From: a virus
Strand: one strand, 5' to 3'
Length of the DNA stretch: 64,000 nt
IMG/VR virus record: IMGVR_UViG_3300036766_000548
Coordinates: 1 to 64,000 of that record
Positions 1 through 64,000 of this stretch are shown here, piece after piece. The translations under genes were made by a program, and so were the position numbers. The number at the start of each line of letters is the position of its first letter. Within the stretch, counting starts at the first letter, position 1. A model generated the notes under the pieces. It was not told the origin of the DNA. It worked only from the letters and a program-made list of their open reading frames with translations, and did no database searches.

Positions 1-14
1 GCGATTCTGATTTC

Positions 15-398
15 TTGATAAACAATATAAAGCAGTCTTTTCCTGTAATGTCATTAGTCGGTGAAAACGCCTTGATAACGGCAATATCAAATGATTCTTC
101 CCACGATCTTATTTTTGCCCAACAGATATTCGGCTACGGTAATTTCGGCGATGTGCTGTTGGCTATTAGCACTTCTGGCAACTCTAAAAATATTATTTAT
201 GCCTGTGAGATAGCAAAGGCCTTGGGATTAAAAGTGATAGGATTGACTGGCTTTGATGGTGGCGAGTTGAAGGAATTGTGTGATGTATGCATAAATGTTC
301 CTATAGATACAAAAGAGACATATATCATTCAAGAATATCATTTACCCATCTATCATTTGCTATGTATGGCAATTGAAAACGAATTCTTTGGAGAATAA
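15..398 (+). CDS. gmhA: SIS-domain phosphoheptose isomerase (GmhA-like), probably 5'-truncated by window edge
   Basis: Motifs TAISND, GDVLLAISTSGNSKN, GLTGFDGG, IQEYH typical of GmhA. Confidence 0.85.
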   Translation: MINNIKQSFPVMSLVGENALITAISNDSSHDLIFAQQIFGYGNFGDVLLAISTSGNSKNIIYACEIAKALGLKVIGLTGFDGGELKELCDVCINVPIDTKETYIIQEYHLPIYHLLCMAIENEFFGE

Positions 399-1632
399 CA
401 TGAAGAAAAAACTAGATTTGGAATTATTGGCAAAACATGATTTATACCAAATAGAAGGGCCACAATGGGTTAAGGCAAAGAAAGGATATTTTATAGACAG
501 TGATGGCTATAAATGGATTGATATGACTTCTGGAATATTGACTGCAAATACTGGTCATAATAATAAAAAAGTGATTAAGAGTATAATGAAACCGTTAAGG
601 GATGGGATAGTTCAATCATGGTATAGACCTTCTGAATATAGATTAAATGCTCATCTTACTCTACAAAAGGTTTTACCAAAAAATTATACTAAAGCTATTT
701 TTTTAGTTACAGGATCGGAAGCAGTTGAACAAGCGTTGAAAATAGCGAAACATTTTATTGGTGATAAAGATATAATTAGTTTTACTTACAACTATCATGG
801 TTCTACTAATATGGCTTCTTCGATGAATATGATTCGTGAAGAACATTTGCAATTAAAGTCTCCTATTTGTTGCAAAGGATATTGTCCTTACGGAAAAGAT
901 AAATATGAAGGATGTGGGAAAGAATGTTTTGAAAAATCTGTAAAGAATCTAAAGAATCCTGGGGCAGTTATTTTTAGTCCATATCTAGGGGCATATTCTA
1001 CTTGGATGCCAGATGATTATTATTTGGCTTTTATAAAATGGGTAAGAGAAAATAATATATTCACAATTGATGACGAAGTACAATCAGGCTTTTTTAGGAC
1101 AGGAATTAAATGCTTTGGTATTGAAAATAGAGAATGTTATTTTGAACCTGATCTTATTTTAGGAGGAAAAGGCGCGACAGCATTATTACCGCTATCATTT
1201 TTATCTATAAATAATAAAATAAAAGTACCTATTGATGATTATTTTTCTACACATTCTGGCAATCCTGCTTGCTTATCTGCATTGGTTTCAGCTATAGATT
1301 TTTATATTGAAAATAATATTGGATTAAAAGTTGATAATATGGGTTTATATTTACAATTTATGTTAAGAAAATTAAGGCAGAAATATAGCAATATTATTAT
1401 GGATAATTTTGGGCAAGGGCTGGCGCAATCATTATTGTTTGTCAATAATGAACAAGGCAAAAAGTTAGTTCATGAAATATTTGTAGAAATGAGAAATAGG
1501 CATATTTTATTTATGGATACTGAAAGGCCAGTAATTAAATTTGTTCCTCCATTAGTGATAACAAAAAAGCAGATAGATAAAACAATAAACGAATTGGATA
1601 AAGTTATAGGGGAATTATATGGAACCAATTAA
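373..1632 (+). CDS. Class III PLP-dependent aminotransferase (likely start 400)
   Basis: TGSEAVEQALK, YHG, DEVQSGFFRTG, GKG and THSGNP motifs; GGAG RBS before ATG at 400. Confidence 0.85.
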   Translation: MKTNSLENNMKKKLDLELLAKHDLYQIEGPQWVKAKKGYFIDSDGYKWIDMTSGILTANTGHNNKKVIKSIMKPLRDGIVQSWYRPSEYRLNAHLTLQKVLPKNYTKAIFLVTGSEAVEQALKIAKHFIGDKDIISFTYNYHGSTNMASSMNMIREEHLQLKSPICCKGYCPYGKDKYEGCGKECFEKSVKNLKNPGAVIFSPYLGAYSTWMPDDYYLAFIKWVRENNIFTIDDEVQSGFFRTGIKCFGIENRECYFEPDLILGGKGATALLPLSFLSINNKIKVPIDDYFSTHSGNPACLSALVSAIDFYIENNIGLKVDNMGLYLQFMLRKLRQKYSNIIMDNFGQGLAQSLLFVNNEQGKKLVHEIFVEMRNRHILFMDTERPVIKFVPPLVITKKQIDKTINELDKVIGELYGTN

Positions 1633-1939
1633 AATAGGTGAAAGAGTTGGTTTAGTATTAAAAACAAATGTTAGAAAGCATTATTGTTTCTTTTTAGGAT
1701 ATGGCGTTTATGAAGGACAGTTTATTCCTATTGATTCTATAGATAAAAGAGTAAAAAGGTTAAATGAAGAACAAAAAATTTGTTGTAGATTCAAATTGGA
1801 TTCTGGAGAAATTATTTACGATTTTCAATGTTGGTTTATGTCGGAAGAAAGATTTAATGAGGCATTTATAAATGATTGTTATGAAGAAGGATGGAAAATT
1901 ATCAATGTCGACAACAAAGGTAGAAGAAGGCATGTTTAG
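1619..1939 (+). CDS. Hypothetical phage protein
   Basis: ORF overlapping previous stop; FLGYGVYEG motif; no family recognised. Confidence 0.6.
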   Translation: MEPIKIGERVGLVLKTNVRKHYCFFLGYGVYEGQFIPIDSIDKRVKRLNEEQKICCRFKLDSGEIIYDFQCWFMSEERFNEAFINDCYEEGWKIINVDNKGRRRHV

Positions 1940-2031
1940 ATTATATATAAAAATGTTAATATAAGGCGTAGAACGATTATATGAGCAATAGGCGTATAGT
2001 TCTTCAAATTCTTGTACAAAATCGCATAGTA

Positions 2032-2049
2032 AAATGATTTAATGGGTTT
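2032..2049 (+). repeat. Dispersed intergenic repeat core AAATGATTTAATGGGTTT, copy 1
   Basis: Identical 18-mer at 29164 (+) and 61668 (-). Confidence 0.85.
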
Positions 2050-2075
2050 CAGGCCATTTTATAAGGAGAAAAACA

Positions 2076-2921
2076 GTGACGATAGCATTGATTACAGCTC
2101 GTGGGGGGTCGATAAGACTTCCGAGAAAGAATATTTTGCCATTTTGTGGGATACCATTGATTGCATGGAGTATTTTACAGGCCAAGGGATCAAAATATAT
2201 TTCTGATGTTTATGTTACAACTGATGATTCTGAAATTGCGGATATAAGCGTTGAATATGGCGCCAAAGTAATAATGAGACCAATTTATGATAATGATGTT
2301 TCCGCTGGATATGTATTAAAACTTGCTGTAGAAGAATTGAATAAAAATAATATATATCCTGATGAAATCGTTTATATGCTTCCAACTTCTCCACTTAAAA
2401 AAGTGAATGATTTAGATAGTTTAATTGCTTCTTTTCATAATATAAATGAATATGAGATTGTTGATGATTTGGGTATATGTAGTCCCGATAAAGAATGTTA
2501 TATTTATAGGAATGTTGATAATATGTTGGACAATTATGGTATACCATATAAAATGATTCCTATAATTAAGGATAAATCATGGAATTATTCCAGGACGGTA
2601 GGAGGATGGGGAGTAGCAAAAACAAGATATCTAATGGATTTTTGGAATAAACAAGGAATGTATGATTCTGTAATAGATAGTAAATTAGGTGCCATTGATA
2701 ATGTTCCGGTGTATGGATATGCTATAGAGCCTTGGCAATGTTTTGAAACTGATTATGAAGATTATTTTAGGTTATGTGAATTGATTATGAAAGAATTTAT
2801 ATTAAAAGGAAAAGGAATAAATGCTTATAATTGTTCTTTAATACAAAATAAAGAATCCGATGTTGATAAACAATTCATATTACAATATTCTGGCAATTCA
2901 AAACAATTAGAGGAAGAATAA
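2076..2921 (+). CDS. Acylneuraminate/CMP-sugar cytidylyltransferase (NeuA/PseF-like)
   Basis: N-terminal ITARGGSIRLPRKN, VTTDD and PTSPL motifs; AAGGAG RBS, GTG start. Confidence 0.85.
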   Translation: MTIALITARGGSIRLPRKNILPFCGIPLIAWSILQAKGSKYISDVYVTTDDSEIADISVEYGAKVIMRPIYDNDVSAGYVLKLAVEELNKNNIYPDEIVYMLPTSPLKKVNDLDSLIASFHNINEYEIVDDLGICSPDKECYIYRNVDNMLDNYGIPYKMIPIIKDKSWNYSRTVGGWGVAKTRYLMDFWNKQGMYDSVIDSKLGAIDNVPVYGYAIEPWQCFETDYEDYFRLCELIMKEFILKGKGINAYNCSLIQNKESDVDKQFILQYSGNSKQLEEE

Positions 2922-2923
2922 TA

Positions 2924-4267
2924 ATGGATGAAAAAGAAATAAGGAATATAGAATCGACTATTAAAGCAGAATCTAATATGTATAATCAAGGAACAAAAAG
3001 CGCTCAACTTATACATGAAATTGTTAATTCTGCATATAATCATAAACCAATTATTGATAAGATAAAATCTGGACAAGCAAGGGATATATCCGATAGCGTA
3101 AAAATAACAGGAAATAAAAATTGTTTTATTTTAGGTTCTGGTCCTTCATTAGATGATTCTATACAATATTTGAAGGATTGGGAAGGTGGAATATTTTGCA
3201 CTCCTTCTCATGCTTTGAGTTTAATGTATTACGGAATTGAGCCTACATATATTTTAATACTTGATCCATTTGAGCAATGGGGGGATTTATCCGGGGTTGA
3301 TTGGTCAAAGACAAAAACAAAGTTAATCACTCACCCTGGATGCTATGTGGATTTGATAGAAAATTGGCCTAATGAGATTTTATTGTATTTGGAAAATGCC
3401 GCCAAACCAGATAGTTTTTATCAAGATGAACAACAAAAAATGTATTCATGGCGTACTGGAGATTTCAGAAAATCTACTTTTAATTTTTATATTAGAACCG
3501 CCATAACTATATTTGCTTGCAGCCCTCCAATGGAAATGTTTGCAGCAGAGATATTGGGATATGAAAAATTCTTTTTAGCCGGGTGTGATTTCGCATATCA
3601 TTCTGATAAGCAAAGATTTACTGATTATACAATAAAAGAAGCCTCCAAAATAAGTGACGAAATAATTGAATTATCCAATAGATTTAATGTTCCAATAGAT
3701 AAAAATTATAATAATATAGAATGGGAAAAGCATGAACATCCATTTAATCCTGACAATCCAAATTTGGTGAAAACAAACAGTGGCCTTTTATCAGAATCAA
3801 TACATATTTATTACTTAAAGAATTTAATGTCTGCATGGAGATTATGTGGCAAAACAGTTTATACCACGGATCATGGCGCGATGATACAAGTTCCATATCA
3901 TGATATAAAGGCCGTAATAAAAAAACAAGGTGATTTTCCCTTACAGCATAGGCCCTTTATAAATAAAATATGCGATGCTTATTTGGCTTCTACTGGTGCG
4001 TATGCAATTGAAACTAACCATGGGGTATTATTCGTAGAAAGTATGGATTATGAAAAAGAATTGCCATTATTCATGGTTGATATCATGAAGCGTTATCATT
4101 GTGCGACTTGTGGGGCTTCGATGAATAGCAATGATTCACTTCCTCATGATGGCGATGATTGTCCTAATTGTCATAAAGGTAAAATACAAAGATCGGTTAA
4201 TATTGATAGCGAAATGAATATGAATAGAATAAGAGAAAGCATAAAAAGGTATAAAAATGGCTTATAA
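2924..4267 (+). CDS. Maf/DUF115 (MAF_flag10-like) putative glycosyltransferase with C-terminal CxxC...CxxC
   Basis: CFILGSGPSLD and LAGCDFAY motifs; directly follows a CMP-sugar synthetase. Confidence 0.65.
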   Translation: MDEKEIRNIESTIKAESNMYNQGTKSAQLIHEIVNSAYNHKPIIDKIKSGQARDISDSVKITGNKNCFILGSGPSLDDSIQYLKDWEGGIFCTPSHALSLMYYGIEPTYILILDPFEQWGDLSGVDWSKTKTKLITHPGCYVDLIENWPNEILLYLENAAKPDSFYQDEQQKMYSWRTGDFRKSTFNFYIRTAITIFACSPPMEMFAAEILGYEKFFLAGCDFAYHSDKQRFTDYTIKEASKISDEIIELSNRFNVPIDKNYNNIEWEKHEHPFNPDNPNLVKTNSGLLSESIHIYYLKNLMSAWRLCGKTVYTTDHGAMIQVPYHDIKAVIKKQGDFPLQHRPFINKICDAYLASTGAYAIETNHGVLFVESMDYEKELPLFMVDIMKRYHCATCGASMNSNDSLPHDGDDCPNCHKGKIQRSVNIDSEMNMNRIRESIKRYKNGL

Positions 4268-4808
4268 AAAAATAACTGATAAATTTATAATTGAAAATGA
4301 AGCTACGATAAGATATGCATTGAGCATATTTCCATTCATTGATGAATATGAGGATATTTTACAAGAAGCTAGATTATGTTTGATTACAGCCTGGCGAAAA
4401 TTCGATCCAAAAAAATCATCATGGAAAACTTATGCTGTTTATCAAATACGAAAAAGATATAGGGATTATATACGAAGTTCCTTGGCAAAAAAAAGATCTC
4501 CAGTATCTAATGGATATGTAATCAATAGTTTTGACGCTTTTATTAATGATGGTAATAATATTGAGCAAGCTTTTTTAGTTGATGATGGCAAATTGATAGA
4601 TGAAACAATATATGCCAGCGATATTTATTCCATTTCAATGAAATTGATAACTAATGAAAAATATAGAAAAATGGTTCAATTAAGATTGACCGGAATGGAA
4701 TTCAAGGAAATAGGAAATAGAATGGGTGTTACAAAACAATGGGTTCAATATATATATAAAAAAGAAATGGATAATATCAAGAAATATTTTTATGAGAATG
4801 TAAAATGA
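4257..4808 (+). CDS. RNA polymerase sigma-70 family factor (possibly late sigma)
   Basis: Region 2 EDILQEARLCL..FDPKKSSWKTYA; region 4 FKEIGNRMGVTKQWV. Confidence 0.8.
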   Translation: MAYKKITDKFIIENEATIRYALSIFPFIDEYEDILQEARLCLITAWRKFDPKKSSWKTYAVYQIRKRYRDYIRSSLAKKRSPVSNGYVINSFDAFINDGNNIEQAFLVDDGKLIDETIYASDIYSISMKLITNEKYRKMVQLRLTGMEFKEIGNRMGVTKQWVQYIYKKEMDNIKKYFYENVK

Positions 4809-5119
4809 AAGTATATATATCAGGCCCGATGAAAGGTAAAAATAATTTGAATAGGGAAGAATTCAATAAAGCGGAATCTTATCTATTTTCTAAAGGATAT
4901 ATTCCAATCAATCCTTTTAATTTAACTATCAATCTGAATAGAAATGAATATAAAAATGATCATGAATATTATCATGCTTGTATGAAAATTGATTTACTGG
5001 AAATAATAAACAATTGTCAAGGTATTTATATGTTGGATGATTGGAAAGAATCAAATGGTGCTAATATAGAATATTTGGTTGCCAAAACTATAGGGTTGGA
5101 AGAAATATATTATGAATAA
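4805..5119 (+). CDS. DUF4406 / nucleoside deoxyribosyltransferase-like protein
   Basis: VYISGPM..N...F, PINP, IYMLDDWKESNGANIE. Confidence 0.8.
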   Translation: MKVYISGPMKGKNNLNREEFNKAESYLFSKGYIPINPFNLTINLNRNEYKNDHEYYHACMKIDLLEIINNCQGIYMLDDWKESNGANIEYLVAKTIGLEEIYYE

Positions 5120-5242
5120 AGCATATTATGAATTACTTCATTATACTATTATAATGACTAATTCTTTACAAGAATCCGTAGAAAAAGCCCTTGCTATTGT
5201 TTCTATAGCAAATATAATAATAATTGAAAGTGATTATATCGC

Positions 5243-5280
5243 ATACTTTATAAAAAAGTGATAAAATGATATAATATATA
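5243..5280 (+). promoter_or_regulatory. Sigma70-type promoter TTTATA-N17-TATAAT with extended -10; terS probably leaderless
   Basis: ATACTTTATA-N8-ATAAAATGATATAATATATA, repeated with the same spacing at 12542-12579; ATG 7 nt after the -10. Confidence 0.65.
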
Positions 5281-5282
5281 GT

Positions 5283-5813
5283 ATGAAAGTAACAAAAAAG
5301 TCAGATAAAAGCAACAAACAAACTTTAGATAATTCTATCAAAAAAGCTGTAGGAAGGCCAAAAGATTCCGGTATTAAATATAATCCTAAAATATATCCAG
5401 ATATTGTAAAATCATTATTGGCAAAGGGATATGTTGAATCTCAGATACAAGAAATAATACATATTTCAGTAGCAACATTTAATTCATGGAAAAAGAAATA
5501 TCCAGAATTTGTAAAAGCATTAAAAGAGGGCAAGCAAGGGCCGATTGATAGAACAGTAAATACATTAGAAAAAGTAGCAAATGGATTCAAGGAAACAGTA
5601 AAGAAAGCAATAGTAGTTTCCGATGGAGCACAGATAGGAAGTCATATTGAAATGGTTGATATTGAAGAATATATTCCACCGCAAGTATCAGCTATTCGTT
5701 ATTATCTAAATAATAGAGATAAGGATAATTGGTCTGATAAGCAGAATATTGAGATAAATGGCAAAATGGAATACAAAGTTATTCCAGATGACGAACTAGA
5801 GGAAAAGGAGTAA
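5283..5813 (+). CDS. terS: Terminase small subunit
   Basis: GRP motif, HTH (ISVATFNSWKKKYPEF), YYLNNR..W.DK; lies upstream of terL. Confidence 0.8.
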   Translation: MKVTKKSDKSNKQTLDNSIKKAVGRPKDSGIKYNPKIYPDIVKSLLAKGYVESQIQEIIHISVATFNSWKKKYPEFVKALKEGKQGPIDRTVNTLEKVANGFKETVKKAIVVSDGAQIGSHIEMVDIEEYIPPQVSAIRYYLNNRDKDNWSDKQNIEINGKMEYKVIPDDELEEKE

Positions 5814-5816
5814 ACT

Positions 5817-5969
5817 ATGGGTGGACCAGGATCAGGACGTAGAGCAGGTGGTGGTAAAGGTAAATTAAAGGTAAAAGGTAATCCTGGAAAAATGGATGTT
5901 ACTAGTAAAGCCGCTCAAAATTCAATGAAATCAGCAAGAAAATCTGCATTAAGGAAAAGAAGTAAATAA
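5817..5969 (+). CDS. MGGPGSGR-family basic mini-protein copy 1 (50 aa; missing from ORF track)
   Basis: AAGGAG-N6-ATG; MGGPGSGRRAGGGKGKLKVKGNPGKMDVTSKAAQNSMKSARKSALRKRSK. Confidence 0.8.
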   Translation: MGGPGSGRRAGGGKGKLKVKGNPGKMDVTSKAAQNSMKSARKSALRKRSK

Positions 5970-6176
5970 ATGGATTTATCAAAGTTAGAGCAACAAGTAT
6001 ATAAAACTCTTTTAGCTAGTGAAGCTAAGTATTCTAAACAAATACAAAAGACTTTACTTGATGCCTTAACTTCCATTTATGGTGAAATGACAAAGATATA
6101 TAAAAGATATGCAATTAATCAAGTAATGCAAGGAGTAAAACATGGGTGGACCAGGAAGTGGAAGAAAGAAAGGTAG
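5970..6176 (+). pseudogene. Truncated copy of head morphogenesis (gp7) N-terminus
   Basis: First 48 aa are 36/48 identical to the N-terminus of 10928..11926, then unrelated. Confidence 0.8.
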
Positions 6177-6333
6177 TGCTGGGAGTAAACATCCCGGTAA
6201 ATCAAATAATATCGTATTGATGCAAAGAAGCCAATTAAATCATGCAAAGAAAATGGGTAAGAATATTTTATATGAAAAGAATAAATTAACTAAAATAAAG
6301 AATACATATTTGAAAAGCAATAAAAGCAAATAG
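6142..6333 (+). CDS. MGGPGSGR-family basic mini-protein copy 2
   Basis: AAGGAG-N6-ATG; shared N-terminal tag; Lys-rich. Confidence 0.8.
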   Translation: MGGPGSGRKKGSAGSKHPGKSNNIVLMQRSQLNHAKKMGKNILYEKNKLTKIKNTYLKSNKSK

Positions 6334-6338
6334 TATAA

Positions 6339-8816
6339 ATGCCCGAACAAATTGAAATAGACTTAAAGGGATTCTCAAAAAAGATAAATCCCAAGTTCAT
6401 TCCATTGATAAAGGATCGCCATCCATTACAAATAGTAGTTGGTGGTGCCAATAGTTCTAAATGTTTTGCCAAAGGCATGCAAATTGTAATGTATTCAGGT
6501 GAATTGAAAAATGTAGAAGATATCGTTATTGGTGATTTGTTAATGGGAATTGATTCAACTCCTAGAAAGGTATTAAATACAAATAATGGTTATGGGAAAC
6601 TATATAAAGTATACCAACACCGAGGAGATGATTATACAGTTAATGAAAATCATATTTTATGTTTGAAGAAAAGTAAAAGTTGCAATAGATATAAAGAAGA
6701 TGGAGATTATATAGAAATATCTGTTTCTGATTATTTGAATAAAAGCACAAGATGGAAAAGAAATTTTTTAGGATATAGGACTGGAATTGATTTCTCAAAT
6801 AAGGAAGTTTCTATCGATCCTTATTATCTTGGTTTGTGGTTAGGAGATGGTGATAAAAATAGATTGTCTATTACGTCAATAGATGATGAAATAATAGAAT
6901 ATATATATGATTATGCCAAGAAAATAGGCGAGCGTGTTTCAATGATAAATAAATATGGCTATAATATCAATCATATTAAATATTCAAATGAAGTAAAGAA
7001 AGAGATTGCTAATATTTTTGCTAATGGTATTGTTGGCCATGGTTGGAAAAAAGGAACATTGAGATTAGTATGTGATAAAACTGGAATAAGTAATAGAGTA
7101 TGTTATCAATGGCTGAAAAATAAATCATTCATTAAATTGGTGGAATATTATAAGAAGCATCCAAAAGAAATTGATTATGATATAATTGAAAAAGAAAAAC
7201 AACAGGAAACACTTTACAGTAAGTTTGTTGAATATAATCTATTTTACAATAAGCATATTCCTAATGATTATTTATATAATTCATATGATATTCGATTAAA
7301 GTTATTGGCTGGAATTATTGATACTGATGGAAGTATGAAGGCTAATTGTTATACAGTAATTCAAAAGGATGAAAAATTATCATTCCAAATAAAGTATTTA
7401 GCTAATTCATTAGGATTCAAGTGTTCAATAACTAAAAGAAAATGTGAATGTGTTAATAATGGAGTGATAGGCGATTACTATTCAATGTGTATTTCTGGTA
7501 ATACTGAAAAAATACCTTGTAGGATAAAAAGAAAGATAGTAAAAAATCAAAGTGATAGAAAAGATCATTCGGTAATAGGAATTGATATTATTCAAATGGA
7601 AGATGGCGAATATTATGGATTTACTGTAGATAAGGATAATAAAGTTTTACTATCTGATTTTACAATAACACACAATTCATATAGCTATGCAGAAAAGATT
7701 ATTTATCATACAATACGGGAAAAGTATTTCCGGTGTTTGGCTACACGAAAAGTAAAAAAGGATGTAAAGCATTCTGTCTACGATCAATTGCGCGAAGTAT
7801 TGAATAGGTATAAATTAGAAAACTATTTCACTTACAATAATACTGAAAGTAATATTGTTTGCAAGTTGAATGGAAATGATATATTAGGCGTAGGTCTTGA
7901 TGATGTAAACAAATTAAAATCATTCACCAATCCTACATTCTTTTGGGCAGAAGAAGCTGATCAAATGACTCCAGATGATATTGAGCAATTAAGTCTACGA
8001 TTGCGTGGCCCTGACTATTGTTTCTTTCAAGGTGGATTGACATTAAATCCAATCAACGCCCAGCATTGGATCAAGTTAAAATATTTTGATCATAAGAATG
8101 ATGGGTGGATAACACATCATTCTACATATAAGGATAATCAATTCCTTTCGCCTAAAATTATTCAAAGAATGGAAGCGATAACTGATCCATATTATATAAA
8201 AGTATATGTGAATGGAGAATGGGGAATATTTACAAATGGTGTATTCTCAAATTATATAATAGAGGATTTTGATTATACAGAAAACGATTTAGAAGATGTT
8301 TGTTATGGAATGGACTTTGGATTTACCCATGCCCAGGCGATTGAGTGCGCTGGATTCAAGGATGGCGAATTATATGTATTTGACGAGTTGTGGGAAAAGG
8401 GGAAAACAAACAATCAATTCATGGATGATGCGAAAGACTATTTCGGTGATAAATTATATGATATGAGGATGACATGTGATTCCGCCGATCCTGACAAGAT
8501 AATAGAATGGGATAGAAGTGGATTTAGAGTAGAATCCGCGAAAAAGGGCCCAGGATCAGTGCGGTTTGGCATTGAATATTTGGTTGATAAAAAGATACAT
8601 ATACATGAAAGCAAGTGTGCCAATATCGCAAAAGAGATTCAACAGTTCAGGCGCAAAGAAGACAAGAATGGAAATGTTACTGAGGATTTTATAGAAGTGA
8701 ATGATGATGGAATAGCGGCATTGCGATATGGTACTGAATATATTTGGTCAAATACAAATCAAGTTTTTTATGATGGCACTAATGATAAATGGTCATTAAG
8801 CGAATTGGGATTATAA
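6339..8816 (+). CDS. terL: Terminase large subunit (PBSX/SPP1-type), intein-containing
   Basis: Walker A GGANSSK/S, GLDDVNKLKS, Walker B WAEEA, LTLNP, GMDFG, nuclease DDGIAALRY. Confidence 0.95.
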   Translation: MPEQIEIDLKGFSKKINPKFIPLIKDRHPLQIVVGGANSSKCFAKGMQIVMYSGELKNVEDIVIGDLLMGIDSTPRKVLNTNNGYGKLYKVYQHRGDDYTVNENHILCLKKSKSCNRYKEDGDYIEISVSDYLNKSTRWKRNFLGYRTGIDFSNKEVSIDPYYLGLWLGDGDKNRLSITSIDDEIIEYIYDYAKKIGERVSMINKYGYNINHIKYSNEVKKEIANIFANGIVGHGWKKGTLRLVCDKTGISNRVCYQWLKNKSFIKLVEYYKKHPKEIDYDIIEKEKQQETLYSKFVEYNLFYNKHIPNDYLYNSYDIRLKLLAGIIDTDGSMKANCYTVIQKDEKLSFQIKYLANSLGFKCSITKRKCECVNNGVIGDYYSMCISGNTEKIPCRIKRKIVKNQSDRKDHSVIGIDIIQMEDGEYYGFTVDKDNKVLLSDFTITHNSYSYAEKIIYHTIREKYFRCLATRKVKKDVKHSVYDQLREVLNRYKLENYFTYNNTESNIVCKLNGNDILGVGLDDVNKLKSFTNPTFFWAEEADQMTPDDIEQLSLRLRGPDYCFFQGGLTLNPINAQHWIKLKYFDHKNDGWITHHSTYKDNQFLSPKIIQRMEAITDPYYIKVYVNGEWGIFTNGVFSNYIIEDFDYTENDLEDVCYGMDFGFTHAQAIECAGFKDGELYVFDELWEKGKTNNQFMDDAKDYFGDKLYDMRMTCDSADPDKIIEWDRSGFRVESAKKGPGSVRFGIEYLVDKKIHIHESKCANIAKEIQQFRRKEDKNGNVTEDFIEVNDDGIAALRYGTEYIWSNTNQVFYDGTNDKWSLSELGL
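6462..7676 (+). mobile_element. Intein (405 aa) with LAGLIDADG homing endonuclease, inserted in TerL Walker A
   Basis: Begins CFAKG, block B TVNENHIL, YYLGLWLGDG and LLAGIIDTDG, ends THN followed by Ser. Confidence 0.95.
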
Positions 8817-8830
8817 AGGAGATTTAATAA

Positions 8831-10381
8831 ATGACTTTACAAAAGACTTCTAAAATAGTTTTAACTAATGAAGATATCTTGAAATATATTCAGGATTATG
8901 AGATTAAAACAGTCCCTCGCTTGAATGATTTATGGGAATACTACAAAGGTAAGAATGTAAAGATCACCAATAGGAAAACCCCAGATCCAAACAATCCTGA
9001 TAATAAAATAATTGTTAGCTATGGCAGGAAAATCGTCACTACTTATACTGGTTATGGGTATAGACCAAAATATATTACATATAAACCAAATATTAAGAAA
9101 ACAGAAGAACAGATAAATTCAAACGAAATGCATGTATCTGATGCCACTACAAATATTCCCGATCCTGTAGAAAAAGTATATACTAATGAAATACAAATTA
9201 TTTATAATTCAAATAATGAACATATTAAAACAAATAGAGCTGGTAGGAATATAGCTATATTTGGTTTTAGTTATGAATTGTTGTATGTGGATTCTGAATA
9301 TCAATTAAATGACGGGCAATTAAATACATTGGTGGCCCCTAAATTCTTTACTGTTGACCCTAGGGAAATGGTAGTATTATATAATTATGATCCAGAACCA
9401 AAAATAATAATGGCAATTCGTTATTATAAAATATCAGATAATGAATATAAAGTAGAAGTTTATTACAAAAATATGGTGGAAAGGTATGTTCGCTATAGGG
9501 ATGAAACAAATAATACTGTAAATGAATGGAGATTGAAAGCGGATATAGAAAACCCATCTACAATAAATTTCTTTTCCGGTATTCCTGTAGTGGCTTTTTA
9601 TCGCGGCGATGAAATGCAATCCATCATGGAAAATGTTTTGACATTGATAGATTCCTATGATGTGCTAATAAGCGATTCCATGAATGAATTTGATAGATTC
9701 GCTTTTGCTTATTTGATAATGAAACGGATAAGCCTGACCAACCCACAATCCAAAAAAGATCCTATAACAACAAGTAATGCATTAAAGGAATTAAAGAGAC
9801 GACGGGTGTTCGAGGGATTAGATAAAGATTCAGATGTAAAATTTCTAACAAAAGATATCCCCACAGAGTTCATTGAATATATGGCGAGTAAACTGAAAGA
9901 GGAAATACATTTACAATCCCATGTTCCCGATTTCACCACATTGACTGGGGCATTAAGCGGCGCTGCTATTGACAGGTTATTATTCGATTTTGAGAACTTA
10001 GTATCTAGCGATGAAGCTGATTTTGATGTGGCATTAATTAGAAGGGGAGAATTAATAACAGATTTTCTAGTTAAATTAGGAAGACTTTCTAAGGATTCTG
10101 ATTTTGCTACTATGATAAATATTTCGCATAAGCGTAATTTGCCATTGGACAGGAATAGTTTTGCTACAATGGCACAATTATTAGTAAATGGCGGATTTAG
10201 TAGAAGAATGATAGTATCGCAGATGCCCGAGGATATGGTGCCGGATGTAGAGGCAGAACTTGAGGAAGAAAAAAAGGAATACGTTGCGATGAATGGCGCT
10301 GATAATTTATATAATAATATAGATGAATTTGGAAATCCTATTGAAGAGATAGAAAATACTAATTTAGAACAAGGAGCATGA
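8831..10381 (+). CDS. Portal protein (SPP1 gp6-like)
   Basis: YYKG, NKIIVSY, LIDSYD..S...NE...F, SHVPDF, SGAA motifs; follows terL. Confidence 0.9.
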   Translation: MTLQKTSKIVLTNEDILKYIQDYEIKTVPRLNDLWEYYKGKNVKITNRKTPDPNNPDNKIIVSYGRKIVTTYTGYGYRPKYITYKPNIKKTEEQINSNEMHVSDATTNIPDPVEKVYTNEIQIIYNSNNEHIKTNRAGRNIAIFGFSYELLYVDSEYQLNDGQLNTLVAPKFFTVDPREMVVLYNYDPEPKIIMAIRYYKISDNEYKVEVYYKNMVERYVRYRDETNNTVNEWRLKADIENPSTINFFSGIPVVAFYRGDEMQSIMENVLTLIDSYDVLISDSMNEFDRFAFAYLIMKRISLTNPQSKKDPITTSNALKELKRRRVFEGLDKDSDVKFLTKDIPTEFIEYMASKLKEEIHLQSHVPDFTTLTGALSGAAIDRLLFDFENLVSSDEADFDVALIRRGELITDFLVKLGRLSKDSDFATMINISHKRNLPLDRNSFATMAQLLVNGGFSRRMIVSQMPEDMVPDVEAELEEEKKEYVAMNGADNLYNNIDEFGNPIEEIENTNLEQGA

Positions 10382-10382
10382 T

Positions 10383-10652
10383 ATGGGTGGACCAGGATCA
10401 GGAAGAAGGAAGGGCGGCGGTAAAGGATTTAGTACATCAGGTAAAAATCCAAGTTTAGGTAGGGCCGGGGCATTTAAATCAATGTTCCAAAAAGGGCCTT
10501 CAACAAAGCAAATGAGAACTGAAAAGAAAGCATTGCAAATTAAAAAAGCTACAAATAGAAAAAACGCTAGCGTGCAATTGTCTAAACCATCTACTAAAGG
10601 CGTTCAAAAAATGTATTATAAAAATGTTAGGTCTGCTAATAAGGCACATTAA
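10383..10652 (+). CDS. MGGPGSGR-family basic mini-protein copy 3
   Basis: AAGGAG-N6-ATG; shared tag. Confidence 0.8.
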   Translation: MGGPGSGRRKGGGKGFSTSGKNPSLGRAGAFKSMFQKGPSTKQMRTEKKALQIKKATNRKNASVQLSKPSTKGVQKMYYKNVRSANKAH

Positions 10653-10703
10653 ATGACTTTATCAAAGTTAGAGCATCAAGCATTAAATACTCTATTAAAA
10701 TAA
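10653..10703 (+). pseudogene. 16-aa stub of gp7 5' end (MTLSKLEHQALNTLLK*)
   Basis: 10658-10700 is identical (43 nt) to 10933-10975. Confidence 0.8.
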
Positions 10704-10716
10704 GAAGGAGCATAAT

Positions 10717-10923
10717 ATGGGTGGACCAGGATCAGGAAGAAGGAAAGGTGGTGGTAAAATGCAAGGTATCATGGGGGCAAAATTTAAAAGAACAAAACCA
10801 TTAAGTGAATATGAAAGAGTATTGAAAAAAAATCCAGCAATTCAGACTTCTAAGCTGGGAAGATCACCAACTAGAAAAACAAACATTAAAATACCATCTA
10901 GACGTCAATATCCTACGTGGTAA
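10717..10923 (+). CDS. MGGPGSGR-family basic mini-protein copy 4
   Basis: AAGGAG-N6-ATG; shared tag. Confidence 0.8.
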   Translation: MGGPGSGRRKGGGKMQGIMGAKFKRTKPLSEYERVLKKNPAIQTSKLGRSPTRKTNIKIPSRRQYPTW

Positions 10924-10927
10924 TTAA

Positions 10928-11926
10928 ATGGATTTATCAAAGTTAGAGCATCAAGCATTAAATACTCTATTAAAAAATGAAGCTAAGTATTCTAAACAAA
11001 TACAACAGGCCTTGCTTGATTCTCTAACTAATATTTATGGTGAAATGACAAAGATATATTCTAAGTATGCAAAAGTAATTAAGGCGGGCGAAGTTCCTAA
11101 ATTGACTAAAGCCGAAATGACCAAGTATAATAAATATTCCACGATGGAAGATTCCATAATGAAGCAATTAGACCCTGCAATAAAAGCGAATATAAAATCT
11201 ATAAAGAAATTATTGCCTGAACAATTCAACCAAAGCTTTTTCCATTATGCATGGGCAATAGATAATGCTACTGGATTGAGGTTATCATGGGGATTAGTAA
11301 ATACAAAAGCATTGATTGGGGCTTTCGATATAACCAATCCTAAAAATATTGAATTACAGGAAGCTCTAAAAAATTATGGGCCCACTGCAAAGAAAAGAAT
11401 TAGAGCGGCTTTGTTGAATGGTTTAAGTCAAGGAAAGAGTTATAGTCAAATGGCCGGTGATTTGAAAAAATCTATGAATAAGATATATAGTTCAGCTATG
11501 ACGATAGTCCGAACGGAAGGACAGACTGCCATCAATGCTGGGCAAACAATTGCTTATACTAGAGCAATAGAAAATGGTGTGCAGGGCAATGAAGTCTGGG
11601 AAGCCACTAGAGATGCAAGGACTAGACAAGATCATGGATATGCGGATGGGCAAAGGCGCGGAGAAATAATAGAAGGAGCATTTAGTATTGGTGGCAATCC
11701 AGCTTTATATCCTGCCGACCCACAATTACCAGCAGGTGAAAGAATTAATTGCCGATGTAATACTAGATTTGAAATAGATGGATATTCACCTCAATTAATG
11801 AGGACTAGGGAAGAAGGGATTCTGCCTTATATGAATTACCAGTCATATGCAGAACAATATCATCCAGACTGGGTAGATAAAGAAATTCGTTCAATTGTTA
11901 AAAGTAAGAAGTTTGCCGAAGTATAA
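10928..11926 (+). CDS. Head morphogenesis / minor capsid protein (SPP1 gp7, MuF-like)
   Basis: IVRTE, W.ATRDARTR..H...DGQ, P.DP.LPA.ERINCRC. Confidence 0.9.
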   Translation: MDLSKLEHQALNTLLKNEAKYSKQIQQALLDSLTNIYGEMTKIYSKYAKVIKAGEVPKLTKAEMTKYNKYSTMEDSIMKQLDPAIKANIKSIKKLLPEQFNQSFFHYAWAIDNATGLRLSWGLVNTKALIGAFDITNPKNIELQEALKNYGPTAKKRIRAALLNGLSQGKSYSQMAGDLKKSMNKIYSSAMTIVRTEGQTAINAGQTIAYTRAIENGVQGNEVWEATRDARTRQDHGYADGQRRGEIIEGAFSIGGNPALYPADPQLPAGERINCRCNTRFEIDGYSPQLMRTREEGILPYMNYQSYAEQYHPDWVDKEIRSIVKSKKFAEV

Positions 11927-12003
11927 AGTATCAAGTACCGGGATAAAACGTTATAGCGTAAATGCTATATAGGTTATAGAAAAGATTTTAAGGGAGGTTT
12001 TGT

Positions 12004-12144
12004 ATGCCATTAACGAAAAAAGGTGTAAAGGTTAAGAAAGCATTCGAGGGAGAGTACGGAAAGAAGAAAGGTGAACAGGTATTTTATGCTACTGAGAACA
12101 AACGTAAAATGAAAGGTTCAGTAAAAGGCAAGAAAAAGAAATGA
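12004..12144 (+). CDS. Small basic phage protein (46 aa; MPLTKKG...YGKKKGEQVFYA)
   Basis: GGAGG RBS; read manually; resembles a motif common in phage small proteins. Confidence 0.7.
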   Translation: MPLTKKGVKVKKAFEGEYGKKKGEQVFYATENKRKMKGSVKGKKKK

Positions 12145-12371
12145 TTACAATAGAAAAAGAAATGATTACAATGGAAAAACAAATTGCCATCATTAAGGAT
12201 TTGGAAATTATTGGTAAACAAATTTCCGATGAAATTGAAAAAAACAAAATTATGAAACAAATGATATTGAGCGAGGAGGCGGCATTAGATGTGAAATTAA
12301 CATATAACTATAAAGCAAAAGTAGATGCGTATGATGTATTAAAAGAAATAATAATCAAAGGAATTGTATGA
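12141..12371 (+). CDS. Hypothetical protein
   Basis: ATGA overlap; imperfect 21-nt tandem duplication at its 5' end. Confidence 0.55.
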   Translation: MITIEKEMITMEKQIAIIKDLEIIGKQISDEIEKNKIMKQMILSEEAALDVKLTYNYKAKVDAYDVLKEIIIKGIV

Positions 12372-12541
12372 TTAGTACAACTGGAACGACAATAGAGAAT
12401 TATCTTGAATGGGTTAAAAATGAAATTGAAAAGAAAGATTATGGCGAAGTATCAATTGAATTTACAATTGGAAATCATCAATTGGTAAAAGTTAAGAAGG
12501 GTTCATTTGATAATGACAAGTTTGAGATGAGGAAACAATAG
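12368..12541 (+). CDS. DUF2292/YezD-like small protein (57 aa)
   Basis: Read manually: IEKKDYGEVSIEFTIGNHQLVKVKK. Confidence 0.55.
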   Translation: MISTTGTTIENYLEWVKNEIEKKDYGEVSIEFTIGNHQLVKVKKGSFDNDKFEMRKQ

Positions 12542-12579
12542 ATACTTTATATAATAAATATAAAATGATATAATATATA
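12542..12579 (+). promoter_or_regulatory. Promoter for capsid operon (same motif as 5243-5280)
   Basis: TTTATA(12546)-N17-TATAAT(12569) with TG extension. Confidence 0.65.
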
Positions 12580-12615
12580 TTATAGAATATATAGCATCGA
12601 GCAGAAATACTGTAG

Positions 12616-12657
12616 ATGGCTAGAAGTTCCTAATAATGGGATTTCAGCCATTTTTTT
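12616..12657 (+). terminator. Intrinsic terminator/attenuator in capsid operon leader
   Basis: ATGGCT-A-GAAGTTCC-loop-GGGATTTC-AGCCAT followed by a T run. Confidence 0.65.
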
Positions 12658-12672
12658 ATTTAGGAGAGTTTT

Positions 12673-12846
12673 ATGGGAAGGTATTCAAATGTTACTTGTT
12701 TGAATATAAATAAGCCTAATTGCGAATTTTATGATTCTAATAGATTATGCCCAGATAATTGTGAAGGATTTGTTACCGTTACAAGTCCCACTATAAAAGA
12801 TTTTGAGTTACTACCGATAGAAAAGAAAAATAAGGTTAAGGAGTAA
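12673..12846 (+). CDS. Small Cys-containing hypothetical protein (57 aa)
   Basis: AGGAG RBS; read manually. Confidence 0.55.
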   Translation: MGRYSNVTCLNINKPNCEFYDSNRLCPDNCEGFVTVTSPTIKDFELLPIEKKNKVKE

Positions 12847-12848
12847 TT

Positions 12849-13010
12849 ATGTCGAAAGAGAATGTCTTGAAGATTGTAGGGATTTCTGGAATTGTTGTGG
12901 GATCGGGTTGTTTATATTTTACTGGAACTAGCACTAGTCTTATTGGTACACTTGTCGGAGCGGTATTTGTTTTGATCGGCATCGTGATAAGTTTTTTCAA
13001 GAAAGCGTGA
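12849..13010 (+). CDS. Small two-TM membrane protein (53 aa)
   Basis: AAGGAG RBS; two hydrophobic stretches; read manually. Confidence 0.6.
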   Translation: MSKENVLKIVGISGIVVGSGCLYFTGTSTSLIGTLVGAVFVLIGIVISFFKKA

Positions 13011-13023
13011 GGAGATATAATCT

Positions 13024-13350
13024 ATGTTAACGATCAGGCAAAGGAAACTTGACGCGCGGGCTCATAGGCAGGAATCTCTCCATGGGGTTACTACTGAAAA
13101 GACCTTAATCAAAACTCCACAGCCAAAGAATTTTCCTGTTAATGAAATTATAAAATTAGGTGCTCCATTATCAAAAGAATTAAAAAAAGAAATGCCATTA
13201 GTCAAGAAAATCTTAATTAAATCCCCTGTAGTTACAGAGGCAATCAAGCGTGGCCCTGGTCGCCCGCGAAAGATTGAATCTGAAAAAATATCAAAAGTAG
13301 AAAAGCGATTAACAGGGAAAAAGACTGTTAAGAGCAAAGGAAAAAGATAA
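13024..13350 (+). CDS. Basic protein with AT-hook-like motif
   Basis: KRGPGRPRK; Lys-rich; GAGGAG RBS. Confidence 0.6.
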   Translation: MLTIRQRKLDARAHRQESLHGVTTEKTLIKTPQPKNFPVNEIIKLGAPLSKELKKEMPLVKKILIKSPVVTEAIKRGPGRPRKIESEKISKVEKRLTGKKTVKSKGKR

Positions 13351-13994
13351 TGGAAATCTCTTTAGACGACGTTAAGACTTTCATCGAAGCGAACAAGAAT
13401 GATCCGGCAGTATCTGAATATGTCATTTCTATTTCTGTTGATAGGCCATTAAACATTGAAGTGGTTAAGGGATATCTTGAAACGACCGAAGGCCAACAAG
13501 CAATGGAAAAGCATATCGATAGGGCGAGGACTCAGGCCGTACTAACTCATGATGAAAAAATCAAAAAGGAAAAGGAAGCCGAGATTGCCCGAAGAGTCAA
13601 TGAAAAATTAATGGAAATGAACAAGGAAGATACGCCTGAACAGAGGATGATTAAAGAACAGAATATTAGGATGAAGGAACTTGAGGATAAATATGAGAAT
13701 GATAAGAAGCTTTCTAAGATAAATGAAATTGCATATAAGGAAGGAATTGATCCAGCTTTTGTAGGTGGGATTTCATTTGATTCCGCTGAACAATTTGGTC
13801 TTTATGCGAATAATTTCAAGAATTATATCAAGAAAGCAAATGAAAAAGCATTAAATGAATTTATAGCATCAACATCAGTTAGGCCAAAGACTGGTAACGG
13901 GCCAGAAGATAAATTCAATGTTGATAATTTATCTGATAAGGAAATCCTAGCGATGGAAATGGCCGGTACATTGGATGCCGCGCTTAAAGGTTAA
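13350..13994 (+). CDS. Capsid scaffolding protein (DUF4355-like)
   Basis: Coiled-coil, charged; immediately upstream of MCP. Confidence 0.75.
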   Translation: MEISLDDVKTFIEANKNDPAVSEYVISISVDRPLNIEVVKGYLETTEGQQAMEKHIDRARTQAVLTHDEKIKKEKEAEIARRVNEKLMEMNKEDTPEQRMIKEQNIRMKELEDKYENDKKLSKINEIAYKEGIDPAFVGGISFDSAEQFGLYANNFKNYIKKANEKALNEFIASTSVRPKTGNGPEDKFNVDNLSDKEILAMEMAGTLDAALKG

Positions 13995-14008
13995 AAGGAG
14001 TATATAAT

Positions 14009-14878
14009 ATGAGTTTAGACAAGTTCAAGCCGCAGATTTGGAGTTCTAAGCTATTTGTTAGGCTTCAAAAGAATTTAGTTTTTGCTTCTGTAGTGAATCG
14101 TGATTATGAAGGGGATATTTCTGGTTATGGTGATACTGTAAAGATCAATGAAATCGGTGATATTACTGTAAGTGATTATACTGGTACGCTTACTTGGCAG
14201 ACTCTTACTGACGCTCAAAAGATTCTATTAATTGATCAGAAGAAGTCTTTCAGCTTCTCCATTGATGATGTCGATTCTGCTCAAATGCATCCCAAGGTAA
14301 TGAATGCCGCTATGCAGGCAGCTTCTTATGCTATTGCAAATACTGTAGATTCTTTTATTGCTGGACTTTATTCTGGTGCTGGTATTACTAACTCTACCTA
14401 TATGGGAACAGCGACTGCACCTATTGCCATTACAACTGGCAACGTACTTTATACTCTTTCTTATGCTGCAAGATATATGGATGAGAATAATGTTCCTACC
14501 CAGGAACGTTTCTTAGTCATTCCTCCTTGGCTTCACCAGAAACTTTTACTTGTTGAAACAGGGTCTATCACTGCAGCGGCTGAACCTAAAGTATTTAGTG
14601 ATGATGTTCTAACTTCTGGTTATGTTGGCCAGCTTTATGGGTTTAATTTACTTCTTTCCAATAACGTTGTTAATGCTGGTACCGCTGCATCTGTAATTTC
14701 TGCTGTAATGGGTCTTAATAGAACTGCTATTAGTTATGCAGGGCAGATTTCTAAGATTGAAGCCGTGCAGAGAGAATCTACTTTCGATGATGGTGTTAAG
14801 GGTCTTTATGTTTATGGTGCTAAGGTTGTCCGCCCTGCTGCTTTAGCAACCTTATATCTTACTGAAGCTGCTGGCTAA
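14009..14878 (+). CDS. Major capsid protein
   Basis: FKPQIWS, NRDYEG....GDTVKI, IDQKK.F.F.IDDVD, VKGLYVYGAKVVRP. Confidence 0.9.
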   Translation: MSLDKFKPQIWSSKLFVRLQKNLVFASVVNRDYEGDISGYGDTVKINEIGDITVSDYTGTLTWQTLTDAQKILLIDQKKSFSFSIDDVDSAQMHPKVMNAAMQAASYAIANTVDSFIAGLYSGAGITNSTYMGTATAPIAITTGNVLYTLSYAARYMDENNVPTQERFLVIPPWLHQKLLLVETGSITAAAEPKVFSDDVLTSGYVGQLYGFNLLLSNNVVNAGTAASVISAVMGLNRTAISYAGQISKIEAVQRESTFDDGVKGLYVYGAKVVRPAALATLYLTEAAG

Positions 14879-14896
14879 GGCTAGGAGGATAAAAAT

Positions 14897-15289
14897 ATGG
14901 CTGCTAGAACACTTGTTGCTACCACTCCCGCATTGACGGGAACTTCTATTGTTTCCGCTTCCAGTGCATTAGGAACTGGTGATATTTGTACCATTTCCTG
15001 CACTACTGCTCAAAGCTCTCTGGACCTTTCACAGACGTATATCAGGGCTACTAATGCTAATACAATCACTTCTGTTATTTTAACTATTAGTGTTGGTACT
15101 ATTTATTCTGAAGTTGGACAGGGTTCTGCTTCCATCACTCTTGCTACTGCTGATAGCATTATTATTGGTGGACAGGGTTTTGAAAGCGCCAGATTCCTGC
15201 AATGCACCGCAAAGACTGTACTGGTTTCCGCTACAGGTACTGGTCCTACAACTTTGGAATGCTATGTCTATCCAAAAGCAACCGAATAG
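14897..15289 (+). CDS. Ser/Thr-rich virion protein (possible head decoration)
   Basis: Directly after MCP, AGGAGG RBS, about 30% S+T. Confidence 0.6.
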   Translation: MAARTLVATTPALTGTSIVSASSALGTGDICTISCTTAQSSLDLSQTYIRATNANTITSVILTISVGTIYSEVGQGSASITLATADSIIIGGQGFESARFLQCTAKTVLVSATGTGPTTLECYVYPKATE

Positions 15290-15298
15290 TTAAGTAAT

Positions 15299-15363
15299 AG
15301 GCCGAGGAAATTTCAAAATGATAGATATAAATCTATTAAAAATAAATCTTCGGCCTTTTTATT
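15299..15363 (+). terminator. Intrinsic terminator after capsid genes
   Basis: AGGCCGAGGA...TCTTCGGCCT followed by T tract. Confidence 0.6.
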
Positions 15364-15377
15364 CAGGGGGCATATAA

Positions 15378-15896
15378 ATGCCTGGTGTACCAGTAACCTC
15401 TAATCCCATTAGTAACGATGGTTATAGACTCGTAGAAGATCAAAGTGATTATGAAATAATTTTAGGACATAGATATTCTACATTTTATAGCACAACTATA
15501 TCAGGAAGTATAGGAACAAATATTTTAGCAATTACCACTAATTCTATAAAAATATGTGAAGCGTGGTTTTCAATAGAAGTTGATAAGGCTGGTTTATATG
15601 AATTATATGAAGGCGCGGTAATATCTTCTGGTTCGGTATTGACTTTATTTAATAATAATAGGAATAGTTCTAATGTTGCCGATTGTACAGTAGTAGGCAA
15701 TCCAAACGTTTCTACCGTAGGAACATTTATCGGAGCGCATGTGATAGGTTCTGCAACGGGTGGAACATCTAAATCTGGTGGAAGTTCTACTACGAATAAA
15801 TATCAATTAAAGTATAACACTACATATATATTAAGATTTACCGCAGATGTTTCTAGTACAAGAGTTACACAAGGAATTTATTGGAGGGAAATATAA
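15378..15896 (+). CDS. Ser/Thr/Gly-rich structural protein (paralog A)
   Basis: Shares FNNNxNSS, GT and YxxRFxADxxSTR with next gene. Confidence 0.6.
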   Translation: MPGVPVTSNPISNDGYRLVEDQSDYEIILGHRYSTFYSTTISGSIGTNILAITTNSIKICEAWFSIEVDKAGLYELYEGAVISSGSVLTLFNNNRNSSNVADCTVVGNPNVSTVGTFIGAHVIGSATGGTSKSGGSSTTNKYQLKYNTTYILRFTADVSSTRVTQGIYWREI

Positions 15897-16451
15897 ATGC
15901 CTTATCCATATAATCCTAAAATAAACATAAACATAAACAGTCCTTTAGATGATTCTGGATATCTTGTTGGAATTGATATTATACATCACGAAATACATGA
16001 GGGTAATCATTATTCCACATCTTACTACGAAAAAATTGGTTCTGGAACTGCAATAAATGTTTTAATTACTGTAGGCACTAAATCAATACATATGGTTGGC
16101 GAAATGGTTTCTGATAATCCTGGGATGGCCACATTTAGTAAATCCCCCAATGCCACTACTACAAGTTCTACAGCAATTACTTGTTTTAATAATAATGGCA
16201 ATAGTTCAAAAACAACTGATACGGTATTTACTGTTGGTGGTACATATACAAGTTCCGGAACTATATTAAGGACTTATTTATTTGGTAGTAGTTCAGGAAC
16301 TGGAGGCAATAAAATATCAATGGGTTCTACAGCTGGTGAAATAAACGAAGCTATTTTAACTCCTGGAGACAAATATTTAATTAGATTTGTTGCTGATGGA
16401 GCGTCTACAAGAACAATTATTAGAACAGCTTTTTATGAACAGGATTGGTAA
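15897..16451 (+). CDS. Ser/Thr/Gly-rich structural protein (paralog B)
   Basis: HHEIHEG motif; paralogous to previous gene. Confidence 0.6.
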   Translation: MPYPYNPKINININSPLDDSGYLVGIDIIHHEIHEGNHYSTSYYEKIGSGTAINVLITVGTKSIHMVGEMVSDNPGMATFSKSPNATTTSSTAITCFNNNGNSSKTTDTVFTVGGTYTSSGTILRTYLFGSSSGTGGNKISMGSTAGEINEAILTPGDKYLIRFVADGASTRTIIRTAFYEQDW

Positions 16452-17045
16452 ATGGCCATAATAACCGCATCTGCTGTTTCTATATATGCCCCTAAAATAA
16501 CCGCCTCTGCGGGGACTATAACGGCAGGCAATTATATTCCCGTGGTTCAGGAACGCATATGCCTGATGCTTAACAATTATTTTGATTCCGAAATCGTCAA
16601 CCTGGAGACGACTTGCGTATTCAATGCCACGGCCAGATCGATAGTCATCAGGCAGAACAGTTGGGAGGAATATGGGTTTAAGGCTAATGATGATATATTG
16701 ATATATAAAAGTATTAGGAACGATAAAGTAGTAACAATAGAATCTTTAACCACTAATACTTGTGTTTTAACTTCTGCATGTTCTGTAGTTGACGAAAGTT
16801 ATTCTACCGCTACAGGAACATCTGTATGTTTCGCCTTAGTGCAATGGCCAATATCTGTAGTGCAAACTGCGGCACTCATGGTTTATTTTGATGTAGATAT
16901 AAGAGATAAAGTTTCTGGTAATATTAAATCAAGAAGTCTTGGCCCCCTTAGTGAGAGTTTTACTTCTGGTGATGAAGATGAGTATGGATATCCACGAAAA
17001 ATTACAGATAAATTAACTCCGTTTAAATTAGCGAGATTGAATTAA
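16452..17045 (+). CDS. Head-tail adaptor/connector
   Basis: LNNYF, IKSRSLGPLSESF, YP..I...L.PF; synteny. Confidence 0.7.
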   Translation: MAIITASAVSIYAPKITASAGTITAGNYIPVVQERICLMLNNYFDSEIVNLETTCVFNATARSIVIRQNSWEEYGFKANDDILIYKSIRNDKVVTIESLTTNTCVLTSACSVVDESYSTATGTSVCFALVQWPISVVQTAALMVYFDVDIRDKVSGNIKSRSLGPLSESFTSGDEDEYGYPRKITDKLTPFKLARLN

Positions 17046-17158
17046 TGAAAAGAGTAGGATATATTTATAAGACAACCAATCTCATAAATAATAAAATCTA
17101 TATTGGCCAACATCAAAGAGATGAATTGCGATTATTAAATAATAAGGAATCTGCTTAA
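17045..17158 (+). pseudogene. GIY-YIG homing endonuclease remnant (37 aa)
   Basis: MKRVGYIYKTTNLINNKIYIGQH followed by an early stop. Confidence 0.75.
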
Positions 17159-17521
17159 ATGGCTTTAGTTGATATGCTGAATTTAGTTTCTGCCGTAAGC
17201 GTCATAAAAACTATAGAGACTAATGATGGCATGGGAGGAACTTCGGTTTCATCTACAACATATACAATTTCATTGTGTACAATGTGGACCAACGGCCAAA
17301 CGAATAAATGGGTGTCAGATAAATATGCAAAAGACTCGACTGATAGTCTGGTAATGGAATATGGGGCATATACATTTAACGATGTTTCCAGCTTGACTTC
17401 TACACAGTCATTGATTGAACAAGTTACATATAATGGCAATACTTATAAGACAGTTGGTTTTTCTAATAATATAATGAATCTTAATGAAATTATTTTACAA
17501 CAATTGGAAAGAATATCATGA
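17159..17521 (+). CDS. Head closure protein
   Basis: DGMGG motif; synteny. Confidence 0.7.
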   Translation: MALVDMLNLVSAVSVIKTIETNDGMGGTSVSSTTYTISLCTMWTNGQTNKWVSDKYAKDSTDSLVMEYGAYTFNDVSSLTSTQSLIEQVTYNGNTYKTVGFSNNIMNLNEIILQQLERIS

Positions 17522-17970
17522 TTAAAACTACTGTAACGCAAGAATGGCATGGAAAGGAAGTCAAGGTTCAAGGGAAACAAGTGGTGGGTCATTCTGCTTA
17601 TGAAATAGGTTTGGTTGTGGAGGGACAAGCAAAATTATTGGCTCCCAGGGATACGGGACATTTAGCTGCTTCTATTACTACGCAATCATTTAACGAAGGA
17701 ACAGAGTTGGACAATCCTTCTAAATATGCCACAAAAGAAAAAAACAAGTTATGGAAAGTAGATGGCACATTCAAGAAGATAGCTAAGCCTAATGATGATA
17801 CAGAAGCATTAATTGGTACAGCATTATCATATGGCCCATATATGGAATTTGGGACTGTCGGGGCCGATGCCCAACCATTTCTTAGACCCGCATTAGATTT
17901 GGCCATGGGCAAGACATTGACGATCATACAAATGGCTGGAAAATTCTTTTTCAAGGAGTATTTAAAATAA
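17518..17970 (+). CDS. HK97 gp10-like tail completion protein
   Basis: AKLLAPRDTGHL..SI, YGPYMEFGT, AQPFLRPA. Confidence 0.85.
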   Translation: MIKTTVTQEWHGKEVKVQGKQVVGHSAYEIGLVVEGQAKLLAPRDTGHLAASITTQSFNEGTELDNPSKYATKEKNKLWKVDGTFKKIAKPNDDTEALIGTALSYGPYMEFGTVGADAQPFLRPALDLAMGKTLTIIQMAGKFFFKEYLK

Positions 17971-18383
17971 TGACGCCTAGTCAATGCGTAGGATATTTAT
18001 TAAATCAAACAACTGCGATAACTGCAATTATAGGGACAAGAATATATAATGGATTACGTCCTGCGACTACAATAGTACCTTGTATAAATTATTTTGAAAT
18101 GCCAGGAGGGAGAAAACAGTATGGATTGTATTCACAAAAATATTCCATAAATTGCAGGGCCACCACGGCAGAAACGGCTTTAGGATTGGCAAGATTAGTC
18201 GAGGATACTTTTAATGGTACATCGGGAACAGGAATGTATGGGTATACATCGTCTGGGAGTTCTTTTGAAATTACCAGATCATCAACGGTGCAAATGCAAG
18301 GTTTGATTCCCGAACCAGATGATAATTTATATAATGCGCCAATTGATATTCAAATTATATTCCCTGCAAGTTCAATAGCATAA
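17970..18383 (+). CDS. Tail terminator protein
   Basis: IIGTRIY...P....P.I.Y; synteny. Confidence 0.7.
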   Translation: MTPSQCVGYLLNQTTAITAIIGTRIYNGLRPATTIVPCINYFEMPGGRKQYGLYSQKYSINCRATTAETALGLARLVEDTFNGTSGTGMYGYTSSGSSFEITRSSTVQMQGLIPEPDDNLYNAPIDIQIIFPASSIA

Positions 18384-18396
18384 AAGGAGAAAAATT

Positions 18397-18942
18397 ATGC
18401 CACTTTATCAGAACAGTACGGTTACAGATTCCAAGATTGAAGTTGGAAATTACGCGATGTATGTGGGCAGTGCAGGCACTTCCGCTACTGCAATCACCAT
18501 CAATTTGGGCCTTGGGATGTTGAAGGGGTTCACTTATGTCCCTGAAAATTTCACTTCCCAGGCTGGAAACGGTGTTGATCCAATCACTGGTATTGCTAGG
18601 GAAACCGCAACGTTTGAATTTGATTTGATTGAATATGGCCCATCAGCATTCTCTCAGATTCTAGGTGGAGCAATGTCTACTCCAACTGCAGGAACCGTAA
18701 CTGTAGGTGGTCAGGTAACTGTAGTAACTGGAGTTGGTATTAAATTAGTTAATAGTAGAAAACTCAAATCTGGTTCCACCCAGACCACGACCTATGTATT
18801 GAATGATTGTTACATGAATGGTGGGTATTCATTCACCCCCAAATCTGATAATGATGCCGATCCTGTTGGAGTATATAGCTTTAGCATGACTGCAAAACAA
18901 TATGCCACTGCTGGAACTATTTATACGAAGACGGTAGCGTAA
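18397..18942 (+). CDS. Major tail (tube) protein
   Basis: Position before chaperone and tape measure; beta-strand-like S/T/G-rich composition; AAGGAG RBS. Confidence 0.7.
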   Translation: MPLYQNSTVTDSKIEVGNYAMYVGSAGTSATAITINLGLGMLKGFTYVPENFTSQAGNGVDPITGIARETATFEFDLIEYGPSAFSQILGGAMSTPTAGTVTVGGQVTVVTGVGIKLVNSRKLKSGSTQTTTYVLNDCYMNGGYSFTPKSDNDADPVGVYSFSMTAKQYATAGTIYTKTVA

Positions 18943-19322
18943 TGAAAGTAGAAGATCTTGATGTTCTGCGTCCTGAACCTAGATATGTAAAAATAGGTGG
19001 GAAAGAAGTTGATGTTAGTTTCATCCCTTGCGGTATTACTTTTGAAATAGATAGAATTGTTAATGAATTAAGGGGATTCACTCAAGAGGATATGCTTAGT
19101 AACAATGAAATAACCAATAGGGCTTTTGATTTATCAATTGATATGTGCGTAGCTTTTTGCGAGCGGAAATATCCCGAATTAAACAAGGAATATTTCATGG
19201 ATAATTGCAGTCCCGAACAGATTAGGGCTTTTTCCGCCGCAATCAGTGAAGCACTATATAAGGCATATGCAGGGATAATCGAAATAAAAAACTTGAAAGC
19301 GCCCAAGAAGAAAAACCCATAA
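18942..19322 (+). CDS. Tail assembly chaperone (G-like)
   Basis: Between tube and tape measure; slippery site near 3' end. Confidence 0.7.
   Translation: MKVEDLDVLRPEPRYVKIGGKEVDVSFIPCGITFEIDRIVNELRGFTQEDMLSNNEITNRAFDLSIDMCVAFCERKYPELNKEYFMDNCSPEQIRAFSAAISEALYKAYAGIIEIKNLKAPKKKNP
19286..19292 (+). other. -1 programmed frameshift heptamer A AAA AAC giving G-T fusion
   Basis: In-frame heptamer; the -1 frame is open from here through 19346..19546. Confidence 0.7.
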
Positions 19323-19345
19323 ATCTTGGGCGCTTATTTGTATCA

Positions 19346-19546
19346 ATGGCATTATTATATCCATGGGCCACAAAGGAATACCTGTTATGGGAAATGACGA
19401 TTGGGCAGATAATCATGTACTATAATAAGGGAATAGAAATAAAGTATGGAACAGAAAAAACCAAGTCCTCAGGGTTAGTGGATATGTCAGAGGGACAACT
19501 TCGGGCGTGGCGTGATGAGATGAAACAAAAATACGGAGCAATATAA
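19346..19546 (+). CDS. Tail chaperone frameshift extension (T-like)
   Basis: -1 frame relative to 18942 ORF; LLWEMTIGQI. Confidence 0.65.
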   Translation: MALLYPWATKEYLLWEMTIGQIIMYYNKGIEIKYGTEKTKSSGLVDMSEGQLRAWRDEMKQKYGAI

Positions 19547-22500
19547 ATGCCTAATCCTATTGGCGATATGGTTGTTCGGATAGTAGCCGATAATGCCCAA
19601 TTTAATCATTCAATAGATGAAACTCAAAAAAAATTCTTAACGTTATCCCAAACGATTGCAAACAGTTCTAAAAATATTGTCTCATCAATGAAACAAATAG
19701 ATGGTGAAATATCGGTATGGGGTAAAAGTACTGATTTAATAAGACAAAAACAAGAAGTATTAAAAAATGAAATAAGTAATCTTATTGCTCAAGGCGTTGA
19801 TCCACTAGATAGAAGTATAGAAAAATTACAAAATGAATATTATAAATTAGGAAATGAAGCAATTGCATTAGATAAAAAACAACATGGTTTGAACGATTCC
19901 TTACAAGCATTTTCTTCTGTAGCTATTAAAGTAGGAACAGGATTGATGTTGGGAGTTACGGCTCCTTTGGTAGCAATGGGAAAAGCTGCCATTCAATCTT
20001 CTGCGGAAATGGAAATGTATACTTCTTCTTTTGAGGTAATGTTGGCGAGCAAGTCTAAAGCCGAAAAATTAACAAAAGAAGTGGTTGCATTAGCCGCTGT
20101 TACTCCATTTAATGTTCCTGAAGTTATGGATGCTACTAAAATGTTATTGCAATATGGAGTTTCAGTAAATAAAGTATTACCAATGGTTAGGCAATTGGGA
20201 GATGCTTCTGGAGGGATGAAAGATAAGTTCCAGTCCTTAGTTTTGGCTTTTTCACAAATGCAAGCAGCTGGTAAGGTATTATCACAAGATTTGCGACAAA
20301 TGTCTACAGCAGGTTTCAATCCTCTAAAAGCAATTTCTGATACTACCGGCGAGAGTATGAATTCTCTTACTAAAAGAATGGAACAAGGGAAAGTATCCAT
20401 CGAGGAAGTAAATAAGGCAATGGTTGCCGTTACTTCTGAGGGTGGGAGATTTTATCAAGGAATGGAAAAAGGTTCTAGAACTGTTTCTGGTTTATTTTCA
20501 ACACTACAGGATAATATAGGAATTACAAGTAGATCATTAGTTTCTGACTATATGCCTGCCATTAAAAATACAATAATTAGCCTTATAGATTTTACTAAAA
20601 ACCTTACAACAATTAATCCTGAATTAAAAACGTTTATAACTACAATGGCAATTGGAACTGCTTTATTGGGACCATTAGTATTAGGATTAGGTGGTTTATC
20701 TAAGGCAATTTTGACGATAAGAAGTATATTAACATCAACAATGGCTTCTAATCCAGTTGGGTGGATTACATTAATTGCATCTGCTGTAGCAGCATTAACG
20801 ATAACAATAATTGCATTAAAAAAAGCTTCCGATACAAAATATATTCAAGAAGGATTTTCAAATATAACAAAAGAATTAAAAAAATCTGTTGATGAAGGTG
20901 AGAAATTAGAAGATGCCATAAAAAGGATTTCTAAACAAACCGGGTTGTCCATATCTACTGTAATTGATTTAGCTAATAAAGAAAAATTGATTACTGAAGA
21001 AAACGAAAAACAAGTTACTGAATTAGAAAAACAAAATATACAAATAGGAATACAAAAAGAGAATGTAAAAGAAATATTAAAAACAAATGACGGAATAAAT
21101 AAGGATTTAACTTTTGCTTCTGATAATCATTTGAATATTCAAGATCAAATAAAAGCTATTTCAAATTATTGGGGTGTTACACAAGATAGGGTTATCGGGG
21201 TTGGCATTTCATCAAAAGATGTTACTTCTGAATATAAACAACAATTGATGTATATATATCAACAGACAATAGCAGAGGATAATCTTAAAAAAATAGTTTT
21301 TGATGGCGCAAAGCAAACTAAAGAACAATTAGAAGAAAGAAGAGTAAAAAATCAATTAGTATCTGAAGCTCAAGAAAAATTGGATAAATTGTCATCCGAA
21401 AGACTGGCTTCCATAAAAACACAAAGAGAATCCGCTGAAGTTTCTTATCAAAAAGAAATGACAGAAACACAAAATGTATTTACTGCTGGTGGTATAGAAA
21501 GACAAGCATTTTTAGAAAAAAATATTTCTGCAACAAAAGATTTTATATATGCATTGCAAGCTATGGGGTTTACTGGAGATAAAGCCACTAATTGGATAGG
21601 CGATCTTGATTTGGCAAAAGCTAAAGATGATTTATTATTATTTAATAACGAATTAAAAAAAGTAAATGGCGACCAGCTAAAGGAATATTCAGAACTCAAT
21701 GAGTCATTAAAAGAATCCGCAGACTGGGAAAAATATTTATTGACATTGAAGGACAACGAACAAAAAAAGGAAGCAGAATTAGCTGGTTATAGAGAAGAAT
21801 GGAGTAATAGAAACTTAACGTCATATGATAATGAAATAATAGCTATAAATAAAAAAGCGGCAGAATTTATTGCTGCTGGCGAAGATGAAATAGAAGTTAG
21901 AAAATGGCAAGCAAAAGAAACAGAAAAAATTCAAATATCGTTGGCGGGGTCTATTATAAGTATAACCTCTTCTATGATCGGAGAATTAAAAAGTTTATAT
22001 GACCAGAATGTTCAAAATCAATTATCTGCAAATGATACGGCCTTACAAGCGGCTCTAACTTCTGCTGGGGTACAAGACGATTCTGCTATAGAATCGGCAC
22101 AAAAAAAATTAGATGCGGCAAAATTGGCGTTATCTTCCGAAATAGATGAAACTAAAAAAGCCGCCGAACAACAAAATATAGTAGAAGCAGAAAAGGCATT
22201 AAAAAAGGCTCAAATAGAAAAAGATTATGCTCAAAAAGCTTATGAAATAAAATTAGCTGCATTTAAAAACGATCAAGTATTTTCATTGGCGCAAATAGCT
22301 ATGAACACCGCAATGGCAGTAGCAAAGGTATGGGGGCAAACTGGCGTAGCTGGTATCATAGCTGAATTAGCACCAATCGCCATGGGGCTTACACAAACCG
22401 CAATAGTCTTAGGCCAAGCTCCGCCTTCCCCTCCTGCATTAGGAGACGGTGGAATTGTAATGCCCAAGGTAGGTGGAGTGTCGGCAACGTTGGCTGAAAG

Positions 22501-22699
22501 AGGAAGTCCAGAAGTTGTTTTCCCATTGGATAAATTAAATCAATTCATATCACAAGGGAACATGCGAAATGTTACGGATAATTCTTCTAATATGTTAAAT
22601 TTAATTGTTAATATGGATGGGAAAGAAATATTAAAACAAATATTCCCAGCGACAAAGAATGGTACAGTACTAATATCAGCCCGAGCGGTGGTGGCATAA
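19547..22699 (+). CDS. Tape measure protein
   Basis: 1050 aa, helical; TPFN, GDASGG, SEGGRFY, FSTLQDN; C-terminal GGIV...AERG.PEVVFPL. Confidence 0.95.
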   Translation: MPNPIGDMVVRIVADNAQFNHSIDETQKKFLTLSQTIANSSKNIVSSMKQIDGEISVWGKSTDLIRQKQEVLKNEISNLIAQGVDPLDRSIEKLQNEYYKLGNEAIALDKKQHGLNDSLQAFSSVAIKVGTGLMLGVTAPLVAMGKAAIQSSAEMEMYTSSFEVMLASKSKAEKLTKEVVALAAVTPFNVPEVMDATKMLLQYGVSVNKVLPMVRQLGDASGGMKDKFQSLVLAFSQMQAAGKVLSQDLRQMSTAGFNPLKAISDTTGESMNSLTKRMEQGKVSIEEVNKAMVAVTSEGGRFYQGMEKGSRTVSGLFSTLQDNIGITSRSLVSDYMPAIKNTIISLIDFTKNLTTINPELKTFITTMAIGTALLGPLVLGLGGLSKAILTIRSILTSTMASNPVGWITLIASAVAALTITIIALKKASDTKYIQEGFSNITKELKKSVDEGEKLEDAIKRISKQTGLSISTVIDLANKEKLITEENEKQVTELEKQNIQIGIQKENVKEILKTNDGINKDLTFASDNHLNIQDQIKAISNYWGVTQDRVIGVGISSKDVTSEYKQQLMYIYQQTIAEDNLKKIVFDGAKQTKEQLEERRVKNQLVSEAQEKLDKLSSERLASIKTQRESAEVSYQKEMTETQNVFTAGGIERQAFLEKNISATKDFIYALQAMGFTGDKATNWIGDLDLAKAKDDLLLFNNELKKVNGDQLKEYSELNESLKESADWEKYLLTLKDNEQKKEAELAGYREEWSNRNLTSYDNEIIAINKKAAEFIAAGEDEIEVRKWQAKETEKIQISLAGSIISITSSMIGELKSLYDQNVQNQLSANDTALQAALTSAGVQDDSAIESAQKKLDAAKLALSSEIDETKKAAEQQNIVEAEKALKKAQIEKDYAQKAYEIKLAAFKNDQVFSLAQIAMNTAMAVAKVWGQTGVAGIIAELAPIAMGLTQTAIVLGQAPPSPPALGDGGIVMPKVGGVSATLAERGSPEVVFPLDKLNQFISQGNMRNVTDNSSNMLNLIVNMDGKEILKQIFPATKNGTVLISARAVVA

Positions 22700-22700
22700 T

Positions 22701-24467
22701 ATGAGAATAATTTATGATAATTTAATAGATAGTTTGACATCAGGAAGTATAATAGCATCTAGTCAAGCAACAAATTATCCTATTACTAATATTCAAGATC
22801 AGAGGTTATCAATAAAATATATTTCTTCTTCTTCCACTACACAAAGTATAACTATAACATTGCCTACTTTTCCAGAAATCCCCAATAACAGTGCTGGAAC
22901 TTTTTTTAATACGTCATTATCAACTGATTTTGCGAATTGGACAGCCGGAAATGGTACTATTTCTTTAGTAAATGATAAAATAAGATTATCTGCATCAACT
23001 GCGTCACCTTATTTAGGTAAAGCAATTACATTTAATCCATCTATATATAATAATGTTGTGGCTAATTTTACTAGAATTTCGGGAACTGGGACAACAATAG
23101 AAGTAAATGTTTATAATCCAGGTATAAATAGAGTAACTTCATTGTCCGTTTTTTCTTCTTCAAAAGTTAATTCTACAAATGTGTTTGATTTATCCGCAAT
23201 TACGACTACAATAACATCTGTTTATTTTGTTGTAATTGATGGGTCTGCAACTGACATATGGGATTTTGCATTTTGTTATATTGGAACTGGTTTATATGAT
23301 TCACAAATTACTGATATCTCAAACAATACCAATACTTCTGTTTTATGTACTGGGGTCACTCCAAGTAAAGGGCCAAAAAATAAAGCTTTATTTTTTAATG
23401 GGCATTCTTGTCATTTTGACTTATCTACTGAAAAAATAATTTCTAGTTCTGGTTCTGTATCGTTTTGGTATAAATCAAAATATAATGTTAATCAAGTTTT
23501 AGCATCAACAAATAGCGGATCTGCTTATTATTTATTTATTCTTAGCACCGGCAATTTTCAATTTTGTTTGGACAATGATTCGACTTATGCCATAGCTAGC
23601 GGTATTAATTATATTTTATTTGATGATAGCTGGCATTTTTATACTTTCAATTTTTCATCAAGTGGGGCTACATTTACTAGAGATAATATAATAAAATATA
23701 CTAATAGTACTGATTATTCAAATAATACTTGGCATTATCAATATTTTGGCTATTATAAATCAGGATCAAATACATGGCTCAAAGGGTCTATTTATGATTT
23801 TAGAATTTATTCTAGGGTTTTATCTGATATAGAAAAAAATAATTTATATCAATTAAAATCATTTTCAATGGAAAATTTTGGGTTAGAATATAGAATGGAA
23901 ATAGATAGCTATTTAGATGTAGATACAATAGCTATATTAGGACATAATTTTTTATCTGGTACAAAAATAAATATTCAAGCTATATTAGGTGATACTAATG
24001 AAAATTTAGTTATAAATGATAATGTAATATTGAAATTCATTTCTTCAGAAATAAATAATGTATGGAAGCTTTCTTTTTCTGGGCAAGGTTCTATAGAAAT
24101 AGGACGTTTATGGATTGGGAAATATTTAACTATTGATCCTTCATCATTAATTGATTTTTCTGTAACTAAAAAACGTTCTGATAATGTTGTTCACGGGAAA
24201 AATAGGCAAAAATTTGCCAGTATAGGTATAGGATGGAGAAAATTCAATTTGAGTTTTCCTCCAAGTAATGAAGCTATGTTATATTTAATAAATAAATTAT
24301 ATGATTCTGTTGGCAATCATTCTTCTTTTATATTTTGTAATTTTGATACCATTAGAGATTATTGTTTAGTCGAACCGTGTTATGTCAGTATAGCGGAGGA
24401 AATCGATTTTAATCATGGTAATAGAGATAATTTTTCATATGAATTAATCATGGAGGAAGAAAAATAA
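22701..24467 (+). CDS. Distal tail-type protein with inserted carbohydrate-binding/LamG-like domains
   Basis: Follows TMP; SVSFW, DDSWHF, GSIYDFRIYSRVLS; EIGRLWIG. Confidence 0.65.
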   Translation: MRIIYDNLIDSLTSGSIIASSQATNYPITNIQDQRLSIKYISSSSTTQSITITLPTFPEIPNNSAGTFFNTSLSTDFANWTAGNGTISLVNDKIRLSASTASPYLGKAITFNPSIYNNVVANFTRISGTGTTIEVNVYNPGINRVTSLSVFSSSKVNSTNVFDLSAITTTITSVYFVVIDGSATDIWDFAFCYIGTGLYDSQITDISNNTNTSVLCTGVTPSKGPKNKALFFNGHSCHFDLSTEKIISSSGSVSFWYKSKYNVNQVLASTNSGSAYYLFILSTGNFQFCLDNDSTYAIASGINYILFDDSWHFYTFNFSSSGATFTRDNIIKYTNSTDYSNNTWHYQYFGYYKSGSNTWLKGSIYDFRIYSRVLSDIEKNNLYQLKSFSMENFGLEYRMEIDSYLDVDTIAILGHNFLSGTKINIQAILGDTNENLVINDNVILKFISSEINNVWKLSFSGQGSIEIGRLWIGKYLTIDPSSLIDFSVTKKRSDNVVHGKNRQKFASIGIGWRKFNLSFPPSNEAMLYLINKLYDSVGNHSSFIFCNFDTIRDYCLVEPCYVSIAEEIDFNHGNRDNFSYELIMEEEK

Positions 24468-25420
24468 TGGCCTTTACTCAAATTTCTACATCGGTAACCA
24501 TAATCAATTCCGGTTTAATAGGATATGATGGAATATCACTTACTAATTTCACTACGTCTACAGTATCGGCAATAGCTTCAGGAAGTTCTATCGAAATAGC
24601 TGGGGCTTTTTTTAAGGCTGATTCAGACATAACTATAAATGCATCTTCGTGGACTGCTATAACAACGGCGACTACTGCTTATTTAGGATTGACTCCTTCT
24701 GGAACTGCTGGTAGTCAAATAATCACGGCGGAATGGTTTAGTTATGTTCCAGTATGGTCAACATCAAAACAAGGTTGGTATGCTAGCGCTGCATCGGTTT
24801 CTAGGGTAATAGGTTCCGCATATAAAAATAGTAATGCTTCATTAAATAAAAAAAATATATTTTGTAAAATATATCAATGGCAAGGGATGATAGAAAGAAT
24901 AACTTCAGGCTCTGGTAATTGGATAGTCCCTGGGGGAGTTAGTAGAATTAGAGTAACTTGTGTTGGTGGTGGTGGAGGTGGTGGAGGGGCGGGATATTAT
25001 GATCCATTTTCGGGTGGTGGTGGCGGCGGGACAAATATTTCTCTTGTGTTAGGAGACATTATTCCGGTAATTCCTGGACAAAGCTTTGCTTATTCTGTTG
25101 GCGCAGGAGGAGGTGAAGGTCTAAAAGGCGGGGATACTACTTTTAGTGGAGCGACTACTGGAATAGGAGGAGGTGGGGGTGGTATGGCTACTAATAATCA
25201 TGGAGGTTCTGGAGGACGTGGTGGAGCTGGAGCAGGAAGAAGTGATGGAACTTGTGGAACCGAGGGGCTAATAGGAGGAACTGGAGGAGGGGCGGGCGGT
25301 AGCGGGAATGCCAATGCTATTTCTGAAGTTGGTTCTTATGGTGGTGGTGGCGGCGGTGGTGGTGGAGGTGGTGGTAGTGGCGGTGGTGGTGGCTCTGGTA
25401 TAATTATAATAGAGTATTAA
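24467..25420 (+). CDS. Tail fibre-like protein with glycine-rich C-terminal domain
   Basis: SGNWIVPGGV..I.VTCVGGGGGG...GSGIIIIEY. Confidence 0.7.
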   Translation: MAFTQISTSVTIINSGLIGYDGISLTNFTTSTVSAIASGSSIEIAGAFFKADSDITINASSWTAITTATTAYLGLTPSGTAGSQIITAEWFSYVPVWSTSKQGWYASAASVSRVIGSAYKNSNASLNKKNIFCKIYQWQGMIERITSGSGNWIVPGGVSRIRVTCVGGGGGGGGAGYYDPFSGGGGGGTNISLVLGDIIPVIPGQSFAYSVGAGGGEGLKGGDTTFSGATTGIGGGGGGMATNNHGGSGGRGGAGAGRSDGTCGTEGLIGGTGGGAGGSGNANAISEVGSYGGGGGGGGGGGGSGGGGGSGIIIIEY

Positions 25421-25421
25421 T

Positions 25422-26873
25422 ATGTCTTTTTCTGATTATGCAAATAAATCTGTAAATAATCTCAGAACATTAGTTCAATTAGATATATCCAAAATTAATT
25501 TACAATGGGTAAATGCAGGCGCGGGAATATGGTATGTTAATTTCGATGGTTTATATCCAGAAGTAGGGCCTCCAGGCGATGATTTATTACAAGGATTTAC
25601 TTCACAATCTTTCGGAGATATTGGTTCAGTACTTGTAGATACGATTTCATATACAAAAGTAGATTCGTTACTATCTGTAACATCTAATAACATTTCTTTT
25701 TATTATGACGATACCAATAAAGAAGTATATGTCCATTTTATAAATAATGACGAACCATTTATTCATGATGTTTGGCTTAGTATTATTTATGGGTTTTCAT
25801 ATAATGATTTTATTCCAATAGGTTCTAATACTTTTTATGATGGTAGGATAACTGATGATATTTCTTTTTCGGAATCTCGTGATCCTTTATTTTTTGGTAA
25901 AATGCAATATAATATAGGTTCTGTTACATTGAATAATTCTGATGGATATTTTGATACCTTCCAGAATAACTTATTTTATGGCAATCCAATAAGATTTTTG
26001 CTTGGATTTTCTGAATTGGATATTGATGATTATATAACTGTCGCTAGTGGAATAATTGAAAAAATAAATATATCAGAAGATAAGGCGACTATAAGCTTAT
26101 CCGATAAAAGGAAAACACTTTCCAAGAACATAACATATTCATGTACGAATAAAAATGCCCTTGAAGTCATTAGGGAACTGCTTCTAACTCATTATAATGC
26201 ATATTATGATTCAAGTTATTATGATATGACAGCATGGGGAATTGCCGAAGCTGTTGCTCCAAATATTACTATAGATATCGCGCCTGGAAAGGGTATGGAA
26301 GATTCCGACGTAATAGATATTATTGAAATGATATGTACATCTATATTTGGATTATTCAAAATAACGCCAGAAAATAAGTATTCATTTAAGATTGTAGATA
26401 CAACTGCCTCTTCTTTATCTACAATAATAAATAACGATATTATAGGAAACAACTCTGTAGATTACGATCCTTATGAAGTTATATCTTCTGCTAAAATAGG
26501 TTATAATAAAAATTGGAATGAAGGTTATACTTCTCCATATACTTTTTATTATGATACTTCTTATGAAAACTCAGTATTTTTATTATATAAGGTATATAAT
26601 CAAAAACAGTTTAATACGGTATTAATTGATACCTCTGCGCTGACAGTCATAAAGGCTTTTTCAAATACCATCTTAAATTATTCAAAGGACGTACATGGAA
26701 TTGGTAGTATAAAAATACCAATTAAATATTATGAAATTGAGGTAGGTGATATTTATGACATAGAAATAAACAGGGAAACCACTACTATGTTAGGGACTAA
26801 AAAATGTGAAATATTATCTAAAAGTACATCTATATATGATGGATTTATAACTTGTGGATATAGAATTATATAA
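25422..26873 (+). CDS. Tail tip / hub protein
   Basis: LNNSDGYFD, EVGDI motifs; position in tail module. Confidence 0.55.
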   Translation: MSFSDYANKSVNNLRTLVQLDISKINLQWVNAGAGIWYVNFDGLYPEVGPPGDDLLQGFTSQSFGDIGSVLVDTISYTKVDSLLSVTSNNISFYYDDTNKEVYVHFINNDEPFIHDVWLSIIYGFSYNDFIPIGSNTFYDGRITDDISFSESRDPLFFGKMQYNIGSVTLNNSDGYFDTFQNNLFYGNPIRFLLGFSELDIDDYITVASGIIEKINISEDKATISLSDKRKTLSKNITYSCTNKNALEVIRELLLTHYNAYYDSSYYDMTAWGIAEAVAPNITIDIAPGKGMEDSDVIDIIEMICTSIFGLFKITPENKYSFKIVDTTASSLSTIINNDIIGNNSVDYDPYEVISSAKIGYNKNWNEGYTSPYTFYYDTSYENSVFLLYKVYNQKQFNTVLIDTSALTVIKAFSNTILNYSKDVHGIGSIKIPIKYYEIEVGDIYDIEINRETTTMLGTKKCEILSKSTSIYDGFITCGYRII

Positions 26874-26882
26874 GGAGATCGT

Positions 26883-27278
26883 ATGGAACTAAGAAAATTT
26901 CTTTCACAAATCCCATTTCTTTGTGAGGCTAAAAATGCCGCTAGGTGGTCGAGATTAATTGAATTGCAGTATGATGATGAATTGGAAAATGAGAATAGTG
27001 TATTTGCCTTGAATGAAGATGATATGCTTGAACCATCGAACAGAATGGAAACGGCATTTGGGTTTAGTGGGAATATAGAAAAGAATAATCATTGTAAAAC
27101 TATTGTCGAATTATTAATGCTTTTACATTATAAGAATAATCATAATGTGGCTGTATATGATAATAGAATAAAAGAACTTATGTTTTTTATTGAAGAAACA
27201 GAGAAGAACTATCCAGAAATTTATACTATGGCGCCTTCTTCTGAATTGTCTGCAATGTCGTGGTGGGATGGAGAATAA
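26883..27278 (+). CDS. Hypothetical protein
   Basis: AAGGAG RBS. Confidence 0.55.
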   Translation: MELRKFLSQIPFLCEAKNAARWSRLIELQYDDELENENSVFALNEDDMLEPSNRMETAFGFSGNIEKNNHCKTIVELLMLLHYKNNHNVAVYDNRIKELMFFIEETEKNYPEIYTMAPSSELSAMSWWDGE

Positions 27279-27916
27279 GTAATATGGAAAATAAAGTACA
27301 AGTACGAATTGGTAAGATATTGGCGATTTTTTGTCTTGTACTTTATTTTTCTAAATTAATTATATACATTACAAATAACACTTCGTTACTAAAAATGTTC
27401 GATATTCATAATTTAACTTTTATTGTTTTATTTTTTGTGTTTATAATTACTGTTTTTTGGAATCATGTAATTGCCAGAATTATACAATGTTTATCTATTT
27501 TTCTTTGTTCTATTTTTTCTTTATGTTTTAATCCAATTAATTGCTTCTTTGGATTAGGAATGATAATCATATTACTTATTCTAATATATACATATGAATT
27601 TTTTACTAAATATGGATTATTGAAATATTGTTTATTGAATATTATTTTTTATATAGTATTCATATTTATTTGTTTAGTAAATATATCTCATAAATATATA
27701 CATAGTTTTGAATGGTTATTGTTTATTAATATTTTTATTTTTATCTTATGGTGTATTTCAAAAGAGGCGTTAGAAAGACTCGAAAATAAAGAAAATCTAG
27801 AAAAAGATAAATTGATTCATTTATTAGATGAAGTTAAAGAATTGGCAAAAGATATATTAAGTGCTTATGAGGGGTACCTTAACAAATATGATAAAAATGA
27901 GGAACATAAATTATGA
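27260..27916 (+). CDS. Multi-TM membrane protein (likely start MENK)
   Basis: About 5-6 hydrophobic segments; very AT-rich. Confidence 0.55.
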   Translation: MVGWRISNMENKVQVRIGKILAIFCLVLYFSKLIIYITNNTSLLKMFDIHNLTFIVLFFVFIITVFWNHVIARIIQCLSIFLCSIFSLCFNPINCFFGLGMIIILLILIYTYEFFTKYGLLKYCLLNIIFYIVFIFICLVNISHKYIHSFEWLLFINIFIFILWCISKEALERLENKENLEKDKLIHLLDEVKELAKDILSAYEGYLNKYDKNEEHKL

Positions 27917-28233
27917 GTACAACAGATATAGATATAGAAAACCTAAAAACAAGAATGTTCATCATAGAAGGAGAAATAGACGATGTAAAAAAAGAACAAG
28001 GAGAACAAAGAAAAGCTATGCATGAAGCGGCTATGGAGAGTGAAAAGATGAGTGGTAAAATAGAAGCCATTAAATCCATACTGGAAGAAATGGCGAAAGC
28101 TAAAATAAGAGGCGTTGATATTATAATAGCTATAGGAGTATTGTTAGTTGGAGCGATGTCTGCTTATGCAGCAATACAAAATAATTCAATCGCTACAGCC
28201 ATGTTTGAATTGTCAAAACATACAATAAAATAA
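27913..28233 (+). CDS. Coiled-coil protein with C-terminal TM (holin/XhlA-like)
   Basis: Directly upstream of endolysin; single TM. Confidence 0.5.
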   Translation: MSTTDIDIENLKTRMFIIEGEIDDVKKEQGEQRKAMHEAAMESEKMSGKIEAIKSILEEMAKAKIRGVDIIIAIGVLLVGAMSAYAAIQNNSIATAMFELSKHTIK

Positions 28234-28245
28234 AAGAGGCAATAT

Positions 28246-28734
28246 TTGAGTGTTTATTTAGAAGAACTAAGAGACGAAGAAACTAAAAATAGATTTATCG
28301 ATTTAGAAGCTACATTTAATGCACAAGGAATGCGATATATACGATGGGCAACAATAAGATTTGATAAAGAGCAATATGCATTATGGTGCCAAGGTAGGAA
28401 ACCATTATACGAAACAAATAACAATAGGATAGAAGCAGGGTTGTCAATAATATCAGAAAGCGAAAATAAAAACATTGTTACATCTTGTGATGGGTATAAG
28501 ATAAAATCTCAACATCAATTTGGCAATGCTGTAGATTATGTAATATTAGATAGACGGGGGAATCCTACTTGGGACTATATTAATTTTGCTTCAGAATATA
28601 GGGCATTGCGCGATATTGGAACTACATTAGGATTTAATTGCGGGGGTTCCTGGATGAAGCATTCTGATAGTAAAGATTCTGAATATATAAAAGTAAACCT
28701 TGGATGGGACCCTCCACATATTCAATTAGGATAA
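28246..28734 (+). CDS. Endolysin, peptidase M15 (L-Ala-D-Glu peptidase-like)
   Basis: R...EQ.AL..QGR, SQHQFGNAVD, GGSW, DPPHIQ. Confidence 0.85.
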   Translation: MSVYLEELRDEETKNRFIDLEATFNAQGMRYIRWATIRFDKEQYALWCQGRKPLYETNNNRIEAGLSIISESENKNIVTSCDGYKIKSQHQFGNAVDYVILDRRGNPTWDYINFASEYRALRDIGTTLGFNCGGSWMKHSDSKDSEYIKVNLGWDPPHIQLG

Positions 28735-28737
28735 ATC

Positions 28738-29073
28738 ATGAGTAAAATAAAACAATTCTGGAACAAGTTTTTTGATTTACTGGATGATATATTAGCCTAC
28801 ATATTAACAATTATAGGCATATTATGTTCTAATTATTTACCATTGTTAAAAAGTAATGAAGAAATAAATATAAATATAGGAATATGGAAAATCGTTCTGG
28901 CATCGATTGTAGCATTAATGATAATAGGCAGACAGGAAAATCTTGACATAGACGAAAACGGGTCCAAAATAAAGGCCAAGGAAGGAAGAAAGAAACGTTT
29001 CTTTAGTCGGATGATGAATGCTTTAGCCCAAGGGATTATGTGGAATCAATTGATGCAGCTAGCGTCTAATTGA
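28738..29073 (+). CDS. Putative holin
   Basis: Two TM segments and basic C-terminal part; next to endolysin. Confidence 0.55.
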   Translation: MSKIKQFWNKFFDLLDDILAYILTIIGILCSNYLPLLKSNEEININIGIWKIVLASIVALMIIGRQENLDIDENGSKIKAKEGRKKRFFSRMMNALAQGIMWNQLMQLASN

Positions 29074-29163
29074 AAAATATATTTCTATAAAAATTAAATT
29101 AATATTAAGGTTCAATAAGCTTGTCATATAGAATATCGTTTTCTCTTACAAAACGTCGCTATC

Positions 29164-29181
29164 AAATGATTTAATGGGTTT
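29164..29181 (+). repeat. Dispersed intergenic repeat core, copy 2 (at strand-convergence point)
   Basis: Identical 18-mer. Confidence 0.85.
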
Positions 29182-29198
29182 GCGGGCATATTTTAGAG

Positions 29199-29426
29199 TT
29201 AATTTTTATCATCTATCCAAATTCTGGTAAACTCTTGATTCTTATTCCATTTATATATTTCTCTAGCACAAAATCTACAAACACACGCCCCAGTTATATC
29301 AGATTGATATATTGCCTTGTTCGTACAACGATGTACCGCTCTGCTTTGTATTTCAGGCCCATACCATCTTTCACATATTTTTTCATTTCTTTTTGGGAAT
29401 TTAAGTTCAGGATTTTTTATTTTCAT
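29199..29426 (-). CDS. Hypothetical Cys-containing protein
   Basis: ATGA overlap with upstream gene; CxxC. Confidence 0.55.
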   Translation of the reverse strand: MKIKNPELKFPKRNEKICERWYGPEIQSRAVHRCTNKAIYQSDITGACVCRFCAREIYKWNKNQEFTRIWIDDKN

Positions 29427-29953
29427 CTAAATAAATCTTTATATGTTTTATAAGATGCATTTGTTATTCTTTTAGCAAATTTTCTTGTACTATTTGGAAC
29501 GTTATTAATATATCCACAATTATAATAATACAATGCATGTTTCCAATTGCCAAATCGTTTATGTAAATCCGATAGATAATGTAACGACACTATAGAATTA
29601 TAAATAGGATTATAAATATCAAAAACGGTATTTGTATTCCAATATTTCCATAATAAATAATTGTAGTTTTTGGGTTCGGTATATATCTGGAATAATCCTT
29701 TCGCCTTATACCCATTTACGATTTGGCCATCTTGAAGTTCATCGCAGGATGATTCTTCTATCATCAATTGTGATGTTATTGAAAATGGTATATTATATGC
29801 TTTTCCTATTATCAATATCATATAATATTCTTTTTCCGTCAATGCAAATAATGGCAAAGATAGAATAAACACGATTGTAATTAATATAAAATTACGAATA
29901 GAATCGCTCCTCGTTAAAAATGATTTTTCATTTGGCATTAAGAAGATTTTCAA
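29423..29953 (-). CDS. Lytic transglycosylase (SLT domain) with N-terminal TM/signal
   Basis: EESS, GLFQI, YL..L...FGNW..AL..YN.G. Confidence 0.85.
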   Translation of the reverse strand: MKIFLMPNEKSFLTRSDSIRNFILITIVFILSLPLFALTEKEYYMILIIGKAYNIPFSITSQLMIEESSCDELQDGQIVNGYKAKGLFQIYTEPKNYNYLLWKYWNTNTVFDIYNPIYNSIVSLHYLSDLHKRFGNWKHALYYYNCGYINNVPNSTRKFAKRITNASYKTYKDLFR

Positions 29954-30348
29954 TAATGGATCTCCTCCATATGCAACAATCCATCGTCACCTGAAAAAAA
30001 TATATATTTTATGGAAGCTTCGCGTATCGCCAAATTGCATATATTGCAAGGCCGAGCCATTCTCACAAGTCCAGTTGATGTCATTCTCACAACTATTATA
30101 GATTCTACCTTGCTTCTGTTTTTTACCAGTGATGCGATTTCGGCATGAAGATATTCCCTATTCCTTGTTCCAGCTTTTATTGATAAACGACTTTGCATGG
30201 GATGGGTTTTCTGATAACTATTCTCACCAATTGAAATAATATTGTTATGATGATCGAGCGAAGCGGCTATTACCCAGTATTTTTTACTTGAATCGATAGT
30301 AGGCGAAAGAGTATCAATCAATTTTTGGTAGACTTTTTCTAGCTTCAT
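29950..30348 (-). CDS. Cytidine/dCMP deaminase-family protein
   Basis: HAE and PCNIC zinc motifs. Confidence 0.85.
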   Translation of the reverse strand: MKLEKVYQKLIDTLSPTIDSSKKYWVIAASLDHHNNIISIGENSYQKTHPMQSRLSIKAGTRNREYLHAEIASLVKNRSKVESIIVVRMTSTGLVRMARPCNICNLAIREASIKYIFFSGDDGLLHMEEIHY

Positions 30349-30509
30349 TTTAACACTATGTTACTTTTATCTTCATCTATTTCTATTTCAGCAATACAAT
30401 CACCAGCATAATCTCCTTTCATACAATAAGGATCAATTCCATATTTATTACAATATTCATCCCACAAATATAATTTAACTAAGTCCCTATATTTAACATT
30501 AATTTTCAT
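30345..30509 (-). CDS. Hypothetical protein (54 aa, MKINVKYRD...)
   Basis: Read manually; ATGA overlap with the deaminase gene. Confidence 0.5.
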   Translation of the reverse strand: MKINVKYRDLVKLYLWDEYCNKYGIDPYCMKGDYAGDCIAEIEIDEDKSNIVLK

Positions 30510-30550
30510 TTCAATACATCGCTATTTAGTAGACTTTTTCTAGTTTCATT

Positions 30551-30805
30551 TTATTCTTGAAAATACAGGGGATATTCCCAAAAACCACAATCATCTAATT
30601 TACCATATCCTCTAGTTATAGTTATTGACTCATCTATTCCAGTTGCACATTTATATTTTATTCCAGCAAAATATCTATTTATTGCCGTAGGATGTGATTT
30701 ATGAATATCTATCAATCTTTCCATCTCTTGATTTATGGGCGGATTGACTTCTGGGTGTTCTCTACCAAATTGCTTTAATTGTTCTTGGAATAAGCTCATT
30801 TTCAT
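30551..30805 (-). CDS. Hypothetical protein
   Basis: AGGAGG RBS. Confidence 0.6.
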   Translation of the reverse strand: MKMSLFQEQLKQFGREHPEVNPPINQEMERLIDIHKSHPTAINRYFAGIKYKCATGIDESITITRGYGKLDDCGFWEYPLYFQE

Positions 30806-30999
30806 TCCTCCTTAATATCGATGTAGTCCCGATATTGAATTATCCTCAGTGAAAATGCCTTTAACCTAATCCACGGCATTAGGTACTTTTCCACATCCGC
30901 GCATAATTGCAAGGCATACAGTTGTACTTCTGTCGCCTCGCAGTTTTTGCTTCGCTCATTGTGGCAGGCTTGGCGAAGCTTGGAAATTAGGTTAGTCAT
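30802..30999 (-). CDS. Hypothetical protein (true start probably MTNLISK at 30999)
   Basis: 3' part of track ORF 30802..31215; coupled to stop of 31001..31144. Confidence 0.5.
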   Translation of the reverse strand: MTNLISKLRQACHNERSKNCEATEVQLYALQLCADVEKYLMPWIRLKAFSLRIIQYRDYIDIKEE

Positions 31000-31000
31000 A

Positions 31001-31144
31001 TTATCTAAATACCTTGGCCCAAGCCTCGGCGGCTTTCGTATATTCTTCATCAGAACAATTCTGTACTTTTTGGCCGCTCTGGAATTTCTTAAGCTTGCCT
31101 GATTTGGTTTGATAATAATTCCAACCATTCCAACTAAACTGCAT
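31001..31144 (-). CDS. Hypothetical protein (47 aa, MQFSWNGWNYY...)
   Basis: AGGAGG RBS within the repeated promoter module at 31151-31185. Confidence 0.6.
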   Translation of the reverse strand: MQFSWNGWNYYQTKSGKLKKFQSGQKVQNCSDEEYTKAAEAWAKVFR

Positions 31145-31150
31145 ATCTTC

Positions 31151-31185
31151 CTCCTATCAATCAACCTTAATAATATTATATCATA
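31151..31185 (-). promoter_or_regulatory. Repeated promoter+RBS module type 1 (also 61021-61055)
   Basis: 35 nt with 1 mismatch; TGaTATAAT...AGGAG. Confidence 0.75.
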
Positions 31186-31222
31186 TATTCGTTTGATTGA
31201 AACATTTATTTTCATTTTATTT

Positions 31223-31402
31223 TCAGTAATTTACCATATAAAGATACTGGGCAGCTATCAATGCCGCTTCAGGATGTTTTACTATATAGGCTTTCCTAGC
31301 TTTCTGAGCAGTTTCGGCTTTGATAGTCTCATGCGCCCAGTCCTTATACATTGCATAATCGCTAGGCTTCTTGTCACACTGAAATACATCATAAGCTTTC
31401 AT
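31223..31402 (-). CDS. Hypothetical protein (59 aa), probably leaderless
   Basis: ATG 6 nt after TATAAT, no RBS; read manually. Confidence 0.5.
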   Translation of the reverse strand: MKAYDVFQCDKKPSDYAMYKDWAHETIKAETAQKARKAYIVKHPEAALIAAQYLYMVNY

Positions 31403-31577
31403 ACTTATATTATATATTATTTTGAAAAGTAAAACATAGAATAAAATATTTTATAGATGATTTTTCATATATTTATATTATAAATCTTAATATTCTACTT
31501 ATTAAATGTTAAGTATTTTCAATCGTTCCCGGCCCTATACTACTTTATACTGTTTCCTATGCAAAATCGATCCTAGG

Positions 31578-31967
31578 CTATTCTGCATTTAACATAGCGA
31601 TCTTTTTAGCATATTTCCTAATCAGCTTTTCATACTTTGCCCTGTCGTATTCACAAGGTATTAGAGAATCCATATATAGCTTTTCCATGAATGCCTTTGA
31701 ATGATTGTTATACATCCATCTGGCGTAATCAGGCGCTCGGCCATGATGGTGCTTGTAGTGGATTGAGCGGTTCATGGCATTGGCATTCCGCTCGTCAAAT
31801 CTAAGGTTCGGGCTTTGCATATAATCATAATAATGTGAGCAATGCAGATGATCCTTCAAGCCGGATAAAATGCATTGCCCATCGCGGAGGCGGATATAAT
31901 TGTTAAATAATTTGTCTAACTTGTTCCGTAATGATTTTAATGATGGGGGCTTTTTAATCTTCTTCAA
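31578..31967 (-). CDS. NinG/Rap-like recombination endonuclease
   Basis: LDKLFNNYIRLRD..C, LHCSH, LRFDERNA. Confidence 0.8.
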   Translation of the reverse strand: MKKIKKPPSLKSLRNKLDKLFNNYIRLRDGQCILSGLKDHLHCSHYYDYMQSPNLRFDERNANAMNRSIHYKHHHGRAPDYARWMYNNHSKAFMEKLYMDSLIPCEYDRAKYEKLIRKYAKKIAMLNAE

Positions 31968-32116
31968 ATTTATAACTTTCTCTTTGTTCAGAATGAATCT
32001 TTAATAAATTATCCAATCTGTTGTTTTCATTTCCTCGATCCGATAATTCTTTATATTGTTTCCAAAGTAAGGCATATCTACCCGTCCAATAATAAACTTG
32101 ATTTTCTAATATTTCT

Positions 32117-32350
32117 TTATCGCTTTTCATTTTCTATCTCCTTGAAATATTCCTTGTTGATACTTTCAAATCCCAACAATATGAAATACTTGAATGCGTC
32201 AAAATTGATAGCATCTATGTTCATCACCATTTCGCTAATGGCATTCATCTTGCCGACTTTCAATGACAACCTATTCCACTGTACCCATACTTCATATAAT
32301 TGTTTCTTGTCTATGCCGAATTGATTAAGGTCAGATAGTTTATTTTTCAT
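32117..32350 (-). CDS. Hypothetical protein
   Basis: ORF on the coding strand of this arm. Confidence 0.5.
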   Translation of the reverse strand: MKNKLSDLNQFGIDKKQLYEVWVQWNRLSLKVGKMNAISEMVMNIDAINFDAFKYFILLGFESINKEYFKEIENEKR

Positions 32351-32494
32351 AAATCTTCCCTAATTGTACAAAATATAGTCATCATCCCAAATAATAATGC
32401 CATGCCTAAGAATAAATCGAAATGAGGTTGATTATTAAATATTAAAATCATAGAGGCAATTATAAACAATACAGTTATTATTAAACAGAATATT

Positions 32495-33586
32495 TTACCC
32501 ATCAGAATATTTTGGTTTGCGATTTAATTTGACGCTTTCTTCCAACGCTTCCCATTTATCCCTAACTTTTTTTCTCAATTCCTTTTGCAGATTATTTTTC
32601 TCTATATAATCAATCAATTCTTTCCTGTTCATAGATACTTCATTCCATTCACCACGAGGATTCTTCACCAATTGTCCCTTTGGTGTCAGGAAGTCATATA
32701 AATAATCAATTCCTGTTGTAATATCATCTAGGCCATATTCAAAAAATAATTTTAAATAACATTCCCGATATGGGCGCGGTGTTTTGCTTTTTGTGTTTTT
32801 CGCTTTTACTGTAATACCAATTGGAATGCCCTTGGCTAAAATCTTATTGACGTTTGCAAGCCATAGGACAGTATGGCAATAAAAATCCAGTGCCTTTCCA
32901 CCCGCCCTAGAATATTTCTCAAATGAGAATGGATCTAAATTAGTTCTAACTTGAGAAACAATAACTAGCATTCCATTTTTCTTTTCAATCAAATCAGCAA
33001 GGCCAGGGAAAAATGTCTGCGATAGATACTTGGCTTTTCCCATGCGATATGATCCGGCTAGCTTCTCTTCCTTTTCATTGTTGTTTTCTTTCCGCTTTTT
33101 GAATGAATTGAATTGCTCATCGGATAATTTTTTCCCTTCCTTGGAATCAAGCCCATCTAGCGAATCGATTATATAAATGCCAAATTCATCATCAGATAGT
33201 TTCTCGAAAAAATTACGGATATTGCAATATGCCTCTTCTACCGTAGGAGACTTGATACGCTTCTTTTCATCAAGGGGCATGATGGGGAAGCCATATAGCT
33301 TTTTAGTATTATGAGAAAATCCTGATTCGCAATCATCATAAACCCATTTCAGTTTATCACCAAATTTATAATGAGAAGCTGCCACGATTTCACAAGTCAA
33401 GAATGTCTTGCCGCTGGACTTATCGCCTACAATATTTATAATTTTTCCTACAGGATATCCTGGTCCTTCGCCACCACCTACAAGCACATCTAATAATTCA
33501 GAACCGGTTAAATATCTATTTGTGGGAATACGCTTAGGCTTTTTGTCTAATATGGTTTTTTCTATCTTGGACGTTTCTTCACTCAT
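32495..33586 (-). CDS. RecA/UvsX-like recombinase
   Basis: TGSELLD...GG, GDKSSGKT, IIDSLD, SQVR, GGKALDFY. Confidence 0.9.
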   Translation of the reverse strand: MSEETSKIEKTILDKKPKRIPTNRYLTGSELLDVLVGGGEGPGYPVGKIINIVGDKSSGKTFLTCEIVAASHYKFGDKLKWVYDDCESGFSHNTKKLYGFPIMPLDEKKRIKSPTVEEAYCNIRNFFEKLSDDEFGIYIIDSLDGLDSKEGKKLSDEQFNSFKKRKENNNEKEEKLAGSYRMGKAKYLSQTFFPGLADLIEKKNGMLVIVSQVRTNLDPFSFEKYSRAGGKALDFYCHTVLWLANVNKILAKGIPIGITVKAKNTKSKTPRPYRECYLKLFFEYGLDDITTGIDYLYDFLTPKGQLVKNPRGEWNEVSMNRKELIDYIEKNNLQKELRKKVRDKWEALEESVKLNRKPKYSDG

Positions 33587-33735
33587 TGATTACTCATTTT
33601 TTCTAAATCTGTTAATCGCTTTTCAATTTTTATCAACTTTCTGCCCTCAATAGTATTTTGGATAATTCCTCCAATTAAAGAAATAATTATAGCTATATTT
33701 ACCCATAAATACATATTATTTTCTCCTTAAAATAA

Positions 33736-33794
33736 AGTCCTGAATGTTTTTATATGGTAATTGATTTACACTTTTTGAAATAACATTCAGGACT
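33736..33794. terminator. Inverted repeat (AGTCCTGAATGTT...AACATTCAGGACT), likely terminator after SSB
   Basis: 13-bp perfect stem; T-rich tail on - strand. Confidence 0.55.
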
Positions 33795-33801
33795 ATTATA
33801 T

Positions 33802-34971
33802 CTACTTCTTGGCTTTGAGCTTTTTCTGTTCTTTCGCGCAATCTGCCCAGATATCGCAGTCCGAGCAATCATCAGGAAACTTATCGCAATCCTTGCCGAA
33901 TACATGCTTCGATGGGCACTTGAAAACAGTAACCGGCTTGCCTACAGTAGTTTTTTTAGCTACTTGTTTTGCCTTAGCTTTCGGTGCAGGTTCGTCGTCC
34001 TCCTCATCTTCATCAGATTCCTCTTCTTCATCCTCATCTGATTCGTCGGTATCTTCCTCGTCGTCCGAATCGTCGTCCTCATCTTCCTCGTCGTCTTCAA
34101 TTACTGGCTTTTTTGTTTTCCCCTTGGTCTTTGGCTTCTCATCTTCATCATCGGAATCGGTATCTTCATCCTCGCTAGTATCACTAGATTCATCATCGTC
34201 TAAATCACCATAAAATAATTGCTCAATCTCTTCCTTAGCTTTGATTACCATAAATGAATCAAGCGATAATGCGTTAGGTTCTAGCTTCTTTAACAGCTTG
34301 ATTTCCTTGGCATCGCGCTCTTCAAAATTAAACTTCTTAAACTCGGGATACGGATAGCCCTTGCCTTCGTCATTGGTAAATGAAGCCTTTACGATCCTAA
34401 ATGTAAACGAATGTCCATCATCGATGTCTACATAATCGCAAATATCACCCGTTTCCTTATTGCCACTTGCTCCAGCCTCTTCACGAAGCTCCTCATGGAA
34501 ATTAGTATATGAAGCACGTAGTATCTGTATACCTTCATCTGGATTATCCATATCGACTACATTATAAATAGCATAATGCTTAGGGGCTAGAGCACCGCCT
34601 TCCTTTTTCATTCCCTTATTATAAAACTCCGCGCGTTTAGCACAAATAGGACAAGCGTCCATTCTATTATATGTTTTGTTAGGGCAAATGACATCAGCCT
34701 TAGTTGGGCCAACAAATTGATGGACAAAAACATCTAACATAAAATCAGAATCACCAATCTTCCTTTGCTTGGCTTTTACCTCGGGGTGATTTTTGGTAGC
34801 CATATTATACGGAATAATGTTTAGATGCTGGGTAGTCCCATACTGCTTTTCATCAAAAAACTTAGTATCTTTCGGCCAATTAAAAGCCTGTTCTCCGCGT
34901 CCATTCTTCGCCTTGTCCTTGTTCTCATAATCCTGCTTCATTCTTTCTTTTAGCGACTTCTTGTTAATCAC
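33802..34971 (-). CDS. Single-stranded DNA-binding protein (gp32-like) with acidic tract and Cys-rich C-terminus
   Basis: H...CP...CPIC zinc motif; long D/E tract; lies between RecA and UvsY-like genes. Confidence 0.7.
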   Translation of the reverse strand: MINKKSLKERMKQDYENKDKAKNGRGEQAFNWPKDTKFFDEKQYGTTQHLNIIPYNMATKNHPEVKAKQRKIGDSDFMLDVFVHQFVGPTKADVICPNKTYNRMDACPICAKRAEFYNKGMKKEGGALAPKHYAIYNVVDMDNPDEGIQILRASYTNFHEELREEAGASGNKETGDICDYVDIDDGHSFTFRIVKASFTNDEGKGYPYPEFKKFNFEERDAKEIKLLKKLEPNALSLDSFMVIKAKEEIEQLFYGDLDDDESSDTSEDEDTDSDDEDEKPKTKGKTKKPVIEDDEEDEDDDSDDEEDTDESDEDEEEESDEDEEDDEPAPKAKAKQVAKKTTVGKPVTVFKCPSKHVFGKDCDKFPDDCSDCDIWADCAKEQKKLKAKK

Positions 34972-34975
34972 TGAT

Positions 34976-35155
34976 TTACCCCTTTTCTGCTATTTGATGT
35001 TTTCTATATTTTACTGTAGCTAAATCCAATGCCTTCAATACATCATCGGGTTTTTGTCCATCGGCTACGGTAGCGACAAAATTGATATCCTCCGTTTCGT
35101 AGTTGCCAAGATTGAATTTACGAGTGAATGAAACTTGTGTGATTTTAATATCCAT
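34976..35155 (-). CDS. Hypothetical protein (59 aa, RKFNLGNYE motif)
   Basis: GGAG RBS; read manually. Confidence 0.6.
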   Translation of the reverse strand: MDIKITQVSFTRKFNLGNYETEDINFVATVADGQKPDDVLKALDLATVKYRKHQIAEKG

Positions 35156-35200
35156 TGTTTTGTCTCCATATCTAACTTTATTTGATACCTTTCCGATAAA

Positions 35201-35242
35201 TTATCCAGATCCTTTTTCTCTACCAGAACCTTGACCGCCCAT
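35201..35242 (-). pseudogene. MGGQGSGREKGSG* stub of the MGGPGSGR family
   Basis: ATG 1 nt after the UvsY-like stop; 13 codons. Confidence 0.55.
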
Positions 35243-35243
35243 A

Positions 35244-35705
35244 TTACTTCTTATTCAGCTTGCTTCTAATTTCCCTATCCACCGTTTTATTTGCATCCTT
35301 CTTATTCATATCAGGCGAAGCATAAAACCCGCCAATCAATAGTTCCTTTTCGCATTTCAACATATCGCGCCTATGTTCCATCGCGGTTACGGCGGCTATC
35401 AAAGTATTTACTTCATGCTGATTATCCCTGATGCTTGCCTTGGCCGCTAGATACTCCTCATCCCCTTCTAGTTGCGCCTTGACCCCTGCCTCTGTCTGCT
35501 TGCCCCATGCCTCATTCCAATTTTGCCTAATAAACATTTCCCGTTGCGCCGATACAAGTTTATAAGCATCCTCGCTATCGCCTAAATTATTCTTGGCCTT
35601 GGCAAGTTTATCTGCCCAATAAAAATAGATAGATGCGTGTTGCTCGCATTCGGAATCAAGCTTGTACTTATTGAACTTTACATCAGATTCAAAATCTCTA
35701 GTCAT
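35244..35705 (-). CDS. UvsY-like recombination mediator
   Basis: Helical; LDSEC..HA..Y..WA, QTEAGVKA, AMEHRRDML; next to SSB/RecA. Confidence 0.6.
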   Translation of the reverse strand: MTRDFESDVKFNKYKLDSECEQHASIYFYWADKLAKAKNNLGDSEDAYKLVSAQREMFIRQNWNEAWGKQTEAGVKAQLEGDEEYLAAKASIRDNQHEVNTLIAAVTAMEHRRDMLKCEKELLIGGFYASPDMNKKDANKTVDREIRSKLNKK

Positions 35706-36091
35706 TTATTCTCCTTTTTCCCTATTGTCTTAATATCATATTCAACCCAAAACGTATTTTCTTTTATCTCATTAAGTGCATTTATAATTATTTCAAGAAT
35801 AGATTTTACATTATAATTGTCAAAATCAATCCCAAAATAATTAACTTTTTCTTCTTTTGTAATAGGATTAATAAAAACGATCTTACAATAATGAGAATAG
35901 TTTTTACTAATATTCGGATTTTCATCTTCTGTTCTTAAAAAATTAAAATCTTTAATTAACCAACTTCCATTGTCCTGTCTAGTTTTCCCTTCTACTATAG
36001 AATCATTTTCTCTAAGCGCCGTAAACGAACTAATATCTTTTCCCATTGTTTTCTCCTTATAAAAAGTGATATTTTTACATGGTTTGTTCAA
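35702..36091 (-). CDS. Hypothetical protein (likely start MGKD)
   Basis: AAGGAG before internal ATG. Confidence 0.5.
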   Translation of the reverse strand: MNKPCKNITFYKEKTMGKDISSFTALRENDSIVEGKTRQDNGSWLIKDFNFLRTEDENPNISKNYSHYCKIVFINPITKEEKVNYFGIDFDNYNVKSILEIIINALNEIKENTFWVEYDIKTIGKKENK

Positions 36092-36472
36092 TTACTCGTC
36101 GTCGTCTTCCTCTTCTTCACCTGAATCATCATCGGCATCAGATTCCTCGACAGGCTCATCCTCTTCATCATCTTCCTCGACAGGAGGCTTGGCCTTTGCC
36201 TTGGGCTTCGGGGCAGGCTTCTTGTCCGCCTTTTCGACCTTGGGCTTGGCCACGGGCTCATCGACACCGAGCTTGTCAAGATTGACCTTGGAAGCCTTCG
36301 TGGTGAGCTTGGCAAGAAGCGCAAGATATGCCTTGACTACCTTGGCAACTCCCTTGGCATCAAGATCAAGGCCACCGCGCCCACGCTTGCGCTCGAAACC
36401 GGAAGCATCCACCGCCTGCTTTACAAGCCCTTCATCCAGTCCAGCCTCTACAAGATCACGTACACTAGCCAT
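36092..36472 (-). CDS. GC-rich small protein with K/A/P linker and acidic tail
   Basis: AAGGAG RBS; codon usage much GC-richer than neighbours. Confidence 0.7.
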   Translation of the reverse strand: MASVRDLVEAGLDEGLVKQAVDASGFERKRGRGGLDLDAKGVAKVVKAYLALLAKLTTKASKVNLDKLGVDEPVAKPKVEKADKKPAPKPKAKAKPPVEEDDEEDEPVEESDADDDSGEEEEDDDE

Positions 36473-36519
36473 TAGAATCTCCTTGAAAATATATATCTAT
36501 CCCATACGGGAAAGATTAT

Positions 36520-36657
36520 CTAAATTAGATACATCTTAATGTAAAAATCGCAGCCATCAAGCGACCCATTATAATCAATTATTTTGTTGTTGTTACGATC
36601 AAAATGATAAACACTGAATAGATCGAGATTCGATTCTATCCCATAAACAATGTTCAT
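36520..36657 (-). CDS. Hypothetical protein (45 aa)
   Basis: Begins inside repeated promoter/RBS module type 2. Confidence 0.55.
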   Translation of the reverse strand: MNIVYGIESNLDLFSVYHFDRNNNKIIDYNGSLDGCDFYIKMYLI

Positions 36658-36680
36658 TTTATCCTCCTATCTATATTATA
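36653..36680 (-). promoter_or_regulatory. Repeated promoter+RBS+start module type 2 (also 50601-50628)
   Basis: TATAATATAGATAGGAGGATAAAATGAA, 28/28 identical. Confidence 0.8.
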
Positions 36681-36688
36681 CAGTATCT

Positions 36689-37624
36689 CTATAAAATAGT
36701 TGAAATAGATGCTAAAATAATTCCATTTTTCCCGACGTTGTAAGTTGGCTCTGAAAATGCTTCCATCGCTGATATAGCGCGTTTATTCATAGAACCGTTT
36801 AACAGTACCGCCGACATATACCCTAGAATGATATACCTTACCGTTTCGGGCTCATCCAATTTATTGTTTTCTTTTAGCTTCTTTAATATCTTGGCAATAT
36901 CCTTCCATTGATTCTTTTCATTTAATAATGCCCTAGCCAATTCTATGATTTCAGGGTCTTCATCGTTGGTAGTATTAGATGATAAATATTCCAATTGCTC
37001 TTTTTCTGTTTCAAGTCCGATTACACTTTGCAGAATAACCAATGATTTGCGTGGTGAACCTTCGGCCTTTTCCGCGATGCTTTCTATGACTTCATTCGAT
37101 AGTTTTATTTTTTCCAGTTTCAACACTCTGTTTATTACTTCTGATAATTCCTCGATACACAGTGCTTTAAATTTTATTTCAGTACAACGATTACGAATAG
37201 TAGTTATTATTTTTGAAGGTTCGGTGGTGCAAATGAAGAAATAAACAAATTCTGGCGGCTCTTCAAGTGCCTTCAAAATAGCATTCATAAAGTTATTATT
37301 TAGTTTATGGGCTTCGTCCAGAATAAAAATAGTTACATTCCCATCGGAAGGACTATAGCGCATTTGCTGAATAATTTCCCTAGCAGTATCGATACCGCGA
37401 TCAGATGATGAATTGATTTCATTTATGCAAATATCGCTAGCGCCTAAAATGTTCTTTGCCATGATGCGTGCAACTGTCGTCTTTCCACAACCAGATGGGC
37501 CTGATAGCATATAGGCATGGGAATGGTTCTTTTTGGTTATTGCTTTTTGCAATGATGCTATGGCAGATTCATTACCGACCATTTCATCGAAGGTAGTTGG
37601 CCTATATTTGCAATATAATGTCAT
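36689..37624 (-). CDS. dnaX: DNA polymerase III gamma/tau-like clamp loader subunit
   Basis: KYRP.TF.EMVG, GPSGCGKTT, ILDEAH, LKALEEPP, TI.NRC, GSPR. Confidence 0.9.
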   Translation of the reverse strand: MTLYCKYRPTTFDEMVGNESAIASLQKAITKKNHSHAYMLSGPSGCGKTTVARIMAKNILGASDICINEINSSSDRGIDTAREIIQQMRYSPSDGNVTIFILDEAHKLNNNFMNAILKALEEPPEFVYFFICTTEPSKIITTIRNRCTEIKFKALCIEELSEVINRVLKLEKIKLSNEVIESIAEKAEGSPRKSLVILQSVIGLETEKEQLEYLSSNTTNDEDPEIIELARALLNEKNQWKDIAKILKKLKENNKLDEPETVRYIILGYMSAVLLNGSMNKRAISAMEAFSEPTYNVGKNGIILASISTIL

Positions 37625-38106
37625 ATCTTATTTGCCTTTCTATCTGCCCACCATTTTGTTATTCTTATACTTTGTTCTTTCTTTTGTTGCTCAGTCATTG
37701 TTTTCCCTAAGTGTTTTTGTCTGTTCATTTCATTTGATTCTTTAGAGTGGTGTTTCCCATAGAAGGGGTGATTTTCCCCAGAAAAATCTGCATGGTTTTC
37801 GCTTAAGTGTTTTTTATGTATCTCTGATTGTGGCCTACCCTTTTTAACTTTACTTAATTTTATTTTTGTTTCTTCGGATAATGGTCTATCAATATTGTGT
37901 AATGAAAAATGATCGCCTTTAGTCATTTTCTGTAAATTATTAATATCATTATTTTTATGATTGCCGTCTTTATGATGAATTACATATCCTTTTTCTGGCA
38001 TTAAATTATCTGGATTATATTCATTCCATATTTTATGGACTTTTCTTGCGTCATTCATTCCATGTTTCATCGGTATTGTATTAATCATTCTATTTTCTCC
38101 TTTCAA
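37621..38106 (-). CDS. HNH homing endonuclease with NUMOD3 repeats
   Basis: VIHHKDGNHKNN.INNL; SEETK.K.S; NHPFYGKHHS. Confidence 0.85.
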   Translation of the reverse strand: MKGENRMINTIPMKHGMNDARKVHKIWNEYNPDNLMPEKGYVIHHKDGNHKNNDINNLQKMTKGDHFSLHNIDRPLSEETKIKLSKVKKGRPQSEIHKKHLSENHADFSGENHPFYGKHHSKESNEMNRQKHLGKTMTEQQKKEQSIRITKWWADRKANKI

Positions 38107-38121
38107 ATATATTATATACTC

Positions 38122-38418
38122 TTATTTGTCTTTTTTAGTACATATTTCCAATAATTTATTTTCGATCTTTTCCAGCTTATTTTGCTTGGCAGTATCTATT
38201 ATCTTATTACTATATATAATTTTTAATATATCAATGGCAATCTCCACGTCGGCCATTTCCTTTTGTATCTCAATTTCCGAATTACCCTTGGTTAAATGTT
38301 GCAAAATGGATGATGACAGCTCAGAGCATTCCTCGGCCAATTTCAATAAACACCATTCTTTGCCACGTACCTTCGCGCATCGCCTGATAATATTGTTTAT
38401 TTGATCTTTTGTATACAT
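38122..38418 (-). CDS. MazG-like nucleotide pyrophosphohydrolase
   Basis: EECSEL ... EMADV. Confidence 0.75.
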   Translation of the reverse strand: MYTKDQINNIIRRCAKVRGKEWCLLKLAEECSELSSSILQHLTKGNSEIEIQKEMADVEIAIDILKIIYSNKIIDTAKQNKLEKIENKLLEICTKKDK

Positions 38419-38634
38419 TTATTTAGATTCTTTTAATATCAATATTTTTTGTCCATAATATTTCTTATTTTCTATTACAACTTCTATATAATGAGTGGCA
38501 ATAGCAATATCTGAATTAAAAGCAATAATATCATTATTAGAAGTTAAGACTTGAACTGGCCAAGGATTCTGTTCCTCTTTAATTATTTTCAATATTTTAT
38601 CATCATATAATTCCATTTTAATATCCTCCTTCAA
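38419..38634 (-). CDS. Hypothetical protein
   Basis: ORF in operon. Confidence 0.45.
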   Translation of the reverse strand: MKEDIKMELYDDKILKIIKEEQNPWPVQVLTSNNDIIAFNSDIAIATHYIEVVIENKKYYGQKILILKESK

Positions 38635-38944
38635 TTATCTTATCCAATATCTTCTTGGCGTATGCCTTTCTTACCTTTATATCTGTAGTCTCCGACCATG
38701 TTTTATATAATTTCAATCCTTCGATACAATTGTTTTCTAATGGGCATCCAGGGCAATTCCTAGTTCCATCATGCTTGTTATATACCGCGCAACATGGACA
38801 CCAATAATATAATTGCTTGATTATTGAATATAGTTTCCTGGGCAACTTGTATTTGTAATCAATCTCGGGAAAATTGTATAGATATCCCCACATGGTAATG
38901 CCGAGATAATATGCTTCCTTTTTAGTTATTTTTAGGTAAGTCAT
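38618..38944 (-). CDS. Hypothetical Cys-rich protein
   Basis: CPCC...CPGCPL...C. Confidence 0.6.
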   Translation of the reverse strand: MTYLKITKKEAYYLGITMWGYLYNFPEIDYKYKLPRKLYSIIKQLYYWCPCCAVYNKHDGTRNCPGCPLENNCIEGLKLYKTWSETTDIKVRKAYAKKILDKIIEGGY

Positions 38945-39435
38945 TTGATTATTGTAATTAACTCATTTGCATATGGCAATTTTTCAATCCATTTACAATA
39001 TTCTTTCCAATGTGGCAATCTATGATTCCTTCTAGCAAAATATATCCTTCGCAATGTTTGATAGTTAGTCATAAAGTATCGTGTCTGTAAAAATCCCTCT
39101 TTGATATTTTCCTTATAATTTATAAAATCATTTTCATTTTCAAACTTAGGCGCAGAATGCATAGTTGATTCAGAACCTAATTGTTCATTTCCAATTCTAT
39201 AGGCAACAAACTCATGCCAAAAATATCTAGGTGCAGTTAATGAATAATATACTTGTAATCCTCGTAATGATTTCGCTTCATCGTCACCATGTAAAACTAA
39301 TTTGGAAAGCAATTTAATATCGTCGTCTGTTGAATGCTCATTGTCTCTTTGTTTATGGGATAATCTAGCGGCAGCAGAACAAAAAGAAAAATCATAATCT
39401 TGTGGCACATCAAAACAATTTATATTTATAAACAT
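38941..39435 (-). CDS. ThyX-like (FAD-dependent thymidylate synthase-related) protein
   Basis: APRYFWHEF..YR, SESTMH, NYQTLRRIY.AR.NH.L.HW. Confidence 0.55.
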   Translation of the reverse strand: MFININCFDVPQDYDFSFCSAAARLSHKQRDNEHSTDDDIKLLSKLVLHGDDEAKSLRGLQVYYSLTAPRYFWHEFVAYRIGNEQLGSESTMHSAPKFENENDFINYKENIKEGFLQTRYFMTNYQTLRRIYFARRNHRLPHWKEYCKWIEKLPYANELITIIK

Positions 39436-39444
39436 TTATCCTCC

Positions 39445-42159
39445 TTATTTGAAACTAAAATCAAAATACTGCTTCAATTTATTATTCTGTTCGCTAGTAA
39501 CTTCGCAATCTTTATGCGCTCCAATAATAGTTAATATATCATCTGCCTTTGTTTTCTTTCCTAGGTTATTATCAATATCGAAAAATCCATTATTTACTTT
39601 TGTTTTTCTATTGGCTATCTCTTTCGCCGTGCTTTCGCCAAATCCTTTAATCTCAATAAATGGGCAATAGATAATATCATTTTTTACTATCCATTTCTTG
39701 CTATCAGATTTTCCAATTTTAGGTGGCCTAATATCATAATCTTTTCTAAGCGCATTTTCAATAATATCAGGTTTATTCCCATCAGAACCACAAGTCAATG
39801 AAGCACAAATAAACTCTAATGGGTAATATACTTTTATAAACATCTGCCAAAAAGCCAATACAGAATAACCTACACTGTGGGATCTGTTAAATCCGTATGC
39901 GCCGAATGTAGCCAATTCATCCCATAATTTTTCTGCCTCCTCCCTATTTAATGTTTTATTCTTTATACAACCTTTAGCAAATGTATTTTTGAATTTTGCA
40001 AACTCTTCGCCGCCCTTGCTTTTAGCGACTATTTTCCTAACTTTATCTGCTATTGTCCAATCTAATCCGGCTACTTCATTTACTATCTGCATTAATTGCT
40101 CTTGATATACTACGATCCCATAAGTGTCTTTTGTAATTTTTTCTATAATGGTGTTTTGCTTAGGTATTTTCTTACCGTTCTTTTTTCTATCAATGAATAT
40201 ATCAACCATTCCCGCCTGCAATGGGCCTGGCCTAAATAAAGCATTGATATGTGATAAAGTTATGAAATCATTTACTTTCATTTCATTGCAAAGCTTTTTT
40301 ATTCCATAAGTACCAAATTGAAAAATACCAGTAGTATTGCCATTAGAAAACTCTTTTAATATTTTAGGATCATCCAATTCAATATCTTCATAAACAATAT
40401 CTTTATCAGTATTTATCTTAATCAATTCCTTGGCTTCATTCAATATAGTTAATGCGTTTATCCCTAAAATATCCAGCTTCATCAAGCCTTCAAACTCTAT
40501 ATCATATTTATCCCAATTGACCGTCAATTCTTTTTTTGACTTACCGCCATATTGTAAGGATACTTTATTTCCGTTTGTCAAATCATCTTTTGAAATCACT
40601 ACTGCCGCCGCATGGCTTCCTTTGCCCCTAACTTGATTTTCCAGTTTAGTGCAAACACTAAATACTTCCGGGTATTCTTTCTTAAAGCGTTTTCCTTCAT
40701 TAAAATTATTCAACAACTTTATTACAGAATCTTCGCTTTCCTCATCTCCTTCGACTTCATCTATGGATTTATTCAATTCATTTATTCTGTCAAATGGAAT
40801 ATCAAATACCCGCGAAACATCCTTTAATGCGCTCTTGCCTTTCATTGTCAAGAAAGTGGAAACGCAAGCTACATGATTTTCGCCGTAAGTATCCTTGAAA
40901 TGATTTATAACCAATTGCCTTTTATCGTCCTGGAAATCATTATCAATATCGGGTAAGTCTATTCTATCTGGAGATATAAACCTAGAGAAAAGCAAATTAA
41001 ATTCAATAGGATCAATTTTAGTAATTCCTAATAAATAACAAACTAATGAACCGCCCGCACTTCCTCGGCCTGGACCTGTCATTATATTGTTATTTTTGCA
41101 CCATTGTATAACTTCATCGACAATAAGAAAATATTCGCAAAATCCTTGTTTCATTATCAATTCCATTTCATCTGTCAATCGTTGTCTATAAAGAGATATA
41201 TTAAATTTTCTTTTGGGATTATTTATTATTTTATTCTTGAACTCTACTGAACATTTATGTTTTAATAGTTCCTCGGCAGTACACCCGCATTCTTTCAATT
41301 CTGGCGTTTTTGGCAATTCTACTTTACGTTCTGTTATCCTGAAATCCTTGCATTTATTGAATACTTCAATGGTATTATTCAAATATTCTTCTATTTGTTT
41401 ATCATCAAATTGTTTTTGCTTTTTGAATGTCAGAAACATCTCATCATAATTTTTCGCATATAATCCTTCAACTTCAAATCGCCACCTATCAGGATCATTC
41501 CATTTCTTTTTTGTCTGTATTGCCAATAATACTTCTTGCGCCTTCGCATCATCCTTATGTATATAATGGCAATCATTAGTGGCTATTACTTTTATTCCTA
41601 GTGCTTCTGAATATTTAATAGCCAATTCATTAACTTCTAATTGTTCTTTCATGTTATGTGGCATCACTTCTGTATATAGATCATCGCCTATTTGTTTATA
41701 TAAATCCTTTAATAGCTTGATGCCCCATTTTTCTTTTATGAATGAAGCGGTACAAGCGGTAGAAATAATCAGCCCTTCGCAATGTTTTAACAATATTTCT
41801 GGAGATATACGCGGCCTGTAATATTGCCCTTCAAGATTGGCAATGGTAAGCATCTGTAAAATATTTGTCCAACCAATATCATTTTTAACTAATGCCAATA
41901 AATGAGAACGCTTCTCACCTTTTGTATGATCCTTGATATCATTGACAATATAAAACTCGCATCCATGGATAGGAATAAGGCCATTTGAAATAAACTCATT
42001 CTGGAATTTTATATTGCCATCTACATTTGAATGATTGGTCAATGCCATTCCTAATTGATTGTTTTCTAATATCTTTGAAGCGTAATTCTTGGCGGCTCCA
42101 AATCCATCGAGCAGGGAATATTCATTGTGTACATGAAGATGGATAAAATCTTTAGGCAT
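39445..42159 (-). CDS. dnaE: DNA polymerase III alpha subunit (DnaE-type, C-terminally short)
   Basis: HLHVHNEYSLLDG PHP domain, GRGSAGGSL, PDIDND, HAAAVV, KLDILG, GIFQF, YGFNRSH. Confidence 0.95.
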   Translation of the reverse strand: MPKDFIHLHVHNEYSLLDGFGAAKNYASKILENNQLGMALTNHSNVDGNIKFQNEFISNGLIPIHGCEFYIVNDIKDHTKGEKRSHLLALVKNDIGWTNILQMLTIANLEGQYYRPRISPEILLKHCEGLIISTACTASFIKEKWGIKLLKDLYKQIGDDLYTEVMPHNMKEQLEVNELAIKYSEALGIKVIATNDCHYIHKDDAKAQEVLLAIQTKKKWNDPDRWRFEVEGLYAKNYDEMFLTFKKQKQFDDKQIEEYLNNTIEVFNKCKDFRITERKVELPKTPELKECGCTAEELLKHKCSVEFKNKIINNPKRKFNISLYRQRLTDEMELIMKQGFCEYFLIVDEVIQWCKNNNIMTGPGRGSAGGSLVCYLLGITKIDPIEFNLLFSRFISPDRIDLPDIDNDFQDDKRQLVINHFKDTYGENHVACVSTFLTMKGKSALKDVSRVFDIPFDRINELNKSIDEVEGDEESEDSVIKLLNNFNEGKRFKKEYPEVFSVCTKLENQVRGKGSHAAAVVISKDDLTNGNKVSLQYGGKSKKELTVNWDKYDIEFEGLMKLDILGINALTILNEAKELIKINTDKDIVYEDIELDDPKILKEFSNGNTTGIFQFGTYGIKKLCNEMKVNDFITLSHINALFRPGPLQAGMVDIFIDRKKNGKKIPKQNTIIEKITKDTYGIVVYQEQLMQIVNEVAGLDWTIADKVRKIVAKSKGGEEFAKFKNTFAKGCIKNKTLNREEAEKLWDELATFGAYGFNRSHSVGYSVLAFWQMFIKVYYPLEFICASLTCGSDGNKPDIIENALRKDYDIRPPKIGKSDSKKWIVKNDIIYCPFIEIKGFGESTAKEIANRKTKVNNGFFDIDNNLGKKTKADDILTIIGAHKDCEVTSEQNNKLKQYFDFSFK

Positions 42160-42679
42160 TATTTAATATCTTAATTGCTTTTTCTGCATTTTCTTTTGAT
42201 AAACCAGTTTTATTATCTACTAATACTAAATTTTCAATTAAATCTTCCATATCAGAATCATCGTCAATAATTACAAATGATTCTATTGGTTCTTTATAAA
42301 TACACCATTGAGAATCTTTATATTTAACTATTTTAGATGCATGTTCAATTAACCAACATTTAATTTCTGCTCCTCTATATGAATCTAATCGAGGAGTAAT
42401 ATCAATAACTTCTCCAATAATTCCTAATGCGTGAAAATATCTATCAAATAAAGAAGCGTGATTCCCATGACGCCAAGTAGAACTAATAACTATTTTTGCA
42501 TCGGTTTTTTCTATAATTAAATTTAACCATCCAATATTTTCTATTGAAGGTTCATCCGACCATTTTCTATCATCAGATTCTGTCATTGATTTAACTGAAT
42601 TTAATACTCCATCTATATCTAAAAATATAATCTTAATTTTATTCTCCTCCATCGAACGTCGAGATAAGCTGAATACCAA
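42152..42679 (-). CDS. HAD-superfamily protein (RNA-repair HAD-like)
   Basis: IFLDIDGVLN, ISSTWR, RGAEI, VIIDD. Confidence 0.8.
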   Translation of the reverse strand: MVFSLSRRSMEENKIKIIFLDIDGVLNSVKSMTESDDRKWSDEPSIENIGWLNLIIEKTDAKIVISSTWRHGNHASLFDRYFHALGIIGEVIDITPRLDSYRGAEIKCWLIEHASKIVKYKDSQWCIYKEPIESFVIIDDDSDMEDLIENLVLVDNKTGLSKENAEKAIKILNNA

Positions 42680-43718
42680 ATTCTGATACGAACACCACCC
42701 TGGTCTTAACTTTCTCTTGCACTACGGTATTTTTTAGATAGAAACTCTTACTATATTTTATCCCGTTCTGTATCATCGAATAATCCACATAAATGCTTAT
42801 AGGCGAAATATCATTCTTGAACGGCTTTTCCCATGGAACATTTTCAGTATACTTGCCGCTTGGCCTTTGACTGAATACTTCTATATTGTCCTTAGTAAAA
42901 GTCAATTTAACCGTATCGAAACTTTCTATATTCTGGCTAAGTGCCGCTGCTCTGTTCACTGCATCAATCAACTTATTAGGAAGCTCATTTGAAATATCGC
43001 CTTTTTCCTTTTTATGACTTTCAATAAAATCAATTACTTTACTATATGGATAATTTTCCTGAGCCAATCGCTTGCAACTGAAGATAGTTTTGTCCTCTGT
43101 CTGGAAATGCACCCAAGAATCCGACACATAATATTTTACGACATTATTCAATTTCAATAGTTCGGTAACAGCATCATTATTGATCCAGAATGAAGTTACA
43201 ATCTCATCATCCAAAGTATAATGATTAACCTTCAAATTATCGGTTGAAATGATATTCTTATCTGAACAATAAACACCGGACAATTGTGATTGTGACTTGA
43301 AATTGCATATTGCCAAGCCCTCGAAAAACCGTTCAAGAATATTTACCCATTTGAACTTACCATTGGTTATTCCCTGGATACGCTCAATGAGATTGTTTTC
43401 AAGCAATGTCAATTCAGCTCGGGCATTCTCAGATTTTACAATCCACATATCAGACTTTGGAACGATGGAAATGGTATCACCTTCATAGCGGGAAATAAGA
43501 TCGTAAAAATCCTTGGCCTTGATGGCGGCAGAAATGTTCTCGCCTGCCTTATTGGTGATAGGAAAATGCACTGATACCGAGATGGTGTCATTATAGGTAT
43601 GGATAAACCCATCATGGAAAATGAAGGTATCGGCACCTTGCAGGATGGTGTTGCCGGATTCAACACCGGGCATGGCTTGTTTCATCGCGGTCAGGAATTC
43701 TGATCTTTGTAAAATCAT
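42639..43718 (-). CDS. Sliding clamp (DnaN-like)
   Basis: Clamp-like size and pattern: L.GVY....ISTD, YPY, AVNRA; near dnaE. Confidence 0.6.
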   Translation of the reverse strand: MILQRSEFLTAMKQAMPGVESGNTILQGADTFIFHDGFIHTYNDTISVSVHFPITNKAGENISAAIKAKDFYDLISRYEGDTISIVPKSDMWIVKSENARAELTLLENNLIERIQGITNGKFKWVNILERFFEGLAICNFKSQSQLSGVYCSDKNIISTDNLKVNHYTLDDEIVTSFWINNDAVTELLKLNNVVKYYVSDSWVHFQTEDKTIFSCKRLAQENYPYSKVIDFIESHKKEKGDISNELPNKLIDAVNRAAALSQNIESFDTVKLTFTKDNIEVFSQRPSGKYTENVPWEKPFKNDISPISIYVDYSMIQNGIKYSKSFYLKNTVVQEKVKTRVVFVSEFGIQLISTFDGGE

Positions 43719-44593
43719 TTATTTATCTCCTTTGTTATCTTCTTCAAATCTATACCATCCTTGACTAAGTATAATAAATGCGACCGCTGCCACTGAAGGA
43801 ACTTGTCCATTCCCAATGGCTGCAATGCGGTCCACTCTATTGGCCAACCCATCAGCCACTCTACCCAATTCGGATTCAGTTGACCACCAGTTTCTATTGC
43901 TTCCTTTGCCGTTATTCTTGTTAGGCTGTCTTTCCTGTTTATATTTATTTGTTTCAATAAACTTTCTTTGCTGTATGTAGATGTTATTGAATCCATTTTC
44001 ATTGGAGTCGGATACATTCTTACATATCGATCCAATGTCATTTGACTTTTTCCGTTGCGGACTAGATTCAATGTATGTTCCGATTTTCCTGCTTCGCTTT
44101 TCATTGGTGTTGGCAAGAATCCAGATTCGTTCCCGTTTATGTTTCGCCCCAACATCGCAAGCTCCCAGCACTCCCCATCTAGCATCATACCCCATCGTGG
44201 CCAAGTCTCCAAGAACGATTCCAAGTCCTCGAATAGTGAGAAGTGGTGAGTTTTCAATAAGACACCATTCTGGTTTAATTTCGCAAACGATCCTGGCCAT
44301 TTCTTTCCAAAGTCCAGAACGCTTGCCTTCCAGTCCAGCTCCCTTTCCTGCTGCGGAAATGTCTTGACAAGGGAATCCGCCGGTAATAATATCCACTCTT
44401 CCTTTCCACGGTTTACCGTCAAATGTTGTAATATCATCCCATATAGGGAATCTTGGTAGTATTCCGTCCCTTTGTCTTTGTAATAGGATTTCAATACAAT
44501 ATTTTTCGATTTCGACGGCGCAAACCGTTTTCCATCCCAGCAAAGTCCCTCCGAGGATTCCGCCGCCCGCTCCACTAAATAATGAAAGCTCAC
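43715..44593 (-). CDS. Overlapping alternative-frame C5-MTase beta polypeptide (start uncertain)
   Basis: LPTP/YPTP repeats and motif-IX-like LNPNWVEWLMGWP. Confidence 0.7.
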   Translation of the reverse strand: MSFHYLVERAAESSEGLCWDGKRFAPSKSKNIVLKSYYKDKGTEYYQDSLYGMILQHLTVNRGKEEWILLPADSLVKTFPQQERELDWKASVLDFGKKWPGSFAKLNQNGVLLKTHHFSLFEDLESFLETWPRWGMMLDGECWELAMLGRNINGNESGFLPTPMKSEAGKSEHTLNLVRNGKSQMTLDRYVRMYPTPMKMDSITSTYSKESLLKQININRKDSLTRITAKEAIETGGQLNPNWVEWLMGWPIEWTALQPLGMDKFLQWQRSHLLYLVKDGIDLKKITKEINK

Positions 44594-44612
44594 GCATTCT
44601 CCTTTTCTCCAA
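43719..44612 (-). CDS. C5-cytosine DNA methyltransferase alpha polypeptide
   Basis: Motifs I (FSGAGG), IV (GFPCQ), VI (ENS), VIII (HKRER), X (IGNG); no motif IX. Confidence 0.9.
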   Translation of the reverse strand: MEKRRMRELSLFSGAGGGILGGTLLGWKTVCAVEIEKYCIEILLQRQRDGILPRFPIWDDITTFDGKPWKGRVDIITGGFPCQDISAAGKGAGLEGKRSGLWKEMARIVCEIKPEWCLIENSPLLTIRGLGIVLGDLATMGYDARWGVLGACDVGAKHKRERIWILANTNEKRSRKIGTYIESSPQRKKSNDIGSICKNVSDSNENGFNNIYIQQRKFIETNKYKQERQPNKNNGKGSNRNWWSTESELGRVADGLANRVDRIAAIGNGQVPSVAAVAFIILSQGWYRFEEDNKGDK

Positions 44613-44698
44613 ATAATGATTGCCCGATCAATGTCATCCCCTTTTTCTTATTAGCCATTTTCAGATTAGCTACTGATTGATTATTCGTACTGTTCTCC

Positions 44699-45799
44699 TT
44701 AGTCTAATTGCATCGGCATAATAATATGATTACTTCCATCTTTATAAATGAAAGTAATTGCTTTTACAAAACTAGTAAATTGTATCTCTTTTAATTCTTT
44801 TAGGGTCAATGCGTCATTCAGATATTTATAATTTATTGCCAAACTAGTCAATAAAGACACAAACGGTTTTCTGGGATTTTCTATAGTATCTTCAATATGC
44901 TTCCAACATTTATTTTCATTTTCAATTCTATCATTATCATAAAATCCTTTCCATTGCATAGTGCCCATTGTTTTGTTTTCCCATTCAACTATTACCATAT
45001 CATCTTTATCGTGTTTAATTATTATTCTTTCCATAGTATCCTTGTTTTTCAACTGCATTGTTTTGGAATAAATATCTTTCCATGCAATTATATCAAGGAT
45101 ATTAATTGTATATGTTTGTTTTTCAGGGACTACTTTCCTCCAATTAGGGAATTGCCCTTCGATATTTGTAGTGCAATAATAAAATACATTACCTTTGTAT
45201 TCGAATTGAAATACATAAAATGCCTTATCAATCTTATACTTTATATTGGCGCCTTTTTTCAATAGCCATTCAAGCATCTTTGAATTAGGAAGTATAACCG
45301 CCGGAAACTTATCAAATCCTTGTGAGGAAAATAGCCTTCGTCCATCTGTAGATACTACATTTCCTTCATCAAAATAAATACCATTCATGAAATATTTAGT
45401 TTCATCATCAGAAACAAACCTGAAAGCATCCAGCATCAATTGTGATTGAACGCTATTTATATCTACCCATTCTCCAGTAATATCAATTTCTGTTTGCGGA
45501 AACTTTTCTAGCGTATTGTTATTTGTATTAAATCCATCCAACTTCTTGAATGCTTTGCTCAGGGTGTATTCATAGATACCATTTTCTTCATTTCCATTAT
45601 AAGGCATGACAAGAAAACTTTTGATATTAGTTGCCAATAGTTTGTTTTCGTTTTTTGCAATATAAGAACAAATCGATAAACTATTTTTGGATAGTTCCAT
45701 GTGTGAAGCAGCATCTAAAAAAGCATTGACAGGATCAACCACAACTTGTTTCTTTTCGGGCTTTTCATGTTTCATTTCCTCGCCAAATATATTTTGCAT
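44699..45799 (-). CDS. Second DnaN/beta-clamp-like protein (C-terminal domains)
   Basis: DETKYFMNGIYF...VSTDGRRL, IEGQFPNW..V.P, INYKYL.DAL, IIMPM. Confidence 0.75.
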   Translation of the reverse strand: MQNIFGEEMKHEKPEKKQVVVDPVNAFLDAASHMELSKNSLSICSYIAKNENKLLATNIKSFLVMPYNGNEENGIYEYTLSKAFKKLDGFNTNNNTLEKFPQTEIDITGEWVDINSVQSQLMLDAFRFVSDDETKYFMNGIYFDEGNVVSTDGRRLFSSQGFDKFPAVILPNSKMLEWLLKKGANIKYKIDKAFYVFQFEYKGNVFYYCTTNIEGQFPNWRKVVPEKQTYTINILDIIAWKDIYSKTMQLKNKDTMERIIIKHDKDDMVIVEWENKTMGTMQWKGFYDNDRIENENKCWKHIEDTIENPRKPFVSLLTSLAINYKYLNDALTLKELKEIQFTSFVKAITFIYKDGSNHIIMPMQLD

Positions 45800-45809
45800 A
45801 TTTACTCCT

Positions 45810-46088
45810 TTATTCTAGCATCTTGATATTTTCGTTCTTCACATATTCTATCATGCCAATATTTTTATTGTAGCTATCCTTTCCTTCAAATGATTTTACT
45901 ATTTCCTTTTCAATACAAGACATATGAAAAGCACCACGATAAGAACATTGCTCTTTTATATAATCTAAAATATCGCCCTTGCCTGCCGATGGCTCAAGAA
46001 TATTTGAAATATCGTTATGGTCTATTTTACTCCACATTTTAGCGATGAGTTTTTTAGGTGTAGGATAAAATGATTTATTCAATAACAT
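45810..46088 (-). pseudogene. Internally deleted adenine methyltransferase (DUF4942-like) remnant
   Basis: FYPTP and ILEPSAGKG present; no NPPY/F; only 92 aa. Confidence 0.6.
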
Positions 46089-46130
46089 TCATATTCCTTT
46101 CATCTATTATATATCATTACTCAACATTTT

Positions 46131-46904
46131 TCAAAACAAATCGTATTTACTTTTTCTTCCTTTTAATTGTTTTTCTGGGTTTCTTATTCTATCTACGGAT
46201 AAATTGAAATATTTTTCATCCTTTTCTATTCCTATAAAATTTCTGTTTATATATTTACAAGCTATTCCTGTTGATCCTGAACCCATGCAATTGTCCAATA
46301 CTGTTTCATTTTCTAAAGTATACGTTTTGATTAAATATTGTAGTAATAATACTGGCTTTTGAGTTGGATGCAATCTATTTTTATCTCTTTTGAATTTTAT
46401 AATTGATACTGGAAATCTATCCCCATTATTTTTTGTAATTATGTTTGTTTGATCTCCATAATTTTTACTACCATTGCCACTTTTACAAGTATATGGAATC
46501 CCTTTTCTCATTTGTGGATTATATATTGATTGTTTTTTATAAAATACTAAAATATTTTCGTGGTTTTTTAATGGCATTATTTTTGAATTCAAATGGCCAC
46601 TTCCTATTTCCTTATTCCAAATCCATTCATATTTTAACATTTTTAGATTAGAATAACTTAAAACTTTATCAAATGGGGTTTGAGAAAATAACACTATAGC
46701 TGAGTTATCTTTACAAACTCTATTATATTGTTTCCAAAGTAAAGATAAATCTATAACAGAATCCCATGAATTATTTGTAGTTCCATATGGCAAATCACAC
46801 AAAATCATATTAATACTTTTATCAGGAATGATTTTCATCACTTCCAGACAATCGCCTAGATATAAAGTGGAATTATCAATTATAGTTTTATTGTATTTAT
46901 TCAT
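46131..46904 (-). CDS. N6-adenine/N4-cytosine DNA methyltransferase (beta class)
   Basis: GDCLE, DLPYG, HPTQKP, VLDNCMGSGST. Confidence 0.9.
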   Translation of the reverse strand: MNKYNKTIIDNSTLYLGDCLEVMKIIPDKSINMILCDLPYGTTNNSWDSVIDLSLLWKQYNRVCKDNSAIVLFSQTPFDKVLSYSNLKMLKYEWIWNKEIGSGHLNSKIMPLKNHENILVFYKKQSIYNPQMRKGIPYTCKSGNGSKNYGDQTNIITKNNGDRFPVSIIKFKRDKNRLHPTQKPVLLLQYLIKTYTLENETVLDNCMGSGSTGIACKYINRNFIGIEKDEKYFNLSVDRIRNPEKQLKGRKSKYDLF

Positions 46905-48330
46905 TTATTTTTCGTTTATATCTACATTTTTCTTCACTTTTATTCTCATATCCTATAACCTCTTTTTTCATCCTTGAATCGATGCATGGCCTGCCTAAAT
47001 CCAAGCATTGCAACACCACGGCCTGATCCGATATATGTCTACCTTCCCGCACTTCCATTAACCCTAACCTGATTATGTTATTCTCATTTTCCTTGTCTGT
47101 AGCGTTCAAGCTCACTGCCAATGTCACATGGTTTATTTTCCTGATATCCTCAGATGCCTGCGAAGTCTTTATGTCGCTATCAAATGTTTTCTTTTCTGTA
47201 TGGCTTGCCGTGATTATAGCTATATTCCGTTCATTAGCCATATCGCGTAAGCCTTTCCAAATAGTGTTTATTTTATCCCTATTATCAGTATATTTTTTCC
47301 CAGGCTCCATGTAATCTGCATAATCAATAATAATCACATCTGGAATGAAGTTCTCATAATAATATAAATTATCACAAAGGCTTTCAATCATATTCACCGT
47401 TGCCCCAACCATAGGAACTATTTTTATCCTGCCTTTTCTATATAACCTCCTCAATTTTTTCTGGAAATCCTCGATGGTGTTCAAGTCCGTTCCTTGCATG
47501 TCAATCTCATCTTGTTCTATTTTATATTTATTGGTAGATTCATCCAATTCAAAATGCGCCGAATGGATAGTACGATTATATAACGGTTCTCCGGTAAGTG
47601 AAGGCCATGAACGCTTTATTATTGATACATCATTCATCTCCAAAGGAATATAAATGACCTTATTCCCTTGGCTCATTGCTACTTCCGACGTATACCAAAG
47701 CCAGAATGACTTGCCACGTTTGGCAGGCCCAAAATACGACATGAAATCGCCACGAGAAATAGGTTGGATGATTGTCCCTACGGCACCAGGAAATTTTATT
47801 ATCTCTGAATGCTCTTTTGTCAATGCGTCTAGTATTTTGTTATGGTCATGAAGTAAATCGATGCCTTGGCCTGTCGGCTTTTCTACTCGCTTATAATTTG
47901 ATACGTATTGTTCGGCCTTCACAGGATCATTACTAGCTATAGCATCTTCTAATTGTTCTTTTAATAATTCAGCAGAACGTATCTTCAAATAATTCACACA
48001 CTGGGTTATTTCAAAATTGATATTTATGTTTTCTGATTCTTCGTAGCTCTTACTTAACGATTGCAGCAAGACAGAAATATTATCAGATGTTTCCTCATCA
48101 TCCTGCAATGATAATTTATTATTTAAATAGATATCCTTGATGTGCTGTTTTGGCGCGCAGGAAAATTCGGAATAGAACTTTTCGACCCACTTATGGATTT
48201 CGCGCCCGTATGAAGTTTTCCAATATGAACTTCTGATTATAGGCAATACTTCTTGGCAAAATCTTGTATTAGTTATGAGGAGCGTTAAAATTTTTCTTTC
48301 AAAATCCAAGGAAATTTTCGTTCGCGTCAA
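46897..48330 (-). CDS. Replicative DNA helicase (DnaB-like)
   Basis: GPAKRGKS, LEM, IIIDYAD, SEDIRK. Confidence 0.85.
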   Translation of the reverse strand: MTRTKISLDFERKILTLLITNTRFCQEVLPIIRSSYWKTSYGREIHKWVEKFYSEFSCAPKQHIKDIYLNNKLSLQDDEETSDNISVLLQSLSKSYEESENININFEITQCVNYLKIRSAELLKEQLEDAIASNDPVKAEQYVSNYKRVEKPTGQGIDLLHDHNKILDALTKEHSEIIKFPGAVGTIIQPISRGDFMSYFGPAKRGKSFWLWYTSEVAMSQGNKVIYIPLEMNDVSIIKRSWPSLTGEPLYNRTIHSAHFELDESTNKYKIEQDEIDMQGTDLNTIEDFQKKLRRLYRKGRIKIVPMVGATVNMIESLCDNLYYYENFIPDVIIIDYADYMEPGKKYTDNRDKINTIWKGLRDMANERNIAIITASHTEKKTFDSDIKTSQASEDIRKINHVTLAVSLNATDKENENNIIRLGLMEVREGRHISDQAVVLQCLDLGRPCIDSRMKKEVIGYENKSEEKCRYKRKINE

Positions 48331-48905
48331 ATAATATCCTTTTTATTCAAGATATATTTTTGAATATCTATGAACCTAATCAGTGGTTCCTTATATTCTG
48401 GTTTCTTAGAAAAATGATACCAAGCATAAACCATCATTCCAGTATGTATTTTATTATCCTTTCGTAATGGTTCACCTAACATCGGATATCGATCAAATAC
48501 ATAAATACAATTTAATGGGAATATCTTATCTGAATAAATATAATCTAACCGTTGTTTCCCATGCAAATATGATAATGGAAGCAGAAAATAAAAATCATTA
48601 CATAAAGTTTTTGCCTTTTGTATAAATTGAAACGCCAATGAATAAGGTGGATTAGTTATGATAGTTTTATACTTATTGGTTTCTGATAAAAAATCCTGCC
48701 CATGTTTAATATCATAAAAATCCACATTTTCATATTCTTTTAATAATATCTTTACTATCGCTCCATTGCCACAAGCTGGTTCTAATATCGGCTCTTTTAA
48801 TTTAACTAATTCTAATAATTTAATAGTAAGACATGAAGGAGTTTCATAAAAATCAGATTTCTTGCGTTGTCCAACATTATTACAAGAAAAGTTTTTACCT
48901 TTCAA
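48327..48905 (-). CDS. Small adenine-specific DNA methyltransferase
   Basis: DFYETP, ILEPACGNG, IITNPPY. Confidence 0.85.
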   Translation of the reverse strand: MKGKNFSCNNVGQRKKSDFYETPSCLTIKLLELVKLKEPILEPACGNGAIVKILLKEYENVDFYDIKHGQDFLSETNKYKTIITNPPYSLAFQFIQKAKTLCNDFYFLLPLSYLHGKQRLDYIYSDKIFPLNCIYVFDRYPMLGEPLRKDNKIHTGMMVYAWYHFSKKPEYKEPLIRFIDIQKYILNKKDII

Positions 48906-49267
48906 ACGATATCCTTTTTACTTATATCTAAAATCCAATCCTCACACATTAATCCTAAATCGCTAGGGTGTGGGTCAAATACTAATTTGCCATTTTTATA
49001 AATACAAACATGATTGCATCCACGTTCTGATTTTCCCATAACAATATAATATCCGTCTTTTATATATCTATCATATTCTTTATCAAATCTTACCAATCCA
49101 TTATATTCATATCCAATACTATCTAAATACTCAATTACTTGACTCCAAAAATCTTTCATTCCAATAAAATCAGGAATATCATTTATGTCTTTTTCAAATA
49201 TAGAAGCAAAACAAGCTGATAAACAATTACCACCAGGATAAAGGGTGGTTTGTTTTACTTTTACCAT
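48902..49267 (-). CDS. Hypothetical protein (GNC..AC..S..H..DP, papain/C39-like pattern)
   Basis: Conserved-looking C/H/D pattern. Confidence 0.5.
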   Translation of the reverse strand: MVKVKQTTLYPGGNCLSACFASIFEKDINDIPDFIGMKDFWSQVIEYLDSIGYEYNGLVRFDKEYDRYIKDGYYIVMGKSERGCNHVCIYKNGKLVFDPHPSDLGLMCEDWILDISKKDIV

Positions 49268-49620
49268 ATTATCCTATCCTTTAATTTTTCTATCAATGCT
49301 TTTGAATATAATCCCGTAATTCCAACTATTGTTTCTTCATATCGCTTAGAAAAACATTTACCCATGTGATAACAAGTTTCAATAGCGGCGTGGCAACATT
49401 CATGGACTATCGTATCAATCGTCAAATCTTCTTTTGATAATTTCACGCTGCCTATATATGAACTATTTTGACTAGCAGGAACAAATAAACCAAACGATCC
49501 TTTTAATCTTTTATTATCCTCGATCATTTCTTCTCTAGAATCATACAAATAAACCGCTAATTCATATTCCTTGTGTTTATGCTCGGGCATATACCAATAT
49601 GAACCAATATATTCTTTCAA
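49261..49620 (-). CDS. HExxH-containing hypothetical protein
   Basis: TIVHECCHA...EE. Confidence 0.55.
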   Translation of the reverse strand: MKEYIGSYWYMPEHKHKEYELAVYLYDSREEMIEDNKRLKGSFGLFVPASQNSSYIGSVKLSKEDLTIDTIVHECCHAAIETCYHMGKCFSKRYEETIVGITGLYSKALIEKLKDRIIW

Positions 49621-49850
49621 GGTATCTTCTTAAACAGTTTCCAGAATAATCTATAAATGATATTCTTTTCGTTTATAGCAATATCCATGGCATTGTTTAT
49701 CGACATTCCACCAGCTCTATATAAGATTTCATAATCCTTGCTTTCAAAACCCATTATATCATAAATCAATTTTCTAAAAGCACCCTTGCCCGCATTTTCA
49801 CATATCTTAGTAAATACCCATGCAACTTGCTCAACGGTTGGTTTGTCCAT
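49617..49850 (-). CDS. Hypothetical protein
   Basis: FRKLIYD.MGF....Y..LY.AGG. Confidence 0.55.
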   Translation of the reverse strand: MDKPTVEQVAWVFTKICENAGKGAFRKLIYDIMGFESKDYEILYRAGGMSINNAMDIAINEKNIIYRLFWKLFKKIP

Positions 49851-50041
49851 TATATGTCCTTGGTAAAAATATGAAAACCTAAAATATACAAAAATCCTAC
49901 TTTCATCGATTCATTGGCAAAATATTTTACATCCTTCCTGAAATCAATTATGAAATATGAGAATATCGGGAAACTGAAAATGATTATAGAAAATATATCT
50001 TTTCGCCTGCCGCCCTTGATAGTACCAAATGGATATTTCAT
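49850..50041 (-). CDS. Hypothetical protein
   Basis: Translationally coupled ORF. Confidence 0.4.
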   Translation of the reverse strand: MKYPFGTIKGGRRKDIFSIIIFSFPIFSYFIIDFRKDVKYFANESMKVGFLYILGFHIFTKDI

Positions 50042-50247
50042 AATGAAAATACCATAATAAATAATCTAACAAAATGATATAACATACCTAAGCTAATAAG
50101 TAAAAATAAAATAAAGTTGATTTTATGAAATAATGGATAATCTGAAAAATAAAAATTATATCCTGCTATCGTTCCATTATAAATAACTCCCATAATTGCA
50201 AACAATAAACCGTTAATAAGTAATATTTTCAACTCTAAATTATTCAT
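50038..50247 (-). CDS. Small two-TM membrane protein
   Basis: Two hydrophobic segments. Confidence 0.5.
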   Translation of the reverse strand: MNNLELKILLINGLLFAIMGVIYNGTIAGYNFYFSDYPLFHKINFILFLLISLGMLYHFVRLFIMVFSL

Positions 50248-50441
50248 ATAATCACCACCTCCCCATTATAAGCTTCTGCCGCTTTCCGTGCAGTACTTTC
50301 AGAACAATATTTATGGGCATGTTCAATATCGATTCCATACTTGATGCCCGACCATTGCTTTTTATAGCTTGTCACTTTATAGATATAGAAAATCATTCGC
50401 CAATTGAAAGATGACTTGGAAAGCTTGACTATATATTTCAT
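50244..50441 (-). CDS. Hypothetical protein
   Basis: Translationally coupled ORF. Confidence 0.5.
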   Translation of the reverse strand: MKYIVKLSKSSFNWRMIFYIYKVTSYKKQWSGIKYGIDIEHAHKYCSESTARKAAEAYNGEVVII

Positions 50442-50605
50442 GAATAAAAAATAGCTTCTATTTCAGTTGAACGTATTTGACAATTATTAAAAATCAATAC
50501 AGATTTATTTCCTAAAAATGCTTCGCAAATATCATCCCATTCATCTTCCTGATATTCAGCAATTATGGTATTCCCACTTTTCAAATATACTTCGCAATTT
50601 TTCAT
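50438..50605 (-). CDS. Hypothetical protein (55 aa)
   Basis: Begins inside module type 2 at 50601-50628; read manually. Confidence 0.6.
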   Translation of the reverse strand: MKNCEVYLKSGNTIIAEYQEDEWDDICEAFLGNKSVLIFNNCQIRSTEIEAIFYS

Positions 50606-50633
50606 TTTATCCTCCTATCTATATTATATCGCC

Positions 50634-52088
50634 TTATTGCAAATTTTTTAGCAATATTTCGTCAAAACTATAATTAAAAATTCCTTTAGATTCTTTGCCA
50701 TCGAGTATCATTGACATTGACCTAAAGCTTTCCTCTATTCTGTCTGCAACTATATTCTCAATAGTTCCATTGGCAAATGGGAAATATACATTAGCCCTTT
50801 CCGCTTTTTGTCCATATCGATCTATCCTGCTTAATACTTGTATAACCTGTCCTGGTGTATCTGGCATTTCTACTATTCCTATCCCTTCGCTTGCCGTTAA
50901 TGTTAAACCCTCCCCACCCGCTTCTGTTTGGATAAAAATCAATTTAACCTTTTTATCTTTTTGAAAACTATCTTCGGCCTTCTGCCTATTTATTCCAGAA
51001 ATACTTCCATCTATTTTAACTGCTACATTTTTATATTTAGTGTATAAATCATCCATGACGTTTTTATGCCAAACAGAAATAACCAGTTTATCGTGATCTT
51101 CTAAATATTCGTCTATCCATACAAATAATGCTTTTTGCTTTGCTAAATATGCTAATCGTTTTAATTCACTTAACGTATTCTTTCTATCTTTCTTGTTCAG
51201 TATCTTATTAAAATCATTGCTTAGATTATTGTAATTCTTAGCTTCTAATTTTGTCAATTCCAATGGGATAACAGTAAATATTGGTTCTTTTCTTGTTTTC
51301 TTTCTTCGTATCATTATCTTTTTTAATTTTTCATTTAATTCTTTTTCGTTACTCGATCCGTTAAATTCCCATCCGCCTTTATATCCGATGGTAGGCTCGC
51401 AATAATGCCAATAATAAGAATATTCTTTAGGGAATAATTTAGGCGCTGTTAAATGCAATATGGTCCAAAAATTACGTGGACGCTTCCTGATTGGTGTTCC
51501 TGATAATGGAATGAACACCTTGGGCTTTAATTTATTTACTAATTCGACAAAACACATTGTCCAAATAGCTTTTGGATTCCCAAGTCTATGCGCTTCATCC
51601 GGTATTACACCGATTATATTTAATTTAGTTAATTCTTTCCACCACCCTTCTAACCTGACTATGCCCTTTTTATATCTATGCTTTTTATATTTTGTTCCAT
51701 TCAATTCACATTCTTGCTTTATCAATAATTCTTCTTTATCAAATTTCAATTTTCGTTTATCTTCTAATTTTCTGTCTTTAGCGTTTTCCTTTCCTAATAT
51801 ATGATAATTGATAATATAGTAACAATAATTTTTAGATAAACTGAATTGCTTTTCGCCATTGATTATATATGAATCTTTTCCCGTCCACTTTTCTATTTCT
51901 CGTGCCCATTTGAGTTTCATTGATTTGGTGCAGACAATTAAATATTTCCCTGGATAGCTGATATCGCTTATACCGATAGCTTCTATTGTTTTGCCAAGGC
52001 CACACTCATCCCCAATAATAGCATAGCCATTATGTTCCTCGACAAATTTAATACATTCTTTTTGATACGGAAGATACTTAAGCTTCAA
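50634..52088 (-). CDS. SNF2/HARP-like helicase
   Basis: DECGLGKT, DEAH, LSGTP, GEGLTLT, Q...RIDR.GQ. Confidence 0.9.
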   Translation of the reverse strand: MKLKYLPYQKECIKFVEEHNGYAIIGDECGLGKTIEAIGISDISYPGKYLIVCTKSMKLKWAREIEKWTGKDSYIINGEKQFSLSKNYCYYIINYHILGKENAKDRKLEDKRKLKFDKEELLIKQECELNGTKYKKHRYKKGIVRLEGWWKELTKLNIIGVIPDEAHRLGNPKAIWTMCFVELVNKLKPKVFIPLSGTPIRKRPRNFWTILHLTAPKLFPKEYSYYWHYCEPTIGYKGGWEFNGSSNEKELNEKLKKIMIRRKKTRKEPIFTVIPLELTKLEAKNYNNLSNDFNKILNKKDRKNTLSELKRLAYLAKQKALFVWIDEYLEDHDKLVISVWHKNVMDDLYTKYKNVAVKIDGSISGINRQKAEDSFQKDKKVKLIFIQTEAGGEGLTLTASEGIGIVEMPDTPGQVIQVLSRIDRYGQKAERANVYFPFANGTIENIVADRIEESFRSMSMILDGKESKGIFNYSFDEILLKNLQ

Positions 52089-52144
52089 TTATTTTCCTTT
52101 AATAATAGGCTGTTTTTTATTTTTCCAACCCATTATATTATCCT

Positions 52145-52267
52145 TTAATTCTCACAGATAATAGCGAGTTGACCACAAGCAGCACCGGCGTTAATTTCGG
52201 CTTGTGTCGCGATTGCAATGGCATAATCATAACCAGACTTCTGTAATTCTTCCTTAATGCGTTCCAT
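52145..52267 (-). CDS. 40-aa peptide equivalent to the RlmN/Cfr C-terminal catalytic-Cys segment (missing from ORF track)
   Basis: GGAG RBS; MERIKEELQKSGYDYAIAIATQAEINAGAACGQLAIICEN. Confidence 0.8.
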   Translation of the reverse strand: MERIKEELQKSGYDYAIAIATQAEINAGAACGQLAIICEN

Positions 52268-53078
52268 ATATTTCTCCTTCTACTAAAATAGGATCGTCGA
52301 TAAATCCGTTCCTCAAAGAATGAATATCAAGTACTAAATTACCCGCAATGCATTTCATTTGATTATTTACTTCACGTTGATATATTTTTGGATATGGATA
52401 TTTGTTGTATATAAAATTAGCACATGAACAACCGTCCCTTTCCATTGATATTGTTTTTCTATAACCAATTAAATCATTTATTGCGACATAATGATTGACA
52501 CTATAATCGTTTACTTTCATAAGACCCACAAATCCAAAATCCAATACTCCTTTATTTGAATAATATTCTATATATTCATTTATTTTTTCGTTTGAATCAA
52601 CAAGTCCTTTTTGTAGAACGCATGATAAATGCAATTTATCATTCCCATAAATATCAATCATTGAATCAATCTCGAAATCGTTTATTGAATGCCTACTTAA
52701 TGAAATACTATTCACTAATTCATTATTCAACTCGATGCCCTTTCTAGTGTTTATAATTATAAACATTTCAGGGAAAAATGACCGTATCAATTTACATGCC
52801 TGTTCTACCTCATTAGTAAAATATCCTGGCTCACCTCCAGTAAAAGAAACCCTGTTTATATTGATATTTTTGTCTTTTATGCTAGTCAAAATATAAGACA
52901 AAAGGTCCAAAGAAAATACATCCTTTTTATCTGAACTATATACACAAAATGGACACCCCATATCACAATAATCAGATACGCGAATAAATAAATTAACATA
53001 AGGATCGCAATATTTTTGAGATAAACAATCAAAATTTTTTGTCTTTACAACATCTATCCAACTAGACATTTTTAGCAA
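52254..53078 (-). CDS. Radical SAM protein
   Basis: CDMGCPFC, FTGGEP. Confidence 0.85.
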   Translation of the reverse strand: MLKMSSWIDVVKTKNFDCLSQKYCDPYVNLFIRVSDYCDMGCPFCVYSSDKKDVFSLDLLSYILTSIKDKNININRVSFTGGEPGYFTNEVEQACKLIRSFFPEMFIIINTRKGIELNNELVNSISLSRHSINDFEIDSMIDIYGNDKLHLSCVLQKGLVDSNEKINEYIEYYSNKGVLDFGFVGLMKVNDYSVNHYVAINDLIGYRKTISMERDGCSCANFIYNKYPYPKIYQREVNNQMKCIAGNLVLDIHSLRNGFIDDPILVEGEIYGTH

Positions 53079-53362
53079 TGCCCACTACCACAACCACAAC
53101 CACCGCTACTACCGCCTCTATTTATATCACTAGAATTAATAATCTTTTTTTTACTCATGTTTTTAATAGGCTTGTCCTCACAATATTTATTATCGATAAA
53201 ATGAATTAGTAAATCAAAACACTCATTAGATATGGCGCCGTCAATATGGAGCTGATTTATTCTTTTATACACATTTATTATACCATTTGTTTTTATGCTC
53301 TCTTTTATACTCGGTAGCCAGAATTCCATTTCTTCGTTCAATTCTCTTTCATTTGATTGCAT
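53072..53362 (-). CDS. Small protein with Gly/Ser/Cys-rich C-terminal tail (start MQSN)
   Basis: AAGGAG RBS before ATG at 53362; ends RGGSSGGCGCGSGHC. Confidence 0.7.
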   Translation of the reverse strand: MQSNERELNEEMEFWLPSIKESIKTNGIINVYKRINQLHIDGAISNECFDLLIHFIDNKYCEDKPIKNMSKKKIINSSDINRGGSSGGCGCGSGHC

Positions 53363-53375
53363 TTTTAGTACTCCT

Positions 53376-54161
53376 TTATATGATATTAATGCCTTGAATG
53401 GCACCATTTCCCATATTGTTTTTCTCAGAAATCGTATTTTTATTTATTGGTGATAACTTGATAAAAAATCTATTCTTGTCAAAAAGTCTCTTTAATTCTT
53501 CTATATCAAAATCGCCTTCTTCAACCAATGTCATGTTAATAGTTGTTTTAAGATTGCTTTTGGTCCGTATATTGCTTAATTGTTCTAGTGTCATTTTATT
53601 TTTATATGGAATAAGCCAATTTCGTTTTTCATTTTTAAGAGAATGCACGGATATTTGAAGGGTTATGTTGTCCTTTATCCAAGAAAAATCAGAACCAATA
53701 ATGCCTATCGTAGAAATATAATGATGAGTTTTAGGATATTTTTCATCTATTTTAAATATAGCATCCTTTACATTATCTATATTTAGGAACGGTTCACCCA
53801 TTCTAGTATAATTTATCTTGTGTTCAAATGCTTCTTGAAAACGTTCAGTTCTTTTAGATAAAACAAATTCAACTTGTTCCACAATTTCTTGCGATGTAAG
53901 GTTCCTGTATTTTTTCATTGCACCCGTAGCACAAAATTTGCATCTAACTGGACATCCCGACATCGTAGAAACGCCAATCATCCAACGTTCTTTTCTACTC
54001 CCTATTTTTGTATCATGAAGTATATTTTGTTTTTGTCCAATAGCATCTTTAGTATATGAAGGCAAAAATGTATCGGTTACCTCAATAAGAAAATTATCTT
54101 CTGTTTTTAAGGCATATACAATTCCATTTGCGAATTCTTTATGCTTAATTTCTGTCAACAT
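53376..54161 (-). CDS. RlmN/Cfr-like radical SAM enzyme lacking the C-terminal CGQL
   Basis: VSTMSGCPVRCKFCATG, RNLT..EIVEQV, MGEP.LN, ISTIG, LQISVH. Confidence 0.85.
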   Translation of the reverse strand: MLTEIKHKEFANGIVYALKTEDNFLIEVTDTFLPSYTKDAIGQKQNILHDTKIGSRKERWMIGVSTMSGCPVRCKFCATGAMKKYRNLTSQEIVEQVEFVLSKRTERFQEAFEHKINYTRMGEPFLNIDNVKDAIFKIDEKYPKTHHYISTIGIIGSDFSWIKDNITLQISVHSLKNEKRNWLIPYKNKMTLEQLSNIRTKSNLKTTINMTLVEEGDFDIEELKRLFDKNRFFIKLSPINKNTISEKNNMGNGAIQGINII

Positions 54162-54251
54162 TTACCATCTCCTTATTCCATTTTCTACTATTCAATGTCG
54201 TAACCAAATCATCCACATCTCCAGTATAATATCTCCAATAATCCCGCTTGT

Positions 54252-55226
54252 CTATTTTGTTATATTCCCTTGACCAATATCCTTTGCCTTATTATTATGA
54301 TCTATACAAACATCCAAACAATTTTTTCTGCAAATAAGATCGTTATAAGTATTTGTTTTTTCAAACCATATTTTTCTTTCTTGTCTAATTTCTTTAATAG
54401 ATTTCCCATAAACATTCCCAATAGCTTCGCCTTGCTCGCGCATATAAATTACACAAGGAAAATGTTTTCCATGTAAAATAACCATATCATCTTTTACTAA
54501 ATGGCATTTATTGCAATCGGTTTCTTTCATGCCTCTAACATGCCTTCCATTATTTATATTATTGATCCTATATTTCAATATCTTATATTTTGTTTTTACG
54601 TTTATATTCAAATAATGATTTGATTGTGCTGTAGGAATAATTCTAATATCTGATACTTTTAATTTAGTTGCAAATTCAATAATATTTTTCAATTCATCAT
54701 TATTTTGTTTGTCCAATACCACCCCTACAGTTACATAAGTCAATTTAGATAATTCTTTTATAATCATCGCTATATGCTCAAAATGAGAATTGGTCCCTGC
54801 CATAATATCGGCAGTAGAAGAGCAACAGGCATCTAGCGAAATTGAAAAATCATTTATTCCGGCTTTGTGTAATTGCTTATAATATTCTAATTCTGCCGAT
54901 CCATTTGTAGAAATAGCAATATGTTTAATACATTTTTTGCTTTTAGTGTATTGAACCAATTCTAATAAATCTTTCCATATAGTAGGCTCACCACCTGAAA
55001 ATCTTATATTATGTAAATTAGCAGAAGTCCAGATATCTACAATTTCTTTTGCTTGCTCTAAAGTTAAATCCCCTTGAAGGTCTTTTACTATCCCTCGGCA
55101 ATAAGGACATTTGAAATTACAACGATTAGTCAATATCAATTCACACCGTTGTAAATCACTTTCCCAAGAAACGTTTTTTGCCCTTTTATCGGAAAGAGTA
55201 TAAAATCCAATATCTTCAAGTTTCAA
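54252..55226 (-). CDS. MoaA/PqqE-like radical SAM protein with Cys-rich C-terminal domain
   Basis: CNFKCPYC, FSGGEP, STNGS, SISLD; C-terminal CxxC..PC..CxxxCxxxC. Confidence 0.85.
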   Translation of the reverse strand: MKLEDIGFYTLSDKRAKNVSWESDLQRCELILTNRCNFKCPYCRGIVKDLQGDLTLEQAKEIVDIWTSANLHNIRFSGGEPTIWKDLLELVQYTKSKKCIKHIAISTNGSAELEYYKQLHKAGINDFSISLDACCSSTADIMAGTNSHFEHIAMIIKELSKLTYVTVGVVLDKQNNDELKNIIEFATKLKVSDIRIIPTAQSNHYLNINVKTKYKILKYRINNINNGRHVRGMKETDCNKCHLVKDDMVILHGKHFPCVIYMREQGEAIGNVYGKSIKEIRQERKIWFEKTNTYNDLICRKNCLDVCIDHNNKAKDIGQGNITK

Positions 55227-56097
55227 TATTTAACTCCTTTCTAACTATATTTTCCTCATCCTTTGTATAATCACCAGGATCATGTTCAAACTCAGGATTG
55301 AATATTTCCACTTCCACGCCTAATGCCGATAACTGCTCACCATATTTTCTCGCCCTATCCTGCGCCATTTTCTCATTGTCGAATAAAAATATAACTTTCT
55401 TGAATCGTTTGGAAAGTAGGTTTATTTGTTCCGGTGTAATTTCAATACCGAAAGAACAAGAAACATTATTGTGGCCTAATCTCCAACAATCGAATGGCCC
55501 TTCTACCAATATTATATAGTTATTCATACAATTATCTAGGTTATATAGTATTTTTTTATTGGAAATAATTGCTTTATCTGTTTTTAAATTTCTATATCTA
55601 ATTTCATTGTTTACAATTGTTCTCCCTAAGAATGTCACTAATTTATTTTGATAAAAAACTGGAATAATAATTCTAAAATTCCATTCTCCTATAATCCCTC
55701 CACCTTGTATTTTATATGTATCTACTAAATAATAAGGATCAAAATTCCTTTTAATCAAATATTTCCTTTCTTTTTCATTTAATATACTTCCAGGCAATTC
55801 AATATTATGTATTTTACCTTGTGTTTTATTCAATTTATTCAATACTATTTTATCAATAGTATTTTCATTTAATAATATATTAAGATCATTAAACGACAAA
55901 TTCAATAATTTTTGTAAAATATCCTTTGCATTTATTCCACCACATCGCCAACAATTATAATAAAATTCATTTAGATTAAATCCACCATGATATTTAGTAT
56001 CATTACAATTTGGACAGCAAACATTTATCCATCCATTATCACCTACTTGATATTTTATTCCATATTGTTTGAACATACTAGGAAGATCAATTTTCAT
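55216..56097 (-). CDS. DNA primase (zinc finger + TOPRIM)
   Basis: CPNC...H...CWRCG, RIIIP, GR, VEGPFD, FDNE. Confidence 0.85.
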   Translation of the reverse strand: MKIDLPSMFKQYGIKYQVGDNGWINVCCPNCNDTKYHGGFNLNEFYYNCWRCGGINAKDILQKLLNLSFNDLNILLNENTIDKIVLNKLNKTQGKIHNIELPGSILNEKERKYLIKRNFDPYYLVDTYKIQGGGIIGEWNFRIIIPVFYQNKLVTFLGRTIVNNEIRYRNLKTDKAIISNKKILYNLDNCMNNYIILVEGPFDCWRLGHNNVSCSFGIEITPEQINLLSKRFKKVIFLFDNEKMAQDRARKYGEQLSALGVEVEIFNPEFEHDPGDYTKDEENIVRKELNIET

Positions 56098-56860
56098 TGT
56101 TCTTCCTTTTTGCTGCTTCTTTTCGTTCTCTAGTTTTACGTTTTGTTTCTTTTAATTTGTTTATAGATTCTTGTGTCCATACTCTACCTACGCCTCTTAA
56201 TCCAATTATTCTTTTTTGTTCATCTGTTAAATGTTTATGTAATCTTAATTGCGCTTGTCTATTTTTTTCTATTTGTTCTGGAGTCTTTTTTCTGCCCTTT
56301 TGTGCATCGCTAATTTTCTTTTTAGTTTCCTCTGATACTGGATGACCTTTTATCCTTTGTGATAATTTCTTTTTGGCCTCTTCTGTATGATGTCTACCTA
56401 GATGAGCTAATCTGTTTTTTTCTTTTGCTTCTTTAGATGGTTTCCATCCTAAATTTCTTAATCTAGATTTTTCACAAAACTCTTTTGATCTTTTTTGTCC
56501 TTTATTAGCTATGCTTAATTTCTTTCTTGTAACTTCGTTGGGTATTCCTCCTGATCCACCGCCGTCCATAAGGTTATATCCATATTTGCTGTTTGTGCTT
56601 TTATATTCTTTAATCCAATATTTTTCTTTTCTATCTAATGTTCTTTTTGAGTAAGCAAAATCTATTGTAGCCCATTTGAAATTGTTTTTGCCATATTTTT
56701 TTAACGCCCTTTGAAAATAATAACCATCCCCTCTTTGAGCACTAGATAAATGCAATGATTTTCTTCTTCTTAATGTTCCAGTAGTTTGCCCAATATAAAC
56801 TTTATCATTCATGATGTTTCTAGCTCTGTAAATAATGCCATAAAGTTTCTTTTCTTTCAT
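56087..56860 (-). CDS. GIY-YIG homing endonuclease with NUMOD3 repeats
   Basis: IIY...N..N.KVYIGQT, ALKKYG..NF, GYN...GG, repeated SEE.K.KIS. Confidence 0.9.
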   Translation of the reverse strand: MKEKKLYGIIYRARNIMNDKVYIGQTTGTLRRRKSLHLSSAQRGDGYYFQRALKKYGKNNFKWATIDFAYSKRTLDRKEKYWIKEYKSTNSKYGYNLMDGGGSGGIPNEVTRKKLSIANKGQKRSKEFCEKSRLRNLGWKPSKEAKEKNRLAHLGRHHTEEAKKKLSQRIKGHPVSEETKKKISDAQKGRKKTPEQIEKNRQAQLRLHKHLTDEQKRIIGLRGVGRVWTQESINKLKETKRKTRERKEAAKRKNNEN

Positions 56861-56875
56861 AAATATTTGTTAAAT

Positions 56876-56992
56876 AAAAAACCATTAGTGAAGCGGGCTG
56901 GCAGGCCTTCATAGGAATGCACGTTCCTATTCGCTTCACTAATGGCTCTATTTTCTCCGTGCAAAGTTTTAGATTAGTTACTGCCATAACTA
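56876..56992 (-). ncRNA. Putative structured leader with double kissing loops and terminator
   Basis: 14-bp stem, four hairpins with pairwise complementary 6-nt loops, U tract. Confidence 0.65.
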
Positions 56993-57004
56993 TTCCATAC
57001 ATAT

Positions 57005-57036
57005 AATATATACTCCTTTTGACAAAATGTAAAGTA
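57005..57036 (-). promoter_or_regulatory. Promoter TTTACA-N17-TATATT for the GIY-YIG/primase leader
   Basis: Correct spacing; same TACTTTA context as + strand promoters. Confidence 0.6.
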
Positions 57037-57108
57037 CCTTATCCATCCATCCACTTCTTGCTTGTAATCAATATTATTGTCTTTCAGCAGACGGATGAAA
57101 TCAATCAT

Positions 57109-57405
57109 TTACTTAATTTCAAAAATATCTTTAACATCTGGATGGGTAAAATTATCTGATTCTGTTGTTTTTTTAAACATCTTTTTATGATAATATTTAC
57201 AACTTCTCAATTCTGATATTGCACATGAAAAAGCAAAAATAGGGTTTAATTGTTTAAATTCCGGTTGATAATCTCTAGTCCTTTCTTCATGAAAAATAGC
57301 TCTACTAATCAATTGATTATAAGCATTTTTATTTTTGCAATAACTAATAATTCCCATCATAGTAATATCATATGAATAATTTTTGCAGCTTTCACATACG
57401 CTCAT
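57109..57405 (-). CDS. Hypothetical Cys-containing protein
   Basis: AAGGAG RBS; CxxC. Confidence 0.55.
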   Translation of the reverse strand: MSVCESCKNYSYDITMMGIISYCKNKNAYNQLISRAIFHEERTRDYQPEFKQLNPIFAFSCAISELRSCKYYHKKMFKKTTESDNFTHPDVKDIFEIK

Positions 57406-57409
57406 TTAA

Positions 57410-57793
57410 TTACTCCTTTCCATTATCAAGAGGAAGCAATTCATTCCTAGTCGGTAGTTCCACCTTCGGCTTTGCCCTGCTCTTCCTTACCTTTGGTTTT
57501 GCCTCGATGATCATATCAGCCACTGCCTCAATTTTCTCATCCTCGCATGAAGTGATCTTGGTAATATATTCTGTTACCTTCGCACGGCACTCATGATTCG
57601 GCAGAATGATATATGACCCATTGCTAAATGTCTCCCACATAAGCTGGATGAGTTTATTGATGTCCGTCCTGCCATTAGCATCGGTGTACAGGTTTTCCAC
57701 CTTCGCCCTCTGCAATGCCTTATAAAAATACTCCTCGGTGACATAGCCATAAACCTTGTGATTCGTCGGATCATTCATCTTCACTTCCATCAT
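57410..57793 (-). CDS. Hypothetical protein
   Basis: AAGGAG RBS; GC-richer than flanks. Confidence 0.6.
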   Translation of the reverse strand: MMEVKMNDPTNHKVYGYVTEEYFYKALQRAKVENLYTDANGRTDINKLIQLMWETFSNGSYIILPNHECRAKVTEYITKITSCEDEKIEAVADMIIEAKPKVRKSRAKPKVELPTRNELLPLDNGKE

Positions 57794-57805
57794 ATACTCC
57801 TTTGA

Positions 57806-58540
57806 TTAAAAACCTTTATAAACATAAAATATTCCATCCTTATCCCACATATATCCATAACCCAATTTCCAGATTTCCCAAACTTTATTAAAAAAATCAA
57901 TAGCTATTGAATCTTCAGAAATAATAGATGCGGCTGACTCTGCGGCTGACTCTGCGGCTGACCATGCGGCTGACCTTGCGGCTGACCTTGCGGCTGACCA
58001 TGTGGCTGACTCTGCGGCTGACCATGCGGCTGACCATGCGGCTGACCTTGCGGCTGACTTTGCGGCTGACTTTGCGGCTGACTTTGCGGCTGACCATGCG
58101 GCTGACTTTGCGGCTGACCATGCGGCTGACTCTGCGGCTGACCATGCGGCTGACCTTGCGGCTTCATAAGTATCAAACACTTTCCAATTTTCTTTTATCT
58201 CGCCATGATTATCAAACCATTTTACATTCTTGATGTCATTTATGAATTTCTGAGCATTCAACCACCATTCATTTTTAATATTACCTTTTGCATCATACCT
58301 TACGCCAGCAACACCAAAGCATTTTGCCATCTTATCCATATGGCCATCATTTATTCTTTTAGCAATCTGTACGGGAACCTTTTGCCAATTCTCATGGTGA
58401 GTACCAGCAATTCCATAATATTTTTCTATTGCTGAATGTCCGATAGCATCTTCAAATTCAAGTCCTTTGGCCTCGATGATGTCATCTTCAAGCCAATACA
58501 ATTTCCGTCCTACTGATACCCAAGAACAAAAATCGCACAT
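57806..58540 (-). CDS. AAxS tetrapeptide-repeat phage protein
   Basis: MCDF.SW...GHS.I N-terminus; AGGAGG RBS; repeat tract. Confidence 0.75.
   Translation of the reverse strand: MCDFCSWVSVGRKLYWLEDDIIEAKGLEFEDAIGHSAIEKYYGIAGTHHENWQKVPVQIAKRINDGHMDKMAKCFGVAGVRYDAKGNIKNEWWLNAQKFINDIKNVKWFDNHGEIKENWKVFDTYEAARSAAWSAAESAAWSAAKSAAWSAAKSAAKSAAKSAARSAAWSAAWSAAESATWSAARSAARSAAWSAAESAAESAASIISEDSIAIDFFNKVWEIWKLGYGYMWDKDGIFYVYKGF
57929..58162. repeat. 12-bp tandem repeat, about 19.5 units (TGCGGCTGACnn)
   Basis: Encodes AA[W/K/R/E]S on the - strand. Confidence 0.95.
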
Positions 58541-58574
58541 TCAAAATACCTCCTATAAAATAACTTCTGATCTA

Positions 58575-58913
58575 TTATATATTAACTTTAAGTTTTTTCC
58601 TCTCACAAATGAAATATTCTGAAAGTATTTTTATTATCTCCTCCTTGTTCTGCCAAATATCATTTTGAATAATTGCCCTTTCGATCTTTCGGCACTCGTC
58701 ATATCGATGCAATGGCCGCATGGCATTCCTGATGCTTGGCCAAAAATCAAAGCCAGTTTTCCAATGCCGAGATATCTTCAATACAGGCTTTTCATATACT
58801 TTTACTTCTTCAACCTTATTTCGCTTTTGTATCCTGCCCATTCGCATTTTGTCTTTTTGCTCTTGAGATAATACAAATCCTTTTGGTCTACCCATTTTCA
58901 TGCCTCCATGCAA
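58575..58913 (-). CDS. Hypothetical basic protein
   Basis: GRPKG motif; GGAGG RBS before an internal start. Confidence 0.55.
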   Translation of the reverse strand: MHGGMKMGRPKGFVLSQEQKDKMRMGRIQKRNKVEEVKVYEKPVLKISRHWKTGFDFWPSIRNAMRPLHRYDECRKIERAIIQNDIWQNKEEIIKILSEYFICERKKLKVNI

Positions 58914-59521
58914 AAAGAATCTTTATTAGACTCTTGCCACCACAATTTTATCTCTTGCCATGTCCTTAGTATCCTTGAATTTTTCCAACCCCTCAAACCA
59001 TATATTTCCTTTATATGTGAAAATCTCGGTATCCAGTTCTTTTCTACATCTTCCCATTCCCGCGATAAAATATATTGTAAAATGTCCTTTGCATCGCCTG
59101 ACAAGGAAATTTCATAATCCATTTTATCCAATACTTTTTCAAATATGGAATAATCATAAATTGTCGCATCATCAGTATATAAGCGATTAATATAAATATT
59201 ATGCCCATATCCCCTAACCTTTGGATGCTTAATACGTTGTACTGATTTCAGATTGTTTCTATGTTCATTTTTACAATATCTATCTAATCTATTTAATTCT
59301 CCATAAAGATATGTAGCAAAAGATGCTTTAGTTGGATCGAGTTTTTCTAGCGCCTCGCAAAAAATCAAATACCCTTGCCCTTCGATTTCCGAAAAATCAA
59401 GATGATATTTTTTTGAATATTCCCATGCCGCCTTCTCGACCATCGGGCGGAATTGGTTGAATTGCCTTGTAGAATATTCTTTTGTTATCATTTTTCTATG
59501 ATCCAACCTAAAAACAACCAT
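58898..59521 (-). CDS. Sigma-70 region 2-like protein
   Basis: IFCEAL.K.DPTKASFATYL. Confidence 0.6.
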   Translation of the reverse strand: MVVFRLDHRKMITKEYSTRQFNQFRPMVEKAAWEYSKKYHLDFSEIEGQGYLIFCEALEKLDPTKASFATYLYGELNRLDRYCKNEHRNNLKSVQRIKHPKVRGYGHNIYINRLYTDDATIYDYSIFEKVLDKMDYEISLSGDAKDILQYILSREWEDVEKNWIPRFSHIKEIYGLRGWKNSRILRTWQEIKLWWQESNKDSFCMEA

Positions 59522-59822
59522 CTATATATTTTGGGATAACCTTGTCTATATCCAATTTTATTCAGCATAACGGGCTTCCAATACCAATTATGTGCATTGA
59601 CAAACCAATTCATAAAATGAAATTCGATATGCTTCATTCGACTTCCTCCATTGAAGGTATTTCATTCTCAGAAAAAATAATACTTGCTCTTGAAATCGGA
59701 ACTGAAGCAATTATATGTTTTGTTGCATTATATATATTGATCTTGCCATTTTCATTCCTTATATCAAAAGCCATAAAGACGATCCCGGTTTCCTTATCCA
59801 TTACTTTCAATTCATCACTCCT

Positions 59823-60044
59823 TTATTCAAACTTGGTGGAAATCCTACCTTCACGCCACATCTCAAAAAGTCTATTCTTTATCTTGTTCTCGCAAAGCTC
59901 CAATTCGTGTTTCATGAAATCGTGTTCATCCTCGGAACATGCTGCCAAGTCATCCCTTGCGACAAAATATCTTTTTACCATCTTCCCAAAAGATATTTCA
60001 GAATCTGCCTTTTCAATATGCCCCATGGCGTAATTCTTACTCAT
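59823..60044 (-). CDS. Hypothetical protein
   Basis: AAGGAG RBS. Confidence 0.55.
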   Translation of the reverse strand: MSKNYAMGHIEKADSEISFGKMVKRYFVARDDLAACSEDEHDFMKHELELCENKIKNRLFEMWREGRISTKFE

Positions 60045-60810
60045 TTATTTCTCCTTGCACAATCCTTCTTGGCTTCTTCCGTAGTCAATGCTATTTTCCG
60101 TTTCTTGTAGTCGTCTTTTTCAGAATAAAAAACAGGATAAGGACGCGGATCGTCATTGGACATATAATATCCAACAATCATCGGAGATTTTTCTTTTTTG
60201 ATCATTTTGTATTTGCACCATGAAGTTGCCATATAGCAATGGCAAAAGTAAGTTCAGTTTTGGAAATCTCGTCCCGATGAAATGCCTGGAAATAATACTT
60301 CAACTCTTCATAGCTCATAATAACTCCTATCAATTAAATCTATTAGCTCCAGTCAGATTTGAACTGACACTGAATGGATTTTAAGTCCATTGCCTACTGC
60401 CAATTGGGCTATGGAGCCATAAAAATCTATTTTTGCATCCGCCACATCTTATAATCATCTATGGTGTCAAAAAACATCCATCCGCCAGAGACTTTGATGA
60501 TCTTTGCCCAGTCATGACCGGCCCTCTGTAATGCCTCTTCCCTAGTATCAGCCTCGATGAACTTCATTTGGTCCTCCTATAAAAAGACTATTGGCAAGGC
60601 GAAGAGCATCAATGCTAGTCGGGGCTTCTTGGACGATTGTCCCGAGTCCATGCCACGCGGGCTGTTTGAAAAGAAAGCAAGTCTCTACATTAGCGCTCAT
60701 TAGTGACTCCTTTTGAATCCTTAATCTTCTTCGTGCAAAGCTTCAATGCCATGCAGCCCCGACAGCCGCGCAAATGCCTCCGTTCGCAATCAGTTTTGAT
60801 TTTCATTTAT

Positions 60811-61014
60811 TTATACGGATTTTAGTTGACCACTATCGGCATCATAAATCTTATTTACTGTAAGGTTATAAATCGAAATGCGATATGGTTCATAACCTTT
60901 ATCAATTAGTCTTTGACGATCCTGGAGAGCTTCGCTTAAATCTGAATCCCAATAAAACTTATCTTCCAGTTCCATTACGCAACTTTCCGCCGTAACCAAA
61001 TAATTCTTATACAT
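60811..61014 (-). CDS. Hypothetical protein (possibly early)
   Basis: Downstream of module type 1 at 61021-61055. Confidence 0.6.
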   Translation of the reverse strand: MYKNYLVTAESCVMELEDKFYWDSDLSEALQDRQRLIDKGYEPYRISIYNLTVNKIYDADSGQLKSV

Positions 61015-61133
61015 TCCGTCCTCCTATCAATCAACCTTAATAATAGTATATCATAAAATAGAAACAATAAAATATAAAACATAGCAAATAATCATTTATT
61101 CTAACTATTTGCTACGATTTTACTTAACAGACG

Positions 61134-61472
61134 TTAAGCAGAAACGATAACTCCTAAAATCTCGTTGTTATTAATTAGGCTCTCATCAGGATCGCAATAT
61201 ACCTCATGAGCGTTATGGCATCGTCCGCGGAGAAGAAAAACATATTTACCATATTTCTTCGCCCTGGCTATTTTGTTAATAATTTGATCGGAAAAATCGA
61301 GCTTGAAACAAGAAATTCCGTCAAGTTCAAACTCAGATTCTTCGTCACCGTGATAGTGCGAATTGGCAAAAGAAACTTCAGGGACATAATCATCGCCGCG
61401 AATTGCGAAATCGTCAAAAGAATCGGCGCTATCAATAATTGTAATGGCCTCCGAAACCGTCAACTCTTTCAT
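61134..61472 (-). CDS. Acidic hypothetical protein (possibly early)
   Basis: AGGAG RBS. Confidence 0.6.
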   Translation of the reverse strand: MKELTVSEAITIIDSADSFDDFAIRGDDYVPEVSFANSHYHGDEESEFELDGISCFKLDFSDQIINKIARAKKYGKYVFLLRGRCHNAHEVYCDPDESLINNNEILGVIVSA

Positions 61473-61667
61473 TTTCGTCTCCTAAGCAATCCTTGATAAT
61501 CCAATTATAAAGTATATTCTCAAATTGAAAAGCCACAAAATAAACAATTCTTTAGCTAAATTGATTATTTAGCCTTAATTTGCCTATACGAATGTTAAGT
61601 TAATTTTTTATAGCTTTTGCTTGTCTTGACTAGGAATCGGTAGAAACTATTCCTCTAAAACCGTCAG

Positions 61668-61685
61668 AAACCCATTAAATCATTT
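61668..61685 (-). repeat. Dispersed intergenic repeat core, copy 3 (inverted)
   Basis: AAACCCATTAAATCATTT on + strand. Confidence 0.85.
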
Positions 61686-61756
61686 GACTATGACGTTTTA
61701 TAGCCTATCCCGATACTTTCCTAGTGGTATGGCTGGAAAATAGATCCTGGAAATGA

Positions 61757-61954
61757 TCAAATGTCTTCGTGTTCAAGACAACCGGCAATTTCTTCGGCAG
61801 GATAAACCTCCATTCTACCCAAAATATTTATAGCCTTTTCGTATAAAATTCTATCCTGTTCCCATTCCCATATTTTTCCTGTTGACGAATGTGTCCAGCT
61901 GCCCACTTCTTCCAGGTAATCGATAACGTCCCTAGCAAAATCATATATGTCCAT
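61757..61954 (-). CDS. Hypothetical protein
   Basis: AGGAGG RBS. Confidence 0.55.
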   Translation of the reverse strand: MDIYDFARDVIDYLEEVGSWTHSSTGKIWEWEQDRILYEKAINILGRMEVYPAEEIAGCLEHEDI

Positions 61955-62005
61955 TTATTGCCTCCTGCCACTATTATATCGTGTATTCATATATTTTATC
62001 CCTCT

Positions 62006-63223
62006 TTATTCATCTATCCCATGTTGTTCTTTCATTTCATCCATGAACCATTTCCAAGTCGGGCATTTCGCTCCAAAATGTTTCAAGTGTTTTATCCCTA
62101 AATGGCTGTTCAGAAAATCATAATAGCTATGAATGAACGTATCCTCATCCTCCAAACAATATTTGTAATTTATGTTTTCAGCTATCAGGTCATCGGCATT
62201 GTCTCGATACCATGTATGCACGGAATATACCCTGGTCCAATATGCAAGGCCATCCCAATCACTATTATATAGCTCTTCAAAGTAATTTTTATAGATTTCT
62301 GGAACTTTATTGTAGATAGACTCGGCAATTACTTCGCGGGTCTTGGATGCCTTCTTCAAAATGGTTATATAAAACATTGAACTATTATTTATTGGATTAA
62401 ACATGAATGACCCTATATCTCGCGTCAACCAATTCTTGTTTTCTGATTCCCTGTCGTTTTCAAACCATGATAAATAATTCTTGGCCGAGCATTTCAGAAC
62501 CATATATATTTGATTCCAATTTCCTTTGCACCTGTTTATCTCTTTTATTGTTTCATTTGTTATGTATGAAATATTCTTTTCAATAAACCAATCAGCTAGT
62601 TTATGCCTAGATAGATATCGCCCTTCATAAAGATCATATAGGGCATCCTGGAATTTCTTCATTGATTTTGTATATATCTTGTGATCGGTCGGAAAGGTGA
62701 AGCTGAATAACTTTCTATTGTCCGGCAATCGCAATTTGTCTAATTCAATTAATATTTTTTCGGTATTGGGAAGTAATTGTCCTAGTGATTTTTTAGTTTC
62801 TTGTTTGGGTTGTAATTTATTGATAATGCCTTCATCGAATAATCCATCGGTATATTGTACGCCTTTCATTTTAGCTATCACCTCCGGGCGAATGGCAACA
62901 AATGATTTATTGACTAGATTGATATTTACTTTCTGCCGTATCAATGGATATTCATTATAATTGCTTTTATTCTTTCCTGAAAGCCTATTTAACATGGCAT
63001 TTATGGAAGTATTGTTTTTTAGATATAACAAAGGAAGGTCTTTTATCACTTTTGTATAGGTGATCCAATAATAATCATGTTCTTTTTCTTCATTCAAATC
63101 ATCAGGTAATTTTAGCATTCTGTTTGAATCCTTGAAGTTTATGAGCCATTCAAGGAAATAAGCATCATCCAAGGTTAAACCAAGTTTTACCAATTCCTTG
63201 TCATCATAGGATGCTATATACAT
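62006..63223 (-). CDS. Putative replication initiator / wHTH DNA-binding protein
   Basis: N-terminal L.KLGL.LDD..FLEWL..F..S...YYWI.Y..VI.DLP.L resembles phage replisome-organiser N-termini. Confidence 0.5.
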   Translation of the reverse strand: MYIASYDDKELVKLGLTLDDAYFLEWLINFKDSNRMLKLPDDLNEEKEHDYYWITYTKVIKDLPLLYLKNNTSINAMLNRLSGKNKSNYNEYPLIRQKVNINLVNKSFVAIRPEVIAKMKGVQYTDGLFDEGIINKLQPKQETKKSLGQLLPNTEKILIELDKLRLPDNRKLFSFTFPTDHKIYTKSMKKFQDALYDLYEGRYLSRHKLADWFIEKNISYITNETIKEINRCKGNWNQIYMVLKCSAKNYLSWFENDRESENKNWLTRDIGSFMFNPINNSSMFYITILKKASKTREVIAESIYNKVPEIYKNYFEELYNSDWDGLAYWTRVYSVHTWYRDNADDLIAENINYKYCLEDEDTFIHSYYDFLNSHLGIKHLKHFGAKCPTWKWFMDEMKEQHGIDE

Positions 63224-63241
63224 TTTTTAACTCCCTTTAGT

Positions 63242-63349
63242 AAAAAGAAAACCCTTCCTTGCGCCACTACACGCTTAGAAGGGTTATATTATCCAAGAAA
63301 ATCAGCTATTCAAGGTAGTGGTCTCGAATAGGTGATCTTGTTTTTCTTG
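63242..63349 (-). ncRNA. Putative kissing-loop leader/attenuator of 62006..63223
   Basis: Two hairpins with complementary loops CCACUAC/GUAGUGG; second followed by U-rich tail. Confidence 0.6.
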
Positions 63350-63537
63350 ACTCTATAAATATAACACATATCTATATAAAAATAAAATGGCTAAAAATAG
63401 AAATAACAGGAAGCGAAAAGCTTCTATGTATTTATTACTATAAATACTCTATCTCTTCTAATGTATTCTATCTCTTATACATAGAAAATGAACATTTTTC
63501 ATCGATAGATAATATCCATTTTCTATGGTAAAAACAA

Positions 63538-63945
63538 TTAAGCCTTCTTTGTCTTTGTCTTTAATTTTTCTTGTTCTTGTTCTATATATTCATATGTTAC
63601 CTTTTCCATTTGTTCTTTATTCTTTTCAATGGTATCATCTATTTTATTAATTTGCTTTTTCAATGAATCTTTTTGTTTATCTAATACTTTCATTTGTTTA
63701 ATCAATTCTTTGTTTTTAGTTGATTTTATATATGTATCTTTAATATCAATCTTTTTTCTCTTTTCATCTGGGAATTGCACCCATAATCCATTATAATGGT
63801 CTTGTGGACGTATAGAGGTAATAACACCTTCTTTATAAAATGTGCTATGAATTTCCCAATCATCATCTACAAATATTGGAACATTTAATTTATATAGGTT
63901 TGGTTTATCGATTCTATCGTCAATGAATCTTTTAGCTTCTTTCAA
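63538..63945 (-). CDS. Hypothetical protein (probably 5'-truncated by window edge)
   Basis: Frame appears open to window end; coiled-coil C-terminus. Confidence 0.5.
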   Translation of the reverse strand: MKEAKRFIDDRIDKPNLYKLNVPIFVDDDWEIHSTFYKEGVITSIRPQDHYNGLWVQFPDEKRKKIDIKDTYIKSTKNKELIKQMKVLDKQKDSLKKQINKIDDTIEKNKEQMEKVTYEYIEQEQEKLKTKTKKA

Positions 63946-64000
63946 AGAAGTGTGTTCAGATTCTAAATCTTTATTGCCATCTTCTACTTCCCATGTTTCA

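Follow-up and report, generated by a model that had tools for sequence, protein, structure and literature searches.

Four small genes of this phage, mini1 to mini4, encode proteins that share an N-terminal GGPGSGR tag and continue as unrelated, strongly basic sequences, and we propose that these proteins are stand-alone head-cargo modules whose GGPGSGR end would be exposed by removal of the initiator methionine. We put the probability of this reading at about 0.45, i.e. somewhat below even odds. As judged from the predicted proteins, the new element here is GGPGSGR as an internal joint, which in other phages chains the modules of head-associated proteins.

The window, i.e. the whole stretch of 64,000 nucleotides that was analysed, belongs to an uncultured phage with a complete genome of 78,011 bp (33% GC) and an SPP1-like head module comprising a DUF4355 scaffold, a portal and a MuF protein (Table 1). 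Searches turned up no cultured relative; among portals the best match has 28% identity. The four genes form two pairs, mini1 and mini2 between terS and terL, and mini3 and mini4 between portal and MuF/gp7. A sequence-only reading of the window had described four MGGPGSGR[RK]xG genes preceded by AAGGAG-N6 and had named these neighbours; all four genes were recovered at the positions it gave, and the neighbours agree with the matches to phrog_309, Terminase_3, the SPP1-type portal family and Phage_Mu_F.

Table 1. Positions in the window of the four tagged genes, the MuF-derived stubs and the neighbouring genes.
Feature	Position	Strand	Remarks
terS (small terminase)	5283..5813	+	phrog_309 (E 5.8e-30); own GRPK arm before the HTH; untagged
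mini1	5817..5969	+	50 aa, starts MGGPGSGRRAGGGKG..., net charge +14; SD (AAGGAG) within the last codons of terS
MuF 5' stub ORF	5970..6176	+	68 aa; first ~48 MuF codons copied
mini2	6142..6333	+	63 aa, starts MGGPGSGRKKGSAGSK..., net charge +15
terL interrupted by intein	6339..8816	+	Terminase_3 at residues 445-627; Hom_end_hint, Hom_end and LAGLIDADG_3 at residues 42-389
SPP1-type portal	8831..10381	+	PF05133 (E 2e-60)
mini3	10383..10652	+	89 aa, net charge +21; SD within the last codons of the portal gene
Second, shorter MuF 5' stub	10654..10704	+	16 codons, then stop; separates mini3 and mini4
mini4	10717..10923	+	68 aa, net charge +16
MuF / SPP1 gp7-like head morphogenesis protein	10928..11926	+	PF04233 (E 8.5e-15)
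Untagged basic protein	12004..12144	+	46 aa, net charge +13; beyond MuF

All four genes start with AAGGAG, a 6-nt spacer and ATGGGTGGACCAGGA. The start 15-mer occurs exactly four times in the window, a count that was reached by none of 100 shuffles, and the coding pattern for GGPGSGR is found four times in the whole genome, each time immediately 3' of an ATG. All four tagged ATGs are followed by at least 50 sense codons, as against ~2.5% of the ATGs in shuffled sequence. The codon for Ser6 is AGT in mini2 and TCA in the other three genes. The tails are rich in K/R, giving pI values of 10.8-12.0, and beyond about residue 13 the four proteins cannot be aligned with each other, except for a weak GGGKG...NP likeness between mini1 and mini3. 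None of them matched Pfam (E<=0.1) or PHROGs, and the ESM Atlas neighbours of a mini-protein scored 0.80 at most and were all unnamed. An orthologue of mini3 (P0002; 86 aa, 78% identity) was found in an ENA metagenome. Searching the window revealed no copy of the tag at a terminus or segment of the phage's own scaffold, capsid or portal protein.

In composition the mini-proteins are like adenovirus VII/mu, protamines and histone tails, which are polycationic DNA-condensing peptides: small, disordered, rich in K/R/S/G/A and strongly positive, a likeness of composition only. The more specific resemblance to the histone H4 tail that had been suggested for the tag was not borne out; a profile of the 71 aligned family members (see below) had no match in the PDB at E<=10, and none to histones in particular, and the ESM Atlas model of mini3 has a pLDDT of 0.42, i.e. 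it is disordered and shows no fold.

A duplicated MuF 5' end separates the two mini-genes of each pair. The first stub follows the mini1 stop codon without a gap and runs into the start of mini2; its repeat (D2) comprises 153 nt with 83-85% identity to 10920-11072. The same stub has 87% identity with the 5' end of MuF in a relative (L080) and weakly matches the minor head protein family phrog_115. The repeat of the second stub (D3) comprises 60 nt with 93% identity to 10923-10982. Judged by these two repeats, the MuF 5' end is the source of both stubs. In addition, mini1 is ~80% identical over 98 nt to the mini-gene preceding MuF in another relative (L033), the tag and SD region of mini4 is 91% identical to that of mini3 over 57 nt, and tags from one genome in general resemble each other more than tags from different genomes do (synonymous-position identity of 0.70 versus 0.57; p < 0.0005 by permutation). 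The suggestion that the conserved DNA at the gene starts serves as an exchange point gains support from this within-genome likeness and from the resemblance of mini1 plus its adjoining MuF stub to the L033 arrangement. New copies would arise by recombination between DNA of the tag and SD at one end and the first codons of the following gene at the other, and the MuF stubs would be the footprint of such events. Promoter- and terminator-like sites did not exceed the shuffled expectation and none of them brackets the mini-genes; a moron with its own promoter and terminator was rejected because of the missing bracketing sites and the coupling of the mini-genes to their neighbours.

The start motif was found in 100 IMG/VR loci, many of them multi-copy, and relatives of the window phage carry between one and five tagged mini-genes each. 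Among the 72 distinct small basic members (median 66 aa, median net charge +15), 68 have an SD. Their cargo falls into 62 clusters, 56 of which are singletons without a detectable relative; in the few conserved cargo groups dN/dS ranges from 0.14 to 0.68, which points to purifying selection on these sequences. The alignment of 71 members has M1-R8 in common, as set by the search pattern, and a mean column identity of 17%. The cargo contains 21% K, 9.6% G, 7.6% A, 5.5% D+E, no Cys and few hydrophobic residues, and the mini-ORFs stay open for 45-100 codons. GGPGSGRKKG follows directly after the ATG in 46 of 48 distinct cases. Both TCN (n=29) and AGY (n=43) are used for Ser6, a sign that selection acts on the protein and not on the DNA; the amino-acid sequence of the tag is retained whichever codon family is used, and also in phages of high GC content. 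Most copies in the clade are located between terS, terL, portal, MuF, scaffold and connector genes, and some mini-genes adjoin genes for DnaE, PolA, primase, SbcCD or sugar modification. The earlier picture of a constant N-terminal tag with variable cargo thus holds when tabulated across phage genomes: the family is multi-copy, hypervariable and mostly located in the head/structural operon.

Only two matches to the motif were found in prokaryotes, across genomes of 185,579 species. None turned up in cultured phages, where blastn with the tag DNA gave chance-level matches only, and a full-text literature search for the string 'GGPGSGR' found no paper. Modules starting with GGPGSGR are, apparently, a broad, virus-only and undescribed class.

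A profile search of 1.84 billion proteins returned ~65 small start-tagged proteins and 30 long ones with one to six internal copies of the motif, spaced 46-372 aa apart. In these large proteins of other phages the motif forms a joint with the consensus [VILMF]-x-[KAE]-GGPGSGR-[HKR]: position -3 was hydrophobic in 92% of 133 internal contexts, and position -1 was K, A or E. By this pattern the internal joint has the shape of a maturation-protease site. The motif also follows short leaders of 5 aa, e.g. MQLVK/GG (the slash marks the joint), and in two phages a Met stands exactly at the joint (...IKM/GG in L040 and ...VKM/GG in L032). Its fusion partners include portal (L032), MuF (L145), XkdF protease (L153, L040) and head maturation protease (L187), and further domains in motif-bearing proteins are InPase (P0036), zeta toxin, pentapeptide-repeat, methyltransferase, ParB-like and DNA-mimic domains. 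One phage of 113.6 kb has 27 joints, all on one strand, with one cluster adjoining the XkdF gene. The recurrence of the motif between modules of proteins that also contain portal, MuF or prohead protease domains gives indirect support, from predicted proteins, for a role in head-internal cargo.

The internal joint also goes together with proteases. PF14550 or PF04586 was present in all seven near-complete genomes with internal joints and in none of the eight near-complete start-only genomes, the window phage included, counts that come from few and partly related genomes. The complete genome of the window phage had no match to the prohead protease families PF04586, PF03420, PF14550 and PF00574 (S78, S77, S78_2 and ClpP), although the result for PF03420 is weak, its control having matched nothing anywhere; nor was an HExxH peptidase seen in the window's head module.

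The mini-proteins resemble the polyvalent and MuF-effector proteins (PMC5512222; PMC5576092) in that the motif occurs internally in such proteins and the mini-genes flank portal and MuF. Unlike polyvalent proteins, they are single modules of 50-89 aa without a domain match, so that only the motif is in common. InPase is a domain of virion-packaged polyvalent proteins according to Iyer et al. 2017 (PMC5512222), who propose zincin peptidase domains and not S78-clan proteases for the processing of these proteins; term searches of their full text brought up nothing about conserved joints or linkers. In cultured phages the InPase domain appears under portal and minor head protein annotations; the portal-InPase fusion of Serratia phage MTx lacks the motif. 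A search for related loci gave nothing for P0039 and only InPase relatives without the motif for P0036.

On the head-cargo reading, phages with an S78-clan (HK97/XkdF-type) protease chain their modules in large head-associated 'polyvalent' proteins or place them behind short leaders, and in the window phage each module is its own small gene in a slot between essential head genes. Translation of the mini-genes would proceed from the strong SD and be coupled to that of the next gene, and removal of the initiator Met, as expected before Gly, would generate the same GGPGSGR N-terminus as cleavage is predicted to generate elsewhere. The cargo is a disordered polycation with a net charge of +14 to +21, which we infer to be loaded into the head, where it may act as DNA-associated internal peptide and charge neutraliser and possibly leave together with the DNA when a cell is infected. 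All of these modules would share the tag as their handle. An anti-defence role of the mini-proteins is speculation.

A wider formulation, possible but on balance unlikely, is that GGPGSGR is a portable handle for a new N-terminus, created either by an S78-clan cut of [VILMF]-x-[KAE]/GGPGSGR or by Met removal. The exposed end would dock either to DNA or to some conserved component of the head, the module would be kept in the capsid and leave with the genome, and the window clade would represent the minimal form, a bare handle with a polycation. As a mere half protease site the motif would give a protease-less phage no reason to keep it, so a second function must be assumed. Phages with the motif span at least three portal families (phrog_64, phrog_533 and phrog_33693), which speaks against a single, fixed docking partner in the head structure. 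When portal, MuF and mini4 were co-folded from alignments, the score was 0.01, below the mark of 0.32, a result that counts neither for nor against docking.

The main competing explanation, which we regard as unlikely, is that the tag is a flexible G/P-rich N-terminal arm ending in R-[KR] that contacts DNA through a groove or the phosphates. On this view the mini-proteins would be small polycations that bind DNA without specificity. They would work inside the infected cell, perhaps to condense or shield replicated DNA or to help packaging begin, and they would not be loaded into the capsid. Several unrelated small-terminase families share the tagged start, four members being assigned by Pfam/PHROG (L008, L014, L030, L047) and two by their position directly upstream of terL (L051, L065), and so do two HNH endonucleases; none of these proteins is head cargo, a point that also weighs against the head-cargo reading. 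The tagged Terminase_4 proteins had no sequence match in the PDB. All solved small terminases have a basic N-terminal residue, the K6A mutant of Sf6 loses DNA binding, and the N-terminal arm of the HK97 small terminase (K4, R5, R7) lies in the minor groove (PMC11331095). The tag is similar to these arms (HK97 gp1, Sf6 gp1), and to groove binders of the AT-hook and SPKK types, in being a short, flexible and basic N-terminal segment. Every phage moreover offers DNA as a ligand, in keeping with the recurrence of one motif across different portal and capsid families, and the location of some mini-genes within replication modules, the AT-rich genome and the canonical AT-hook (KRGPGRPRK) of a conserved neighbour protein at 13024-13350 are all in line with a DNA-binding arm. 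However, the tag reads G-S-G-R-[KR]-[KPA] and lacks the R-G-R-P core of the AT-hook (PF02178); it also has no Pfam match, a weak negative given that the canonical hook of the neighbour protein had none either. Furthermore, many modules downstream of an internal joint are of an acidic or enzymatic and not of a DNA-binding kind, and a DNA-binding arm leaves the hydrophobic residue at -3, the K/A/E at -1, the leaders of the MQLVK/GG type and the co-occurrence with prohead proteases unexplained.

It appears improbable that the peptides have little function of their own, i.e. that their genes persist as strongly initiated leader ORFs feeding SD-less terL and MuF genes, and as recombination cassettes that spread by means of the tag and SD DNA. 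Genes do start 0-5 nt past a mini-gene or stub stop, terL 5 nt past that of mini2 and MuF 4 nt past that of mini4, both without an SD of their own, and in the clade as a whole an SD is missing from 17 of the 26 genes that follow closely, but also from about half of the other genes by the same loose criterion. The mostly unrelated cargo, the likeness of tags within genomes and the stubs, as products of unequal recombination, would also suit such an origin. On the other hand, the cargo composition is far from that of random AT-rich translation, and the long open frames, the purifying selection on conserved cargo groups and the retention of the tag at the protein level, high-GC phages included, all argue for functional proteins.

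Hardly credible is a strict T4-type capsid targeting sequence, in which an N-terminal leader attaches to the scaffold core and a prohead protease removes it. The gene design does match, in that the T4 internal proteins (IPI, IPII, IPIII and Alt), whose lysines contact packaged DNA, likewise carry a short constant N-terminus on unrelated, mostly small, basic and fast-changing proteins near head genes (PMC3012670). However, removal of the core-binding T4 leader depends on the gp21 protease, whereas the window phage has no such protease in its complete genome and a DUF4355 scaffold that is SPP1-like and not a T4-type core. The tag starts at residue 2, so that only Met could be removed upstream of it, and in protease-encoding phages the motif follows the putative cut and would remain on the cargo. 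The tag is also unrelated in sequence to the T4 leader and is predicted to stay on the mature protein. The T4-style mechanism of the sequence-only reading is accordingly abandoned. MGxxxS is the pattern for N-myristoylation, and the site of the adenovirus protease also resembles the tag; both look-alikes were dropped, as the hosts are bacterial and no such enzymes are present.

Understanding of how proteins are selected to travel in the capsid is confined to T4 and a few other phages and does not extend to SPP1-like or most uncultured phages. A virus-specific motif of seven residues that marks module starts in portal-, MuF- and protease-fused proteins, and that also heads dozens of free polycationic peptides, is a concrete candidate, open to testing, for a cargo or processing signal of wide occurrence. 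If the head-cargo reading is true, head cargo would become predictable from sequence in metagenomic phages, a candidate cleavage rule would be at hand for prohead proteases of the XkdF/S78 type, and a short tag would be available for loading foreign proteins into capsids. If the tag is instead a DNA-binding arm, it would be a new short DNA-binding motif of small terminases and of protamine-like phage peptides.

Finally, the untagged basic protein encoded beyond MuF possibly belongs to the same cargo set as the mini-proteins, its N-terminal domain being fused to three GGPGSGR modules in a metagenomic protein (P0043).

The four mini-genes that the sequence-only reading had described in the window (mini1-mini4) were confirmed in position, start and tag by checks on the ORFs, the 15-mer at their starts and shuffled sequence. 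AAGGAG stands upstream of every gene, a 6-nt spacer separating it from the start ATGGGTGGACCAGGA, and the encoded proteins (pI 10.8-12.0) share the N-terminus MGGPGSGR[RK]xG (the tag); no alignment of the four was found past about residue 13. The window holds exactly four copies of the 15-mer, a number that 0 of 100 shuffles reached, and in shuffled sequence about 2.5% of ATGs open a run of at least 50 sense codons. In the complete virus record (78,011 bp, with direct terminal repeats) the GGPGSGR coding pattern has four copies, each immediately 3' of an ATG. The proposed siting in pairs between terS and terL and between portal and the gp7-like MuF gene also held, as judged by Pfam and PHROG matches of the neighbours.

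Features of the window and motif-bearing proteins of other loci
Feature	Position or locus	Strand	Description
mini1	5817-5969	+	tagged ORF, 50 aa, net charge +14
mini2	6142-6333	+	tagged ORF, 63 aa, net charge +15
mini3	10383-10652	+	tagged ORF, 89 aa, net charge +21
mini4	10717-10923	+	tagged ORF, 68 aa, net charge +16
MuF 5' stub between mini1 and mini2	5970-6176		153-nt copy, ~84% identity, forms 68-aa ORF
MuF 5' stub between mini3 and mini4	10648-10707		60-nt copy, 93% identity
terS			mini-gene neighbour, phrog_309
terL	6339-8816		Terminase_3 interrupted by Hint + LAGLIDADG intein
portal			mini-gene neighbour, SPP1-type
MuF			mini-gene neighbour, Phage_Mu_F, gp7-like
DUF4355 scaffold and capsid protein			further downstream of MuF
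p12004	12004-12144		46-aa very basic protein, conserved in relatives
tandem duplication	12131-12172		perfect 21-nt repeat (AGAAAAAGAAATGATTACAAT twice)
AT-hook protein	13024-13350		conserved, basic, 108 aa, net charge +20
paralogue 1	15378-15896		172 aa
paralogue 2	15897-16451		184 aa
MuF	L145		motif-bearing
XkdF protease	L153		motif-bearing
head maturation protease	L187		motif-bearing
pentapeptide-repeat protein	L147		motif-bearing
methyltransferase	L158		motif-bearing

At both sites the order is tagged mini-gene, MuF stub (a partial copy of the MuF 5' end), tagged mini-gene. Mini1 shares about 80% identity over 98 nt with the mini-gene found directly before MuF in the relative L033 and is itself adjoined by a MuF stub; a unit of mini1 plus the MuF 5' end was therefore copied from a portal/MuF junction into the terS/terL slot. 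The Shine-Dalgarno sequence of every mini-gene sits within the last codons of the preceding gene, and terL and MuF start 0-5 nt past a stop codon without one of their own. No promoter or terminator signals bracketing the mini-genes were found in the window; the mini-genes are therefore integral to the late operon, and their reading as morons was rejected. The intein of terL, with its Hint and LAGLIDADG homing endonuclease, covers about residues 42-389, the Terminase_3 match resuming at residue 445; terL is uninterrupted (about 420 aa) in the relatives L099 and L098.

Searching IMG/VR with a degenerate DNA pattern of the start motif recovered 100 loci, about 40 of them from the window's phage clade (portal identity 50-75%), whose complete genomes each hold 4-5 tagged copies. 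The eight 'invariant' tag residues are fixed by the search patterns, and the existing variants GGKGSGR, GGQGSGR and GGAGSGR are excluded from the counts. Among 72 distinct small basic members (median 66 aa, median net charge +15), 68 have an upstream Shine-Dalgarno sequence. Their cargo, the variable sequence after the tag, differs greatly in composition from random AT-rich translation (K 21%, G 9.6%, S 9.1%, A 7.6%, R 6.9%, D+E 5.5%, no Cys). Ser6 is encoded by TCN in 29 members and by AGY in 43, and Arg8 by both AGR and CGN, so the tag is kept at the protein level. Tag DNA identity at synonymous positions is higher within (0.70) than between genomes (0.57), a pattern consistent with recent duplication or gene conversion. 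GGPGSGRKKG lay directly 3' of ATG in 46 of 48 distinct cases.

This pattern search of phage genomes, proposed in the sequence-only reading as a check, bore out a multi-copy family (2-5 copies at many loci) with mostly unrelated cargo (56 of 62 clusters are singletons) and many slots among head genes: terS/terL, terL/portal, portal/MuF, downstream of MuF, ahead of the scaffold and among the connector genes. Five conserved cargo groups have dN/dS values of 0.14-0.68, and mini3 has an orthologue with 78% identity. The mini-proteins are predicted to be disordered and matched no Pfam or PHROGs family; no cultured phage with the motif was found, nor any paper containing GGPGSGR in the library searched, and cellular genomes (185,579 prokaryote species, one genome each) gave only two matches. 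In this phage the tag does not reproduce a terminus of its own scaffold protein. One complete clade relative has, immediately downstream of MuF, a 98-aa ORF flanked on both sides by tagged mini-genes (L001:3465-3761 = L099:7534-7830); it encodes a zincin-like HELVHH motif and has no counterpart in the window. At L096 (IMG/VR 3300029286_002476), the terL-MuF interval has no portal match; in its place stand a p12004-like gene and two tagged mini-genes, one of them truncated to 20 aa. This may reflect a rearrangement or be an artefact of assembly.

When a profile of 71 mini-proteins was run against 1.84 billion representative proteins (E<=0.001), the 95 matches comprised about 65 small proteins aligned from residue 1 and 30 proteins of 160-1177 aa with 1-6 internal GGPGSGR copies, 46-372 aa apart. 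This internal form, the joint between modules, is new. From 133 distinct internal contexts, the consensus of the joint is [VILMF] at -3 (92%), any residue, K/A/E at -1, GGPGSGR, H/K/R, P/K/A, E/G and G, K at -1 and H at +8 being fixed in the pattern of a second IMG/VR scan (48 further loci); in the unbiased profile matches, position -1 is K in 34, A in 24 and E in 15. Many motif proteins have a leader of only 5-30 aa (e.g. MQLVK/GG, MSDRIEKSIEIWLGEITK/GG). One 113.6-kb phage (G001, IMG/VR contig 3300027749_000055; loci L151, L156, L167, L176, L177 and L183) carries 27 joints on one strand, clustered at 3-11, 68-79 and 106-112 kb, with an XkdF protease gene (about 80.1-80.4 kb) beside the second cluster; a reversed-pattern control on G001 gave 0 matches.

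Of the near-complete genomes, 7 of 7 with internal or leader-preceded joints encode an S78-clan prohead protease (PF14550 or PF04586), against 0 of 8 with start-only tags, the window's genome included; this co-occurrence is only suggestive because the genomes are few and partly related. No ClpP-like protease was found in the window's genome; 169-aa ORFs of two clade members gave weak ClpP-like matches (G016:C1:21474-21674, E 2.6e-6; G024:C1:10323-10589, E 7.6e-8). Prohead and assemblin-type protease sites have a hydrophobic P3 and a small, fixed choice of residues at P1; the joint, with its hydrophobic -3 and K/A/E at -1, is a candidate for such a site.

All forms are most simply explained if GGPGSGR marks where a module begins. 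Protease-encoding phages would produce modules in chains or behind leaders, with cleavage probably falling directly ahead of the motif; the protease-less SPP1-like clade would make one module per gene, and the same end would result from removal of Met before Gly, as methionine aminopeptidases generally carry out. At L040 and L032 a Met stands exactly at the joint (IKM/GG, VKM/GG), as if fused and free forms interconvert there. Since the motif is kept where no protease exists, it must have a function itself.

We favour, at a probability of roughly 45%, the reading that the mini-proteins are head cargo modules. The effector-like modules, and the fusions with domains of portal, MuF and prohead protease, point to cargo inside the head; they support the general idea of the sequence-only reading, which took the tag as a capsid-loading signal, but not a T4-type mechanism. 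At L032 the tag follows a portal domain, at L040 it separates an XkdF-like protease domain from a zeta-toxin 'minor head protein', and at L059 it occurs on a protein that immediately precedes an internal virion protein. The long profile match P0036 carries an InPase domain, whose definition comes from phage polyvalent proteins thought to be packaged and injected (PMC5512222). In cultured phages this domain occurs under portal or minor head protein annotations.

The tag also heads several unrelated small-terminase families (Terminase_4 in the L008 and L014 group, phrog_83 in L030, phrog_4044 in L047), proteins directly upstream of terL (L051, L065), two HNH endonucleases and one tape measure protein, and a minority of mini-genes adjoin DnaE, PolA, primase, SbcCD or sugar-modification genes. 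Its presence on those terminases and nucleases, the copies in replication modules and the identical motif in phages with different portal families point instead to a universal ligand such as DNA, for which the N-terminal arm of the HK97 small terminase is a precedent (PMC11331095). The corresponding rival, a DNA-binding arm of proteins that are not packaged, we consider rather unlikely. The two readings are compatible: a DNA-binding handle on proteins accompanying the packaged genome would fit both. The remaining probability is spread over weaker rivals.

Elsewhere in the window, the tandem duplication lies at the junction of the p12004 gene and the next ORF. In the metagenomic protein P0043, three GGPGSGR modules are fused to the N-terminal domain of p12004 (MPLTK.G...YG..KG..VFYA); in L001 this domain is joined to a longer tail. 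The AT-hook protein carries the canonical hook KRGPGRPRK, conserved as KRG[PR]GRP[PRK]K; its gene runs into the 5' end of the DUF4355 scaffold gene, and about nine clade relatives have it immediately ahead of the scaffold. Downstream of the capsid gene, the two adjacent paralogous proteins had no family match; the second contains IIHHEIHEG (IVHHE, IIHHE or WHHECHA in relatives), which may be a metal-binding site.

Follow-up and report, generated by a model that had tools for sequence, protein, structure and literature searches.

A phage RlmN/Cfr-like radical SAM core and a separately encoded 40-residue peptide bearing the ACGQL cysteine motif

The locus and its RlmN/Cfr-like core

The window analyzed here is a stretch of 64,000 nucleotides, i.e., positions 1 to 64,000 of the IMG/VR record IMGVR_UViG_3300036766_000548; the record is a complete virus of 78,011 bp with direct terminal repeats. 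A single DNA sequencing run is listed for it, a sediment metagenome that probably is its source, and RNA runs are absent from the list. Within this window, five open reading frames (ORFs) lie in series on the minus strand, bounded by a primase-like gene (56097..55216) and a SNF2-type helicase gene (52088..50634):

55226..54252, minus strand: MoaA/SPASM-like radical SAM protein, 324 aa, directly upstream of the core
54161..53376, minus strand: RlmN/Cfr-like radical SAM core, 261 aa (ORF, profile and fold matches)
53362..53072, minus strand: small protein, 96 aa, with a Gly/Ser/Cys tail and Cys as its last residue (ORF and homologous loci)
53078..52254, minus strand: radical SAM protein, 274 aa (CDMGCPFC), with a MoaA/viperin-like fold (ORF, profiles and family alignment)
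52267..52145, minus strand: peptide, 40 aa, with a GAACGQL motif (Cys31) (ORF, profile comparison and co-fold)

The core is present as a single copy in the record, and two genes, those of the 96-aa protein and the 274-aa radical SAM protein (rSAM274), lie between it and the peptide gene. The latter is preceded by AAGGAG 8 nt before its ATG and shares 14 nt with the 3' end of the gene before it, in agreement with an earlier note on this DNA, made from the sequence alone, which had described a separate 40-aa AACGQL peptide gene with its own ribosome-binding site, two genes away from the core. For the 96-aa protein, which ends in GGCGCGSGHC, the ORF list also gives an alternative 111-aa form with a start at 53407. 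When positions 51900-56300 were scanned for promoters and terminators, promoter-like sites occurred at chance level and terminator-like sites were absent. The 324-aa MoaA/SPASM-like protein is possibly a member of the same cluster as the core.

The core contains WMIGVSTMSGCPVRCKFCATG and TRMGEPFLN and terminates at GINII with the stop codon TAA, so that the earlier description of an ORF with RlmN/Cfr motifs that ends at GINII without CGQL agrees with the ORF at 54161..53376. Its CxxxCxxC cluster motif is formed by C70, C74 and C77, with Gly63 at the position of RlmN C118. The radical SAM profile PF04055 matches the core with an E value of 7.6e-12, and the RlmN profile TIGR00048 does so with an E value of 1.2e-21, placing core residues 55-228 on profile positions 100-281 of 355; the latter score, 77 bits, is below the curated cut-off of 290, and the core does not qualify as an RlmN equivalog. 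Among PDB sequences, RlmN and Cfr chains were the sole matches (RlmN 6fz6, E value of 1.4e-10), and the sole match in PHROGs was phrog_24834, a family of unknown function. The alignment of the core family was then compared by hhalign with a canonical RlmN reference profile of 18 canonical RlmN-like proteins and 364 columns, which gave a probability of 100 and an E value of 3e-44 over columns 100-297.

The AlphaFold2 (AF2) model of the core, with a pLDDT of 82, pointed to the same relatives in a Foldseek search of the PDB: ranks 1-11 were all RlmN or Cfr, and TYW1, SkfB and PFL-AE ranked below them. RlmN is a C2-methyltransferase of 23S rRNA A2503 and tRNA A37, and Cfr is a C8-methyltransferase of 23S rRNA A2503. 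By sequence, profile and fold, RlmN (TIGR00048; PDB 3RF9/3RFA, 4PL1, 5HR6/5HR7, 6FZ6) is the best match to the core, with which it shares the GC...C.FCATG, MGEP.LN and S.H motifs. Because residues 1-33 of the model form beta strands, the core lacks the N-terminal helical domain of RlmN. Thus, the core has the radical SAM core with CxxxCxxC and the RlmN/Cfr-type sequence and fold of a class A enzyme, whereas the C-terminal CGQL segment, and with it the Cys that class A enzymes carry on the same chain, is absent from it.

The peptide as a counterpart of the RlmN C-terminal segment

The 40-aa peptide contains INAGAACGQLAIICEN. A profile built from 30 peptides was compared with the RlmN profile by hhalign and aligned with columns 305-349 of 364 (probability of 93.3, E value of 2.6e-7), i.e., at the RlmN C-terminal position that had been proposed for it. 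With the core at RlmN columns 100-297 and the peptide at columns 305-349, the two genes cover the catalytic domain side by side and do not overlap. RlmN and the phage peptide have in common an ACGQL Cys loop that follows a helix and a strand. Stand-alone homologs of the peptide, 36-65 aa in length, form 115 clusters, with L8, G12, A18, A20, T21, E24, A30, C31, G32, Q33 and L34 as invariant residues, and some JGI records automatically name such proteins of 38-47 aa RlmN. Searches of PDB sequences with the peptide (phmmer) and with the peptide profile (hmmsearch) gave no RlmN/Cfr match at E values up to 10, and neither the peptide nor the 96-aa protein had a match in Pfam, NCBIfam, PHROGs or PADLOC. 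The homology of the peptide to RlmN is based on the hhalign comparison, motif identity and some of the JGI automatic names. The peptide is under purifying selection, with a median dN/dS of 0.14 from 23 computable pairs.

Core and peptide were co-folded with the core alignment and the peptide alignment as input. Three runs gave ipSAE values of 0.74, 0.72 and 0.74, compared to 0.01 for the best of three controls; of the 80 solved complexes and 110 mismatched pairs that serve as reference, 58 and 2, respectively, attain the mark applied, and these counts are only approximate here because alignments of our own were used. The runs share at least 67% of contacts, and the partner pLDDT does not fall below 63. 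The last core strand, at residues 232-236, pairs with residues 13-17 of the peptide, the helix of which lies against core residues 220-229 and the N-terminal sheet. In this model, the helix and beta-strand of the peptide (residues ~3-21) are predicted to dock beside the core strand FFIKLSP (232-237), and the docking would set the flexible GAACGQL loop where RlmN has C355; none of the confidently placed contacts involves the ACGQ tip. This topology is the one expected from RlmN, and the pass may therefore partly reflect the familiarity of the prediction model with single-chain RlmN structures. The co-fold of the two chains, at 0.74 versus 0.01, hence speaks for likeness to RlmN rather than for binding. 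As judged by sequence, profile and model together, the peptide is the detached equivalent of the RlmN C-terminal segment, comprising helix, strand and Cys loop.

The split layout and its accessory genes in related phages

Across IMG/VR and GTDB genome contigs we counted 110 loci in which the core shows 43% identity or more, and in 103 of them the peptide is encoded by a separate ORF. It lies no more than 100 nt downstream of the core in 33 loci, after an rSAM255-type gene and a class I SAM methyltransferase gene in 62, after an rSAM274-type gene in 3 and after other small genes in 1; in the remaining 4 it was classed as upstream of the core, and in one of these, L122, it is really adjacent, with a 4-nt overlap with the core end. 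The intervening genes vary: none, an rSAM255-type gene with a methyltransferase gene, or an rSAM274-type gene may stand between the pieces. The earlier note had allowed that all homologs might be fused and the split be a one-off, and this clearly does not hold for these relatives. Among the 7 loci with no peptide, 3 are deletion variants in which the core 3' end or the cassette is also cut, 2 are interrupted by the end of the contig, 1 has its peptide past the locus edge and 1 (L062) is unexplained; three close relatives have thus lost the peptide by deletion, and the system is therefore dispensable.

That a two-gene cassette broke a once-complete gene and left the 40-aa ORF behind as a dead remnant is extremely improbable. 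Two genes do separate the pieces here, and a few relatives have deletions in the region, but 33 loci are split although nothing is inserted and others carry different inserts, the peptide ORF begins at a start codon of its own and evolves under purifying selection, 115 clusters of stand-alone peptides exist, and a C-terminal fusion is found in no family member. A fusion of core and peptide by read-through or frameshifting was likewise rejected: in adjacent pairs the spacer measures 2-28 nt, all three relative frames are seen, and several spacers carry extra stops.

The split layout is also present in cultured phages. In the Bacteroides phage Kehishuvirus tikkala, the core is followed 2 nt on by a 43-aa peptide, and in the Moorella phage MTATph1 it is followed 15 nt on by a 40-aa peptide. 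One gene separates core and peptide in Pectobacterium phages Arno18, Arno162 and Wc4 and in Yersinia phage P778, the peptides of which carry a longer C-terminal extension. Vibrio phage D479 has the split layout with two tandem peptide modules that differ at 15 synonymous and 2 non-synonymous codons. The motifs of the split family, ...MIGVS...GC...C.FC, TRMGEP and KLSPIN.N in the core and G[YF]...A.A.AT..E....ACGQ[LMV] on a separate ORF of 36-65 aa, are all present at the locus described here. Literature searches returned no paper describing a split or phage RlmN-like system.

Two natural fusions from a HMMER scan of 1.84 billion representatives join the two pieces in another order. In P0123 the peptide module is N-terminal to the core, and P0142 links the peptide module, the core and a second radical SAM domain in a single chain, which had no match when viral sequences were scanned with it; the module stands at the C-terminus in no family member. 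P0268, the single match of the peptide to a longer protein, was set aside, as its additional part is an in-frame upstream region on a 1-kb contig and the protein is probably an over-long gene call. With the profile comparison, the co-fold, the conserved co-occurrence and these fusions, the split RlmN/Cfr-like enzyme suggested from the sequence has gained support, and the best explanation of the data as a whole is that the core and the 40-aa peptide together probably constitute a two-chain, class-A-like radical SAM enzyme.

The same gene arrangement could be read in the manner of a RiPP pathway, in which the peptide would be a ribosomal substrate matured by the core and the neighboring radical SAM and methyltransferase enzymes, with no nucleic-acid target. 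A small stand-alone peptide ORF beside up to three radical SAM enzymes and a methyltransferase would suit such a pathway, as would the D479 tandem form, which resembles multi-core precursors, the variable peptide tails beyond the motif and, in the same operon, a small protein that clearly resembles a precursor and is accompanied by a radical SAM enzyme of its own. We nevertheless regard this reading as quite improbable, since the whole length of the peptide is conserved and not just a core region, this length matches the RlmN C-terminal segment, natural peptide-enzyme fusions exist, minimal two-gene systems have no nearby protease, transporter or other tailoring gene, and the co-fold makes the peptide a structural strand of the barrel.

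The two genes that lie between the pieces at this locus recur elsewhere, at times with no core nearby. An alignment search for rSAM274-type proteins yielded 12 viral loci, 10 of which have the order core, small protein, rSAM274-type gene and peptide; in the other 2 the small protein and the radical SAM gene occur with no core within 6 kb. One of these coreless loci (L083) belongs to a 95%-complete 213-kb record with no core anywhere, and in this phage record a homolog of the 324-aa MoaA/SPASM-like protein, 50% identical, adjoins the rSAM274-type gene. In 11 of the 12 loci, a protein of 77-211 aa is encoded just upstream of the rSAM274-type gene. The N-terminal part of these small proteins is helical, their tail is rich in Ser, Gly, Cys and Arg and has Cys at its end, and alignment of 12 of them left M1 and the terminal Cys as the only invariant columns, one protein having one extra residue after this Cys. 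The terminal-Cys small protein and rSAM274 are thus a recurrent, separable module that prefers the split RlmN operon, and from the sequences the rSAM274-type enzyme is the predicted partner of the small protein. The accessory pair probably acts in the same pathway, either at a second step or in a parallel branch. The module is a second case, likewise undescribed, in which a radical SAM enzyme is paired with a small protein that bears a Cys. An identity of rSAM274 with the rSAM255 type was rejected, as BLASTP shows no similarity between them; they are different accessory enzymes.

The missing resolving cysteine and a proposed course of the reaction

Class A enzymes have a resolving Cys (C118 in RlmN, C105 in Cfr) seven residues before the first cluster Cys, and this residue is absent here. 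As the earlier note had read from the sequence, the position is occupied by Gly: G63 of the query aligns with residue 118 of E. coli RlmN C118A (4pl1) and is invariant in 13 family members, in an alignment that extends down to 35% identity. The only invariant Cys residues among these 13 cores are the three CxxxCxxC ligands, and the core of this phage has no Cys outside the cluster motif. In the HMMER scan of 1.84 billion representatives, a C-terminal CGQ was found in 0 of 26 Gly-118 representatives. The peptide of this phage has a further Cys, Cys38, seven residues after Cys31, which is present in 54 of the 115 peptide clusters and is hence facultative.

A strict coupling of the loss of C118 to the split was considered and rejected: fused relatives of the ...SNCGQ... 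type also lack C118, and so does a ...KIGVS... group that has no CGQ at all. Both groups cluster with the split family, in a half of the tree that is weakly supported (backbone support of 73).

In RlmN, C355 (C338 in Cfr) receives a methyl group from SAM, from which the 5'-deoxyadenosyl radical abstracts a hydrogen, and the resulting methylene radical adds to C2 or C8 of adenine (PMC9692996). C118 of RlmN (C105 of Cfr) is indispensable for resolving the protein-RNA crosslink, which is trapped in RlmN C118 mutants (PMC9692996). Cfr (TIGR04432; PDB 9P0P) has the same class A architecture and shares the two-Cys chemistry of RlmN (PMC9692996); the phage pair differs from Cfr as it does from RlmN and bears no sign of C8 over C2 chemistry. 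Compared to RlmN, the Cys loop of the phage system is on a separate 40-aa chain, an invariant Gly stands in for C118, and there is no N-terminal helical domain. With Gly at the C118 position and no spare Cys, the canonical adduct release of RlmN and Cfr cannot run; and because one Cys has been moved to a free peptide and the other dropped, the reaction must end in a way unlike that of either enzyme.

For the two-chain enzyme we propose the following course. Cys31 of the peptide would take a methyl group from SAM, and the 5'-deoxyadenosyl radical generated at the 4Fe-4S cluster of the core would turn it into a Cys-S-CH2 radical, which would add to an sp2 carbon of the substrate, most likely a purine in a nucleic acid or nucleotide. 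The adduct could then end in one of several ways: another base may act, the peptide may stay attached, or the peptide may be processed further or the adduct cut by other enzymes.

A rival reading would make the peptide a stoichiometric, consumed methylene donor that is thioether-bound to its target or released when accessory enzymes cut the adduct; each peptide would end covalently bound to the target because there is no resolving Cys. Consistent with such a role are the invariant Gly at C118 with no other conserved Cys, the protein-RNA crosslink trapped in RlmN C118 mutants (PMC9692996), the detachable nature of the peptide, of which one phage keeps a selected tandem pair, the accessory radical SAM and methyltransferase genes nested in the operon, and a thioredoxin gene that adjoins the peptide gene in L072. 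The D479 tandem peptide and the long-tailed peptides also fit a consumable or substrate role better than that of a fixed subunit. Still, we consider a consumed peptide rather unlikely: the proposal is purely inferential, fused relatives also lack C118, which leaves a different residue as a possible base, the use of a whole peptide for every modification would be costly, and the accessory module is also found with no core (L083). Decidedly unlikely is a more elaborate scheme, in which a single-use peptide methylene donor would be welded via Cys-S-CH2 onto a nucleotide or onto a purine in the nucleic acid of host or phage, and accessory enzymes (the radical SAM enzymes, the terminal-Cys small protein and the nested methyltransferase) would then make a hypermodified base; if true, it would amount to a pathway of nucleic-acid modification primed by a peptide, for which no precedent is known.

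As to the target of the two-chain enzyme, the family occurs in phages of very different hosts, and a universal target can therefore be argued. The genes sit among replication and DNA-metabolism genes here, in the Moorella phage and in Kehishuvirus, and similarity to MoaA, viperin and QueE, enzymes that act on nucleotides, is seen in the accessory radical SAM proteins. Host spread, gene neighborhood and the likenesses of the accessory proteins are weak hints of a nucleic-acid or nucleotide target.

The data describe a large, widespread phage family that departs from the definition of class A radical SAM methylases by two Cys residues on one chain. Methylene-radical chemistry might prove to be completed in a new way here, or to be left incomplete on purpose, and the family could also lead to a new modification that phages make to RNA, DNA or nucleotides. 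Because the family is present in cultured phages of Bacteroides, Moorella, Pectobacterium, Yersinia and Vibrio, it is directly testable.

A small protein that supplies part of a radical enzyme has a parallel in GrcA (YfiD), the separate "spare part" for the glycyl-radical C-terminal domain of pyruvate formate-lyase. Like the phage peptide, GrcA is a small stand-alone protein that gives a radical enzyme its catalytic C-terminal segment in trans; unlike it, GrcA belongs to glycyl-radical chemistry and rescues a damaged full-length enzyme, whereas the phage core never has the segment. Also related are the short, fused RlmN-like proteins of Salmonella phage Arash (gp133), Stenotrophomonas phage BUCTxx99, Vibrio phage PS17B-2 and Aeromonas phage Ahp1, which, like the split core, are phage encoded, similar in size and devoid of the RlmN N-terminal domain. 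In contrast to the split system, these are single chains of 308-319 aa with a C-terminal GGGCGQLW, and they keep a Cys at the C118 position (VMCVS, VICCS, VMCIS), falling in the C118-bearing half of the tree.

The terminal-cysteine module and the third radical SAM gene

A recurrent module, composed of a small protein and a dedicated MoaA-like radical SAM enzyme, was found in the window and at loci L075-L086. Ten of the 12 loci have it between the core, the RlmN/Cfr-like protein bearing the cluster cysteines, and the gene of the CGQ-carrying peptide; the other two have the module with no core beside it. A further radical SAM gene of the window is listed with the module:

53362..53072, minus strand, small protein of the module
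53078..52254, minus strand, radical SAM enzyme of the module
55226..54252, minus strand, third radical SAM gene, 324 aa, MoaA/SPASM-like

When the small proteins of the module were compared, the terminal cysteine was the sole invariant residue apart from the start methionine, with C-terminal ends such as ...SGHC, ...NGRC, ...SISRC, and ...GRSPC. A homolog of the 324-aa protein with 50% identity (L083:7429-8400) adjoins a gene of the same type as the module's radical SAM enzyme, in a 213-kb phage record with no RlmN-like core.

Duplication, loss, and occurrence of the split system

In Vibrio phage D479 (L065:4303-4584), two tandem peptide modules are present within one ORF; their DNA is 81% matching and their proteins are nearly identical, the two differing by 15 synonymous and 2 non-synonymous codons. 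L005, L047, and L055 are closely related to the common gut lineage and have deletions around positions 5750-6270, by which the peptide was lost and either the core's last residues were clipped or the second radical SAM gene was truncated. The split core-peptide system is dispensable.

The system is also carried on large contigs of Bacteroidales isolate genomes (L111, L093, L095, and L096), from Bacteroides, Segatella, Lepagella, and Muribaculaceae, including a 1.85-Mb contig of Bacteroides congonensis (L111), which suggests integrated or co-cultured phages.

At L072, where core and peptide genes are adjacent, about 240 nt with one short possible ORF separate the peptide gene from a thioredoxin gene further downstream (6173-6538; PF00085, E 5.5e-25). 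The window has a single tRNA gene:

60343-60419, minus strand, tRNA-Leu, anticodon TAA

Inteins in the core and other RlmN-like groups

According to Pfam, the core P0119 contains an intein (Hint and LAGLIDADG) exactly at the third cysteine of the CxxxCxxC motif. Because the residues straight after this cysteine in P0156, P0176, and P0186 (CF/LVPG) resemble those of P0119 (CLLPE), these three cores are probably intein-bearing as well.

Two more uncharacterized RlmN-like groups lack C118, the resolving cysteine of E. coli RlmN. Members of one (P0173, P0181, P0220, and 12 more), with the motif ...KIGVS...C.YCFT, end in ...GF.YA.R, and CGQ is absent altogether; those of the other (P0179, P0185, P0232, and 9 more) are fused, with the motif ...SNCGQ.... 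NCBIfam has no model of its own for either group. In Stenotrophomonas phage BUCTxx99 (L068), a fused, C118-bearing short RlmN-like gene, wrongly labeled as a prohibitin family protein in the record, is located within the phage tRNA gene array.

Follow-up and report, generated by a model that had tools for sequence, protein, structure and literature searches.

The window, a stretch of 64,000 nucleotides (positions 1–64,000 of the IMG/VR virus record IMGVR_UViG_3300036766_000548), comes from a 78-kb tailed phage and carries five tightly packed genes on the − strand. The cluster lies within the replication block, with a Toprim primase as the upstream flank (55216–56097, − strand; PF13155 E 8e-7) and an SNF2-family helicase as the downstream flank (50634–52088, − strand; PF00176 E 1.6e-20; PF00271). 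Starting from the primase, the genes encode a first radical SAM enzyme, rSAM1 (54252–55226; 324 aa; PF04055 E 9.7e-25, 88 bits), a second, rSAM2 (53376–54161; 261 aa; PF04055 E 7.6e-12), a 96-aa ‘tail protein’ with the C-terminal end SSDINRGGSSGGCGCGSGHC (53072–53362), a third radical SAM enzyme, rSAM3 (ORF 52254–53078; 274 aa; PF04055 E 4.9e-7, 30.5 bits, barely above the cut-off of 29.5 bits), and a 40-aa peptide, pep40, with the motif AACGQL inside (52145–52267). The likely start of rSAM3 is the ATG at 53069, which gives 52254–53069 and 271 aa; cysteine numbers below follow the 274-aa ORF. The packing is read directly from the sequence: the primase and rSAM1 genes overlap by 11 nt, the rSAM2 stop is followed by AGGAG, the ribosome-binding site 5′ of the tail gene, and 13 nt on by the tail gene ATG, a gap of 2 nt separates the tail gene stop from the rSAM3 ATG, and the pep40 ATG lies inside the end of rSAM3 (14-nt overlap), with an AGGAG upstream. 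Between 50000 and 57300 we found no terminator-like sites, against 2.8 expected from shuffles. All five genes have conserved homologues elsewhere, so none is a chance ORF, and the arrangement agrees with an earlier sequence-only reading of this locus.

By sequence, the 261 aa of rSAM2 make up the catalytic core of a two-piece radical SAM enzyme of the RlmN/Cfr-like type (class A). Its top NCBIfam match is RlmN (TIGR00048, E 1.2e-21), covering model positions 100–281 of 355 at 77 bits against a cut-off of 290, and it also matches RlmN and Cfr in the PDB. It shares the core and the CX3CX2C motif with the RlmN/Cfr enzymes (TIGR00048, TIGR04432; PDB 3RFA, 4PL1, 5HR7, 6FZ6, 9P0P) and has three cysteines in total. 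It differs from them in lacking the N-terminal RNA-binding domain, the alignment beginning at model position 100, and in being encoded apart from its C terminus. That C terminus is pep40, which by homology is a split-off segment or second subunit made up of the last helix, the strand and the AACGQL loop, whose cysteine we take to be the equivalent of the methyl-carrying Cys355 of RlmN. BLASTP aligns pep40 with residues 327–359 of E. coli RlmN (E 0.005), hhalign recovers the motif (E 3.2e-4), and the concatenated family profile of rSAM2 and pep40 is colinear with E. coli RlmN 112–359 (E 4.2e-17; 1.5e-14 for the core alone). The pep40 family profile searched against PDB sequences gave no match to RlmN (the top match being an unrelated designed protein at E 0.14), and the homology rests on the pairwise BLASTP, the hhalign match and the concatenation. 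pep40 is neither a second core peptide nor a RiPP precursor. The two genes travel together, with pep40 accompanying rSAM2 in about 75 of 80 loci, and a natural fused relative of 309 aa (L098), which aligns end to end with the split family (E 5.7e-23), carries a cysteine at the position of RlmN Cys118 and ITCGNA at that of Cys355. The Cys355-equivalent function of AACGQL is probably kept in trans, with pep40 supplying the loop to rSAM2 from a separate gene.

Seven residues ahead of the cluster motif, where RlmN has Cys118, the window and 120 of 120 close rSAM2 homologues have glycine. In RlmN, Cys118 is needed for methylation, and the C118A variant traps a covalent enzyme–RNA complex (PMC5130265). 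With glycine in its place, the reaction of rSAM2 must end otherwise than that of RlmN. A relocated resolving cysteine, either at position −4 of the core or as a second cysteine of pep40, would suit many of the loci but fails for others: ten cassette-bearing loci lack this second thiol, and second thiol and cassette are both absent from L001 and from three GVSVMSG loci without rSAM3 (L037, L043, L048).

The space between the rSAM2 and pep40 genes serves as a slot for up to 5.6 kb of cargo. In the window it is occupied by the tail protein and rSAM3, and other phages carry other cargo in the same place; about 55 loci have rSAM2 and pep40 without rSAM3. An origin of the split in an intron or intein was rejected, as insert-free loci keep the stop, a spacer of 15–25 nt and the new ATG. 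Up to three radical SAM genes share one slot (rSAM2, rSAM-B and rSAM3 in L068, L069, L072 and L077). rSAM-B, the second enzyme of the L004 type, has no detectable similarity to rSAM3, and the idea that the two are alleles was dropped on that account; they are different cassettes.

The tail protein and rSAM3 form a conserved pair (module A, with rSAM2 and pep40 as module B and rSAM1 as module C). Viral contigs scanned for close relatives with rSAM3 as the sole query gave no match; an alignment-based scan found rSAM3 homologues at 30 viral loci. In 20 of 27 distinct loci, an ORF with a C-terminal cysteine lies directly upstream of the rSAM3 homologue, against a background of 6 such ORFs among the 346 others of these loci; six of the 27 have no adjacent ORF of this kind, and in L085 a homing endonuclease sits between the two genes. 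The sole close homologue of the window's tail protein (57% identity) shares a 13,392-bp contig with the closest rSAM3 homologue (79%). Beyond it, members of the family were recognised from position and terminal cysteine and later from a profile; BLASTP gave no alignment between the tail proteins of the window and of L041. Among 185,579 prokaryote genomes there were only two true rSAM3 matches, one of them a 425-kb phage contig. As far as these searches reach, rSAM3 is a phage-restricted family, and so is its pairing with the tail protein, jumbo phages included. The sequence-only reading had named a tail protein not conserved next to the radical SAM genes as the outcome that would speak against it; the tail protein is conserved beside rSAM3, so that outcome did not arise.

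Structure prediction weakly supports the pairing. The rSAM3–tail protein complex was predicted with a median score of 0.45 (runs 0.45, 0.03 and 0.72; best of three controls 0.00), contact agreement between runs of at least 8% and partner pLDDT of at least 56; in the benchmark, 58 of 80 solved complexes attained the mark for a complex, as did 2 of 110 mismatched pairs, and those reaching it at a score of 0.60 or below comprised just 7 of the 80 solved complexes and both of the passing mismatches.

The N-terminal part of the tail protein is helical; a K/S-rich linker then leads to a Gly/Ser/Cys tail whose last residue is cysteine. A profile search found 231 clusters at E ≤ 1e-3, of which 138 are small, and the counts that follow are for these 138 sequence clusters. 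The last residue is cysteine in 135, and the terminal cysteine is invariant in the family alignment; the prevailing ending is D-P-C-G-x-G-G-Y-x-R-S-S-C, with DPC present in 60. Within the last 22 residues, 112 relatives have exactly two cysteines and 126 have two or three; in ten, the terminal cysteine is the single one of the tail. The second cysteine, present in about 92% of relatives, usually lies 9–12 residues before the last. Only the terminal cysteine is near-invariant, and a conserved acceptor motif such as CX3D was not seen in the family. What is conserved is thus the last residue and usually another cysteine 9–12 residues before it, rather than the Cys/Gly/Ser-rich core of the earlier proposal. 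An Fe–S cluster or metal carrier serving the neighbouring radical SAM enzymes, also suggested at first sight of the sequence, would suit the window's own tail, which packs three cysteines and one histidine into eight residues (CGCGSGHC). This pattern is not conserved: most relatives have their two cysteines 9–12 apart, and the ten with a single tail cysteine make the carrier reading weak. The tail protein also has no match in Pfam or NCBIfam, and hence none to the Nfu, IscU or A-type carrier families; the ESM Atlas gave no usable match either. We regard a carrier role as highly improbable.

Besides its CX3CX2C motif, rSAM3 has four extra cysteines, C18, C153, C217 and C219, invariant in 26–27 of 27 sequences, which could hold a cluster. 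The predicted structure (AF2 pLDDT 83.5) has tied fold matches at Z 16–17 to GDGT-MAS, MoaA (Z 16.9, rmsd 3.9, 238 aligned), viperin (viperin-like Z 16.5) and SuiB, and the fold is therefore no guide to the class of substrate. At the level of sequence, the MoaA model (TIGR02666) gives 24 bits for rSAM3 and 101.6 bits for rSAM1 against a cut-off of 284, and neither has a match to the MoaA domain Mob_synth_C (PF06463). Prokaryotic viperins were likewise rejected as an identity for rSAM1 and rSAM3, with no full-length match to either: the pVip models of PADLOC match at the level of the core (rSAM1 58 bits over 9–179 of 262; rSAM3 26.6 bits), and NF038283 gives 46 bits for rSAM1 and 26 bits for rSAM3 against a cut-off of 180.

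Among phages, rSAM1 is widely distributed as a stand-alone radical SAM enzyme of the twitch/SPASM type with a MoaA-like core, and it stands outside the tail-protein pair. The extra C-terminal cysteines attributed to it in the sequence-only reading hold up: C241, C258, C299, C303 and C307, checked in 21 homologues, are invariant, as are C36, C40 and C43. The model (AF2 pLDDT 89.6) matches BlsE best (Z 22.8, rmsd 3.4, 280 aligned), followed by SkfB (Z 22.1) and DesII (Z 20.6). The likeness to these three enzymes covers the whole length of the fold and the conserved C-terminal cysteines, but identity is just 12–21%, and rSAM1 passed no family cut-off. The SPASM/twitch argument once made for the cluster holds for rSAM1, an enzyme not paired with the tail protein; rSAM3 has no SPASM match. 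Homologues of rSAM1 occur at no fewer than 76 viral loci, mostly without rSAM2 or rSAM3.

The distribution of these genes bears on whether the locus is one system, as had been supposed. If it were, all five gene products would work together in a nucleic-acid hypermodification or in RiPP synthesis, which would sit well with the single strand, the tight packing and the lack of a terminator-like site between the genes. In one other phage (L078/L119), a homologue of rSAM1 (51% identity) lies with a tail protein and rSAM3 in a stretch of 1.5 kb, and the loci in which rSAM2, rSAM-B and rSAM3 share a slot point the same way. Against this, modules A, B and C are found in every combination. Five records with the pair lack an rSAM2 homologue (one of them is 95% complete, the five partly incomplete) and ten lack rSAM1 (four of them 97–100% complete), and both rSAM1 and rSAM2 are mostly found without the pair. 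At 65 of the 80 loci of rSAM1 the gene is alone, and it has recurring neighbours of its own, namely a GGDEF-like protein (14 loci), RtcB (11) and an RNA ligase (7). A single pathway is, in our judgement, quite unlikely. The reading that we prefer, at a probability of about 0.5, is a mosaic of three separable modules: a pair in which rSAM3 acts on the tip of the tail protein, a two-piece RlmN-like enzyme, and rSAM1 as an independent twitch-type phage radical SAM enzyme.

In this mosaic, rSAM3 would recognise the tail protein by its helical N-terminal part, and the flexible tail would thread into the radical SAM barrel, with the invariant C-terminal cysteine, usually plus the second cysteine 9–12 residues upstream, as the target. 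In thioether-forming maturases, a substrate cysteine binds an Fe–S cluster; in rSAM3, the four extra cysteines are most likely the ligands of a second such cluster, at which the terminal thiolate could bind. Likely outcomes would be a C–S crosslink within the molecule or an oxidative alteration of its last cysteine. The pairing is observed across loci, and the direction in which the tail is the substrate, together with the chemistry, is our inference from it. Of the proposal that the tail protein is a substrate, its architecture stands, a helical N terminus and a flexible cysteine tail being suited to a substrate or a partner, and the partner narrows from three enzymes to rSAM3.

Several observations weigh against this reading of module A, the six loci without an adjacent Cys-ending ORF among them. 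The fold of rSAM3 fits the nucleotide-acting MoaA and viperin equally well as the peptide maturase SuiB. No SPASM, twitch or RRE domain was recognised in rSAM3 with Pfam and NCBIfam, no protease or exporter was found among the neighbouring ORFs in the window and 30 related loci, and one of the three complex runs scored 0.03.

The closest parallels among known systems are partial. Similar to the sactipeptide and ranthipeptide maturases SkfB, CteB and PapB, rSAM3 is a radical SAM enzyme with extra conserved cysteines beside a small Cys-tailed protein whose N-terminal part looks suited to recognition. It differs from them in having no recognisable SPASM, twitch or RRE domain, in a partner of about 90–110 aa, and in belonging to a phage-only module without protease or exporter; with the terminal cysteine alone near-invariant, the label sactipeptide or ranthipeptide is unjustified for module A. 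Mycofactocin offers another likeness, since in MftC/MftA, too, conservation beside the radical SAM gene centres on the final residue of a small gene product and its free carboxylate. MftC is an RS-SPASM enzyme with the chaperone MftB, and its peptide ends in Val-Tyr, as opposed to module A, where the tail ends in cysteine and no chaperone gene was seen. The mycofactocin maturase model (TIGR03962) has an NCBIfam match, far below its cut-off, to rSAM1 only, and none to rSAM3.

A different use of the same cysteines has to be weighed against modification of the tail. The tail protein could be a thiol or dithiol co-substrate of rSAM3, and perhaps of the Cys118-less RlmN-like enzyme, delivering reducing equivalents, a hydrogen atom or sulfur. 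In class I/II ribonucleotide reductases, a C-terminal cysteine pair re-reduces the active site, and the tail protein resembles this arrangement, with two or three cysteines in the large majority of relatives, the last one at the tip of a low-complexity tail. The similarity of rSAM3 to enzymes of small molecules and nucleotides is as great as to peptide maturases, and the RlmN-like core lacks its resolving thiol throughout the close homologues. Counted over distinct loci, with the presence of rSAM3 corrected by hand, a second thiol (core −4 or peptide) is missing from 10 of 16 loci with the cassette compared with 4 of 30 without it, although common descent confounds the comparison, since 22 of these loci are near-identical crAss-like lineages. 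Speaking against a co-substrate are the relatives with the terminal cysteine alone, the records in which the pair occurs without an rSAM2 homologue, and the absence of the tail protein from most split RlmN loci. We consider this role doubtful.

Returning to the preferred mosaic, its modules A and B may still be connected. The pair is nested in the rSAM2–pep40 slot in 16 of about 26 loci with full flanks, with rSAM3 identity there of 27–35%, which could mean a functional link between the two modules. One unlikely elaboration is a phage-specific chemistry, acting on a protein tip or a scaffold and without a described counterpart, that would alter the last cysteine of a small carrier-like protein. 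Where nested, the product would work with the two-piece enzyme, for example as its missing resolving thiol, and the two would put an atypical mark or a peptide adduct on nucleic acid of phage or host.

In the literature on phage radical SAM enzymes, split RlmN/Cfr and phage RiPPs, we found no description of these systems. Pairs of a radical SAM enzyme and a small gene-encoded partner are a rich source of new chemistry, and to our knowledge almost all known cases belong to bacterial RiPP or cofactor pathways. Module A is a phage-only pair that holds a terminal cysteine above all else, across at least 138 sequence clusters, and it recurs inside a two-piece RlmN-like enzyme without the cysteine that RlmN needs for finishing methylation. 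The three-module view corrects a one-pathway picture that would misdirect experiments. Either reaction, once worked out, would reveal how phages use radical chemistry in replication, possibly for marking nucleic acid, for counter-defence or for making a modified small protein.

The virus record to which the window belongs is complete at 78,011 bp and has direct terminal repeats; it encodes a terminase, portal, head proteins, a family-B-type DNA polymerase and a UvsX-like recombinase. Five genes on the - strand form a cluster flanked by a Toprim primase (55216-56097, -) and an SNF2 helicase (50634-52088, -). Starting from the primase side, these are rSAM1 (54252-55226, 324 aa), rSAM2 (53376-54161, 261 aa), the tail protein (53072-53362, 96 aa), which ends ...GGSSGGCGCGSGHC, rSAM3 (52254-53078; its start codon is probably the ATG at 53069) and pep40, a 40-aa peptide with the motif AACGQL (52145-52267). 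The three enzymes match Pfam Radical_SAM at 88.1, 46.1 and 30.5 bits, respectively (cut-off 29.5). AGGAG lies 8 nt upstream of the tail-gene ATG, 2 nt separate its stop from the rSAM3 ATG, and the 3' end of rSAM3 and the pep40 ATG overlap by 14 nt; judged by these spacings, the cluster junctions show translational coupling. No terminator-like sites were found in window 50000-57300. Coordinates, Pfam matches and junctions all bear out the packed cluster described in the sequence-only reading. Directly upstream of the primase is a GIY-YIG/NUMOD3 homing endonuclease (56087-56860, -). A 244-aa protein at 57806-58540 (-) carries about 16 tandem SAA[WKER]SAA-type repeats in its middle third, where the other two frames and the opposite strand are also open, and a 192-aa protein in the replication block (48327-48905, -) carries the motif TNPPY and weakly matches the N6 DNA methylase family (PF02384, E 1e-3).

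rSAM2 aligns with positions 100-281 of the 355-position RlmN model (E 1.2e-21), also matches solved RlmN and Cfr structures, and ends at the equivalent of RlmN residue ~326. pep40 corresponds to E. coli RlmN 327-359, with Cys355 included in AACGQL (BLASTP E 0.005; hhalign E 3.2e-4 for the motif). A profile of 42 distinct concatenations of core (rSAM2) and peptide runs unbroken along RlmN 112-359 at E 4.2e-17, compared with 1.5e-14 for the core only. By alignment, the rSAM2 core and pep40 are the two halves of an RlmN-like enzyme. Core and peptide occur together in about 75 of 80 loci, the remainder being at contig ends or visibly truncated. At E<=1e-3 the rSAM2 family numbers 4,094 proteins in the database, the best 120 of which are all ~261 aa. 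RlmN needs Cys118 for methylation, and mutating it traps a covalent enzyme-RNA complex (PMC5130265). This position is Gly in the window rSAM2 and in 120/120 close homologues, so the split enzyme, on sequence grounds, cannot complete the reaction as RlmN does. The two-piece enzyme would resemble RlmN and Cfr in its way of working but fails three of their defining features: a single polypeptide, Cys118 and the N-terminal domain.

A fused natural relative (L098:1632-2558, 309 aa), also between primase and SNF2 genes, can be aligned with the split family along its full length (E 5.7e-23). A Cys occupies the Cys118 position and ITCGNA that of Cys355, both catalytic cysteines being kept without the N-terminal RNA-binding domain; rSAM1 of the same phage is 79% identical to that of the window, and the fused form offers a natural comparison with the split one. 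A 119-aa protein at window 49261-49620 (-) carries the metalloprotease-like motif HECCH and weakly matches SprT-like proteins (PF10263, E 4.4e-4, below cut-off). SprT/Spartan proteases cut DNA-protein crosslinks, which makes this protein a lead, given an RlmN-like enzyme lacking Cys118 2.5 kb away.

The gap between core and peptide, hereafter the slot, varies widely in size. In 8 loci, as well as in Kehishuvirus tikkala (L001), 15-25 nt separate the two. Another radical SAM enzyme (rSAM-B, CX5-11CX2C) and a 148-aa methyltransferase-like protein are encoded there in 44 loci, and the tail protein and rSAM3 in the window and 13 further loci, those with both cassettes, such as L068, being counted separately. 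In L050, the peptide precedes the core. Homing endonuclease genes lie in the slot at L067:2787-3629 (GIY-YIG/NUMOD3, Pfam) and L071:3333-3614 (judged by eye), and another (L085:3208-3909, judged by eye) separates a tail gene from rSAM3, which suggests that mobile genes use this slot as a landing site. An intron or intein as the cause of the split was rejected, because the stop, spacer and new ATG are also present in loci without an insert.

The tail protein and rSAM3 form a conserved pair. A word-based search returned 7 relatives of rSAM3, the nearest of which (79% identity) is on the same 13,392-bp contig as a protein 57% identical to the tail protein (ending ...GTGGCSGSC), which is the latter's only close relative. 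An alignment-based scan found rSAM3 homologues in 30 viral loci, mostly of 140-425-kb phages, with a Cys-ending open reading frame directly upstream of rSAM3 in 20/27 distinct loci, as against 6/346 among the remaining frames. The proposed conserved neighbourhood of a radical SAM gene and a short Cys-tailed protein therefore holds for rSAM3. One locus has tandem overlapping tail-protein genes (L068:3326-3568 and L068:3558-3788) upstream of a single rSAM3 homologue, their products ending ...NSNGRC and ...FRSTTC, each with the terminal Cys only. A scan of 185,579 prokaryote species, with one genome for each, produced two true hits, of which one is a 425-kb phage contig that had been binned as archaeal; the rSAM3 family is essentially phage-only.

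In the alignment of the tail family, a helical N-terminal part leads through a K/S/P-rich linker to the tail, and only Met1 and the C-terminal Cys are invariant. Searching 1.84 billion representatives with a profile yielded 231 clusters at E<=1e-3. Of 138 small matches, 135 have the C-terminal Cys, a count somewhat biased by the presence of that column in the profile; 112 have exactly two Cys within the last 22 residues and 60 have DPC, a typical tail reading D-P-C-G-x-G-G-Y-x-R-S-S-C. In ten relatives the tail contains just one Cys, which makes the Fe-S carrier role once suggested for this protein unlikely.

rSAM3 has seven invariant Cys (CX3CX2C plus C18, C153, C217 and C219), the extra ones apparently enough for a second Fe-S cluster, and no SPASM, twitch or RRE match in Pfam or NCBIfam. 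The fold of its AF2 model (pLDDT 83.5) does not reveal a substrate class, since GDGT-MAS, MoaA, viperin-like enzymes and SuiB tie at Z 16-17. A predicted rSAM3-tail protein complex had a median score of 0.45 (runs 0.45, 0.03 and 0.72; best of 3 controls 0.00), with at least 8% of contacts agreeing between runs and partner pLDDT of at least 56; the score mark was reached by 58/80 solved complexes and 2/110 mismatched pairs, scores at 0.60 or under including only 7/80 solved complexes but both passing mismatches. The prediction lends weak support to an interaction. By analogy with thioether-forming maturases and MftC, we infer that the tail protein would be the substrate of rSAM3, its terminal thiolate binding an auxiliary cluster, and that the terminal Cys would end up crosslinked or oxidatively changed. 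The chief rival reading casts the tail protein as a thiol or dithiol shuttle, comparable to the Cys pair at the C-terminus of ribonucleotide reductases. Such a shuttle would also account for the higher frequency of the cassette where neither core (-4 position) nor peptide offers a second thiol (10/16 distinct cassette loci vs 4/30 without it, rSAM3 presence being hand-corrected), although this contrast is confounded by shared ancestry. As a putative enzyme-substrate pair, tail protein and rSAM3 resemble radical SAM maturase and precursor systems but show no recognisable SPASM domain and are missing the conserved core pattern and protease/exporter. A literature search found no description of this pair or of the two-piece RlmN-like enzyme.

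rSAM1 belongs to a widespread family (at least 76 phage loci; 46-80% identity among aligned members). Its model (pLDDT 89.6) best matches BlsE (Z 22.8, rmsd 3.4, 280 aligned), followed by other twitch-type folds, SkfB (Z 22.1) and DesII (Z 20.6). Genes that recur near it encode a GGDEF-like protein (14 loci), RtcB (11) and RNA ligase (7); an intein (PF14890, Hint; L131:2763-3353) interrupts one adjoining RNA ligase gene. Of the 80 loci returned by the scan, 65 have rSAM1 without any other cluster gene, and only one other phage (L078/L119) has tail protein, rSAM3 and rSAM1 homologues together. No rSAM2 homologue (E<=1e-5) was found in 5 pair records outside the slot (completeness 95, 86, 79, 52 and 27%), and no rSAM1 (E<=1e-10) in 10 pair records, four of them 97-100% complete; both negatives draw on records that are in part incomplete. 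Because the modules are separable, a single three-enzyme pathway around the tail protein, as originally proposed, is unlikely. In several jumbo-phage loci, rSAM3 or rSAM2 is flanked by NAD-salvage genes (L085:1887-2921, L088:477-992 and L052:3627-4991), the set comprising AAA_28 (NadR-type kinase-like), the PnuC NMN transporter (PF04973, E 3e-42) and NAMPT (PF04095/PF18127), and these flanks may point to an island for counter-defence or auxiliary metabolism.

Follow-up and report, generated by a model that had tools for sequence, protein, structure and literature searches.

Homing endonucleases have to be made and yet kept at a low level. To our knowledge, the way in which free-standing homing endonucleases are kept low is known for only a few T4 genes. 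In T-even phages, terminators or hairpins accompany homing endonuclease genes (mobE of T4 and Aeh1; I-TevI-type genes), in which a stem followed by a U-tract occurs together with the endonuclease gene and presumably restrains a risky nuclease. The T4 mobE terminator occurs only in mobE-carrying T-even phages, limits mobE transcripts and causes 30-50% termination (PMC2790892). This terminator, a plain hairpin of 9 bp, is located within the coding region, and mobE lacks a promoter of its own.

Other RNA systems share parts of the architecture described here. In the phages P1 and P7, c4 combines a promoter, two short sites (a1 and b1), a long closing stem with a three-way junction and complements in nested order, and c4 acts on downstream a2 and b2 sites at the icd ribosome-binding site. 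The purine riboswitch likewise contains a three-way junction whose loops make contact, and in the cobalamin riboswitch the loop of a regulatory hairpin is kissed by one from an upstream domain (L5-L13). Type III toxin-antitoxin systems (ToxIN) follow the order promoter, structured RNA, terminator and nuclease gene.

Here, we describe a leader RNA of ~125 nt from an uncultured phage that most likely keeps a risky endonuclease at a low level, as judged from its sequence and its relatives. It is located in a window of 64,000 nucleotides, i.e. the whole stretch of DNA that was analysed (positions 1 to 64,000 of the IMG/VR record IMGVR_UViG_3300036766_000548), and the phage genome that holds this window is complete, 78 kb long, with terminal repeats and a G+C content of ~32%. 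As in the T-even phages, a G+C-containing stem followed by a U-tract is present only alongside the endonuclease gene. In contrast to the mobE element, the leader has a dedicated promoter, and its terminator-like stem is placed between this promoter and the ATG, forms the closing stem of a three-way junction and is connected to the 5' domain by two covarying long-range helices. The architecture of c4 is likewise shared, but membership in the c4 family fails: the a' site of c4 resides in a junction strand, whereas its counterpart in the leader is a loop, a2/b2-type sites are absent for the leader, and a U-tract directly 3' of the stem sets the leader apart from c4. Compared with the cobalamin and purine riboswitches, there is no similarity in sequence or model, the contacts are two in number and the closing stem itself appears to be the terminator. 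Finally, different from ToxIN, the leader RNA has no tandem repeats, and the downstream protein is a DNA homing endonuclease and not an RNA-processing RNase.

The endonuclease cassette

The genes around the element in this part of the window are located on the - strand. The features of the locus are the following (SD, Shine-Dalgarno sequence; L-numbers refer to IMG/VR relatives):

57040-57108, - strand: 5' relic of a primase gene (first 23 codons, L003/L004 type) just upstream of the cassette; start of a 44-aa ORF (56974-57108)
57034, - strand: left border of the cassette, 1 nt 5' of the -35 hexamer
57005-57033, - strand: sigma-70-like promoter TTTACA-17 nt-TATATT (-35, 57033-57028; -10, 57010-57005)
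56820-57018, - strand: SD-like AAGGAG (57018-57013) and upstream ORF of 60 codons, from ATG at 57002 to stop at 56820; status uncertain
56975-56992, - strand: hairpin A, 6-bp stem (56992-56987/56980-56975) with loop UGGCAG (56986-56981)
56966-56974, - strand: conserved single-stranded linker AUCUAAAAC, nearly invariant between types 1 and 2
56958-56963, - strand: site B, UGCACG, partner of the B' loop, with a conserved GGAG after it
56932-56946, - strand: 5' strand of the closing stem, 15 bp with 56895-56881
56911-56930, - strand: hairpin B', 7-bp stem with loop CGUGCA (56923-56918); junction A56931 before it
56896-56910, - strand: junction GAA (56910-56908) and hairpin A', GGC/GCC stem with loop CUGCCA (56904-56899)
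56876-56895, - strand: 3' strand of the closing stem (56895-56881) and U-tract (56881-56876), intrinsic-terminator-like
56087-56875, - strand: A/U-rich 15-nt spacer without SD (56875-56861) and GIY-YIG/NUMOD3 homing endonuclease gene (56860-56087; Pfam; 257 aa)
55216-56097, - strand: intact primase (Toprim) gene, sharing 11 nt with the end of the endonuclease gene; neighbour of the cassette, outside the RNA element

To find relatives of the leader, IMG/VR was scanned with proteins and patterns as guides, and covariance-model searches were then run. Seven copies were found in six IMG/VR contigs, which comprise three loop types and one hybrid. Type 1 is present in the window, L002, L065 (copy a) and L066, and type 2 in L003. 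Type 2b, the second copy of L065 (copy b), has a 3' half identical to type 2 and a different 5' half, while type 3 is represented by L191, a more distant copy. The element also occurs in contigs from other sediment, groundwater and lake runs, and its carriers are a few uncultured freshwater and sediment phages. Searches of 716 kb of unrelated phage DNA, of ~200 further GIY-YIG loci and of the primase loci without a cassette (L004-L006) gave no leader match. The complete contigs of five relatives contained no additional copies, and the final searches with the loop pattern and the junction pattern returned the known copies only. The sole match of the pattern in a genome contig, L268, proved to be a thioredoxin gene and thus a chance match, as was the match in L186. 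The pattern TGAAGGCCNNCCAGCCC produced more than 119 chance matches in G+C-rich phages among the viral contigs, which were reused as a negative control. A blastn search with 3 kb against GenBank phages gave no matches, and in tblastn searches with the primase every relative was at most 30% identical. As none of these primase relatives exceeds 30% identity, there is no cultured model phage.

All seven leader copies are located 15-19 nt before a GIY-YIG ORF. In the window, this gene is the sole GIY-YIG gene of the genome, and the presence of a GIY-YIG domain with NUMOD3 repeats (Pfam) together with its intergenic insertion identifies it as a free-standing GIY-YIG homing endonuclease gene. The cassette was found at three sites: it either precedes or follows a primase gene or, in two contigs, separates a gene of unknown function from the DNA polymerase region. 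Its start in the relatives is 1-8 nt past the stop codon of the upstream gene. L065 carries two cassettes of types 1 and 2b (367-499 and 10507-10640), which are 10 kb apart on opposite strands, and the second of these is the hybrid with a 3' half identical to L003. The association of the leader exclusively with GIY-YIG genes, at three sites, marks it as the head of a mobile endonuclease cassette. Thus, the element is evidently the 5' module of a portable cassette consisting of a promoter, a folded RNA and an SD-less GIY-YIG gene. The proposal of an earlier note, made from the sequence of the window alone, that the leader heads an operon of GIY-YIG, primase and radical SAM genes was therefore abandoned. 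A near-identical type-1 leader also precedes endonucleases that are only 46% and 37% identical to that of the window, and such travelling before unrelated endonuclease genes shows that selfish genes and regulatory RNA parts are shuffled jointly. Within L065, a third GIY-YIG gene (7799-8566, - strand) lacks such a leader, which indicates that not every endonuclease gene in these phages uses it.

The left border of the cassette at 57034 is defined by the start of the homology to L002. A contig from another sediment run diverges at the same position, followed by 199 unrelated letters. Just upstream of the border, the primase relic is 90% identical in nucleotide sequence to the start of the primase genes of L003 and L004, and its protein shares MIDFIRLLKDNNI..QEVDGW with the L003 and L004 primases. 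The intact primase of the window has a divergent N-terminus of the L002 type and a C-terminus common to all. The relic resembles a scar left by homing or recombination, in which the endonuclease would have driven an allele replacement. A group I intron carrying the GIY-YIG gene was also considered and rejected, because no intron model matched and the primase ORF is complete with its own N-terminus; the 23 codons of the relic duplicate the primase start and do not complete it. In the same region of the window, three radical SAM genes (Pfam) follow directly 3' of the primase gene (52145-55226, - strand), and a single tRNA gene, tRNA-Leu with the anticodon UAA, is located at 60343-60419 (- strand).

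The promoter TTTACA-17-TATATT was confirmed at the place given in the earlier note, and with 10 of 12 matching positions it is the top sigma-70-like match in a 4-kb scan (55000-59000). Its -10 element is present in all leader types, with the sequence TATAAT in L191. The conserved 26-nt promoter block was considered as a repeated phage promoter, which was rejected because the block is unique in the genome.

Fold and covariation of the leader RNA

The minimum free energy fold reproduces hairpin A and the three-way junction with -44.6 kcal/mol (z = -5.0), and none of 200 shuffled sequences was equally stable. All features proposed in the earlier note were found on the - strand at their assigned positions. 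Its perfect 14-bp stem followed by U6 and enclosing the CGUGCA and CUGCCA hairpins was reproduced and gains one additional pair: the closing stem consists of 14 Watson-Crick pairs (56945-56932/56895-56882) and G56946-U56881. A U-tract of 5-6 nt directly follows the 15-bp stem in every copy. The loops A/A' and B/B' had been described as reverse complements in nested order, which is exact in the window and is re-created with new letters in the other types. The same note had placed UGCACG in the loop of a hairpin B. While the position is correct, the hairpin could not be maintained, because in the window it is supported by a 3-bp CUU/GAG stem only, which is lost in the other types. Site B is better described as a single-stranded linker site than as a conserved hairpin. 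Thus, of the two loop-loop contacts proposed to control a terminator-like three-way junction, two long-range contacts remain, the second of which is a loop-to-linker contact.

In an alignment of five sequences, the 29 nested pairs and the 6-bp A/A' helix are paired throughout (35 of 35 pairs, 100%). Sixteen of these 35 pairs are changed on both sides, a value that was reached in none of 500 shuffles, and slid controls gave 0-1; the independent lineages behind this covariation number only three or four. The closing stem is paired at 15 of 15 positions in all copies and contains six pairs with changes on both sides. In hairpin B', five of the six counted stem pairs are changed on both sides, and in hairpin A three of the five stem pairs of the model (both in the five-sequence alignment). 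Across the types, the stem of hairpin A reads UAGUUA/UAACUA, CAUUG/CAAUG, AUAUCA/UGAUGU and AUGCUU/AGGUAU. Numbered from the loop, positions 1, 2, 4 and 5 show two-sided changes. At position 3, three types have U-A and the fourth has C-G, and L003 has a U-U mismatch at position 6. In the region of hairpin A', UGAAGGCC and GCCC are invariant.

Compensatory loop changes in homologous leaders, which the earlier note had named as a check, were found for both contacts. The A and A' loops are always exact complements (UGGCAG/CUGCCA, UGGUGG/CCACCA, CGCCGG/CCGGCG), with covariation at two of the six positions in the five-sequence alignment and at four of six when L191 is added. The B and B' sequences are exact complements of 6-7 nt in each type (UGCACG/CGUGCA, CACGGA/UCCGUG, UGUGGGA/UCCCACA), and the pairing uses the same place of the linker in a slightly shifted register and with new letters. 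In L191, the whole fold is retained with new letters, and both contacts are again formed by exact complements. The probability of a chance match per type is 0.007-0.03 for B/B' and 0.001-0.02 for a complement of A' anywhere in the 5' half. The cognate loop duplexes have predicted energies of -7.6 to -10.7 kcal/mol, compared with -1 to -5 kcal/mol for non-cognate combinations. These results show that the fold and both long-range pairings are real and are kept by compensation.

The most conserved letters are found in unpaired segments, i.e. the -10 region, the linker AUCUAAAA, the GGAG after site B, the junction A and GAA, and the U-tract. Such conservation of unpaired segments is expected of a functional RNA. 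In types 2b and 3, the linker at 56966-56974 reads UCUUAAAU.

An element acting at the DNA level, such as a cruciform or a single-stranded hairpin used for replication priming, recombination or endonuclease binding beside the primase gene, would be in line with the presence of a 15-bp inverted repeat and with the position next to a primase gene in three contigs. However, two copies are located far from any primase gene near the DNA polymerase region, the element is framed by a conserved promoter and a U-tract, and in the repeat the pairing is conserved but the letters are not. In addition, G-U pairs, which would be G-T pairs in DNA, are confined to the sense strand, and this argues for an RNA rather than a DNA inverted repeat. 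A DNA-level function is therefore highly improbable.

Proposed termination and alternative functions

The structure of the leader is well proven, and from it we infer an RNA-based control of a selfish nuclease gene. As the regulatory head of a portable cassette, the fold may act in cis as a terminator that throttles and insulates the endonuclease gene, a reading to which we assign an even chance. In this model, the sigma-70-type promoter would drive a leader of ~125 nt, which would fold into hairpin A, the linker and the 15-bp stem that closes the three-way junction with B' and A'. The A' loop would then kiss the loop of hairpin A by six base pairs and the B' loop would pair with the linker site B, so that two tertiary helices lock the 5' domain onto both arms of the junction. 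Locking could stabilise the terminator-competent fold, speed its formation or shield the RNA. Most transcripts, whether initiated at the cassette promoter or in upstream genes, would end as a short RNA at 56881-56876, and rare read-through transcripts, poorly translated for want of an SD, would yield the potentially harmful nuclease.

Termination as a throttle and insulator provides the best fit to the dedicated promoter, the terminator-like stem with its U-tract, the SD-less gene and the exclusive presence with an endonuclease gene. The stem and U-tract are present only where the endonuclease gene is present and are absent from the cassette-free primase loci L004-L006. An SD was found before the endonuclease ATG in none of the copies, and SD sites at -14 to -9 are clearly in use among the genes of the phage itself. 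A local fold that sequesters the endonuclease start was also considered, but the effect was not significant and was inconsistent across the copies. The weak point of a simple throttle is that a perfect 15-bp stem with a U-tract should terminate unaided, which leaves the two conserved contacts unexplained. An efficient terminator would also cut off the downstream primase gene, barring an internal promoter, and none is established. Furthermore, the riboswitch-like conservation of the unpaired segments counts against a simple throttle and could reflect the sensing of a ligand or a protein.

A conditional switch of this kind, in which the fold responds to a ligand, a protein or the stage of infection and the kissing contacts set termination or translation, would explain why conserved unpaired segments are found beside freely covarying helices. 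Three-way junctions with long-range loop contacts are a common aptamer design, and a kissing loop, L5-L13, is known from the literature to regulate cobalamin riboswitches. On the other hand, the closing stem doubles as the putative terminator stem and is very stable within a fold of -44.6 kcal/mol, no alternative antiterminator pairing was found, and no Rfam riboswitch matched. The regulated gene is moreover a selfish nuclease without an obvious metabolite link, which provides no candidate ligand. A switch is therefore an unlikely explanation.

The resemblance to c4 raises the possibility that the RNA acts in trans. After termination or processing, its two loops would bind A- and B-type sites on other transcripts, for example on read-through mRNAs of the same cassette or on those of a co-infecting phage, and the loop types would represent orthogonal groups of immunity or specificity. 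In P1 c4, a 17-bp stem closes a three-way junction, and the upstream sites a1 and b1 follow its promoters in the identical nested order. The loops are also orthogonal between the leader types, as deduced from the weak non-cognate duplexes (-1 to -5 kcal/mol), and a single contig bears two cassettes of differing loop type. However, the leader does not match Rfam C4, and in the copies examined, conserved a2/b2-type sites are missing both at the endonuclease start and 3' of it. The leader loops match the upstream sites A and B, and neither matches the endonuclease start region. Elsewhere in the genome, paired A..B-like words are no more frequent than by chance, so that no target in trans stands out, and the loops would be masked by the cis sites. 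Covariation is as fast in the stems as in the loops, so that the variety of the loops is accounted for by ordinary compensatory drift. We therefore consider an antisense RNA acting in trans unlikely. An immunity module with orthogonal address loops, which would act in trans, set expression per cassette type and mediate interference during co-infection, is quite unlikely.

Translation could also be linked to the fold. On transcripts from upstream genes, the SD and ATG at 57018-57000 might start the short ORF, and ribosomes would melt the terminator and feed the SD-less endonuclease start, while hairpin A and its kissing partner would gate the short ORF. In the window, this ORF spans the whole fold and its stop is 41 nt past the endonuclease ATG. 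One frame is open to 4-41 nt past this ATG in types 1, 2 and 2b, and it stays open despite a frame-shifting 1-nt indel between the types, while the other frames contain up to 10 stops. The spacing of the AAGGAG is typical of the genes of this phage, and in L003 the stop overlaps the start as ATGA. Nevertheless, L191 lacks both the SD and the ATG, and the predicted transcription start is 2-4 nt 3' of the ATG, so that transcripts from the cassette promoter would not contain it. Few stops are in any case expected in a G+C-richer structured stretch, and the peptide is not conserved, which makes this coupling decidedly improbable. The overlapping ORF was also considered as a small protein in its own right and rejected, because its peptide is frame-shifted between the types.

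Novelty, potential uses and a second leader

The leader had not been recognised as a member of a named family in the earlier note. This was substantiated by the Rfam search that the note had suggested: an Rfam 15 cmscan of 55800-57600 with E-values up to 10 listed only ctRNA_p42d (18.5 bits) and MIR7723 (17.5 bits), which are chance-level matches far below the gathering scores, and the C4 model was unlisted even at E = 10. In full-text searches of the literature, no paper was found that describes a structured leader or a kissing-loop leader before GIY-YIG genes.

Tertiary contacts that are visible by covariation in only three or four lineages are rare for a new motif, and the leader provides a good model for the folding of kissing loops and three-way junctions. 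With its three loop pairs, which are orthogonal by nature, the common scaffold could provide building blocks for synthetic terminators or RNA switches.

A second candidate leader, which is unrelated in sequence, is located at 63215-63370 (- strand) of the window. It consists of a hairpin with the loop CCACUAC and a subsequent terminator-like hairpin with the loop GUAGUGG, followed by a U-rich tail, an SD and an ATG. Its fold has a z-score of -4.8, and it precedes a gene that does not encode an endonuclease. The presence of this second leader with one putative kissing pair suggests that the kissing-loop design may be a general device of this phage.
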